Position numbers and translations under genes: made by a program. Positions 1-64,000 of a stretch of 64,000 bases of DNA are shown in pieces; position 1 is the stretch's first letter, and each line of letters opens with the position of its first letter. The stretch comes from Eledone cirrhosa (lineage: Eukaryota): the NCBI GenBank assembly GCA_964016885.1, contig OZ024760.1, forward strand, positions 13,950,001 through 14,014,000, given 5' to 3'. Under the pieces are notes generated by a model, which saw only the letters and a list, made by a program, of their open reading frames with translations, made no database searches and had not been told where the DNA came from.

Positions 1-14
1 ACTGTGTATGTATG

Positions 15-57
<43 letters not shown>

Positions 58-379
58 ATGTATACCCAGCTTCTGTAGTTTCCGCTCACGAAATGCCTCT
101 CACAAGTTAGTAGAAAACACACCTGAACTACTTGGTACCTAAGTGTATACACCCCAGTATTTTACCTGGGTGTGTATATTTAGGTGCAATGTAATTAAAA
201 ACTGGAATCTTTAATTTCGTTAAATTTATGCAAACAGTCTCTGACGAATTCTGCAGAAATTTGTATGTTTTGAAATAGATACTTCACAAACATCCACTGC
301 TACTTTCATTTTTCATACTATCAATCCTGATAGGAGGAAGTGTAAAAGTTTGTATTAAATATATAGTATTGTAAGTTAT

Positions 380-890
380 TTAGTTTGGTGAATTGGTAGA
401 GTGGTTAGAACGTCAGATAGAATGGTAGAGTGGTTAGAACGTCAGATAGAATGGTAGAGTGGTTAGAACGTCAGATAGAATGGTAGTCGTTAGAACGTCA
501 GATAGAATGGTAGAGTGGTTAGAACGTCAGATAGAATGGTAGTCGTTAGAACGTCAGATAGAATGGTAGTCGTTAGAACGTCAGATAGAATGGTAGAGTG
601 GTTAGAACGTCAGATAGAATGGTAGTCGTTAGAACGTCAGATAGAGTGGTAGAGTGGTTAGAACGTCTGATAGGATGGTAGAGTGGTTAGAACGTCAGAT
701 AGAATGGTAGAGTGGTTAGAACGTCTGATAGAATGGTAGAGTGGTTAGAACGTCAGATAGAATGGTAGAGTAGTTAGAACGTCAGACATAATTCATTGCT
801 GAGATCAAATGTAGCCGTGGTCAACTTTGCCTTTCATCCTTTCGAGGTCGATAAAAAAAGTACCAGTTTAGTACTGGGGATCGATTTTCC
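380..890 (+). mobile_element. tRNA-derived SINE with tandemly amplified 5' head
   Basis: Head gtttggtgaattggtagagtggttagaacgtcag, then body gagatcaaat...gtggtcaactttgcctttcatcctttcgaggtcgataaaaaaagtaccag...tactgggg. The same body recurs at 5712-5860, 12105-12190, 47400-47520 and elsewhere. Confidence 0.8.
392..787 (+). repeat. 29-bp minisatellite (agaatggtagagtggttagaacgtcagat, with 27-bp variants), ~14 copies
   Basis: Direct tandem repeats read from the sequence. Confidence 0.95.
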
Positions 891-1099
891 TCTAATATAG
901 CTTTCTAACTTTCATTCTTTCCCTATCTCTGTCCTTCTCTGTAAGAAAATTTGCTGTATTTAGACTTCTTGGAGAGGGATGAGCTCCGCCTGGTTATACA
1001 ATGGCCTAGAAACGCTGTATTGATATACGGGACCCCTGATACACTACCGGGAGTTACGAGACCTCTTTCGCTTGAGGTCCAAGCGGAGCATGGAGACAT

Positions 1100-1270
1100 T
1101 TTTTTCCATTGGTCTTTCATTTGCTGATATTATCAACTGGTTGCAACACCTGACTGATAGAACAGCGCGAAATAAAGTTTCTCTTTGAAGGCCATAATGC
1201 ATTGCTCGGTCAGGGAACCGAACTCGTAACCTCACGATTGCAAATTTAATTTTCTAACCAGTAAGCCTCA
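1100..1270 (-). mobile_element. degenerate SINE of a second family
   Basis: gaaataaagtttctc...gggaaccgaactcgtaacctcacgattgc...ctaaccagtaagcc is the reverse complement of a tRNA-like head (GGCTTACTGGTTAG...GAGTTCGGTTCCC). Confidence 0.55.
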
Positions 1271-1984
1271 CGTTTTCAATTTATATCTAAAAGAAAAAAA
1301 AGAATTATAGATTCTCTTTTCTCTGCCGTGTAATTGAATTGGATAACAACTCAATTTGTTACAATACTGAGTGGGTCTTTCTACTATGGAAACTAGCTTT
1401 CACATTTTAAAGTGTTCACTTTAAAATAATTACAAATCACAATTGATTGTTGCAGTAATTGGATGCGGCAGTGAATGGATTGGTGAACATAGTATTTCTA
1501 AGTTTGTGATGAATCCAGCCCTGGAGCTAGGTCGAAGCTATCATGTTTATACCGTTTAATACTAAGGATTGTTCAACCTTTTACCCGTCTCTATGTTTCC
1601 GTGTAATGATTAATATGTTTAAAACGACACGGACATTCTGCACTTCCTAACTCATTAAGAAATGATTGACAACTTAATTATAATTACAAGAATTACATCA
1701 GGAATAATTTATAGAAATTTAATGCAAAAGATTTTAAGGAAGAAAGCCATGAATTCTTGTCGTTTTCTGTAGTATCATGTTAAGTAGATTGTAGGGAGTC
1801 TGGGTGGAATTTGAGATTTTCCGTTTGGATTATATTTAGTCTTTCAACTTATGAGAGGATTCGTTCTTGAAATAGATCGCGTTGATTGTACAGACTAAAA
1901 TTTCATGAAATGGATTAAGATTATTAGATTGTTTAGCCGAAGATACATTACTTATGCAACGATAAAGTATTTAAGGAAAGGATA

Positions 1985-2019
<35 letters not shown>

Positions 2020-2059
2020 CCCGGGCGTCATAGGGTCGGTAACACATGTTTTGTGGTCA

Positions 2060-2240
2060 TCTCATCTCAAAGAAGCGTCAGTTGACCCAGTACTACCGAC
2101 CAAGCTCCTCTGCAAGATCTGAACGTCAGCTGCCCGTCTGAGGAAGGAGTACCGCGAGGTGGGGTGGCTGTTGCAGCGGGTCTCCCTGGCCATTCTCTTC
2201 GGAAATATTTTTGTTCGTGGGGTGCAGCTCCAACACGGCC
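2060..2240 (+). mobile_element. 3' fragment of a CRE-like (RLE) non-LTR retrotransposon
   Basis: Translates KLLCKI*TSAARLRKEYREVGWLLQRVSLAILFGN, resembling the CRE-clade C-terminal motif (E..WLFQRLS.AI.RGN); contains an internal stop. Confidence 0.55.
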
Positions 2241-2405
2241 AAGTTCTAAGCCCAGAGCCCATCACACTCTCCCCTTCTCCCTCCTTTTCTTCTGTGGCCC
2301 TAGAGTCTTTTCTTTCCCCCTCCTTTTCCTCTCATTTACTATCTTATAATAGAATAATTAATAATTTCATTACATCCGTCAATATGTATCATTAATTAAT
2401 TGATA

Positions 2406-5400
2406 TTAGGGTGGTGGATTGGCAGTATGGGTAGAGGGTCAGACACCATGCTAGGGTGGTGGATTGGCAGTATGGGTAGAGGGTCAGACACCATGCTAGG
2501 GTGGTGGATTGGCAGTATAGGTAGAGGGTCAGACACCATGCTAGGGTGGTGGATTGGCAGTATGGGTAGAGGGTCAGACACCATGCTAGGGTGGTGGATT
2601 GGCAGTATAGGTAGAGGGTCAGACACCATGCTAGGGTGGTGGATTGGCAGTATAGGTAGAGGGTCAGACACCATGCTAGGGTGGTGGATTGGCAGTATGG
2701 GTAGAGGGTCAGACACCATGCTAGGGTGGTGGATTGGCAGTATAGGTAGAGGGTCAGACACCATGCTAGGGTGGTGGATTGGCAGTATGGGTAGAGGGTC
2801 AGACACCATGCTAGGGTGGTGGATTGGCAGTATGGGTAGAGGGTCAGACCATGCTAGGGTGGTGGATTGGCAGTATGGGTAGAGGGTCAGACACCATGTT
2901 AGGGTGGTAGATTGGCAGTATGGGTAGAGGGTCAGATGCCATGTTAGGGTGGTGGATTGGCAGTATGGGTAGAGAGTCAGACACCATGCTAGGGTGGTAG
3001 ATTGGCAGTATGGGTAGAGGGTCAGACACCATGCTAGGGTGGTGGATTGGCAGTATGGGTAGAGGGTCAGACCATGCTAGGGTGGTGGATTGGCAGTATG
3101 GGTAGAGGGTCAGACACCATGTTAGGGTGGTAGATTGGCAGTATGGGTAGAGGGTCAGATGCCATGTTAGGGTGGTGGATTGGCAGTATGGGTAGAGAGT
3201 CAGACACCATGCTAGGGTGGTAGATTGGCAGTAAGGGTAGAGGGTCAGACACCATGCTAGGGTGGTGGATTGGCAGTAAGGGTAGAGGGTCAGACACCAT
3301 GCTAGGGTGGTGGATTGGCAGTATGGGTAGAGGGTCAGATGCCATGTTAGGGTGGTAGATTGGCAGTAAGGGTAGAGGGTCAGACACCATGTTCGGGTGG
3401 TGGGTTGGCAGTATGGGTAGAGGGTCAGACACCATGCTAGGGTGGTAGATTGGCAGTAAGGGTAGAGGGTCAGACACCATGCTAGGGTGGTGGATTGGCA
3501 GTAAGGGTAGAGGGTCAGACACCATGCTAGGGTGGTGGATTGGCAGTATGGGTAGAGGGTCAGACACCATGCTAGGGTGGTAGATTGGCAGTATGGGTAG
3601 AGGGTCAGATGCCATGTTAGGGTGGTAGATTGGCAGTAAGGGTAGAGGGTCAGACACCATGTTCGGGTGGTGGGTTGGCAGTATGGGTAGAGGGTCAGAC
3701 ACCATGCTAGGGTGGTGGATTGGCAGTATGGGTAGAGGGTCAGACACCATGCTAGGGTGGTGGATTGGCAGTATAGGTAGAGGGTCAGACACCATGCTAG
3801 GGTGGTGGATTGGCAGTATGGGTAGAGGGTCAGACACCATGCTAGGGTGGTGGATTGGCAGTATAGGTAGAGGGTCAGACACCATGCTAGGGTGGTGGAT
3901 TGGCAGTATAGGTAGAGGGTCAGACACCATGCTAGGGTGGTGGATTGGCAGTATGGGTAGAGGGTCAGACACCATGCTAGGGTGGTGGATTGGCAGTATA
4001 GGTAGAGGGTCAGACACCATGCTAGGGTGGTGGATTGGCAGTATGGGTAGAGGGTCAGACACCATGCTAGGGTGGTGGATTGGCAGTATGGGTAGAGGGT
4101 CAGACCATGCTAGGGTGGTGGATTGGCAGTATGGGTAGAGGGTCAGACACCATGTTAGGGTGGTAGATTGGCAGTATGGGTAGAGGGTCAGATGCCATGT
4201 TAGGGTGGTGGATTGGCAGTATGGGTAGAGAGTCAGACACCATGCTAGGGTGGTAGATTGGCAGTATGGGTAGAGGGTCAGACACCATGCTAGGGTGGTG
4301 GATTGGCAGTATGGGTAGAGGGTCAGACCATGCTAGGGTGGTGGATTGGCAGTATGGGTAGAGGGTCAGACACCATGTTAGGGTGGTAGATTGGCAGTAT
4401 GGGTAGAGGGTCAGATGCCATGTTAGGGTGGTGGATTGGCAGTATGGGTAGAGAGTCAGACACCATGCTAGGGTGGTAGATTGGCAGTAAGGGTAGAGGG
4501 TCAGACACCATGCTAGGGTGGTGGATTGGCAGTAAGGGTAGAGGGTCAGACACCATGCTAGGGTGGTGGATTGGCAGTATGGGTAGAGGGTCAGATGCCA
4601 TGTTAGGGTGGTAGATTGGCAGTAAGGGTAGAGGGTCAGACACCATGTTCGGGTGGTGGGTTGGCAGTATGGGTAGAGGGTCAGACACCATGCTAGGGTG
4701 GTAGATTGGCAGTAAGGGTAGAGGGTCAGACACCATGCTAGGGTGGTGGATTGGCAGTAAGGGTAGAGGGTCAGACACCATGCTAGGGTGGTGGATTGGC
4801 AGTATGGGTAGAGGGTCAGACACCATGCTAGGGTGGTAGATTGGCAGTATGGGTAGAGGGTCAGATGCCATGTTAGGGTGGTAGATTGGCAGTAAGGGTA
4901 GAGGGTCAGACACCATGTTCGGGTGGTGGGTTGGCAGTATGGGTAGAGGGTCAGACACCATGCTAGGGTGGTAGATTGGCAGTATGGGTAGAGGGTCAGA
5001 TGCCATGTTAGGGTGGTAGATTGGCAGTATGGGTAGAGGGTCAGATGCCATGTTAGAGTGGTAGATTGGCAATAAGGGTAGAGGGTCAGACACCATGTTC
5101 GGGTGGTGGGTTGGCAGTATGGGTAGAGGGTCAGACACCATGCTAGGGTGGTAGATTGGCAGTATGGGTAGAGGGTCAGATGCCATGTTAGGGTGGTAGA
5201 TTGGCAGTAAGGGTAGAGGGTCAGACACCATGTTCGGGTGGTGGATTGGCAGTATGGGTAGAGGGTCAGACACCATGTTCGGGTGGTGGGTTGGCAGTAA
5301 GGGTAGAGGGTCAGATGCCATGTTAGGGTGGTAGATTGGCAGTAAGGGTAGAGGGTCAGACACCATGTTCGGGTGGTGGGTTGGCAGTATGGGTAGAGGG

Positions 5401-5681
5401 TCAGATGCCATGTTAGGGTGGTAGATTGGCAGTAAGGGTAGAGGGTCAGACACCATGTTCGGGTGGTGGGTTGGCAGTATGGGTAGAGGGTCAGATGCCA
5501 TGTTAGGGTGGTGGGTTGGCAGTAAGGGTAGAGGGTCAGACACCATGTTAGGGTGGTAGATTGGCAGTAAGGGTAGAGGGTCAGACACCATGCTAGGGTG
5601 GTGGATTGGCAGTAAGGGTAGAGGGTCAGACACCATGCTAGGGTGGTGGATTGGCAGTATGGGTAGAGGGTCAGACACCAT
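2406..5681 (+). repeat. 42-bp G-rich minisatellite (tagggtggtggattggcagtatgggtagagggtcagacaccatgc), ~78 copies, with a 1256-bp higher-order duplication
   Basis: Direct tandem repeats. 2-bp deletion variants (cagaccatg) at ~2845/3068 recur at ~4101/4324, an offset of 1256. Confidence 0.97.
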
Positions 5682-5854
5682 ACATTGCAGTATAGTTACG
5701 GTCCTTTATGATCTGAGTTCAAATCCCGCCGAGGTCAACTTTTGCCTTTCATCCTTACGGGTTCGATAAAATAAAGTACCAGCCACGCCCTGGGGTGGAT
5801 TTAATCGACTTTTCCCTCTCCCAAAATTGCTGGCATTGTGCCTATATAAGAAAC
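2406..5854 (+). mobile_element. single SINE insertion with its head expanded into the 42-bp array
   Basis: The array runs directly into a SINE body (B box GTTCAAATC 5717-5725, then cgaggtcaacttttgcctttcatcc...aagtaccag). Flanked by the direct repeat cattaattaattgata at 2390-2405 and 5855-5870. Confidence 0.88.
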
Positions 5855-6796
5855 CATTAATTAATTGATACAGAGTTTCTTTCTTTAGAAACATGGTAAT
5901 AAAATGGTTAAATTCCACCATTGCAACAGTGCTAGTTTCTATTGAAATCTTGTATTCAGCTCTGGTAACTAACTTTAAGAGCAATGTTTATGTATTAAGG
6001 AGTACAGTTAATGTTTGTCAATGATTTATTGTGCAGTTAATTAGATGAAATTCTACTCCTTTAGTTTGTAAATAGCATCGTATCCATAGGATGTCATTGG
6101 AAAATAGAAGGAGCTCATTGATATTGGGGTAACTTTGACATACAACATTTGTGCTGGTGTTATTGCGACTTGAGTTATAACTAAATATTTGGGGGTTCTG
6201 TGGAGTGTATAATTTACATCGCTTTTCAACAACTACTCTCCGACTTTTGTTCAGCCTAACGGAAGACAAGACTTGCAGAAATATTGTTAGTTAGGTTTTT
6301 TTTTCTCTTTCTAATCTTCTTTTCAATACATCCGGTGTAAGGCAGAAAAATGTCATCTGCTTACTTTATTCCGTATTTATATTGAAATCCTTGGATGGAA
6401 AGAAGAATGATTTTTGCAACAGAGAACTTCGTTTCCGCTGCTCCGAACAAGTGTATATCTGAAAAGTCGTTAAAGGCTTTAAGTCAGTCATGCACAATGT
6501 GTATTTCGAAGTCACTCATGCATACACAAGGTCCCTGTTTCGATTTCTATACATTATACACAAATTGATACATTGAATCTCACAGAATATCACGATCGAA
6601 ATCGCTTTTCAAATAGACATAAATCATATAAGCCACGGCAAGAAACCACGAGCCTGAGACACGGTATAGAAAAACATTGAGTTCGTACCCTGCAATATAA
6701 TTTTCGTTAAGGTATTTTCTCCTGCAAAAAGCAAAATATATAACATATGTATACAAAATGTATATCATATAATGTAATATATAATATAATATATAC

Positions 6797-6809
6797 TCTA
6801 TATATATAA

Positions 6810-6895
<86 letters not shown>

Positions 6896-9131
6896 ATCCC
6901 TAAAACTCGAGAAGTACCCAACCGATCTTTTTCAAACTTTACATGTGTATTACTTATGTTTCAGGGAGTTTTATGAACATAAACAAATTCAACTCTTTGA
7001 TCCCCATTAGGTGAAAAACTGCGTTTTTTTCTTCAGCTTTTTAGGGGTCTTTTGAGGCGTTACGTCGGACCGATTTCCTTGAAATTGTAACTATGTATTA
7101 GTCAGTCTCTTCTTCATTCCGTGAGCAAAGAAAATCCAACTTGTTTATGGCCTAGGGCTCGCATTAGGTGAAAAACTTCATTTTTTTTCAATTTTTTAGG
7201 GCTTTTTTGAGGCTAGCCAATTTTCCCGAAATTTCAAAGCATATTATGCACATAAAAAAATTTCTTTTTTGGAATCGCCCCAAAAATCCCTACATAAACA
7301 TGCCACCCCCTACCCCCCGCTCGAACTTCACACAATTGCCTACGTCGTACCTTCCGACTGATGTCTACTGCCCAATCGTGACGGACTTACGACAGGTACC
7401 ATCTTCCCACAATTTACTCTGCGTGCAGAATTACCACTTCTTTGCCAGCCGTGGTTGTGGCAATACTAAGCTTAGCTAAGGCGTTCCAATTACCCCCACC
7501 CCGCTTAACGCCCTCGCTGCACCCCCACCCAATCTCCCCAACCGGTTAGGACGTTTCTATTTTCTTTTTTAAAATTTGTCTTTCTCATTACATAGACATC
7601 GTGCACATTGTTCTAGGGTGGGTGAGAAATACGACGTGGAGTTGCTCCTTACTTAACATTATACATTAGTGGAGCGAGTGAAATAAAGTCGATGTGCTGC
7701 GATTCAAAAATCCGGTTTGCAGGTTATATATTTCACACAACACTAAAACTGAAAACCGGTAAAGAAAAACATTGCTGTAAGCCGCAACAACCTTATATCA
7801 TTATTTTTTCGTTTTGATTTTATATTTTTATGCGAATTACTTAAGAAATAAAGTATTGTATATTTTATTTGTGTGTAAATTTTATATTTTGTAAGAATTA
7901 TAAATGATTTCTAATGATATTTATACAACTGTGAGTAAATACTTTCTATCAACACACTACAAGGCAGACTTTACGAGAACAAAACTTACTATTTTACCGC
8001 TTAGTTTTGTAGAAAATCTGTATATATAAAACAGAGGATGTCTCTCTGTGTGTATTACTTATGTTTCAGGGAGTGTTATGCACATAAACAAATTCAACTT
8101 TTTGATCCCCTAGGGCTCGCATTAGGTGAAAAACTGCGTTTTTTCAGCTTTTTAGGGATATTTTTGAGGCGTTACGTCAGACCGATTTCCTTGAAATTGT
8201 AACTATATATTAGTCAGTCTCTTCTTCATACCGTGAGCCGATTTTCCCGAAATTTCAAGGCATATTATGCACATAAAAAAAATTCATTTTTTGGAATCGT
8301 CCCAAAAAGTCTACATAAACATGCTTCCTCTCCCCCCCCGCTCAAACTTCACACAACTGCCTACGTCGTACCTTCCGACTGACGCCCAATAGTGACTTAA
8401 ACTCTACTTGCGACAGGTATCATCTTCCCACAATTCACTCTGCGTGCAGAATTACCACTTACGGCCCACTGCCTTCGGTTCTTCTCCTTCCCCAAACAGT
8501 TGGTAAGTGCGCACAACTTTTTCCTAACGTTTTAAGCAAATGTATTTAGCTGATAATAGCTTTAGTTTTCAGTGTTGCTTACCACCAGATCCTTACTTCT
8601 TTGCCAGCCGTGGTTGTGGCAATACTAAGCTTAGCTAAGGCGTTCCAATTACCCCCCCCTTAACGCTCTCGTTGCACCCCCACCCATTCTCCCCACCCCG
8701 TTACGACGGAACTCAGAGCCTAACCATTACACAGTCAACGGTTCGGAAATCGCAAGAGTTCGGGCTTCAGTTCACTGTCAAGTTATCTCTTGCTCTATGG
8801 GTGGATATTAGTGCATGTAAGCTGCCTGCTCGGATTTAAAAAAAAAATCCTCCTGGAATACACTGCGCGTTATTCCAGCCACTTATGGGCAGTCAGACAG
8901 TGCTCTATAGCAATTGCGTTATAGGCCTTACAGGTCACGCTACAGGCCTGCACACACGCCCTTTAAATTTTCTCCACGTGGAAGGAGAAGCACACCTAAT
9001 ACTAATTGCATCAGAGTACTCGGTTTATTTTCTTTACATATTTTCCAGGCATGGAGTTTCCACGATTAGGTCTGTTGGCGGCCCGTGTTCCAAAATACCT
9101 TATCCCGTGCCACTCCGGGTACCACTGTTAG
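6797..9131 (+). mobile_element. non-autonomous Helitron, compound with two 5' ends
   Basis: 5' TCTATATATATAAAA at 6797 and a second A|TCTGTATATATAAAA at 8017; 6940-7550 is duplicated at 8050-8705. 3' hairpin cccgtgccactccggg followed by gtaccactgTTAG|T at 9131; homologous to 46236-47010. Confidence 0.75.
6812..6894. repeat. (TG)n microsatellite
   Basis: Perfect dinucleotide run. Confidence 0.97.
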
Positions 9132-11943
9132 TATGTAATATAATATCAGTTAGTGTTGTTGTTGTATATCCCACGGTTATCTGACGGGGGATGAGTGTAT
9201 TCCAGTTAAAATATATGTATTGCACTTCTATTTTTGGAAGGTTTTTAAAGACCAACTTCAAAATCTCTCTCTCTCTCCTTTTTTTTCTGTCTTTCTCTAT
9301 CTCTTTTTCCCTTTCTTTCTCTCCACTTCTCTCTCTCACTGTCTCTTTCTCTCTCCCCTTCTCTCTCTCTCTCTCTCTCTGGTATTTTTGTTACATTGAA
9401 ACAAACAGCGCCATAAATTGTCTCCATATTCTCCATAGTAACCACAAGAACACAAGAGATGGCAATACTATATACGATCTATTAATAAAAACAAAAACAA
9501 AACACTAACAAACAAAACAAACAAAACAAAACAAATAGCGTTAAATGAACAAAAAGTGACAACTTATTTTACAACGACGCTAACAAGCACATCAAACACA
9601 TCAGCACAATCAGAGGCAAGTATATAAATGGCTTTTCGATAACATTGATTTTTGCTACTTCCTAAAGTTATTATTTGCACGGAGGAAAAAAAATGCTTTA
9701 TTCAATTTAAAGCATACAAAACTGTTGCATCATTAGTGTAAAAAAAATGTTGTTTTTTTGTAGGTTTTGGGGTATTTTTTTTTTTTTTTTTTTTCTTTTG
9801 GCGATTTTGGATGGGGAGGGTTCAGGAAAAAAATTATATATTTTAAAAATAGTGTCGTACTTCTATGAAAAAAGAAAGAAAAAAATCGTTGAAGTATTTA
9901 TTTACCTAAAAATATACGGCCATTTTCTCCGTATTGACCTTATTGTAGACAGAAAGGAATTCGTTGATTTTATAATGATACCACCACCATCTTGTTCCAG
10001 ATGGACAGAAGATAACGATCAGCTGGAATTAAATTATGTGAAGATATTCTTTTTAAAAAATAAAAAATATATTTATATATATATATAAATGTGGTGTTGA
10101 TGCATAAAGTGGAATCTACTTAAAGGAACTACATCTTTGATTTATTTTAGATTGTAGACGTGGCACGGTGGAATGGTTAAGATGTTCGCTTTTCAATCAT
10201 TAGGTAAATAAAAAGTACTAGTCATATCCTGGGGTGAATTCTTCCGCTTTATCTCTTTCTCACATCCTTTCTCTATCGTTCCCTGGAAGACTTAGAGAAA
10301 AGATAGGCTCTGCCAGGTTTTAAAAATGCCATAGAAATGATTGATGCCAATACGATCCCCCTACGACTTTCTTAGGAGTTACAGGACCATACATACATAC
10401 ATACAAATATAGTAACCGTCTAGTACTGGATCGATTCTTACTCTATATCTCTTTCTCACTTCCATTCTCTCTCTCCTTCTCTGGAAGAAATCTGCTGTAT
10501 TCAGACTTGGAGAGGAGATGGGTCCATACATACTTACATACATAAAAATAAATTTAACAGGCGGAAATGTTCGATGTCGATAAAATAAAGTACCAGTAAG
10601 GCATTTGGGTCGATTTAATAGACTTTCCCATCCCTCCCACAAATTTGTTTAGTCTTGTACCTAAATCAGAAACCATTAAATTGATAATAGCTTAAATTCC
10701 CAATCTATTGCAAAAATTAAACTTAGTAATATCGTAAGCTGGAACACGTTAGCTAAAGCGGTATCATGGATGTTCTGTTCCGTGAAAACCGAATCAGATA
10801 AATATAATTTGAATTTATAAAATGTAGGTAACCGCCATAGTTCTCTAGCGGGACTCATAGTTTTTCTTTCTTTCTCAGAGTGAAATCTATTAATTTACAA
10901 CGCTAATGTACAAAAACCTAACCGTATACCCTAGTTCTTAGAGAAACGGTATAAACTAAATTAAATTTTGTAAATTTAAGATAAAAGACATTAAAACCTT
11001 TTTAGATTCTAATGTAGTAAAAAAATGTATAATAAAGTGTAAAATGGATATGGTAAAAAATACAACACTTTGAACAAATATTGCAAAGCAATGATTAGTT
11101 TCTTTAATGGCCTCTAACGAGACCTGTATGAAACTTCTCAATTGTTTCTGCTACGAAAATCTGTAAGACTTTACAGTAAAATGTCTAAGTTGGAAAAATA
11201 TCTTCAATTCAATATTCTATTGCAGCACTTAGTACGCTTCAGTGCCTCATATTTCCAAAGGGTTGTTTTGTAGAGAGTCTTTCACATAATTTAATTACAT
11301 GTTAACAACTTACGATGTTCGCTTCTCAACAAATTAATCGAATTGAAAAGTTTACAAAGAAGACATACGTACAGTTACTTAGCAAAAGGCTACGATCGAT
11401 ATCTATATGACGTTAACTGCAATTGTGTTCGATAACAAACAGTTAGTAGTAAAAAAATAATACAAAATAAAACAAGACATAACAAAAAGGTTTTTTGGTC
11501 GTGTCTTTACAAGATGTTCTATACAGTGGGTGCTTTCTTAGGATTAAAGAAGTAAAATTGGTCTTTCTTCTATGTTTTGACGTACATTATAACTATTGAT
11601 GGGTGCTTTTCAAATATGTAGAATAAATGTAGAGTGATTTATATTTGTATAAAGTTCTACGAGCACAGGAAGATGCTAAGTGTTAACAAAACAACATTCA
11701 GAGCAAAAGAACGATGAAATATCAATAGAAATATATGAACAATTAGTTCCATTCTTTAAATCTGACGTATTATATCAATAACCTTATTGGCTGTAAATGT
11801 AATGAATTGGAGCAGTCGCTAGGTCGTCACATTATATATGTCGCTATTCGTTCCGGTTCACTTCTCTCTCACTTCAAATCATATCGAGGTCGATAAAAAA
11901 AGTACCAGTCTAATACTGGGGTCCATATAACATTGTAAATGAG

Positions 11944-12245
11944 TTAGTTTGGTGAATTGGTAGAGTCGTTACAACGTCGGATAGAATGGCAGTCGTTAGA
12001 ACGTCAGATAGAATGGTAGACTGGTTAGAACGTCAGATAGAATGGTAGAGTGGTTAGAAAGTCAGATAGAATACATCGCTGTATTAATTTCGGCTCTCTA
12101 CTCTCTGAGATCAAATCTTGCCGTGGTCAACTTTACCTTTCATCCTTTCGAGGTCAATAAAAAAAGTACCATTCCAGTACTGGGCTCGATTCTTTCCTAG
12201 AGATCAACTTTACCGTTCATCCTTTCGAGATCGATAAAAAAAGGT
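11944..12245 (+). mobile_element. SINE of the 380-890 subfamily with ~4 copies of the 29-bp head
   Basis: ttagtttggtgaattggtagagtcgttacaacgtcggatagaat repeated about four times, then gagatcaaatcttgccgtggtcaactttacc...aagtacc. Confidence 0.8.
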
Positions 12246-12269
12246 ACACAATGGGCCTACTTCAAAAGG

Positions 12270-12755
12270 GGGTTAGCATTTGAACCCCTCCAAGTACATA
12301 AAATGTTTCCCCCAGCTCAAAGTGGTATATGCTTTGAACAGTGGAAAGATCGCTAGGCTACGTGTTTGGCGACACAAGGGGCTGTCTTCGAAACAAGATT
12401 AGCAATTAAAGACCCTCCAAGTACATAAACCTTTTGCCCTTGCTCAAAGTTGGTCATCCTTTGAACTATGAAAAGATCTCTGGGCTTCAAATTGGGATTT
12501 GAATCCCTGCAAGTACATAACCCCCCCCTCTCCAGCTCAAAGTTGGACATGCTTTGAACCGAGGAAAGATCGCTGGGCTTCAAATTAGCATTTGAATCCT
12601 TCCAAATATATTAACTTTTTTTCCCCGCCTCAAAGTTGAATATGCTTTGAACAGTAGAAAGATCGTTGAACTACGTGTGTGGTGACACAAGAAGTCTACT
12701 TCGGAACAGGATTAGCATTTGAACTTGTTTCCCCAGCTCAAAGTTGAATACATTT
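12270..12755 (+). repeat. diverged ~90-135 bp tandem repeat, ~5 copies
   Basis: Recurrent tttgaacccctccaagtacataa...ccagctcaaagttgg..atgctttgaacagtggaaagatcgct. Confidence 0.8.
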
Positions 12756-13718
12756 TCTATAGACCTCGTATGGCATGATTGCTTTATTAAAACGTCGCGC
12801 TAAACAAATGAAGAAACGGTGTATAGCTAAATGAAAATCTAATATTTATTATTATTTTGCTGCTAATTCCAATAACTTGTCATTAAATTGTTTATCTGCT
12901 TATAAAATATTTTTCAAACTATTTCGTCGTTTAGCTTTTTGGCACAAATTTCATTATCACTTCATATTTTTTTCTTTCCGTTCTATTAATTAATGCTATT
13001 TTAATAAATTACTTTCACTTGTGAGTTCATATTTATCATTATTTTTATTATTATTTTTGTTGCTTTTTTTGGTTTTGTTATTTCATATATTTCATTTACG
13101 AAATTAATAACACTCATTTATTGGAATCTAAAATTCTAAAGGCAATGTCGAAGTGTATTGCTGAGGAATGAGATGAAATGACGACCAAGTGTAAAAGAGA
13201 TTTCATCTAAATCAACAAATTAATAAGTATGCTTATAAATCATTTATGCCAGTAGGGGTCGCCGTGGAAATGTTACAAATTATTGTGGTTGAATTAAATT
13301 TTGTTATCTATTTAGAATTTGTGTGTTTGTCACTGTAATTTAATCTTGTTTTGTAGGGTGGGGTGGTTTGTTGAATTAGTTCCCTCTGAACTATGGTAAC
13401 TAATCACATATTCCACCATTTCACCTTACTTATGTCTTCTTCATTGCTTGAGAATATTGTTTTCTTAATGAGTTATATATTCGTTATAGTTCAAACTGTC
13501 AAATTCTTGATAAGATACGAAGGGTTTGTTTTTTTTTACATAGAAAGATTCCAAATAAAATTGAGAGAGAGAGAGAACCACCCTGTAGTGGACTGATAGT
13601 TTATCTATCGATCTTGAAAGGGTGAAAGGCAGTTGATTTCGGCGGCATTTGAACGGAGAGCGCTGAGAACCTGATCATTTCTTTTTTTTACATGTCTCTA
13701 ATTGTTGTATCTCTGTAA

Positions 13719-13749
13719 ATTATAAGAAAACCACACACATACACACATG

Positions 13750-13842
<93 letters not shown>

Positions 13843-13990
13843 TAATATAGAAATGGCTTCTACAGGACTAGAACTGTTACATCCTGATAATTTCTAGTCC
13901 TGAAATAAAAGCCATTTCTATATTAAATTTTATATATATATATATATATGTGTGTATATATATATGTGTGTGTGTGGTTTTCTTATAATT
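13719..13990. repeat. foldback palindrome built around microsatellites, probably a Penelope-like remnant
   Basis: Outer arms aattataagaaaaccacacaca / tgtgtgtggttttcttataatt. Inner arms ttaatatagaaatggctt..aggactagaa / ttctagtcct..aagccatttctatattaa. Confidence 0.7.
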
Positions 13991-14374
13991 TTCATGTAAA
14001 CTTTTATATATATATATATCTATATATATATGTAGATAGATACTTGTGTGTCAGTGTGTATATATAGATAGCTTCAATGTATGTTTGTGTGTATATCTGT
14101 ATTTGACGTAGAACTGTGTACAACCTGTTTTAACTGTTACAGAAGAAACTCTCTTGTTTTAAACTATTTTAAAAGAACTGTACAGTTTATGTTGTTATAA
14201 TCGACTTTACAAAGCAACTAAGAAACCGTAATTGAATTAAATAGAAAGAAATGGACTGTAAGCATTGTGACACCTTTCTTTGATCTTATATTTCTCATTT
14301 ATTTCTCAGGTACGAATACTGTAATGCTTACATTTATTTTTATGTTTTCACTTTTTTTTTACTTTTTGTTTGAT

Positions 14375-14690
14375 GCTTTCTCTCTTTCTTACTCTCTGTC
14401 TCTCTCTCATTCTGTCTCTCTCTCATTCTCTATCTCTCTTTCTTTCTTTTTCTCACTCTTTCTCTTTCTTTCTCTCTCTTTATCTATCTATTTCTTGTTC
14501 TCTCTCTATCTCTCTCTCATTCTTTATCTCTTTCTTTCTTTCTCTCTCTCGTTCTTTCTTTCATTCTCTTTCTCTCTATCTCTCTCTCTATCTCTTTCTC
14601 TCTATCTCTTTCTTTCTTTTTTTCTTTCTATATCTTTTTCTCTCTTTATCTATCTATTTCTTTTTCACTCACTCTCTCTCTCTCTCATTA
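14375..14690. repeat. (CT)/(CTTT)-rich low-complexity tract
   Basis: Pyrimidine-rich degenerate microsatellite. Confidence 0.9.
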
Positions 14691-15172
14691 TTATAATGTA
14701 AAAGATATGAAAACGGTTCCCAACTTTGTCTAACATCTCAATACTAGTCTGATAAATGTGTGAATCCAATTTCTTTGAAGCTCTTTAGCTTGAAAGTTAT
14801 CAAAGATGCAGACGACTTAAACAGCACTAAAACTTTGGTTTTTTTATATATTTATTTCTCAGAATTCTTCCAAAATTCCATAAAAAGTTTATTAATTGAT
14901 GAGTTTTTTTTTTGTTTATATATAGAAAATATATGAGAGAATGATTGATTATTGAACCGCAAGCTACAATTAGTAATATATTTTAGTTACAGGCCATCTC
15001 ATGAACCGTTCCAAACGATTATAAATAACCAATAATCTTTTGCACTAGTCTTCTGTCTAGAAGCAATGGTCTCACTTACTCCGGTGCACGTTTGCCTCCA
15101 TTTCTCGCTCATAAACTTTCTTTCTGCCCCCCCCCCCCCTCTCTCTCTCTTTCTCCACCAGGTGTTACAAGT

Positions 15173-15440
15173 CCATCCATACACATATCCATCCATCCAT
15201 ACACATATCCATCCATCCATACACATATCCATCCATCCATACACATATCCATCCATCCATACACATATCCATCCATCCATACACATATCCATCCATCCAT
15301 ACACATATCCATCCATCCATACACATATCCATCCATCCATACACATATCCATCCATCCATACACATATCCATCCATCCATACACATATCCATCCATCCAT
15401 ACACATATCCATCCATCCATACACATATCCATCCATCCAT
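15173..15440. repeat. 20-bp tandem repeat (acacatatccatccatccat), ~13 copies
   Basis: Perfect tandem repeats. Confidence 0.97.
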
Positions 15441-15951
15441 ATATACATTCACACATCCATACATACATAAATCAGTATACAGTGACGTAATAACAAACAA
15501 ACAAATAAATAAATAATTAAATACGCTAACTAAAACTATAAATGGTCGGTGATTAAGGTAGTGATATCTAGAAATTTATAAATTTATATTTAAACAAAAT
15601 TCTTAATTAGGAAAATGTAATTCTACTCCGCCCACCGCATAAAATTATTCACAAATTTCTCTAATCAATATTCTTCAATACAAACAAATATAAAATCCTG
15701 GGTATACCATGAAATGATAATTTTGAATTCGGGATTGGTAAAATGATGAAATTAGATAATAAATAAAAGGAATTATCGAGGAAAAAGGTGTGTGAGGTAA
15801 GGGGAGAGGAGTTCGACATTATGTAAATACAGACAAGCTAAGCTAGTAACAAGAATAACAACAACGATAATGACAACCGCAACAAACCCGCCAACTCACC
15901 CCTACATAGACATACAGATACATAGATACACAAACATTAAGCAATAACAAT

Positions 15952-16920
15952 TGACAGACACAGACAGACACAGACAGACAGACACAGACAGACAGACACA
16001 GACAGACAGACACAGACAGACAGACACAGACAGACAGACACAGACAGACAGACACAGACAGACAGACACAGACAGACAGACACAGACAGACAGACACAGA
16101 CAGACAGACACAGACAGACAGACACAGACAGACAGACACAGACAGACAGACAGAGACAGACAGACAGACACAGACAGACAGACACAGACAGACAGACACA
16201 GACAGACAGACACAGACAGACAGACACAGACAGACAGACACAGACAGACAGACACAGACAGACAGACACAGACAGACAGACACAGACAGACAGACACAGA
16301 CAGACAGACACAGACAGACAGACACAGACAGACAGACACAGACAGACAGACAGACACAGACAGACAGACAGACACAGACAGACAGACACAGACAGACAGA
16401 CACAGACAGACAGACACAGACAGACAGACACAGACAGACAGACACAGACAGACAGACACAGACAGACAGACACAGACAGACAGACACAGACAGACACAGA
16501 CAGACAGACACAGACAGACAGACACAGACAGACAGACACAGACAGACAGACACAGACAGACAGACACAGACAGACAGACACAGACAGACAGACACAGACA
16601 GACACAGACAGACAGACACAGACAGACAGACACAGACAGACAGACACAGACACAGACAGACACAGACACAGACAGACAGACACAGACAGACAGACACAGA
16701 CAGACAGACAGACAGACACAGACAGACAGACACAGACAGACAGACAGACACAGACAGACAGACACAGACAGACAGACACAGACAGACAGACACAGACAGA
16801 CACAGACAGACAGACAGACAGACAGACACAGACGGAGAGACAGACGGAGAGACACAGAGAGACACAGAGAGACACACACACACACTCACACACAGTTACA
16901 CACACACACACAGTTACACA
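15952..16920. repeat. compound (GACA)n/(CA)n microsatellite, ~14-bp period
   Basis: cacagacagacaga reiterated. Confidence 0.97.
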
Positions 16921-17649
16921 CAAATTAAGATTATTAATACAAAAAAAAACGAAGAAATTAAAGACAATGGTAATTTAGTTGAACAGGTTTGAGTTTTCTA
17001 TAACGCCATTTTCTTCTTCTGCTTCTTCTGCCTCTTCTTCTTCTGCCTCTTCTTCTTCTGCTTCTTCTGCTTCTTCTTCTTCTTCCTCTTTAAAACACCA
17101 CCACCACCATCACAACAACACCAACAATATACATATTAATAACAGGAATCTTATTTCCGTTATTTTTCTGTTACATCAATTCACAAAAATTAATCAATTA
17201 TTGCATACATAGAATTGATATAGAATTTTTTGAATATTTCCGTATTTAGTTTCAGAAATCCAACTCGGTATAATAACAACAAATAATAATAATAACAACA
17301 TAATAATAATAATAACAACAATAATACTAATAATTATAGTAATAAGTAAAATTAATATAAATAATATAATTTGAATAAATATAAAATAATATAAAATAAA
17401 ATGAAATAAAAGTTAAACCTGATGTAATCTATCAACAATATTTTCAACATATTTCAGTATAGAAAATTGATGGACTTCCGTCGGTTGCGACGACGGAAGT
17501 TTCAGTTGTTAGTTGGGACAACTGAAGAGGCTGAAATGGACTGGAAATGGACAAGAAATAGATGTGAAATGTACGTGTAAATGTATGGACGACATTCTAC
17601 TGACACCTGTACCGATAACATAATCCTCATTCTTATCCCAGGGAGATTT

Positions 17650-17840
17650 ATAATTGTTTCTACTTAGGCACAAGGCGAGCACTCATTCCAGTGTATTACT
17701 GGTACTTTATTCTATCAACCCCGTAAGGATGAAAGGCAAAGTTAACCTCGGCGGGATTTGAACTCTGAACGTAAAGGGCCGTTACTCTATACTGCAAAGC
17801 ATGGCATCCGACCCTCTACCGATACAGCCAATTCACCGCA
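17650..17840 (-). mobile_element. SINE, same family as 5682-5854
   Basis: ctggtactttattctatcaaccccgtaaggatgaaaggcaaagttaacctcggcgggatttgaactc...gcatggcatccgaccctctaccgatacagccaattcaccgc. A truncated second copy lies at 18040-18146. Confidence 0.8.
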
Positions 17841-18369
17841 AATCGCAAACCCCAGGACTTACAAATATATACAGCATACAAAAGATAGCACCACTAGACA
17901 CTGCACCGCACATATTTTAAATAGTACTATCAATACAATAGAAACATCAGCAAAAACTACACTGCACATACTCAAGGTACAGAGCTGAGCTCGGTAATGC
18001 AGTAATGATGTGCAATAAAAATAATAATGAAAATAATAATAATTGTTTCTACTTTAGGCACAAGGCCAGCAATTATTCAGTGCATTACTGGTACTTTATT
18101 TTATCGACCCCGTAAGGATGAAAGGCAAAGTTAACCTTGGCGGGATATAATAATAATGATGTATTTTATGCATAGATTGTTTCTAGCGTATAAATTTCCT
18201 AATTTACAGTGGAACCAGGTGCGAAAAAATGCAACAAGTGTCATTACACAACTCGGAGAGTCTATAACCAGATCAAAACTGAAAAGAAAGGAAGAAAAAA
18301 CAAAACAAGAAAGGAATATTTCCATAAGTAAGTAAGACATAATTTATTGATTATTGATTTATATTAAAT

Positions 18370-19380
18370 GTGGTTAGATTATAAAAACAGTGGAAAATGT
18401 ACCGATGTACCGACATACAGATGTTCGTTCTTTGAACTTCAGAAAAACATTATAAAACGGCGCGTGAAAATATTCAAGTCTAGATAAAGCAGCAGCCACA
18501 ACAATAAAAAGGTTTATTGAGCATGCCATGACTAAGTGGTAAATAATTCTACAAATAGAAAACATAGAAACTGAAGGGGAAACTATAAAAACTGAACCCA
18601 TCCTAATCAACAGACGGATATTTCAAAGGGACTCCCCTATCACCACTGCTCTTCTACTTAACATTAACACCATTTACTGAGGTACTAAACCGAACTGGGC
18701 TAGGGTATAAATGTCTACAATAATAAAATTAATCATCTGCCCTATATATGGATGACATAAAATTGTATGCCGCAAAATGAAACACAACTTAAAACACTAC
18801 TCCATACAGTTACATGGAGTTACTAAAGAGATAGGCATGAAATTTGGACTAGAAAAATTGCGCCAAGGCAACCCTGAAGAGAGGAAAGGCTAATGGAAAA
18901 CAGAAATATCATACTAGATAAAGAAACTGAGATAAGAGAATTAGATGAAACACAGCCTTTAATATTCTGAACTGGACAGTAAAAGAACTAGCTGGAACAG
19001 ACAGAAAAACAAGAAAAATAATGACCTACGTTTAGAATACACCACCTTAAATCAGATGTAGAAAGATGGAGAAACTATCCAAATATAAAGATCTAGAGAT
19101 AGAAATAACCCAAATGTGGATGTTGAAGACAGAAACAATACATATAATTATAGGTACTCTAGCAATGATAAAAGAGCACCACAGACAAATACATAACCAA
19201 AACCCCAGGACTTACAAATATGTACAACATACAAAAAAATAGCACTACTAGGCACCGCAAACATATTACAAAGAATACTCTCAATACTATAGAACAAACA
19301 CATCCAAAACCCGCACTGCACATATCCGAGGTGCACAGAGCTGTGCTCAGTCATGCAGTAGTAACGCGAAAAAAATAATA
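18370..19380 (+). mobile_element. decayed Dong/R4-like (RLE) LINE, RT and 3' end
   Basis: Frameshifted motifs INRRIFQRDS, INHL.YMDDIKLYA, IGMKFGLEK.CAK, EKLSKYKDLEIEITQMW, KIALLGTANILQRILSI. A 3' fragment of the same family with an (AAT)n tail lies at 17848-18042. Confidence 0.85.
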
Positions 19381-19479
19381 CACATGCGTAGACATATGGA
19401 TAGATATATACATTCGTGTACGTCTTTCTCGTATGTCTGTCTGTCTGTATGTATGTATGTATGTGTGCGTGTGTATTGG

Positions 19480-20071
19480 TGCTACTGGTAACATGTATCC
19501 CAGTACAACCTGTCTCATGGTCGCGTCGTTGGCGACTAAACTGGCAACCCCACCAAGGTTTCTTGGTGAATGAGGGTGACTTTGGACATCCTGCAGGACT
19601 AAAAACAAATCCTGCCAAAGGGCAAAGGCGCTCTTAAGAGTCAATGGCCATTCAAAATCAACGGAGAGAGATGACCCCTTAGCCTTTGTCATGGCAGAAT
19701 TCTAGGAGAAGGAAAACTCTGATATAACACCTGCAACTCTGATGGTATCCAATGATGTTGACTTGTTCTTCTTTTTGGTAAATATCTTCTTGGTTAAGAG
19801 AGTGGGACTGGCTTTGTGCAGTGCCTTTGCTCACTATAAAAGCTTCAGGGCACAGGCATTGCTTTATATCTGGAGATCTCTCTGCACTTGTCGTCACATG
19901 GTACCATGGGCCCAGCACTGGTCAATAATTGTCACACGTGTAGTGTTTGTACCAGAGTTTTCAAGTCGCTGGCTGGACTAAGAAGTCACACTTGTTCAGC
20001 TGCATCGGTAGGGGTTCTCCTACATGGATATAAAGTAGTGGCCGTACTCGAAAACGAGTTGGCAGCCACCA
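19480..20071 (+). mobile_element. RTE-like LINE 3' end with C2H2 finger
   Basis: Encodes CHTCSVCTRVFKSLAGLRSH and ends in a microsatellite tail. A near-identical inverted copy lies at 61439-62040. Confidence 0.7.
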
Positions 20072-20120
20072 TGTGTGTGTGTATGTGTCTGTGTGTGTGT
20101 ATACATATATTATATATATA

Positions 20121-20219
20121 CAGGGTGTCCAAAAAATAATATACATACTTCAAAACCATTCTAATAAATATTGCCTGTATAAGTAATTAAAGTTTGTATA
20201 CATTTTTGAGAACACCCTG
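20121..20219. mobile_element. Tc1/mariner-type MITE (99 bp)
   Basis: TA|CAGGGTGTCCAAAAA ... TTTTTGAGAACACCCTG|TA terminal inverted repeats with TA flanks. A similar lone end lies at ~50648. Confidence 0.75.
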
Positions 20220-20234
20220 TATAATATATATATA

Positions 20235-20278
<44 letters not shown>

Positions 20279-20655
20279 CTACACACACATATATTATGTA
20301 TGTATGTATACACACATATTCCTATATAACAACCCCCCCCCCAACCCACCCACACACACTCACACATTTATATTCAGAGAAATGATAAGTGATAAGTATG
20401 TGACTTATCTATTATCTCAATACTATTAAGTATTTACATATATTACTTTATATCTATGATACATTTTTTTAAAACATTTTTTTTCCTCTTTTACTCGATA
20501 GCTATAGTATCTGTATATATTTCTGTTTGTAGTTGTTTTGTATTATATTACCTGAGTGTTAAGAGATATATATTTCAGCCTGAATGGTCTTGTAGTCCGG
20601 CCAGGCGCTGATTCATATCGCACAAGGCAAAATATTAGGATTATATTAACGTAAA

Positions 20656-20688
<33 letters not shown>

Positions 20689-20752
20689 TGTATGTATGGA
20701 TATATATATATAATATATCTGCGCGTGTGTGTGTTTGTATATATACATGTGG

Positions 20753-20783
<31 letters not shown>

Positions 20784-20796
20784 CTGTATGAACGTA

Positions 20797-20834
<38 letters not shown>

Positions 20835-21609
20835 GTATATATAAACAAATATATGAAGTTATGTATGTAAGCATAAATGTTTCAATATATATATGTTTGT
20901 ATGTATATATATTATATATATATATATATCGATGCGTATTACTATGACAACAATGTTTAGATTTATGCAAATGAGTATATATATATATATATATATATGT
21001 GTGTCAAGTTAGCTTGAAGCATTGTGGAATAACATGTATGTATGTATGTATGTATGTATGCATGTAGATATGTTTGTGTATGTATCTGAGCACGCCCCTG
21101 GGATTCTATAGTACTTTCCCAATATATCAGATAAAATGACATTAAAGTTCAAAAATCGCCTCTGCCGCACGTTTGATGCTAGCCGTAACCAAGCGATGCT
21201 TAATGCTGTCAGGAAATTCTACAACGTGTGTCTTTAGTAGAAAGCTACGTTATTGTAACTATGCTGCATTCTACATGACAAAACAGCAGTATTCATGAAC
21301 TCCTGATAAAACTCCTCATAAATACACAATTCTACGCATAAATTTCTGATTTACCACCATAATATATCATATATGTATTATATATATTTTAAAACAAGTT
21401 GTGTTGCTAAAATTGTGTTTTGTAGACCTCATATTTTGGATAAAAAGGCCTGTATGTATGTATGTATGTATGTATGTATGTATGTATGTATGTATGTATG
21501 TATGTATGTATGTATACCTTATGGTATCTATGTATCGATGTTATGACTTTCATATATACACACACACACTGAACACAACCCCCCTCTCTCTCTATCTTTC
21601 TCTCTCTCT

Positions 21610-21663
<54 letters not shown>

Positions 21664-22304
21664 CTGCCTGTGGCCCGAAGACCAACAAATCAGACACCAT
21701 ATATATATTCTTCTTTTCTATATTTATTAAATAGATTTAGTTGTTTATTGATTCCTATTTGAGGCTTTGGTTAACTCCACAACACAGTTCTTACCATAAT
21801 ATAACTTCTGTATGGTTCATTCACTGACCATATTCTCACATGTCTGCTACTGGTGATACCAATACAGGGGAACTGATGGTGGGAATTCTAGGGATTTCCC
21901 ATAAGAGAAGGACCTACATTGATCATCTGCAACGCTACATTGTTCTCAGAACCACTACACCAGTCTTTTGATGCGTGCAGCTGGAACTACTGCCAGCCAT
22001 TGATTTGGCAGGACATTACTGGTACATTATTTTATTGACCCCGTAAGGATGAAAGGCAAAGTTAACCTCGGTGGCGTCTGATACATTACAATGATACATT
22101 AAAGGTGTAGACAGTTAAGCAGGTGTTGCCAAGTATTAAAACAGCTACTCATCAAACCGGGCTTAACCTTGTTGCTTTGGTGTTTAAGCAACTCAGTTAA
22201 AAGATTCTTCCCTGGATAGGACACCAGTCTATTGTAGCCTTAAATGACAACCTATGTTGCTATTGCTAGTCCTAATTTTCAACATGGAGCAACATAGAAT
22301 CAAG

Positions 22305-28736
<6,432 letters not shown>

Positions 28737-28936
28737 NNNNNNNNNNNNNNNNNNNNNNNNNNNNNNNNNNNNNNNNNNNNNNNNNNNNNNNNNNNNNNNN
28801 NNNNNNNNNNNNNNNNNNNNNNNNNNNNNNNNNNNNNNNNNNNNNNNNNNNNNNNNNNNNNNNNNNNNNNNNNNNNNNNNNNNNNNNNNNNNNNNNNNNN
28901 NNNNNNNNNNNNNNNNNNNNNNNNNNNNNNNNNNNN
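28737..28936. other. assembly gap (200 N)
   Basis: Run of N. Confidence 1.
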
Positions 28937-29270
28937 TGCCAAGGCTGGCAAAGAAATGAAGGAAGCATGCTCCGTTAGATGTTCGTCAACCATCGAGCAG
29001 AGATGAGTTGAGAGAGAAAATGGGTATGAGTTGTGGAGTGCTGGAGAGAAGAATAAGATGGTTTGCTGGGTAAACAAGTGCCAAGTAATTCCAGTAGAAG
29101 GAAGACGCAGTAGAGGAAGACTAGGAAAAACATAGACGGCGGTGGTGAGAGCAGACCTCAAATCGCTAACGATCACCAACGAGGTGAACAACGACCGGTA
29201 TAAGCCGAAAGAGGCGGTGCTCAATAGTACATGTCCCACACTTGAGAGCGAACGTATGATGATGATGACT
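28937..29270 (+). mobile_element. RTE LINE 3' end (copy A; paralogs ~32660-33410, ~37620-38395)
   Basis: RRIRWFAG*...VEGRRSRGRLGKT-like C-terminus and a (GAT)n tail; related to 62087-62525. Confidence 0.75.
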
Positions 29271-29919
29271 GTGCAAATGTTTCCTTATTTCTGCATAAAA
29301 AGTAATATACATAAACAAAGTAGATCATCTTCAACAAACGCTATATTGTCTTTAGCTTTCAACAATACGATTTCACAATAAAACATGAAATAAGAACAAA
29401 CTAATTCTCTAATATTTAATATTATATTGGCATCTGCTTCGCTGCTTAACTCTGACTGGTGGGCCTGCATTCATGTCTCGTCTGTTATTCTTCCACTTCA
29501 TTGCTTTCACAGGAACAATCAACAACTACTCTTTCTAACTATTAAAACCTTGCTCTAGCTTCAAATGTTCACTCTCGGGGATGTCTTTCCTACGGTCTGC
29601 ATTCTTCACTCTTTTCGACACATCTTTCCAGTTTCTTCACATCGGTCAAATCTTCAATCTTCGATCTGCACAATTTCCACTTTTTTTCACATCTAGGTTT
29701 TTCTATTCTATACATCAGTTAGTCTTAGTTTCAAGTTCTTATATTGTAAAATAATATCTTTCAACATGGAAGACAATATAGCACTTGTTGCTGAAGATAG
29801 ACTTTTATCATCTATATTATTCTCTCTCCAGCTACCAGTTAACATATCCATGCATAATATTTGCATGTGTGTCGTCATGTGTGTATATTTGAGAAAAGGA
29901 TAATGATAAAAAGATATAT

Positions 29920-30995
29920 ACATGGATGAGGAGAGTCACTTGGTGGTAGAACAATATGGTAGATGAGGCAGTTAAGGCTAAGAGACAGGCATGGAAAGAA
30001 TGGAAAAACAGGGCACATTACATAGAGACCAGGAGCGAAGCTAGGCGACAAGTATACTTAGCTAGAAGGGAGGTAGAAGATAGGAATTTCAAGCATCTTT
30101 TGCAACACGAGGAACAGAAACAGTTGTTCCAGATTACGAGGCAGTGTTTCAGAGAGAATTGTGATGTCATTGGACAAAAGTGTATCCAGAATGATAAAAG
30201 TCAGCTTGCACTCACAAGTGCTGAGAAGATGCGTGGAAGAGCCAGTATGAAATATTACTAAATGAGGAGAATGTATGGGAAAAAGATAACATACCCAAAG
30301 TGAACCCTATAGAGGGGCTAGCAGAACAAGTCAGCAGCAATGTAGTATGGCAATCAAAGATATGAAGACGGGGAAGGCAACCAGTCTATCAGGTATAGCT
30401 GCCGAGATGCTAAAGGCATCTGGGTCGGTAGATCAGACCATAACCACACGTATTGTTAACTAGGTAATACTAAAGGGCGTCGTACCAAACGATTCGTGCA
30501 GCAGCATCATGGTCAACTGATACAAAGGTAAAAGTGATGCACTAGATAGAGGAAACTATAGAGGTATAAAGCTGATGGACCAGGTCATGAAAGTAACAAA
30601 GAGTTAGAGCACAGTTGATTAGGAACAGGGTGAAACTACATGATATGCAATTGGGCTTTGTACCAGGAAAAGGCACCATCCATGTCCTCACCTTTGTGAG
30701 GCAGTTACAGGAAAAGTACCTAGCTAAAAGTAAGCCGCTCTACCTGGCATTTGTCGAAATGGAAAAAGCCTTCGACAGAGTCCACCATGCTATAATCTGG
30801 TGGGCTCTTAGAAAATTTGAAGTAGATGAATAGCTTATGAGGGCTGTACAAGCCATGTATAAAGAAACAATCAGCAGTTATCAATGACTAGAGCGAGGAA
30901 TTTAGCATGCAGGTCGGCGTACACCAGGGCTGTTCTTAGCCCTCTCCTTTTTATCATAGTCCTGCAGGCAATAACAAGAATTTAAAACCGGATGT
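29920..30995 (+). mobile_element. decayed RTE LINE linker and RT (copy A; paralogs 34050-35035, 39040-40015)
   Basis: WW*NNMVDEAVKAKRQAWKEWK, MKTGKA..PSGIAAEMLK, RGNYRGIKL, QLGFVPGKGT..QLQEKYLAKSKPLYLAFVEMEKAFDRV, VGVHQG. Confidence 0.9.
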
Positions 30996-32312
30996 CAGAT
31001 TATAGTCTAGACCATTTTAGTAGACAACTATGAAATGCCCTCCACAGCCAAGAACACTGGGCAGATCAGGTGGCCGTTACAAAAACTGCATATTGAGACA
31101 GGACCCTTTGCCAGAGGAGCTTCAGAGAGCAAAAAAAGATAAAGGAGGGCAAGGCCCATGGAGAAAATCGAGTGGCTACAGGTCATGTAGAGTTGTGATT
31201 TTCAGTTCTGGAGAAACGAGTTGCCCTGAACCAGTGGACGATCAGTAACTTCGTGCCACTGCCAAAGAAGGCAGATCTCTCTAACACCAACTACAGGGGG
31301 ACCTCACTTGTGGCAAAGACCCTCAACAGGGTGTGATTCTTAAGAGAATCCAGCCCTACATGGACAAAAAGCTCAAACAACCACAACAGCTTCAGAGATA
31401 AAGATCAACCAACGGTCACATCCTGATGAAGATATTTGAGGGAGCTAAAGCAAATTGCCTATAATTCTGACTATCGTCACTGCCTGATCAAGATTTTTGT
31501 GGAATACAAAAGTATCACTGCTCTACACGAACACTAAAGCCAAAGTCATTACACCCGAGTGCTCCAAGGAGCTACACCCATTGTTCAGTGGCTAAATACA
31601 GTTAAAGAAAAATATAATTGCTTTTCTTTCTCAGAGTAAGTCAGCGAAGGTAACGCACCACTAACAAAATCCCCTCCTACAAAAATGGTCAATAACCAAT
31701 CCAGCAGATAAACGTAATTATATTAAGAAAAAATTTCTTTTTAACAAAGGACAATTTTTACTGTTGAAGGCCTGTTTGTGGGCTTATGTAGGGTCGGGCA
31801 TCTCATAAATTCAGTATTTACGCAGAGTAATATAGATAAAAATACATCAACGACAAACACTATAGTCTCGCACTTTAAAGAATTCGCTTTTGCAATAAAA
31901 CAGGGAATCAATAAACTATCCGATTCAATAATATTTTATATTATATTGGCATCTGCTTGGCAGCGAACTCAAACTGCTGGGCCTGCATTCTTCTCTCTCG
32001 TCTGTTATGCTTGTACTTCATTGATTTTCACTGCAACAATCACCAGACACTTAGCACTGACCGAGACAACCAGCCTTGACAATTGAGTTTTATCAAATAA
32101 CTAAATTTCCTGCTAAGAGGGGAAACAACTCGTAATTTTATTAAAATATCCAAGAGTAAACTCCCTTTCCTAATTGAAATATGGCATAAACATTTGTAGA
32201 CGTATAAACACAAAAACACTATACATAATAACATGTGTACGTGTATACATACATAGACATATACTATTTCAACGCTGGCAATCTAGCTAAACTTATAGCT
32301 ACAACTAATAAT

Positions 32313-32498
32313 TGTTTCTACTTTTGGCACAAGGCCAGCAATTAGCCAGTACATTACTGGTACTTTATTTTATCCACCCCGTAAGGATGAAAGGCAAAGT
32401 TAACCTCGACGGGATTTGGACTCGGATCGTAAAGGGACGTAATTCTTTGCGTCAAAGCATGGCGTCCGACCCTCCACCGTTACTGCCAACCCACCGCC
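32313..32498 (-). mobile_element. full-length SINE with 17-bp TSD
   Basis: Reverse complement reads ggcggtgggttggcagtaacggtggagggtcggacgccatgc...; TSD tagctacaactaataat at 32296-32312 and 32499-32515. Confidence 0.9.
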
Positions 32499-35400
32499 TA
32501 GCTACAACTAATAATGTCAGTAAAAATAAAAATTAAGCTTTTTAATCAAAAGAGTCTTAGGAAATATATAAAATATAACAGGTGGCAATGTAATCCATCT
32601 TAGCAATTAAATTAATTTTGTTGACAGACAAGTCCTTTGGTAGGGTACCATGATCTGTCATCTGGTGGTGCCTAACCAAACTAGGTGTTGGGGAATGTCT
32701 TGTGAGGGCAGTGCAGGCTTTGTACAGAGGTGCTGTCAGTAACAGATGCGTTTAAAACTGCTATAAGAACCAGATCGTCATGGACAGCCAGATAAATTCT
32801 ATAAAATATACGCAATGCACATCTGGGGTACTCAACATATGTAGTGGGATAGCAAGCAAACAGGTAGTTAAAACTACCTGTACAGAGAAATTTCACAGTA
32901 GAAGTACCAGTGATAGAAACAGTTTTCAAATGAAGGTGGGTTCTATACAAGTGGTTCGTACCTTCCGCTACATAGATGAGCAGATTAGAAAGAGAGGAGT
33001 CTACTACGAGGCCACAGTATCTACAATAAAGATGGGTTGGAAGAAGTGAGACATGGCCAGCAATTGCAGAGAATATGCCAAGGCTGGCAAAGAAATGAAG
33101 GAAGCATGCTCCGTTAGATGTTCGTCAACCATCGAGCAGAGATGAGTTGAGAGAGAAAATGGGTATGAGTTGTGGAGTGCTGGAGAGAAGAATAAGATGG
33201 TTTGCTGGGGAAACATGTGCCAAGAAATGCCAGTAGAAGGAAGACGCAGTAAAGGAAGACTAGGAAAAACATAGCGATTTGAGGTCTGCTCTCACCACCC
33301 CGTCTAACGATCACCAACGTGGTGACCAACGACCAGTATAAGCCGAGAGAGGCGGTGCCCAATAGTACATGTCCCACACTTGAAAGCGAACGTATGATGA
33401 TGATGACTGTGCAAATGTTTCCTTATTTCTGCATAAAAAGTAATATACATAAACAAAGTAGATCATCTTCAACAAACACTATATTGTCTTTAGCTTTCAA
33501 CAATACCATTTCGCAATAAAATATGAAATAAGAACAAACTGATTCTCTAATATTTAATAATATATTGGCATCTGCTTCGCTGCTTAACTCCGACTGCTGG
33601 GCCTGCATTCTTGTCTCGTCTGTTATGCTTGCACTTCGTTGCTTTTCACAGGAACAATCAACAACTACTCTTTCTAACTCTTAAAACCTTGCTCTAGCTT
33701 CAAATGTTCACTCTCGGGGATGTCTTTCCTACGGACTGCATTCTTCACTCTTTTCGACACATCTTTCCAGTTTCTTCACATCGGTCAAATCTTCAATCTT
33801 CAATCTGCACAATTTCCACTTCTTTTCACATCTAGGTCTTTCTATTCTATACATCAGTTAGTCTTAGTTTCAAGTTCTTATATTGTAAAATAATATCTTT
33901 CAACATGGGAGACAATATAGCACTTGTTGCTGAAGATAGACTTATCTATATTATTCTCTCTCCAGCTACCAGTTAACATATCCATGCATAATATTTGCCT
34001 GTGTGTCGTTATGTGTGGATATTTGAGAAAAAGATGATAAAAAGATATATACATGGATGAGGAGAGTGACTTGGTGGTAGAACAATATGGTAGATGAGGC
34101 AGTTAAGGCTAAGAGACAGGTATGGAAAGAATGGAAAAACAGGGCACATTACAGAGAGACCAGGAGCAAAGCTAGGCGACAAGTATACTTAGCTAGAAGG
34201 AAGGTAGAGGATAGGAAATTCAAGCATGTTTTGCAACACGAGGAAAAGAAACAGGTGTTCCAGAGAGAATTGTGATGTCATTGGACAAAAGTGTATCCAG
34301 AATGATAAAGGTCAGCTTGCACTCACAAGTGCTGAGAAGATGCGTGGAAGAGCCAGTATGAAAGATTGCTAAATGAGGAGAATGTATGGGAAAAAGATAC
34401 CATACCCAAAGTGAACCCTATAGAGGGGCTAGCAGAACAAGTCAGCAGCAATGTAGTATGGCAATCATAGATATGAAGACGGGGAAGGCAACCGGTCCAT
34501 CGGGTATAGCTGCCGAGATGCTCAAGGCATCTGGGTCGGTAGATCAGACCATAACCACACGTATTGTTAACTAGATAATACTAAAGGGCGTCGTACCAAA
34601 CGATTCGTGCAGCAGCATCATGGTCAACTGATACAAAGGTAAAGGTGATGCACTAGATAGAGGAAACTATAGAGGTATAAAGCTGATGGACCAGGTCATG
34701 AAAGTAACAGAGTTAGAGCACAGTTGATTAGGAACACGGTGAAACTACATGATATGCAATTGTGCTTTGTACCAGGAAAAGGCACCACTCATGTCCTCAC
34801 TTTTGTGACGCAGTTACAGGAAAAGTACCTAGCTAAAAGTAAGCAACTCTACCTGGCATTTGTCGAAATGGAAAAGGCCTTCGACAGAGTCCACCATACT
34901 ATAATCTGGTGAGCTCTTAGAAAATTTGAAGTAGATGAATAGCTTATGAGGGCTGTACCAAGCCATGTATAAAGAAACAATCAGCAAAGTTAGGGTTATC
35001 AATGACTAGAGCGAGTAATTTAGCATGCAGGTCCGTGTCCTGCCAGTGCAAACTTGATGGCAACCAACCTAACGTTAAGGGAGAATCCAGAAAAGATGTG
35101 GACCAAGACCTAGATTGATTTCTTTCTGGTGAGGAAAAAGCAGCGCAATAGTGTTCTCAACACAGAACCATACAACTATTTCAGTACACTGTGACAGTGG
35201 ACACATGCTTGTTATGAGTGAGGTCCGAGTGAGCTTAAGAAAGAGCAAGGCTACACCAACAGTATAATCTATGACTGGGGAACGTTCAAGGAACATAAGC
35301 TACAGAAGAGGTTCACAGGAGAAGTGAGCAACAGGTTCAGTGCTCTGTGTGGAGAGTTTAACAAAGAGGTACGGCTACTTGAACAATGCAGTAGCAGAAG

Positions 35401-38400
35401 CAAGTGAGACACTGATGCTGAGGAGAAAGAAGAGGAAGCATGTCAGTTCTGCAGACCCAAAGGTGTGTGCAGCCTGCCAAGGACCAATTCTGTGCTGATC
35501 CTATGGAGAGGATATACAGTGGAGGTGATGAGGGAAGCACTCTGTACCGCTTACACTGACGCCAGAGAGGAGGCACTAAAGTGTTAAGAGAACGGTTGAC
35601 AGTTGGATGATCAACGAGATCACATGGAGGAAAGGTCAGATCAAGGAAACAGATCCAGAGGATAGGAAAAAGGAAATGGCTGAACCATTTTAGAACACAA
35701 CTATGAGATGCCCTCCACAGACAAGAACACTGGGCAGATCAGGTGGCTGTTACAATAACTGGATATTGAGACAGGACCCTTTGCCAGAGAGGAGCTTCAG
35801 AGAGCAAAAAAAGAAGATAAAGGAGGGCAAGGCCCATGGAGAAAATCGAGTGGCATCAGGTCATGTAGAGTTGTGATTTTCATATCTTGGAGATCTGTAA
35901 AAAGGGACTGGAGAAACGAGTTGCCCTGAACAAGTGGACGATCTATAACTTCGTGCCACTGCCAAAGAAGGCAGATCTCTCTAACAGAAACAACTACAGG
36001 GGGACCTCACTTGTGGCAAAGACCCTCAACAGGATGATTCTAAAGAGAATCCAGCCCTGCATGGACAAAAAGCTCAAACAACCAGAACAGCTTCACAGAT
36101 AGAGATCAACCAACGGTCACATCCTGATGCTGAAGAAGATATTTGAGGGAGCTAAAGCAAATTGCCTATAATTCTGACTATCGTCACTGCCTGATCAAGA
36201 TTTTTGTGGAATACAAAAGTATCACTGCTCTACACGAACACTAAAGCCAAAGTCATTACACCCGATGGTTCTTCGAGTTACTGCTTGGATTGCTCCAAGG
36301 AGCTACACCCATTGTTCAGTGGCTAAATACAGTTAAAGAAAAATATAATTGCTTTTCTTTCTCAGAGTTAAGTCAGCGAAGGTAACGCACCACTAACAAA
36401 ATCCCCTCTCCTACTAAAATGGTCAATGACCAATCCAGCAGATAAACAATTATATTAAGAAAAAAAAATTTCTTTTTAAACAAAGGACAATTAAATATTT
36501 ACTGTTGAATGTCTGTTTGTGGGCTTATGTAGGGTCGGGCATCTCATAAATTCAGTATTTACGCAGAGTAATATAGATAAAAATACATCAACGACAAACA
36601 CTATAGTCTCGCACTTTAAAGGATTCGCTTTTGCAATAAAACAGGGAATCAATAAACTATCCGATTCCATAATATTTTATATTCTATTGGCATCTGCTTG
36701 GCAGCGAACTCCAACTGCTGGGCCTGCATTCTTCTCTCTCGTCTGTTATGCTTGTACTTCATTGATTTTCACTGCAACAATCACCAATTACTCTTGTTTA
36801 TTCTCGGGGATGTCTTTTCTACCCACTGCATTCTTCACTACATCATGCACATTTTCCACAGCTGCTCCACATCGGTCAAATTTTCAATCTTAATTCGGCA
36901 CAATTTCAACATCTTTTGCCTGCATCATATTGTATTCAGTGAATTAGATTTTCGTTTCCTATTCTTATATTGCAAAAACATATCCATAAAAGTGCGAGAT
37001 AATATAGCGAGTGTTCATATATTTTGCTTATCTACATTATAATCACTCGACAGCTCCTTGGCAACATATCCATGCATGCATGTGTGTACTTATATATCGT
37101 AATTTAGATGTCTAGTCTTCAGCAGACACTTAGCACTGACCGAGACAACCAGCCTTCACAATTCAGTTTTATCAAACAACTAAATTTCCTGCTAACAGGG
37201 GAAACAACTCTTATTTTTATTAAAAAATCAAAGAGTAATCTCCCTTTGCTAATTGAAATGTTGCATATACATTTGTAGACGTATAAACACAAAAACACTA
37301 CACACATGTGTACGTGTATACATACACAGACATATGTACACATACATCACAATATACTACACCCCCGACTTACAGCCGGAACTTGCAACACCTACATCAC
37401 AACTAAAGCGCAACTATTTCAACGCTGGCAATCGAGCTAAACTTATAAGAGCTACAACTAATAGTAAAAAGAAATAAAAATTAAGCTTTTTAATCAAACG
37501 AGTCTTAGGAAATATATAAAATATAACCGGTGGCAATGTAATCCATCTTAGCAATTAATTTTGTTGACAGACAACTCCTTTGGTAGGGTACCATGATCTG
37601 TCATCTGGTGGTGCCTAACCAAACTAGGTGTTGGGGAATGTCTTGTGAGGGCAGTGCAGGCTTTGTACAGAGGTGCTGTCAGTAACAGATGAGTTTAAAA
37701 CTAGCTGTCCATGACGATCTGGTTCTTATAGCAGAATCAGTAAACAAGCTAAAGAAGAAATGCTGTCTATGGAAACAGTAGTTGGAAGCAAGAGGACATG
37801 CTCCCTATGTTGAAAAGGAGTTGGGATAAATTCTATAAAATATACGCAATGCACATCTGGGGTACTCACATATGTAGTGGGATAGCAAGCAAACAGGTAG
37901 TGAAAACTACATGTACAGAGAAATTTCACAGTAGAAGTGACAGTGATAGAAACAGTTTTCAAATGAAGGTGGGTTCTATACAGATGAGCAGATTAGAAAG
38001 AGAGGAGGCTACTACGAGGCCATAATATCTACAATAAAGATGGGTTGGAAGAAGTGAGACATGGCCAGCAATTGCAGAGAATATGCCAAGGCTGGCAAAG
38101 AAATGAAGGAAGCATGCTCCGTTAGATGTTCGTCAACCATCAAGCAGAGATGAGTTGAGAGAGAAAATGGGTATGAGTTATGTGCAGGAGAGAAGAATAA
38201 GATGGTTTGCTGGGTAAACATGTGCCAAGTAATTCCAGTAGAAGGAAGACTAGGAAAAACATAGACGGGTGGTGAGAGCAGACCTCAAATCGCTAACGAT
38301 CAACAACGAGGTGACCAACGACCGGTATAAGTGGAGAGGCGGTGCTCAATAGTACATGTCCCACACTTGAAAGCGAACATATGATTATGAAGATGACTGT

Positions 38401-40019
38401 GCAAATGTTTCCTTATTTCTGCATAGAAAGTATACATCATATTCAACAAACGCTATATTGTCTTTAGCTTTCAACAATACCATTTCGCAATAAAACATGA
38501 AATAAGAACAAACTGATTCTCTAATATTTAATATTATATTGGCATCTGCTTCACTGCTTAACTCCGACTGCTGGGTCTGCATTCTTGTCTCGTCTGTTAT
38601 GCTTGCACTTCGTTGCTTTTCACAGGAACAATCAACAACTACTCTTTCTAACTCTTAAAACCTTGCTCTAGCTTCAAATGTTCACTCTCGGGGATGTCTT
38701 TCCTACGGAATGCATTCTTCACTCTTTTCGACACATCTTTCCAGTTTCTTCACATCGGTCACATCTTCAATCTTCAATCTGCACAATTTCCACTTCTTTT
38801 CACATCTAGGTCTTTCTATTCTATTCTATACATCAGTTAGTCTTAGTTTCAAGTTCTTATCTTGTAAAATAATATCTTTCAACATGGGAGACAATATAGC
38901 ACTTGTTGCTGAAGATAGACTTTTATCATCTATATTATTCTCTCTCCAGCTACCAGTTAACATATCCATGCATAATATTTGCATGTGTGTCGTCATGTGT
39001 GGATATTTGAGAAAAAGATAATGATAAAAAGATATATACATGGATTAGGAGAGTCACTTGGTGGTAGAACAATATGGTAGATGAGGCAATTAAGGCTAAG
39101 AGACAGGCATGGAAAGAATGGAAAAACAGGGCACATTACAGAGAGACCAGGAGCGAAGCTAGGCGACAAGTATACTTAGCTAGAAGGGAGGTAGAGGATA
39201 GGAATTTCAAGCATCTTTTGCAACACGAGGAACAGAAACAGGTGTTCGAGATTACGAGGCAGTGTGTCAGAGAGAATTGTGATGTCATTGGACAAAAGTG
39301 TATCCAGAATGATAAAGGTCAGATTGCACTCACAATTTCTGAGGAGATGCATGGAAGAGCCAGTATGAAAGATTACTAAATGGGGAGAATGCATGGGAAA
39401 AAGATACCATACCCAAAGTGAACCCTATAGAGGGGCTAGCAGAACAAGTCAGCAGCAATATAGTATGGCAATCAAAGATATGAAGACGGGGAAGGCAACC
39501 GGTCCATCGGGTATAGTTGCCGAGATGCTCAAGGCATCTGGGTCAGTAGATCAGACCATAACCACAAGTAATGTTAACTAGATAATACTAAACGATTCGT
39601 GCAGCAGCATCATGGTCAACTGATACAAAGGTAAAGGTGATGCACTAGATAGAGGAAACTAGAGAGGTATAAAGCTGATGGACCAGATCATGAAAGTAAC
39701 GTAAAGAGTTATAGCACAGTTGATTAGTACCTAGCTAAAAGTAAGCCACTCTACCTGGCATTTGTCGAAATGGAAAAAGCCTTCGACAGAGTCCACCATG
39801 CTATAATACGGTCGGCTCTTGGAAAATTAAAAGTAGATGAATGGCTTATGAGGGCTGTACAAGCCATGTATAAAGAAACAATCAGCAAAGTTAGGGTTAT
39901 CAATGATTAGAGCGAGGAATTTAGCATGCAGGTCCATGTACACCAGGGCTGTTCTTAGCCCTCTCCTTTTTATCATAGTCCTGCAGGCAATAACAGGAAT
40001 TTAAAACCGGATATCAGCT

Positions 40020-41480
40020 TATAGTTCTACCAAGGGAGACAGTGATGTGAATGCAGAGGAATTTCATGAGATGTGTAGAGCTGTCAACACCACACAAGCT
40101 CAAAACATCATTCTTCTGAGGGACTTCTATGCACATCTGAGGGACTTCTATGCACATCTGAGTAAGGAGAGCAGTGAAGATCCGCGCTGGTAATTCCCTA
40201 ACACCAACCGAAATGGAAGACTACCGACAGACGCCATGCTGGATGCAAACTTGATGGCAACCAACCTAACGTTAAGGAAGAATCCAGAAAAGATGTGGAC
40301 CAAGACCTAGATTGATTTCTTTCTGGTGAGGAAAAAGCAGCGCAATAGTGTTCTCAACACAGAACCATACAACTATTTCAGTACACTGGGACAGTGGACA
40401 CATGCTTGTTATGAGTGAGGTCCGGGTGAGCTTAAGAAAGAGCAAGGCTACACCAACAGTATAATCTATGACTGGGGAACTTTCAATGAACATAAGCTAC
40501 AGAAGAGGTTCACAGGAGAAGTGAGCAACAGGTTCAGTGCTCTTTGTAGAGAGTTTGACAAAGAGGTACGGCTACTTGAACAATGCAGTAGCAGAAGCAA
40601 GTGAGACACTGATGCTGAGGAGAAAGAAGAAGAAGCATGTCAGTTCTGCAGACCCAAAGGTGTGTGCAGCCTGCCAAGGACCAATTCTGTGCTGATCCTA
40701 TGGAGAGGATGGACACAGTGGAGGTGATGAGGGAAGCACTCTGTACCGCTTACACTGACGCCAGAGAGGAGGCACTAAAAGTGTTAAGAGAACGGTTGAC
40801 AGTTGGATGATCAACGAGATCACATGGAGGAAAGGTCAGATCAAGGAAACAGATCCAGAGGATAGAAAAAAGGAAATGGCTGGACCATTTTAGAACACAA
40901 CTATGAGATGCCCTCCACAGCCGATCAGTTGGCTGTTACAAAAACTGAATATTGAGACAGGACCCTTTGCCAGAGAGCTTCAGAGAGCAAAAAAAGAAGA
41001 TAAAGGAGGGCAAGACCCATGGAGAAAATCGAGTGGCATCAGGTCATGTAGAGTTGTGATTTTCATATCTTGGAGATCTGTAAAAAGGGACTGGAGAAAC
41101 GAGTTGCCCTGAACAAGTGGACGATCAGTAACTTCGTGCCACTGCCAAAGAAGGCAGATCTCTCTAACAGAAACAACTACAGGGGGACCTCACTTGTGGC
41201 AAAGACCCTCAACAGGATGATTCTAAAGAGAATCCAGCCCTGCATGGACAAAAAGCTCAAACAACCACAACAGCTTCAGAGATAAAGATCAACCAACGGT
41301 CACATCCTGATGCTGAGGAAGATATTTGAGGGAGCTAAAGCAAATTGCCTATAATTCTGTCGATCGTCACTACCTGATCAAGATCTTGTGGAATACAAAA
41401 GTATCACTGCTCTACACGAACACTAAAGCCAAAGTCATTACACCCGATGGTTCTTCGAATTATTGGTTGGAGTGCTCCAA
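40020..41480 (+). mobile_element. second decayed LINE (APE endonuclease and RT; paralogs 31000-31570, 35045-36300)
   Basis: DFYAHL, TNRNG, DSGHMLV..VRVSLRK and WTISNFVPLPKKADLSNRNNYRGTSLVAKTLNRMILKRI motifs. Confidence 0.8.
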
Positions 41481-42819
41481 GGAGCTACACCCATTCTTCA
41501 GTGGCTAAATACAGTCAAAGAAAAATATAATTGCTTTTCTTTCTCAGAGAGTTAAGTCAGCGAAGGTAACACACCACTAACAAAATCCCCTCTCCTACTA
41601 AAATGGTCAATGACCAATCCAGCAGATAAACAATTATATTAAGAAAAAAAATTTCTTTTTAAACAAAGGCCAATTACATATTTACTGTTGAAGGCCTGTT
41701 TGTGGGCTTATGTAGAGTAATATAGATATAAATACATCAACGACAAACACTATATTGTTTCGCACTTTAAAGGATTCGCTTTTGCAATAAAACAGGGAAT
41801 CGACATTATCCGATTCCCTAATATTTCATATTATATTGGCATCTGCTTGGCAGCGAACTCCAACTGCTGGGCCTGCATTCTTCTCTCTTGTCCGTTATGC
41901 TTGTACTTCATTGATTTTCACTGCAACAATCACCAACTACTCTTTCTATGTTTATTCTCGGGGATGTCTTTTCTACCCACTGCATTCTTCACTACATCAT
42001 GCCAACTTTCTACAGCTGCTTCACATCGGTCACATCTACGATCTTAATTCTGAACAATTACCATAAATATATATTTTGTCTGCATCAATCAGTTTGTCTT
42101 CGTTTCCTATTCTTATATTGCAAAAGCGTATAAAAAAAAAACAAAAAAAAAACAATATAGCGTTTCCTCACCGTAACTATATTACTTTCACTCTCCAGCT
42201 TCCTGGTAACATAACCATATATTAAGTTTTAATGCATGTGCCTACTTGTATACCGTAATTTCTGTCTATATTTATGAGGAAAGAGGATAGATATTGACAA
42301 GATGATATAAATATATATAGCTATTCAGTTTTATATATACCCCCCCCCCACACACACACACACATACACACAACCACAAACTAAAACTAAACCCAAATAA
42401 TTCATCTAGAAATTAATGAACCCCGTCGTATCTGCTTCGAAATGATATTCAAACAAATAGAAACTAAAACTTACTATATCACTAACGTGCTGCATTAAAT
42501 AGACATGAAAAAACACCCGTCTCAATTTTACGATGAAAACCGATATAATAAATTAAGCTTAAGCTTAATTAGTAAAGTAGTCTTCAGCAGAAACAGACAA
42601 GGCATAAATTCAATGACAGTTTTATCAAACAACAAAATTTCTGGCTAAAACGGAAAATAAAATATTTTTATTAAAATATACTAGAGTAATTTCCCTTTGC
42701 TAATTAGAATGTTGCATAAACAGATTTCTACGGTGATATAAACACAAACCCGATACACACCAACATATATATTATATTGTATTTATATATTATATATATA
42801 CATGTGTATATAGTAGACA

Positions 42820-43090
42820 TTTATTACAAATACACACATAATACAGACACATACTACACACACATAATACACATATAATACAGATAATACACACATATAA
42901 TACACACATATAATACAGATAATACACACATAATACGCACAGATAATACACACATAATACGCACAGATAATACACACATAATACAGAGATAATACGCACA
43001 AATAGACACCTAATAGACACATAATACACACAATACATACACATACACACATAATATACACACACACACACACACACACACATAATATAT
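42820..43090. repeat. degenerate ataatacac/ataatacgcacag repeat grading into (CA)n
   Basis: Short tandem units. Confidence 0.85.
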
Positions 43091-43177
43091 AGTAATAATA
43101 ATAAATTTGAAAACTAAAATTAAAAAAGGGCTCGATATGGATACATATATATCAAATATATAAGAACCGTACAGCAA

Positions 43178-43325
43178 ATATATATTAAAATAACAGATTA
43201 AAGTTTAAGCAAAGAATCGCTGCTTTCAACCTTAACGGGATCTTAAATGAATTTCAGAAGATCCCGTTAAGGGTGAAAGCAGCGATTCTTTGCTTAAACT
43301 TTAATCGATTATTTTAATATATATA
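43178..43325. mobile_element. ~148-bp palindrome, probable Penelope-like inverted end, with a hammerhead-like motif
   Basis: ~65-bp arms (…gattaaagtttaagcaaagaatcgctgctttcaaccttaacgggatctt / aagatcccgttaagggtgaaagcagcgattctttgcttaaactttaatc…) around a 13-nt spacer. A half copy lies at 54823-54893. Confidence 0.75.
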
Positions 43326-44188
<863 letters not shown>

Positions 44189-44892
44189 TTAAAAAAATTG
44201 GTTGGCTGGTTTAACCTAACGTAAAAAAATAAATAAAAAAATTCTATCCAAAAATGAGAGCTTTGTGGCAGAGAAGGAATTGAACAGGGACAAATTTTTA
44301 GGAGAATCTGGAATAAAAATATTCTAATGGTGCATTTTATATTTTATATTCTCTAAATTACAAGTGAACAAAATTAACGTTAATCTAACTATAACGTATT
44401 ACTGCTACTTTATTGGATAAACAATACTGAGTCAGCTTTTATAAGTCTTTTGAAAACCGAGAACAGAGACAATACCAACCATGTGAATTCAACAGATTTT
44501 TCCAGATAAATCTTAAAAAACAATTTTTACCCCCCCCCCCCCACATAATCTCATCAACACACATATTATACATATATATACATATATATCTTTCATTTTC
44601 TCCCTTAATCACTAGCAAATACCAACTCCTCCAGTTCTAAAAATAGAAAATTCTTCCAGAAAGATAGACAGAGAAAAATGAGAGAAGAGAGGAACCCAGT
44701 ATTTGACTGGTACTTTTATTCAGAAAAAGATAATTGCGAGAAAACTATAGATAGGAAGAATTCACCCCAGCATTTCACTGGTACTTTTTTTTATCCAACG
44801 GAAGGAAGAAAGGCAAAGTTGACCTTGGCAGGATTTAAACTCAGAGAGCATAGAAATAAAAACGAATACTCCAAGGTATTCGAATAACTGCA

Positions 44893-44933
<41 letters not shown>

Positions 44934-45199
44934 CAATTGTATATATATGTGTGTGTGTATATACAACAATATGATGAAATTAATTAAATCGAAAATGTTA
45001 CCCCGATTAAAATACAAAAACATAACTATAAAAGCTTTTTTTTTTAAAGAAATTAATTGAATTGAATTTTTTTTAAAGAAATAAATGAAATTGAACTTTT
45101 TTTTTAAAGAAATAAGTTAAATTGAATTCTTTTTTTTTAAAGAAATATAAATTAAATTTTTTTTTTTTTTTAAATAAATTAAATATAAATCTGACTGAC

Positions 45200-45346
45200 C
45201 TGTGGGACTTTTCTTCTCAGTCCCAGGAGTGAACGCTGTGGTTGGTTTTCGGCGTATCTCTGAGCAGCCCTAAAAAAGGGCTTAACGCATACCCACGTTG
45301 AAAGGACGCATGAGAATACTGTGTAGTCATCTTTCAAAATCAGTGG
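45200..45346 (-). CDS. candidate internal exon (147 nt, phase 0/0) of an unidentified gene
   Basis: Acceptor ttttcatatttttcatttcag|CCA and donor CAG|gtcagt. Open frame PLILKDDYTVFSCVLSTWVCVKPFFRAAQRYAENQPQRSLLGLRRKVPQ in GC-elevated, apparently non-repeat sequence. Protein not recognised. Confidence 0.45.
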
Positions 45347-45621
45347 CTGAAATGAAAAATATGAAAAACGGGACTTGTATTTATAAGGAAAACAAAGTGA
45401 CAGTAACTCACACATACTCACTCACGCACACACACACACACATGTATCTATGTATGTATGTATGTATGTGGTTTTGCCGCCAAAAGATTAGCAAAATTTG
45501 TGAGTGTGTATGTGTGTATGTGTGTAACAACAACAACAACAACAACCGAACAATAGAAACAAATAATAAAACAAAATTTATTATTCTATGAAGAAATTTA
45601 ATATTTTGATCAAACAATGTG

Positions 45622-45672
<51 letters not shown>

Positions 45673-45762
45673 AAGATGTATGACCCCGACGGCAGAGCTC
45701 AAGCCGTTTCGACGGCTATCTCTGGTGCATTATGGTCCATCTGGTTCCTTAACACAACTCCG

Positions 45763-45838
<76 letters not shown>

Positions 45839-46113
45839 AGAAGTTGTATTTAATTTGTTGGAAGTCCGACAAACAAATGTTTATAACTGATTTAGAGCAC
45901 TCAACAGTTTACTGGAGTAAATATTTCGTGATATTAAATAAATGGAAACTATATTTATAAAACCATATTTATTTTATTATATATATTTCAAGGCCAACCA
46001 AGACAAGCTTGGTGCACTTTCATCAAATAAAATACAAAAGTTTATTTTGCTTTCCAACCGATAAGATTTGCCTTTCATGGATACGTCTTTATTGATATAT
46101 ATATATCTATATA

Positions 46114-46145
<32 letters not shown>

Positions 46146-46235
46146 GAAAAATATATTAAAGGCGGTACCCCAGCATGACCTCAGCAAAATGGCTGGGACA
46201 AGTAAAAGAGTAAAACAATATACATATATATAATA

Positions 46236-47010
46236 CTAGCAGTGGTACCCGGCGTTGCACGGGATAAGTTATTTTGACCTAATCGTAGAAAAACTGCATG
46301 CCTGGACAATATGTAAAGAAAATAAACCGAATGCTCTGATGCAATTAGTATTAGGTATGCTTTTCCTTCCACGTGAAGAAAATCGGCTTAATAAAGTGGC
46401 AGGAGTCAGCAGGACAGATGTCACCACTTATATCAGAGGGAAGTCTGCAATGCTTGAGCAAGGCATGACGTGCAATCGGACAGCATATGGAGCCTTCTCG
46501 AACCAGTCCACCGCACCTTCACAAACGTTTACCAAACAGTGGGTATAATTTAACAATTTTACAGAGGAGTGGTGCAATAAAATGGGCCTTGAGGCGTGTG
46601 CGTGTTCACTCGCCGCCCCAAACCAAAGGGTCGCCATCAGTTATTTCAAGGGCCCTTATAATGGATTTGTAAGCCGTTCACTGACACTCCAGTAACTACG
46701 GGTAACAATCAACAATTTCAAGTGGTGGCCATAAAAAGGGCCATGTGAACGTTCTCTTAATAGTAACTTTCACTGCGTTCTCTGACATTTGGAGGGTGTT
46801 ACGGTTGCTTCCACTGGTAGCCTTTACAATGAATCAATGCGTTTGCGGCCCATTTAACAGCCATACATTGACGCGCCGAGTGCGATGCAGACAGCTAGAC
46901 ATACAGACATATTATAAGGGCGCGGTGTAAAGTTTGAAAACAGTCGGTTGGGTGCTTCTCGAGGTTTAGGGATTCAAACTCACACAGACATCCTTAGTTT
47001 TATATATATA
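46236..47010 (-). mobile_element. non-autonomous Helitron
   Basis: Minus-strand 3' end cccgtgcaacgccggg hairpin + gtaccactgCTAG|T. The 5' region (atccctaaacctcgagaagcacccaaccga) and subterminal region match 6895-6925 and 8960-9131. Confidence 0.8.
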
Positions 47011-47330
47011 TATATATATATATACCATATGATACGTTCTACCTTGCAATCCACAATGACAAGAAACCTTGTAAATACAATGTCGATCATATCACACCAT
47101 CTCCACCACCACACCACACATCGTCATGTGCATACCATACACGCCTACATCCTCATCCCCCCATGTTCCCTCTATCTACCCTAACTTGCAACCCCACGTT
47201 AAATTCGATCCTGTAACTGTACTGTCGCACGCACACACGACCACCGCCACCACTAAATACATCCACATACTTCAACAATCATCATCAACACATATCACTC
47301 GATCCCAAATCGACTGTATTATATACCCCC

Positions 47331-47521
47331 CAGGGTGGGGGGTTGGCAGTCTCGGTACAGGGTCGGACGCCATGCTTTCAAACATAGTTACGTCCCTTTA
47401 CGATCTGAGTTCAAATCCCGCCTAGGTTGACTTTGCCTTTCATCCTTACGGGGGTCGATAAAATAAAGTACCAGTAATACACTGGCTATTTGCTGGCCTT
47501 GTGCCTAAAGTAGAAACAATT
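47331..47521 (+). mobile_element. monomeric SINE, unexpanded counterpart of 2406-5854
   Basis: agggtgggggttggcagtctcggtacagggtcggacgccatgc...gatctgagttcaaatcccgcc...aagtaccag. Confidence 0.85.
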
Positions 47522-48126
47522 ATATACCCCCACCCCCCGTATGCCTACCATATAACACACCGTAACCTCTGATCATGTAATCATCTTGCCGAACATATCA
47601 CCCCAGCACCACCACCATCACCATGTCCACAACACACATGGCCGTACGTCCATAAACGCTTTTCCCCCCGCGTTCCCTATCTCACCTCTTAACCGGTATT
47701 CGATCCGGTATATATATTTTTGTCCCTCACAACTCCATCCACCACCACCACCACAAAACACAACTCCATACTTCACCAACACCGACAAAACATACCTCCA
47801 ACCAACAATAGTGTGTGTATCTGTGTGCAAGTATTTTACTCATACGGGCGTTTTAAGTGTGCGTGCGTGTACGCAAATTTATCTGTATGTGTGTGTGTGT
47901 GTGTGTATGTGAACACATGTATATACATATGTCTATGTGTGTGTATATATATATATATCTGTATATATATATATGTGTATGCATATGTGTATGTGTGTGT
48001 ATATATGTATGTGTGTGTATGTGTACGTCTACATATATGTATATGGGTAAATCTGACTATGTGTAGGTGAGCTCATATATGTGCATGTATGTATATATGT
48101 GCGTGTATGTGTGTGTTGTCGGTACA

Positions 48127-48213
<87 letters not shown>

Positions 48214-49367
48214 GTGTGTGAGTATACGTGTGTGGGAGTGTGTATGTGTATATCTTGCATACATGAGTGTGAGTCCTTCCCCCCATCTCTGTCGTTCGCC
48301 ACCCCCACCGATACTCCACCACTCTCCATATTCGTGTCCGCATGCGCGCATGCACATACATGTGTGTACATATACATATGGCTGTGTGTGAGCGTATGCC
48401 GATATGTGTGGGCAAGGATGTGCGTATGTGTCTTATGTTGTGTGTGTTTATACAACAATATATGTGCACATATATACATATATGTGTGTACGTATACGTA
48501 TATACAAGATATCTGTCAGACGAAGAGCGTCTATGTATCTATGTAAGGTCCTGACGCCACCAATACATCCACCACACCACCAAAAACGCCGCTACCATAG
48601 ACAAAGGCGCCACTACCACACGCCAGCCCGTCTACAGACAGTTCACTAACCTCACACCACAACCCATCCCACTAAATAACCTTAACCACCACCATATCTT
48701 CACATCCACACCAACATACTCGACACGCCAAGGCCAACCCACCACCACCACCACACCACAGCCCACCTCATCCACAGACCGTCACCAACATCTCACCATC
48801 ACACCCACCCCCCGTATACACTACAGGCCAGTACATCGCCTTGATCCTTCTCACCAATCAAAACATCTCATTTTGTCAAACTCTTGAAACTCTGACTTTA
48901 CCACATAGCATGTATTTCATTTTCTTATAGCATTTTAAGAGGGTCCGTCGAGCTGCCGATTATTGAGTCGGGTAGGATCGATATAGATCGAACCTTGAGC
49001 TGATCAGTGGCGAAACGCGCGTCAAATATCAATAAATGCAATGAAGGAATAATCAACACTACAACTACCATCATGAAAATTGCCAATGGTGTCAGAAAAT
49101 ATATATATCTCTGTATTGAGTATGAGGGGTGGGGGAGATTACGGCTGTCATCTCATTTTCTTTCATCAAGGCTAAGTCATGTCGGGTTTGAAAACGTAGT
49201 TCAAATGATGGCGGTGGTAGCGAGTGTTGTTGGTGTGGTGGTTTGGTGGCGGTGTGGTGTCGTAGTGGTGGCGTAGTGGTGGTGAAATATAAACCACGTG
49301 GAGTGGAACAAATATAATGAAATAAATAAATATATATATATACAAATACATACATACATACACACAT

Positions 49368-49398
<31 letters not shown>

Positions 49399-49514
49399 TA
49401 CATACACACATACACACATACATGTAGGTGATCTCTTTCTCTTAATTTCGAATATATTTTTTGACCGGTCACCTTCCTGGTGGCAAGGTTGTAAAAGAAA
49501 AGAAATTGTCATCC

Positions 49515-50625
49515 CTTGAATCGCAAGAATGTTTTGCAAATTTTGAAGGTGCCAACTATCGCAGCCACTTGTAGACTGAATTAGGGAGCTGCGCTCTTTG
49601 TCAGCAAATCCAAGTTCAGTCATACTTTGGTCCAAGCGGGTTGGTATATAACCCGTAGCTCCAATAATGATGGGTATGAAGCTAAAGGTGTATTTTGGAT
49701 ACTGGATTTGTAAACTCCTCATCAATGGTCCGTAGATGTCCTCCTCCTCCTGTATTTTTCTGACAACGTTTACATCAAGTGGGCAGCTGATCTCCACAAC
49801 ACAACACGTTTTCAATGGGTGGTCCCAAACAACAATATCAGGCCGGTTGTGCTTTAATTTGGTGGCAGTTTTTATTTTCAGGTTCCACCAGTATTCCTTA
49901 GTGCCATCTGTCTCGATATATTCTTCCTCGTTTGTTGTTAATTTTGTTTTCCAAAGTGCGTTCCAGATGGTTCTAGCTATACCATCGTGTCTCATGGGGA
50001 GGTAGTAGCGAGATGACATTCTTTCGCAGCTGGCAACAATGTCGCTTACATCTTCAATCTTTGTTTTACATAAGCCTACGTTTATTGTCAGCTGATGTCC
50101 CTCCTCTTTTGTGCAGCAGATATTTGGTAGGGAGTTCTTGTTACTGTATTGCATAGAGATATCCCTCAAGGTGTCATGTCATAAACTTGTCGGAACTCCA
50201 TGCCAGGCTTTTTGAGTGGTTTATCACCTCTATGGTCTGTGTTTTACGTCTCAAGTATACGTGCACAACTTTTTCTGTAAATTGGTCAATTTTTTCATCT
50301 TCTTTGAACAGTGAATAGGATCTTCCGATTTCTCTGGGTGAGAGATTTATATCAGGCTTTATTCCATATCTCTCCTCCAGATCAGTGGCTATCCTAATGA
50401 TATTTTTTTTTTCATGCTCATAAACCTGGGCCATAAAACTTTTCCTCTGTTGAAGATGTTGCTTCAGTGTTACTATCCGGGTGTCATATGATGTTAATAT
50501 GGATTTTAGACCCCGGCCACCTTCCTTGCATGACAAGTACAGCCTATCCACATCACCAAAGTTCCCAGTAACACTGACAAGTTTTCGAGTTCTAACATCT
50601 ATCTCTCTTAAGTATGTGATATTTA
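49515..50625 (-). mobile_element. decayed Dong/R4-like LINE, C-terminal zinc knuckle and RLE
   Basis: DRLYLSCKEGGRGLKSI; LCKTKIEDVSDIVASC..YYLPMRHDGIAR; HNRPDIVVWD..VVEISCPLD; FIPIIIGATG. Confidence 0.88.
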
Positions 50626-52275
50626 CATCTCAAATGATATATATATACAGGGTGTTTCCAAAAATGTGTAAAGTTTATTCCGAGTTCAATCACAGCTAAC
50701 AACAGTAAGTAAGGTACTCAATTCATAACAGAGTATACATATTTAATATAGTAATGACTTCTACATGACTATAACTGTTTCATTCAGGAGAATTATATAC
50801 GTGCGTGCGTGTGTTTTAATGACCATATACATACACCCCTCCCCTCAAACAGTCCTTCACAATGTCTGGTTCAGGTTTCTCATCATTGTCAAGTCACACG
50901 TTAGCACGTTTTGTATTGAGAAGTGTCCATCCAATTCACAGTACTTGGATCCGATACTGTGCTGCCGCTGTGAAAGGGGTTTCGAGCGGCCAACTGGACT
51001 GTCACTTCTCATAACAGTGCAATCTAGTCCCAGGCTGCCACGGTCGTCTTTCGTATTGAGAAGTATCCATCGCGGGGAGAGGGCCCGGCTCCGAAATTGG
51101 GGTGCCGCTGTGAGAAGGATTCGGTGCGGCAAACTGGCCTCTTCCTCCTCATAATGATATCACTGGTCACTTCGCATAGTTGTGCCATCCAACGCCATGC
51201 TCCAAAACTGGCTGTCGCTACATTGTCAGCTGTAAAATACTCAGCCGAAAAGAGTGTTTGGGACATAAAGGTTTTTAGATAAATATAAACACTTAGAGCG
51301 TGATTCTCGGGGAGATTCAGCATCAAACATTCATCTATATATACCACAGACAAATTATATATATAATATACAGTTCTACTCCTGCAGAAGACATTTCTAG
51401 ATTCAATATTTATACTCTGCTATGTATTGAGTACCTTACTGTGGTTACCCCAGATTGAACCTGGGACCAACTCACACACACATTTTTATATATACACCTA
51501 CCCATACACATGCACTCAGTTTGACATACGCACAGATACATTCTGATATAATGGCTGCGGTTAAAGATCGGAAGTAGGGTGTATGTCAGAAATTAGATTC
51601 TTTTATTGTTAACAAAGAACAAAGAACATGGCGGTAAATGTTGACTGACTCCAAAAGATAAAAAATAAATATTCGTTAATTTTTTTAAAATTATATTTCA
51701 GCTTTTCTTTGTAAATATTCATTTCCTCTCAATAATCTATATGACATATCATCACTGTTAGATACACATGTGTATTATCGGAATCAAAGAAACAACAACA
51801 CGCGTAATTGTCTGTATCTCTATAACTGTGTCTTTCTATCTAACCCCCGCCCCCTCCTCTCTCTATATATACATATATCTTTCTATCAGTATGTCTATCT
51901 TTCACCAATTCTATTTCCTTCACTTTGACTACGTAGCCCAACTGGTGGCGACAGTGTTGGTGTAGTGGTGTGTTGGTGGTGTGTGTTGGTGTGGTGGCGT
52001 GGTGGTGTAGTGGTGTGGTGGTGTTGTGGTGATGAAATATCAACCACGTGGAACACAAAATAGAATGAATACTACTACTAATACTACAAACAACAATAAT
52101 AATTGTTTCTGCTTTGGGCAAAATGCAAACATTTTGAGAGGACGCTCTACCGATTACTGCAGGCACGTTACCCATCTAATAATAATATACTGTACATAAA
52201 AATCACAACACCATACATAATGACTGCGCCCTCGTTATCGAGTATGGCCATTGCGAGATATAACATTATTGATAA

Positions 52276-53440
52276 CTAGCAGTTTAGCCCGGCGTTACTC
52301 GGGTTTGTTCATTTGCTATAAAAAGTTACATACAGGTAAACGTAGCTTGAAAGCGCATAATCTTATCAATTAAGTGCATAAAGCAGTTGAACCGGTTATT
52401 AATAGTTACGAACCAATTAGCATTTTGGACAATCAATGATGGCTTAATAATCTTCCAATAGCGAATTTAGTAGAACAAAGTTGCAAGATGGTGTCCCTGA
52501 TGCCGCTGCGTGTCAGATCTGTCCGCTATGGGTGACCCAACCAGTTTTCCAGACGGCATAACTCAAACATCTATAGCACTTCATAGTAGACGATATTGCG
52601 TGTCATCTCTTGAGGAGTGTAAGCAAAAAGTCCATTCCTGCTCCATACGCGGAAACTGGCAACAAAGTTGGCCATGGGAGAAGCATGGCTCCCCCAAATG
52701 GATGACCGCCACCAACAATGTTTGCCCTTGTGACTTGTTAATGGACTTGGAAAAAAAAAAAAAAATGGTCTCACCGGGAATTGGGATCGCCGGAAATCGA
52801 ACGGGATATCTGACGCCGAGGGGCAAAGGTTCATCCTTGGAATGAAAACATTCTCCCCTCTCCAGCACCCCGTTACAATGGTGGCCTCAATCAAGTGCAG
52901 CGTCAGTGACTTGACGACCATGCGAGTACCGTTGCACTGCTTTGGTGGACGCAAGTTCCTTATTAGCATAATGGGACAGCCAACCTTAAGCTTAAGAATA
53001 AGAGGTGGGAGCCCTGGGGAATTTAATAACTCAACCGGATAATTAACGATATCGTCGGGGTCTGACGCCAGGTCGATAGATTTGAAGATGTCTTCTTTAC
53101 CGGGAATCTTCTCAATCAGCTGCTCGTTAATAAAATTAACCGTGGTATTTTTCCGAGCAAGGATGGCTCTTTCGCTGAGCTAATCGAGGTTTTTAAAGTT
53201 AGATGAGACATTAGAAAAAACTGCTTCCAAAAGGTCAGAAGGGCTGCTCACAATGTTGCACAGGGAGTCGATTGCTATTCCGCCTTTGTCATCCGCAGGG
53301 ACCTTGCCCTCACAAAGTGCTAAAATATTCTGACCAAATGCTGCAGACATGTCACCATGCAAATGAGCACGCATATTTGTGCTCAAGTACAAACTCTTCA
53401 CCTGGAGCCACAACATGGACGACTTAAGGCAGGCAGGCAC
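52276..53440 (-). mobile_element. Helitron remnant: PIF1-like helicase C-terminus and 3' end
   Basis: LKSSMLW..LSTNMR; MLIRNL...CNGTRMVV..LIEATI..G..VFIPRM..QFPVR; SINKSQGQTL; FSHGQL. Terminal cccgagtaacgccggg hairpin and CTAG at 52276. Confidence 0.9.
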
Positions 53441-53444
53441 GCAC

Positions 53445-54340
53445 TTCTGCTCTTGTCAAGGTGAACGGCTACCTCTCGGAGCCGTTCGAAATCGCGCGGT
53501 CCATCCGACAAGGGTGCCCTCTCTCCTCCCTTCTGTATGTAATGACTAGAGCCACTGCTGCAGAAGTTGGAGTTGTTAATGCCGTCGTCGGGCGGAGGTG
53601 GCGAACACATCTACTACCGCCTGACCGTCGTGCCTTGCCCAAGGGAAACGCTCTCCAAAATGGAGCGCACACTCTTCCAATTCCTTTGGAAGAAGCGGGC
53701 TCCTATGGTGAGGAGATCCATCTGCTGTCAACACCCTTCGAAAGGAGGGCTGAGATGCCGTGGCTGGTGATGCGTAAACACGCATTAAGGCTACGGCACC
53801 TCCAGGTATTCATCACCGGTCAACCGGTGTGGGCCCCGTTTGTGAGGCGAGCCTTTCCCAGACTCGTCTCGCTCACCGAGCTGCAATCCTGGGTCAAGCA
53901 AAGACCGAGAAAATTGGGCGCCTGGCACACCGAGTGTGCCCAGGCGCTCACGGCTCTCTGGCAGGCGGACCCGGCTGTCAGTGGAGAATCCAACTCGTCA
54001 TTCTATAGAGGGCTGGTGGTTAGCAGGTGCGGCAACACCCTCGGAGAAGCCCTAGGCATGGAGGAAAACGAACTGGCCAACCTGTTCGGTAGGACATTCA
54101 GCCCGGGACCTATGGATAACTTCCAGAGGTCCCTGGCCTGGCAGTGCCACCGAGGGGCTCTGCCCGTTCGAGAAAGGCTCTACAGACACGGGCGCCCTGG
54201 TAGAGACCCCTCGAAAAAGATCTGTCCCAGATGCGGGTGCGACGAGGAAACAGTTGCACACGCATTGTACAGTGCTCGCGCATTGCCTATCTGTGGGGCT
54301 ATGTCGAACGACTGCTGTCACGGGTGGGACCGATCCGTTT
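53445..54340 (+). mobile_element. L1/Tx1-like LINE fragment (RT and C-terminal zinc-binding region)
   Basis: VNGYLSEPFEIARSIRQGCPLS.LLYV; frameshifted FQFLWKK..VRRSICCQHPSKGGL; CPRCGCDEETVAHAL. Confidence 0.85.
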
Positions 54341-54356
54341 GACCACCGGGTTCAGC

Positions 54357-54733
54357 TTCGCTAAGGTGAAAAGAATACTAACTAGAGACAATAGGGTTTG
54401 CCAGACTCAATTTAAGAATAAATCAAGAAAAGAAATACAAACCGGAATTGTGGTAAGTACCAATCACCCAGACACCTTTGGTAATGCTGTTTCGCAAAAT
54501 TAATTGTGAAGAGGAATACCAATTCTTGCTCATCAGTGGATGAAGAATTATTATCATGGACATTTCTAAGTATATTAAAAAACTGAATAGTGTGCGTATA
54601 TATAACGCACATGGTATCTGAACTTAGCGTGTCTCACAAACTCCCACCACTAAAGATAGCAGCCAAGTTTGTATTTATTTTATTGATTTATTCTTAAATT
54701 GTCTATAGTTAGTATTATTTTCACCTTAGCGAA
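54357..54733. mobile_element. Penelope-like remnant with inverted termini enclosing a hammerhead
   Basis: ttcgctaaggtgaaaagaatactaacta...aagaataaatcaa..aaatacaaac (54357-54442) is inverted at 54667-54733. Confidence 0.65.
54465..54542 (-). ncRNA. type I hammerhead ribozyme, intact core
   Basis: catcca CTGATGA gcaagaattg..caattaattttgc GAAA ca..tg TC tgggtg. Stem I catcca/tgggtg, stem II gcaag/tttgc, short stem III, GUC triplet. Confidence 0.8.
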
Positions 54734-56259
54734 TCTCATGCCTTACTATTTGAACACATGTATATATCTGTGTTCGTTTTTCTTTTATATTCAATTATGA
54801 TATATGTATATATATATATATTTATTAAAATAACAGATTAAAGTTTAAGCAAAGAATCGTTGCTTTCACCCTTAACGGGATCTTCTGAAACTCACATACA
54901 TACATACATACATACATACATACATACGTATATATATATATATATATGCATATCTGCGCATGCGCGTATGTGTGTGAATGTGGCGAAGATTAACGTCATT
55001 GCTGACGTCATGGATCATAATGTCGTTATGCAGACAGCCAGACATACAAACATATTATAAGGGCACGATGGAGATCGATAACTGGTGCCTAACACCTCTT
55101 TAAAAACAGAAAATTGAAAAATAAAAGCTGCAGTTAATATCTTTAGACCACAAGGAATATATAAATGCAAGTTTGAAGCCAATCAGAGTAGAAATGTGGA
55201 TTTGTATAGACTTTGCAAAAATGAGGAGACACACACAGTTTTATATATATAGATGATATGAGTGTGCGGCGTTGTATCTATATCTTTCTAATTATGTCAC
55301 TGAAAACATTGCCTTTCTTTTCATATTTTAGAAATGACACACTGTTCAATTATATGACCTTATAGAAGTGTCTAGAAGAGAGAGAGAGAGAGATTAAGTA
55401 TACCTTATGGTTTGGCACCACTGGGTCGGGCCTCTTTTCGTGACAGGGTCTCCTTAGTTCCAGGGAAGTATTTCTCAAAACCACCTGGTACATTGCTGTT
55501 GCGTAGCAGAGCCCAGCCCTTCATTAGGGACAACAACGGCCGTGGTGAAGCAGTTACATATTTAGAGGTAACGTAGGAATGACGATATATCTGAAATAGA
55601 GATTTTAGGGGTTATAAAGAGCCAGGGTTAAAGGTGGGGTAGATATGATATATCTGAATATATAGAATGGTGGTGTTGGTGATGTAGTGTGATGGTGGTA
55701 GTGTAGTATGGCAGTGTTATAGTGCCTGGTAGTGCTGTAGTGTGTGGTAGTGTTCTAATGTAGGTTCAGTATGTGATGGTGGGGCTTCAATGGTTAGTGT
55801 GCTGCACTCATAAACATAACATCAAACCCTAGGTCTGGCAGCACATTGTATTAATAAGCCAGTTGCTTCATTTCAAGTTTTTCGGGATAGAACTGGAGTC
55901 TATCATTACAACAACCGGGAAACCTCCTATGTGAGGACACCCTTGTCCATCTACCTATCTATATACATAGATCCACACACATAAATGTTTATGGATCTGT
56001 ATTTTTGTGTATGAAAAAAATGGAAAAAATTAAAATCTCAAGTTAGGCTACTCTATAATTTAACTATTTGGTTCTCTTTGTTGGGTGTGGGTGTGTTTTA
56101 TTTAGAAAGTTCAGACAGACAGCCATACAGATACATGATATGAGGGCGACGCGTCGTATCAATGTATCTAATTATTTGTCACTTCAAAGCTTGCTTTTCT
56201 TTTAACATTAAGTGTATGCGAGAGAGAGAAAGAAAGAAAGAGAAAGAGAGAAAGCATAC

Positions 56260-56580
56260 CTTTTGGTTTGGCACCACTGGGTCGGGCCTCTTTTCGGGGT
56301 GGGGGTCTTCTTAGTTCCAGGGAAGTATTTCTCAGTGTCCGAATTGTCCTCACATTCAGAGTGCCCATAAGCCTTGACAACCTTAGTGCTGTTAAATCGA
56401 CTACATGGTTCTTTTATTATTTCACCCATAAATGGGGCCCTAACAGGTAACACTGCTCTGGGCCAGAGCAGACCTGGGAGTTATGACAACTAAGGGGTAA
56501 CTCCACATTCCCCACAGCTCATGAACTCCCGAAATGGAGCCTTGTCACTGGATGTAGTTTAATGTCATACCCAAGACAAT
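56260..56580 (+). mobile_element. SINE-like dispersed repeat (partial copy at 55400-55478)
   Basis: ggtttggcaccactgggtcgggcctcttttcg..cttagttccagggaagtatttctca is duplicated. The 3' part ctctgggccagagcagacctgggag...actggatgtagtttaatgtcatacccaagac resembles a cephalopod SINE tail. Confidence 0.5.
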
Positions 56581-56591
56581 GTGTGTGTGTC

Positions 56592-56625
<34 letters not shown>

Positions 56626-56782
56626 AGATAGATATACACGGGTGTGTATGATTATGTATAGAAGATTATATTAATAAAAGGAATTCCAACTTTGATTTAC
56701 TCGTTTTATTTACAATCCTTTAAAATTTATAATAGTATTAGAATGAAATAGTATGGTAGAATATTAAATGTTAAGTGTTAAT

Positions 56783-56821
56783 TGAACAAGTACTTTCATG
56801 CTTTCGCAATCTTCAGGTTCA
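56783..56821 (-). ncRNA. minimal type I hammerhead (Penelope type)
   Basis: tgaac CTGAAGA t-tgc-gaaa-gca-t GAA A-gtac-T T gttca. Perfect 5-bp stem I, GAAA-capped stem II, palindromic AGUACU in place of stem III. Confidence 0.75.
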
Positions 56822-56995
56822 TAATGTGTGGTGACAGTCAAGTTTGCAATTTTCAACCGTAATGAGATGGGTAAATTTTGCCACTGTGAAAAGTGGCTCC
56901 AGAATGCTAAATCTTGAAAACTGTATTTCGACCAATCGGTGTGTAGTTTCACTGGATTACTAAAGCTGATTGGTTTAGGCGTCACAGTTGGTTGA

Positions 56996-57033
<38 letters not shown>

Positions 57034-57058
57034 GTTTGACAGATTTAACCTGAAGCAT

Positions 57059-57381
57059 ACGGAAAATACAGGATAAAGAGTAAAATGTACAGATCGTTTC
57101 AATAACTATTTCATCTCCCAGACAGATTAGAGATTTAATCTGTTTCGCCCTGAGAATTGTGTTTGTAACAGATAATCCGTAGGCGTCATCAGCGAGAGAT
57201 AAGATAAAATGTGACAAACACCTAAAACTAAAAGCTACACGAATGAATATTTCACCTCGTGCGAGCAAACGGAAAATACAGGATAGAGTAAAATGTACAC
57301 ATCGTTTCAATAACTATTTCATCTCCCGGACAGATTAGAGATTTAATCTGTTTCGCCCTGAGAATTGTGTTTGTAACAGAT
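57059..57381 (-). mobile_element. partial tandem dimer (~208-nt period) carrying hammerheads; candidate retrozyme or Penelope pseudo-LTR
   Basis: 57059-57173 is repeated at 57269-57381, and both copies contain the hammerhead 3' half. Confidence 0.7.
57115..57198 (-). ncRNA. type I hammerhead ribozyme, intact core
   Basis: ctctcg CTGATGA c gcct...gggc GAAA cagatta-aatctc-taatctg TC tgggag. All three stems form; GUC triplet. Confidence 0.85.
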
Positions 57382-57799
57382 CAGGAGACTGACTATTGTG
57401 CGTATATAAATTAACGCACATGGCATAAATACATACATCTAATTATATGTCAGTTAAAACCTTGCCTTTCTTTTCACATTTTACAGACAGCCACAATGCT
57501 GAATTATATGATCTTATGTCAGTGTATGGGAGAGAGAGAGGGGGGGGGGGAGCAAGCCAGGGTTTAGTCCCACATTTAAGATCATAGGTAACATTTATCA
57601 TATAAGAAGCTTCAAGAAAGTCATTAAAATGCCAGTCTCTGAAAATGTGAATATTGTCCTGTGCTACTGTTTCCTTGTGGGAATGATGGGTTTCGGGTTG
57701 GTTTGAAAAGGATTGACAACAACCACACACTCACACCCACTGGTTATCGGTTTCAGGTTAGGCAAGGTGACTAATGTTGTGAAGAGCAGGTGGCTGATG

Positions 57800-59690
57800 C
57801 AGCAATATACTGTAGATGCCCAGGGAAAAATACAATGTTGTCACCTCAAAATGGCCGTAACAATCGAACCGTGATGCGAGCTGAAAAGTATGAGGGTTTC
57901 TATGAGGCTGAAGGAGATTCAGTAAATGAAGGCCGGAGAATTGTTCTTCCACCTTCAATCTATGGTTCCCAATCGCTTCTACAGTGAGTGCTTTCAGAAT
58001 TCGATGACTGTGGTTCGACATGGTAAAGTCGTCTTATTTCATCACGGTAACAACTAACTCTAACTGGGATGAAATAAAAAATAATTTGCACCCTAGTCAA
58101 GAACCTAGAGACCGCCCTGATATTTGTGCAAGATTCTTCAACATCAAGTATGACAGCCTCATGGGTGACATACTGAAAAAGAAAATGTCCTAGGAAAAGT
58201 TGTTGCTCGTTCTGCTACAATAGAGTGGCAGAAACGAGGCCCCACTCATGCTCATATTCTGCAGATAATGGCTGAAGATAGTAAGCACAAAACTGCTGAT
58301 GACATTGATCAGGTAGTGTACTGTGAGATTCCAATTCTAGAGAAGATCATCCCCATCTTGCAACATTCATGGCCCATGTGGACAAGTTAATATGATGTGC
58401 TCATGAAAGGAAGGGCTAGGACAACAATAACAATGCTCAAACAGTTATCCCAAGGCAAACCGCATTTGTTGCCAAAAGTTCCTTTTCAAAGTATAGAAGA
58501 AGGGGTAGATAGCATGGTCAATTGTGAGGTTGTCTACAGTGTCAAGGCTGTTAACTAATTAAAGTACATCACAAAAGGATCAGACAAAATCACTTTCACT
58601 ATTAACGATGATCGAGGAAATTGTGTCCATGCTCGAAATGAAATTGAGACCTATATCAATGCATGGTACATCTCAGCCAGTGAAGCATTCTGGAAAGTTG
58701 CCTTGCCATTTACCTGGGGAACAAATGGTCGTGTTTGAGCAAGAGCAGGAAGAAAGTTCTTTCTAGGGGACAGCCAATGACTAAGTTCACGGAATATTTT
58801 CAACTGAATATTAGAGACCCGCTGGAACAAGATATATTGTATATTGATATTCCTAAATATTTCACTTGGACAAACAAAAAATGGCAAAGAAAAAAAGGGG
58901 ACATCTGGATGGTGATCAACAATTTATGAGTGAATCTCTTGGACGCATTCTCAGAAGACATCAATCTGAATTATATTACCTCAGAATGATCATACATCAC
59001 AAGGCTGGGTAAACTTCATATAAAGATTAACTTAGTCTGTTGGTCCTCAGCTGCCACAGATCTTCTGCACCATTTTATTGCACTGCATGCCAAATGACCC
59101 TCTGCAGTTCTGGGAGAAATGGAAGAATTGTCTTGCAGAGGATATTATGCATGAACGTCATGAGCAATTCATGTCCATGCAAACAAATAAATTAACTTCT
59201 GCCAACATTGAATCCTCAGCAACTGGTTCTTTTTCACAAAGTAATTACCTCTGTAAATGAAAATGAGGGCAGAATTTTCTGCTTGAATGCAAGTGCAGGT
59301 ACAGGTCATAAGCATTCTAATGGATTACCTCCAATGTAAAAAATAATTGCACTTGCCACTGCCATATCTGGAATAGCAGCCACTTTGCTTCACAAACAAA
59401 GAACTCTTCATTCCAAGTGCACGATTCCTCTCAATATGACTGCTGAATCAACTTGCTTCTTCACAAAGAGGGATGACACAGGTAAACTTATGCAGCAAGC
59501 TGACCTGTTAATCATTGATGAGAGAGGTATGGGACATAAGAATATCTTTCAATGCCTGACAGGAGCTTCAAAGATGTTCGAGATTGCAAAAAGCCATTTA
59601 GTGGTATCTGGTGACTAAAACCAAATTCTTCCAGTTCTACGTCATGGTGATAGACCACAAATAGTTGAAACAACCTTCAAGGGCAGACAT
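57800..59690 (+). mobile_element. decayed autonomous Helitron Rep-helicase
   Basis: GRRIVLPPS, FITVTTNSNWDEI, DRPDICARFFNIK, IEWQKRGPTHAHIL (HUH), KYITKGSD, YISASEAFWK, NASAGTG (Walker A-like), SGIAATLL..RTLHS, LLIIDE, GD*NQILPV; many frameshifts. Confidence 0.92.
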
Positions 59691-60169
59691 TTATCTACAA
59701 ACACAATTCTCACGTATGTTGCATTATCACAAAAAAGAAAATATTAAAATATTAAATGAAAGGTGTCTGTTTGCTGGCAACTGTGTCTACAAAGAAATTC
59801 TACAGTCATGTGAAACAGCTATCACTCTTTTAGTTGAAATGCATTTCAGTTTCTTTTTAAATGATAGAAAAGGGACACTACAAAAACTTATGTCTATATA
59901 TACTAGCAGAAAAACGCCCAAAGGGCAGTTCTTCAGCTAGCATATATAAATATATGTCGTCTCTCTCGGTGTATGTGTGTGTATGTGTGCATATATATAT
60001 AATGATAAAATGCGAAATACTTTCAGATGTTAAAGTCCTTTATTGATAATGCTGCGATACATATTTGTATGACGATATATATATATATATAGTTATAACA
60101 GGGGAGGGTCATATTGTTATAAATATTGCAAGAAATAATAACAGAACACACGGTTTGGTTTGGGTTGTT

Positions 60170-60445
60170 TTTCGGTGTAGGTGTTGATGAATGGCTTGTG
60201 AGGACATTGCAAGCTTTGTACAGAGGTGCTGTCAGTAAAGTGAGGGTAGGAATGGAGTTTAGTGACAAATTCCAGATACAAGTAGGAATACATCCTGTTT
60301 ACAGAAACTTATCTATGCTGATGATAAAATCAGTAGAAGAGCTTGAGAATAAATTCTGGCTATGAAAACAGAGTTGGAATTAAGAGGACTGAGAGTGAAC
60401 ATAGCTAAGACAAAATTGTTGATGAGTAGAAAAGAGGACAAAACT
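60170..60445 (+). mobile_element. RTE RT fragment
   Basis: GVDEWLVRTLQALYRGAVSKVRVGMEFSDKFQIQVGIH, a YADD-like atctatgctgatgat, and GLRVNIAKTKL. Confidence 0.8.
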
Positions 60446-60449
60446 CAGC

Positions 60450-61285
60450 GGAGAAGGAAACTATGAATAAAATGGCGAGCTGTGTGGTTGCATTTAAGTA
60501 TAATGAAAAGAAAAGTTATGGGCAAAAGAGCGCAATATCCATCGTCAGTTGTCTGCTAGGAATCATAGGCATTTCTTCGCGTTAGAGACAAGATTCCTCA
60601 ACCTAGGGCGAACAATAACTAAAATAAGTTATTGGAATAAAAAAAGGGGGAGAGAGAAAAATGAATACACACATGAAGGGTGAAGAAACGAAAAGAGGAA
60701 AAATCAAGTCAACAACTCATTTTGAACATAAGTTCTGGTGGGTTTAACGAGAAAAAAAAATACATGTCTTCACTGTAGCAGTGTGAGTGAGAGAAGAGAC
60801 TGCTTTAGAAGTGGCAGGTTAGCCGAGAGAAGGTGACTAGCAGAAGAGGGAGAAGGGGGAGAGAGAGCATAGCAACAAGGGGATAGAAGAGAGATGGGTC
60901 ACAACCGAGAAGAAAACTATGTGAATAAAATGGCAAGCTGTGTGGTTGCATTGAAATATAATCAAAATAAAAGTTACGGGCAAAAGAGGGCAATATCCAT
61001 CGTCAGTTGTCTGCTAGGAATCATAGGCATTTCTTCGCGTTAGAGACAAGATGCCTCAACCTAGGGCGAACAATAACTAAAATAAGTTATTGGGATAAAA
61101 AAGAGGGGAGAGAGAGAGAAAAATATAAACAGACACAAAGGCTGAAGCAACAAAAAGAAAGGAAAAAAAAAAAAAAAAAAAAAATCGAGTGAACAAATTG
61201 ATTTCGAACACAAGTTCTGGCGGGTTTGATAAGAAAAAAAAGACACATTCACTGTAGAAGTGTGAGCAAGAGAAGAGACAGTTAC
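60450..61285. repeat. direct tandem duplication, ~458-bp period
   Basis: gcaatatccatcgtcagttgtctgctaggaatcatagg at 60532 and 60990, with collinear flanks. Confidence 0.9.
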
Positions 61286-61438
61286 GGACGAGGAAGGAAG
61301 TGAGCTAGCAGATTAGTGAGTGAAAATAAGAGAAAGCCAGAAACATACATATATATATATATATATATACATACATATAAATATATGCATATATACACAT
61401 ATATACATACATATAAATATATACATATATACATATAT

Positions 61439-62040
61439 ATGGTGGTTGCCAACTCTTTTTCGAGTACGGCCCCTACTTTATATCCATGTAGGAGAACCCC
61501 TACCGATGGGCTGAACGAGTGTGACGTTTTAGTCCAGCCAGTGACTTGAAAACTCTGGTACAAACACTACACTTGTGACAATTATTGACAGTGCTGGGCC
61601 CATGGTTCCATGTGACGACAAGTGCAGAGAGATCTCCAGATATAAAGCAATGCCTGTGCTGTGAAGCTTTTATAGTGAGCAAAGGCACTGCACAAAGCCA
61701 GTCCCACTCTCTTAACCAAGATGATATTTACCAAAAAGAAAAACAAGTCAACATCATTGGATACCATCAGGGTTGCAGGTGTTATATCAGAGTTTTCCTT
61801 CTCCTAGAATTCTGCCTTGACACAGGCTAAGGGGTCATCTCTCCCGGTGATTTTGGATGGCCATTGACTCTTAAGAGCTCCTTTGCCCTTTGACAGGTTT
61901 TGTTTTTAGTCCTGCAGGATGTCCAAAGTCACCCTCCTCACCAAGAAACCTTAGTGGGGTTGCCAGTTTAGTCGCCAACGACCCGACCAGGAGACAGGTT
62001 GTACTGGGATACATGTTACCAGTAGCACCAACTGGTGACC
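61439..62040 (-). mobile_element. RTE-like LINE 3' end (inverted copy of 19480-20071)
   Basis: CHKCSVCTRVFKSLAGLKRH; paralogous ORFs in the track. Confidence 0.7.
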
Positions 62041-62086
62041 TGACATAATATATATGTATGTACATATATATCTATACACACACACA

Positions 62087-62525
62087 AGTGAGATGCGCGA
62101 TGCTGCATGGTAGTGAGACATGGACAGCAACTGCAGAGGGTATGCGATGGCTGGAGAGAAATGAAGCAAGCACGCTCCGTTGGATGTGCAATGTCAATGT
62201 GCGGGAACGACCAAGCATAAACGAGTTGAGAGAGAAACTGTGTTTAAGAGGGATAAGTTGTGGTGTGCAAGAGAGGACTGAGATGGTATGGACATGTGAT
62301 GCGCATGGAGGTTGAGCGCTGGGTAAAGAAGGGAGACGCAGTAGAGGAAGACCACGAAAAACATGGGTGGAGGTGGTGAGAGCCGACTTCAGATCGCTGA
62401 AACTCACCAAGGAGATGACGAAGGACCGTGACAAGTGAAGCGATGCTTTGCTCAAGAGGACCTGTCCCACCCTTTCAAGCAGGGAAAAGCGGACGTAAAA
62501 TGATGAACAGACGATGATAATGATG
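62087..62525 (+). mobile_element. RTE LINE 3' end
   Basis: VRCAMLHGSETW..LERNEASTLRWMCNV..ELREKL; GRRSRGRPRKTW; (GAT)n tail. Confidence 0.85.
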
Positions 62526-63014
62526 CTCTCTATATATCTATCTCTCTATCAATCTATCCAGATATCTGTGCATCAGTCTATCTATAAACACCCTCCTGCA
62601 CTTCTCACTCCGTCTCAGGATCACCGAGACATCACCAACAACCAACCCACGCTGTGGGAAACAGTCCTCCCCGGGGCACACCCTGGTACTTCACACCATC
62701 TGTCTGTCTCGCTGCCTAACTACCGAGAAATCCGGCTTCTGTGCTTGCCTAATTTGTAGGTTATTAGGCAGTTGGCAGGTTTGCGGAAGTTGGTTTTGCA
62801 AATGGTTAAAACACTTGCATCACAAAATTCAAATAGCATCACTCCTTGTTTTATCTTTCTCGTCTTTACCTAGGCCTGCATAAGTTAGTGTTACGGTTAG
62901 TGTTACTGTTAGCGTTACGGCTAGTTTTAGGGTTAATTGAGAGCAAGAAACTGCTGCTAGGTAAAGACAAGAAATTCTGCATTTACAAGCAATTTTTACA
63001 AACAGCCACAATGA

Positions 63015-63960
63015 CAGGACGGAGACATCGTTATGCTAGCAGGGGATTTCAATGGTCATGTTGGACAGCTCTACGATGGTTACACTGAGGTACATGTTGG
63101 GCACACTTACGGCTTAAGAAATGAAGCAGTGAAACTTCTTGAATTTTGCGATGCAATTGCACTAACCATCTACAACACTAACTTACACAAATCTGCCAAC
63201 CACCTAATAACCTACAAATCAGGCAAGCACATAAGCCAGATTGACTTCTTGCTAGTTAGGCAGCGGGACAGGCAGATGGTGTCAAATACAAAGGCATACC
63301 CCGGGGAAGAATGTACCCCAAGCAAGAGACTGAATGAGACATACAGGAAGGTGTGGAAAAAAGAAAGGTCTGGAAGCTAAAAGAGCTCTCACTAAAATAC
63401 AAATTTAGGAAAGCCCTTCAATATGTGTATGATGAAAAAGAAGACCATTTAGAGTCGTACAACATAGATGATAACTGGAATTTCTTATGCGATACCTTAC
63501 TGCAGGTTACTGATGAAACTTGTGGCTGGATCAGAGTTCCAACCAGACAGAGAGTGACATGGTGGTGGGACAGCACGGTAGATCGGGCCATTGGAGACTA
63601 AAGACTAGCATGGAATGCTTGCAAAATTAGTGCGAGTAGAGAAGAATATACAGCCGCTAAGAGAGAAGCTAGACGTCAGGTGTACTTAGCATGCAAGGAG
63701 GCTGCTCGACGACGTGCGCTGTTCCGTACTGCGAGGCAGTGTGTCAGTGCAAATCGGGATTAAGTCTGTCCGCAATGATGCCGCTGTACTTTGTGTCACG
63801 AATGAGTGTTGATGAGTAGAAAAGAGGACAAAACTCTATTCCGTCAGGGAAATGGCCATGTTCGATATGCAGAAACGGAACTGGCATAAATTATATAAAA
63901 CGTACACAAAAGATCGAGTGCGATAGCAGGCACGTAGTGGGATAGCAGGCAAACTAACAG
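63015..63960 (+). mobile_element. RTE LINE endonuclease and linker fragment
   Basis: AGDFNGHVG..GLRNEAVKLLEFC..NT..HLITYKSG...QIDFLL..YPGEEC; RQRVTWWWD. Confidence 0.88.
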
Positions 63961-64000
63961 CATATTTTGATTATAATAAAACAAATAATAATAGTAATAA

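What the first reader, a model, noticed from the sequence alone, without database searches (positions are those of the whole stretch)
57059..57381. Candidate retrozyme: ~208-nt monomer delimited by two hammerhead cleavage sites
Seen in sequence: on the minus strand, a complete type I hammerhead at 57115-57198 (stem I ctctcg/tgggag, CUGAUGA, stem II gcct/gggc, GAAA, 8-bp stem III, GUC). A second copy of its 3' half lies 208 nt upstream (C17 at 57329 versus 57121), and its stem I strand cgggag pairs even better with ctctcg. The upstream copy lacks its own CUGAUGA strand. Established knowledge: metazoan non-LTR retrozymes are tandem monomers of a few hundred nt carrying type I hammerheads and processed to circular RNAs, and Penelope pseudo-LTRs also carry hammerheads. 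Inference: the single CUGAUGA strand could pair with either 3' half, so a read-through transcript could be cut at both sites and release a 208-nt monomer able to circularise. This may be an undescribed cephalopod retrozyme family.
Basis: partly seen in the sequence, partly recalled or inferred. Interest (0 to 1): 0.85.

Follow-up and report, generated by a model that had tools for sequence, protein, structure and literature searches.

The report
Truncated copy of Penelope-type retrozyme family
This is a hammerhead-ribozyme sequence inside a broken copy of a roughly 465-base non-coding repeat that forms head-to-tail arrays elsewhere in the genome and is likely moved by Penelope-like retrotransposon enzymes; the 208-base spacing is a single rearrangement carried to 25 places inside a duplicated block, not the family's unit.

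Summary
In detail: a type I hammerhead at 57113-57200 (-) and a second 3' half 208 nt upstream. The 208-nt monomer is not the family unit. Its junction occurs at 25 places, once each, always in the same duplicated block, 8 of them within about 61 kb of a contig end. No 208-spaced pair of cores belongs to the family. The family unit is 457-472 nt. It forms true tandem arrays of up to 7 complete hammerheads (38 matches), mostly in a sister subfamily about 71% identical. Insertions carry Penelope-like marks: 5' truncation, inverted arms, (TA)n junctions and two fixed 3' ends 78 nt apart, one per arm in 19 of 23 two-armed insertions. No autonomous partner was found. The window copy is best read as a partial dimer missing about 260 nt. 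A double cut releasing 208 nt is energetically possible but untested; no RNA run was listed. Verdict: new member of a known kind (non-LTR retrozyme, non-autonomous Penelope derivative). The scan earlier noted similar ribozyme-free tandem elements in other genomes; none on this DNA.

The parts
57030..57381 (-). Whole insertion: 5'-truncated, internally deleted partial dimer of the ~465-nt unit
   Evidence: Maps to positions 261-381 then 172-404 of a 456-nt natural family copy (C1 copy of the same block); 25 block copies are 94.9-100% identical over 352 nt
57264..57381 (-). Upstream partial unit: loop 2 remnant, stem II 3' strand, GAAA, stem III, C17 at 57329, stem I 3' strand; no CUGAUGA
57263..57264 (-). 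Unique junction that creates the 208-nt period; about 260 nt of the family unit are absent, with a 2-nt microhomology
   Evidence: Junction pattern has 25 matches genome-wide, control 0; dispersed copies have other sequence on each side
57113..57200 (-). Complete type I hammerhead with 8-pair stem III and 30-nt loop 2; predicted cut after 57121
   Evidence: core and stems conserved at 0.87-0.98 against 0.72 for loop 3 in 90 copies
57203..57221 (-). 5' flank complementary to loop 2 (57159-57177); candidate anti-hammerhead helix
   Evidence: 78% of cells paired over 19 columns against 24-50% when slid; one A/G column opposite U (49 and 37 rows); no two-sided covariation
57000..57029 (.). (AT)15 microsatellite at the 3' end of the insertion
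56594..56997 (-). 3' non-coding end of an unrelated autonomous Penelope-like family (neighbour)
   Evidence: 84-92% identical to sequence in L170, L174, L175, L180, L185, L186; the L174, L175 and L180 ORFs hit RVT_1 and GIY-YIG
43854..64000 (.). Part of a >30-kb segmentally duplicated block that carries the element; subtelomeric in several contigs, interstitial here

Best explanation
The feature is a 5'-truncated partial dimer of a ~465-nt hammerhead-bearing non-coding repeat, lacking about 260 nt between its two units, which was likely inserted once by Penelope-like enzymes and then copied to 25 places inside a duplicated block. Family mechanism: tandem arrays (shown) would be transcribed and cut once per unit by the hammerhead, releasing 457-472-nt monomers that host ligase could circularise (inferred from other retrozymes). 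A Penelope-like RT/GIY-YIG enzyme would nick AT-rich DNA and start cDNA at one of two AT-rich points of the unit (the two 3' ends are shown; the enzyme is inferred), giving truncated tandems and inverted arms (shown). The window copy keeps one complete hammerhead, so a read-through RNA would probably be cut once. Its 208-nt period is a by-product with no sign of having spread by itself.
For: Junction at 25 places, once each, the same places as the 25 full-length hits, all sharing block flanks. No family pair of cores 185-215 nt apart: 19 matches, none with family sequence. 38 matches for two cores 445-475 nt apart, control 5. Arrays with periods 457-472 nt; at C2:364.75 Mb, 7 hammerheads and 6 monomers all aligned at 100% to one of them. 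The array unit aligns over its whole length with the window's subfamily at 71%, and that subfamily has its own 463-nt full dimer. In 43 array-subfamily loci, 59 of 74 internal alignment ends fall at monomer positions 143 (27), 221 (22) or 191 (10, read as the 221 site in a subfamily with a deletion). 19 of 23 two-armed insertions have one arm ending at each site (my count). Hammerhead core and stems are more conserved than loop 3, N7 and flanks. The genome holds RT + GIY-YIG ORFs, one open over 938 aa. Two RT start sites producing a tail are reported for a Penelope element (PMC11167929).
Against: No transcript or cleavage data. No autonomous element sharing the unit was found, so the mobilising enzyme is unidentified. 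Hammerhead pair covariation does not beat shuffles (62 of 500 reach the score), and RNAalifold on the alignment did not recover the hammerhead. Local folds of three family hammerheads (L258, L242, L245) favour inactive structures. Both 3' end sites contain TA runs like the target, whereas the published Penelope start site is not homologous to its target. The tail here is 78 nt against 30-40 nt in the papers. Whether the 260 nt were lost by a later deletion or by an RT template jump cannot be told.
Confidence: 0.8

Rival explanations
1. One reading: the window copy is a working mini-retrozyme. One CUGAUGA strand first pairs with the upstream 3' half (type II-like topology) and cuts at 57329/57328, then swaps to the downstream half and cuts at 57121/57120, releasing a 208-nt RNA that circularises.
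For: The upstream conformer is 2.3-2.4 kcal/mol above the ensemble while the nascent RNA ends at 57175-57160; after the first cut the downstream conformer is 2.7-3.5 kcal/mol above it. The 208-mer folds with the hammerhead helices formed, linear or circular. 10 of 25 block copies are identical over 352 nt.
Against: One junction only, no multimers, no independent insertions. The high identity covers kilobases of flank too, so it reflects block duplication, not selection on the element. The last ~25 nt of the insertion lie outside the 208-nt circle, so the insertion was not copied from such a circle. No promoter is known.
Confidence: 0.12
2. The unit is the pseudo-LTR of an autonomous Penelope-like element, and all short copies are its truncated 3' ends.
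For: All Penelope insertion marks are present. Penelope ORF fragments lie near many copies. At L221 a unit was duplicated together with an RT + endonuclease element.
Against: 0 of 50 GIY-YIG loci share the unit. ORF fragments near copies have no fixed distance or orientation. Units join directly head to tail with no ORF in arrays. Only 50 loci were examined, from 150 scored hits among 10,597 candidates, so a rare or diverged parent is not excluded.
Confidence: 0.07
3. The arrays are an ordinary satellite expanded by DNA slippage or unequal exchange, and the hammerhead is a dead relic.
For: No significant covariation; inactive local folds in array copies; the 2026 preprint found cleavage in only 1 of 9 predicted Xenopus dimers.
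Against: Arrays are dispersed, 5'-truncated, share two 3' ends and often have inverted arms. The core is kept across subfamilies that are 71% identical.
Confidence: 0.06

Closest known systems
Metazoan non-LTR retrozymes (Cervera & de la Pena 2020, PMC7229834; mussel units of 350-390 bp)
   Same: Non-coding, low-GC (36%) tandem units, each with a type I hammerhead, from dimers to multimers, plus many solo copies.
   Different: Unit of 457-472 nt, above the ~170-400 nt given there for invertebrates. Stable 8-pair stem III and long loop 2. Expression not shown. The window locus itself has only one complete hammerhead.
Retrozymes as non-autonomous Penelope derivatives (Li, Clavereau & Pollet 2026, bioRxiv 10.64898/2026.07.22.740005)
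   Same: Co-occurs with Penelope-like ORFs; unit length inside their 51-972 bp range; family meets their two-complete-units rule.
   Different: Their link rests on co-distribution and pLTR homology in Xenopus. Here no homologous pLTR was found and the link is insertion anatomy (two 3' ends, inverted arms).
Penelope-like element pseudo-LTRs and tails (PMC8557442, PMC11167929, PMC4209133)
   Same: 5' truncation, partial tandems, inverted 5' copies, optional tail, AT-rich or microsatellite targets, hammerhead in the repeat.
   Different: No RT/GIY-YIG ORF; tail of 78 nt rather than 30-40; a full hammerhead rather than the minimal dimer-type motif; end sites resemble the (TA)n target.

Membership tests
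Non-LTR retrozyme (family level) | Type I hammerhead in the repeat unit | tested here: met
   96 of 124 collected motifs keep all three core strings (a few motifs counted twice)
Non-LTR retrozyme (family level) | At least two consecutive tandem units with complete hammerheads | tested here: met
   38 pattern matches, arrays of up to 7; 37 in sister subfamilies, 1 closer to the window's subfamily (L245)
Non-LTR retrozyme (this locus) | At least two consecutive tandem units with complete hammerheads | tested here: not met
   One CUGAUGA strand only; the locus is a defective copy
Non-LTR retrozyme (family level) | Short, non-coding, GC below 45% | tested here: met
   457-472 nt; 36% GC for the L258 monomer; no ORF of 120 aa or more at this locus
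Non-LTR retrozyme (family level) | Self-cleavage in vitro | not testable with these tools
   needs transcription assay
Non-LTR retrozyme (family level) | Accumulates as circular RNA | not testable with these tools
   the available runs are contigs of unknown kind
Autonomous Penelope-like element (pseudo-LTR) | Repeat flanks an RT + GIY-YIG ORF at a fixed position | tested here: not met
   0 of 50 GIY-YIG loci share the unit; no fixed ORF position near family copies; sample-limited
Penelope-type mobilisation | 5' truncation, partial tandems, inverted 5' arm, tail from two 3' ends | tested here: met
   19 of 23 two-armed insertions have one arm per end site
Rfam hammerhead families | Score at gathering threshold | tested here: not met
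   0 hits

The most novel reading that the evidence does not exclude
The rearranged copy is a one-core, two-site ribozyme: a single CUGAUGA strand cuts first as a type II-like and then as a type I hammerhead, so transcripts of a 25-copy, partly subtelomeric block release a 208-nt circular RNA. That would be a new retrozyme caught at birth from a family whose insertions also record the two start sites of a Penelope-type enzyme and whose hammerhead has a conserved off-switch helix.
Probability: 0.1. Interest if true: 0.7.

Novelty: new member of a known kind. Interest (0 to 1): 0.4.

Why it matters
The window locus is a relic, but it leads to a sizeable family (1,159-1,919 first-look candidates per query) with young, near-identical arrays. 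That Penelope-like enzymes move animal retrozymes is still a hypothesis resting on co-occurrence and pLTR homology. The two fixed 3' ends, split one per arm in 19 of 23 inverted insertions, give sequence-level support and name the RNA sites to test with a purified enzyme. The conserved flank-loop 2 complementarity bears on the open question, raised in PMC7229834, of how animal retrozyme circles avoid cutting themselves. Seven literature searches listed no paper on a cephalopod retrozyme; Repbase, Dfam and paper supplements were not checked.

Tried and rejected
Rfam: no hammerhead hit. Expression: no RNA holder listed. The four runs laid on 56800-57600 are contigs of unknown kind from one study; X1-X3 hold contigs across the 208 junction, X4 lists none, and no joint points to a circle. 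This says nothing for or against expression. Autonomous partner: a Pfam accession recalled from memory was not in the library; GIY-YIG loci gave no match to the unit. L221 looked like pLTR-ORF-pLTR, but the unit sits behind a (TA)n run after the other element's own 3' end, and a 98%-identical copy of that element (L232) ends 1.2 kb from its nearest unit; rejected as parent. A 'homing SINE' idea, from an antisense SINE in the unit's linker in 15 of 18 gap regions I picked, was rejected: that SINE has 58,744 exact matches, its 30 sampled copies join at short TAAT-like sites, and none of the 30 lies within 1.5 kb of the unit. Covariation tests were not significant. 25 independent transpositions were rejected because flanks are shared. 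A pseudoknot reading of the whole 19-column flank-loop 2 helix was set aside by reasoning alone: the remaining linker looks too short to keep stem II. Species identity was not tested.

Full report
Observation. The sequence is as described. On the minus strand the core CUGAUGA starts at 57192, the two 3' halves start at 57358 and 57150, and C17 lies at 57329 and 57121. The repeat has 208-nt spacing and 98% identity over 97 nt. The 93-nt motif folds as a type I hammerhead with z = -3.47. Rfam does not detect it; the 30-nt loop 2 may be the reason, which is my inference.

The 208-nt period is a single event. A search with the 336-nt element gave 40 scored hits of 1,421 candidates; 25 cover the whole query. 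Those 25 share kilobases of flank with the window, 21 over the whole 3.3-kb locus and 4 over part of it. Four copies followed further share a block of more than 30 kb with satellites on both sides. Eight of the 25 lie within about 61 kb of a contig end, and telomeric repeats were seen at six of these ends; the window's own copy is interstitial in the assembly. The junction pattern matches exactly these 25 places, once each, control 0. A pattern for two cores 185-215 nt apart gave 19 matches, none with family sequence.

The real unit is about 465 nt. Dispersed copies continue on both sides of the window's segment. Mapped on a 456-nt natural copy, 60 loci from two searches and 50 loci from a position-ordered pattern list show partial tandems, 5' truncation, inverted arms and 3' ends joined to (TA)n (some loci overlap). 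The exact 3' half has 227 matches. The block element maps as positions 261-381 followed by 172-404 of the unit, so about 260 nt are missing between two units, at a 2-nt microhomology. Its last 25 nt lie outside the 208-nt repeat, so it was not copied from a 208-nt circle.

True arrays exist. Two cores 445-475 nt apart match 38 times, control 5. Periods are 457-472 nt; one array holds 7 hammerheads, with 6 monomers aligned at 100%. The array unit aligns end to end with the window's subfamily at 71%, and at 80% around the window's hammerhead. One full 463-nt dimer is closer to the window's subfamily. In 43 array-subfamily loci, 59 of 74 internal alignment ends fall at two AT-rich points 78 nt apart, counting position 191 as the second point in a subfamily with a local deletion. 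Of 23 two-armed insertions, 19 have one arm ending at each point; the exceptions are L272, L340, L343 and L348 (my count). This resembles the Penelope tail that arises from two RT start sites (PMC11167929, parts 1-2 of 4 read) and the tandem and inverted insertions described in PMC8557442 (passages). It differs in tail length and in that the end points resemble the target.

The hammerhead looks maintained, with caveats. In 90 aligned motifs (chosen from 124 collected, leaving out duplicates and some truncated or poorly aligned ones) 93.5% of cells pair. Covariation does not exceed shuffles (62 of 500), though the slid controls pair only 23-46%. RNAalifold did not recover the fold. Column conservation is 0.94 for the core, 0.96-0.98 for stem III, 0.72 for loop 3, 0.76 for N7 and 0.75-0.77 for flanks. 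A 5' flank is complementary to loop 2 (78% paired against 24-50% slid; one column alternates A/G opposite U). This helix dominates the local fold of the L258 array (P = 0.96) but not of the window copy (P = 0.02, where stems I and II have P = 0.95 and 0.97); two other copies fold into different inactive structures. An off-switch is a hypothesis.

No autonomous parent was found. The genome has 10,597 GIY-YIG candidates, 150 scored. Of 10 ORFs scanned, 8 hit both RVT_1 and GIY-YIG. The L171 ORF is open over 938 aa and has a CX4CX2C linker of the kind PMC8557442 ascribes to Neptune elements. None of 50 such loci shares the unit. ORF fragments near family copies have no fixed position. The sequence just downstream of the window element, 56594-56997, is the 3' end of an unrelated Penelope-like family.

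With both conformers enforced, the upstream type II-like fold is 2.3-2.4 kcal/mol above the ensemble while the nascent RNA ends at 57175-57160, and 3.9-6.9 later. After a first cut, the downstream fold is 2.7-3.5 kcal/mol above it. A sequential double cut is therefore possible. Nothing shows that the locus is transcribed.

Comparison. The family fits metazoan non-LTR retrozymes (PMC7229834: passages and sections 14 and 17) and the view that they are non-autonomous Penelope derivatives (bioRxiv 10.64898/2026.07.22.740005: parts 1-3 of 5; its supplements were not seen and cover 35 species that I could not check by name). It differs from the minimal hammerheads of Penelope pLTRs (PMC4209133, part 1 of 4) in having a stable stem III. 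The window locus fails the two-complete-units test and is a defective member. Two notes on ribozyme-free Penelope-type tandems in other genomes were seen after my reading was formed. The labels 'Nematis-like' for L221 and 'tRNA-derived SINE' are recalled, not tested.

Verdict. A real hammerhead in a rearranged relic of a probably undescribed ~465-nt retrozyme family with Penelope-type insertion marks. New member of a known kind; interest 0.4.

Noticed in passing
window 28900-64000 and neighbouring stretch L038-L039; C19:1-70000, C10, C9, C13, C6, C18, C14 ends: A block of more than 30 kb, 90-99% identical between copies, with a ~4-5-kb satellite on one side and a 3.3-3.7-kb satellite on the other, occurs at many chromosome ends and at interstitial sites, including twice on C21 in opposite orientation 184 kb apart. 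Interstitial copies may mark old ends or scaffolding joins.
   Followed up: partly
L221:2875-7503 (G000:C2:216.85 Mb): A Penelope-like element with RT and endonuclease in two frames (Nematis-like, label recalled) followed by (TA)n and a family unit; a 100%-identical inverted 5' duplicate covers the element's 3' end and the unit, so the composite seems to have moved as one.
   Followed up: partly
L028, L091, L092, L099, L103, L104, L195, L202, L205, L210, L219, L223, L225, L231, L232: The AT-rich linker of the unit is an insertion hot spot for a very abundant SINE (58,744 exact matches), always antisense, at one position, with variable truncation.
   Followed up: yes
L171 3' region (G000:C1:145.87 Mb): An open 938-aa RT + GIY-YIG ORF with ~1-kb direct repeats; about 1.4 kb downstream, by eye, a minimal hammerhead with the U3-A8 core variant and a palindromic helix III as described in PMC4209133.
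   Followed up: no
window 56594-56997: 3' end of another Penelope-like family directly downstream of the element, separated by (AT)15.
   Followed up: partly
window 49201-50629 (-), 52571-53179 (-), 53428-54342 (+), 63015-63380 (+): Frames that look by eye like fragments of non-LTR retrotransposon RT or endonuclease domains and a PIF1-type helicase; not scanned against any library.
   Followed up: no
G000:C23:12846016-12847192 (L282-L285): A ~55-nt satellite whose unit contains a CUGAUGA string; not part of this family and not checked for a ribozyme.
   Followed up: no
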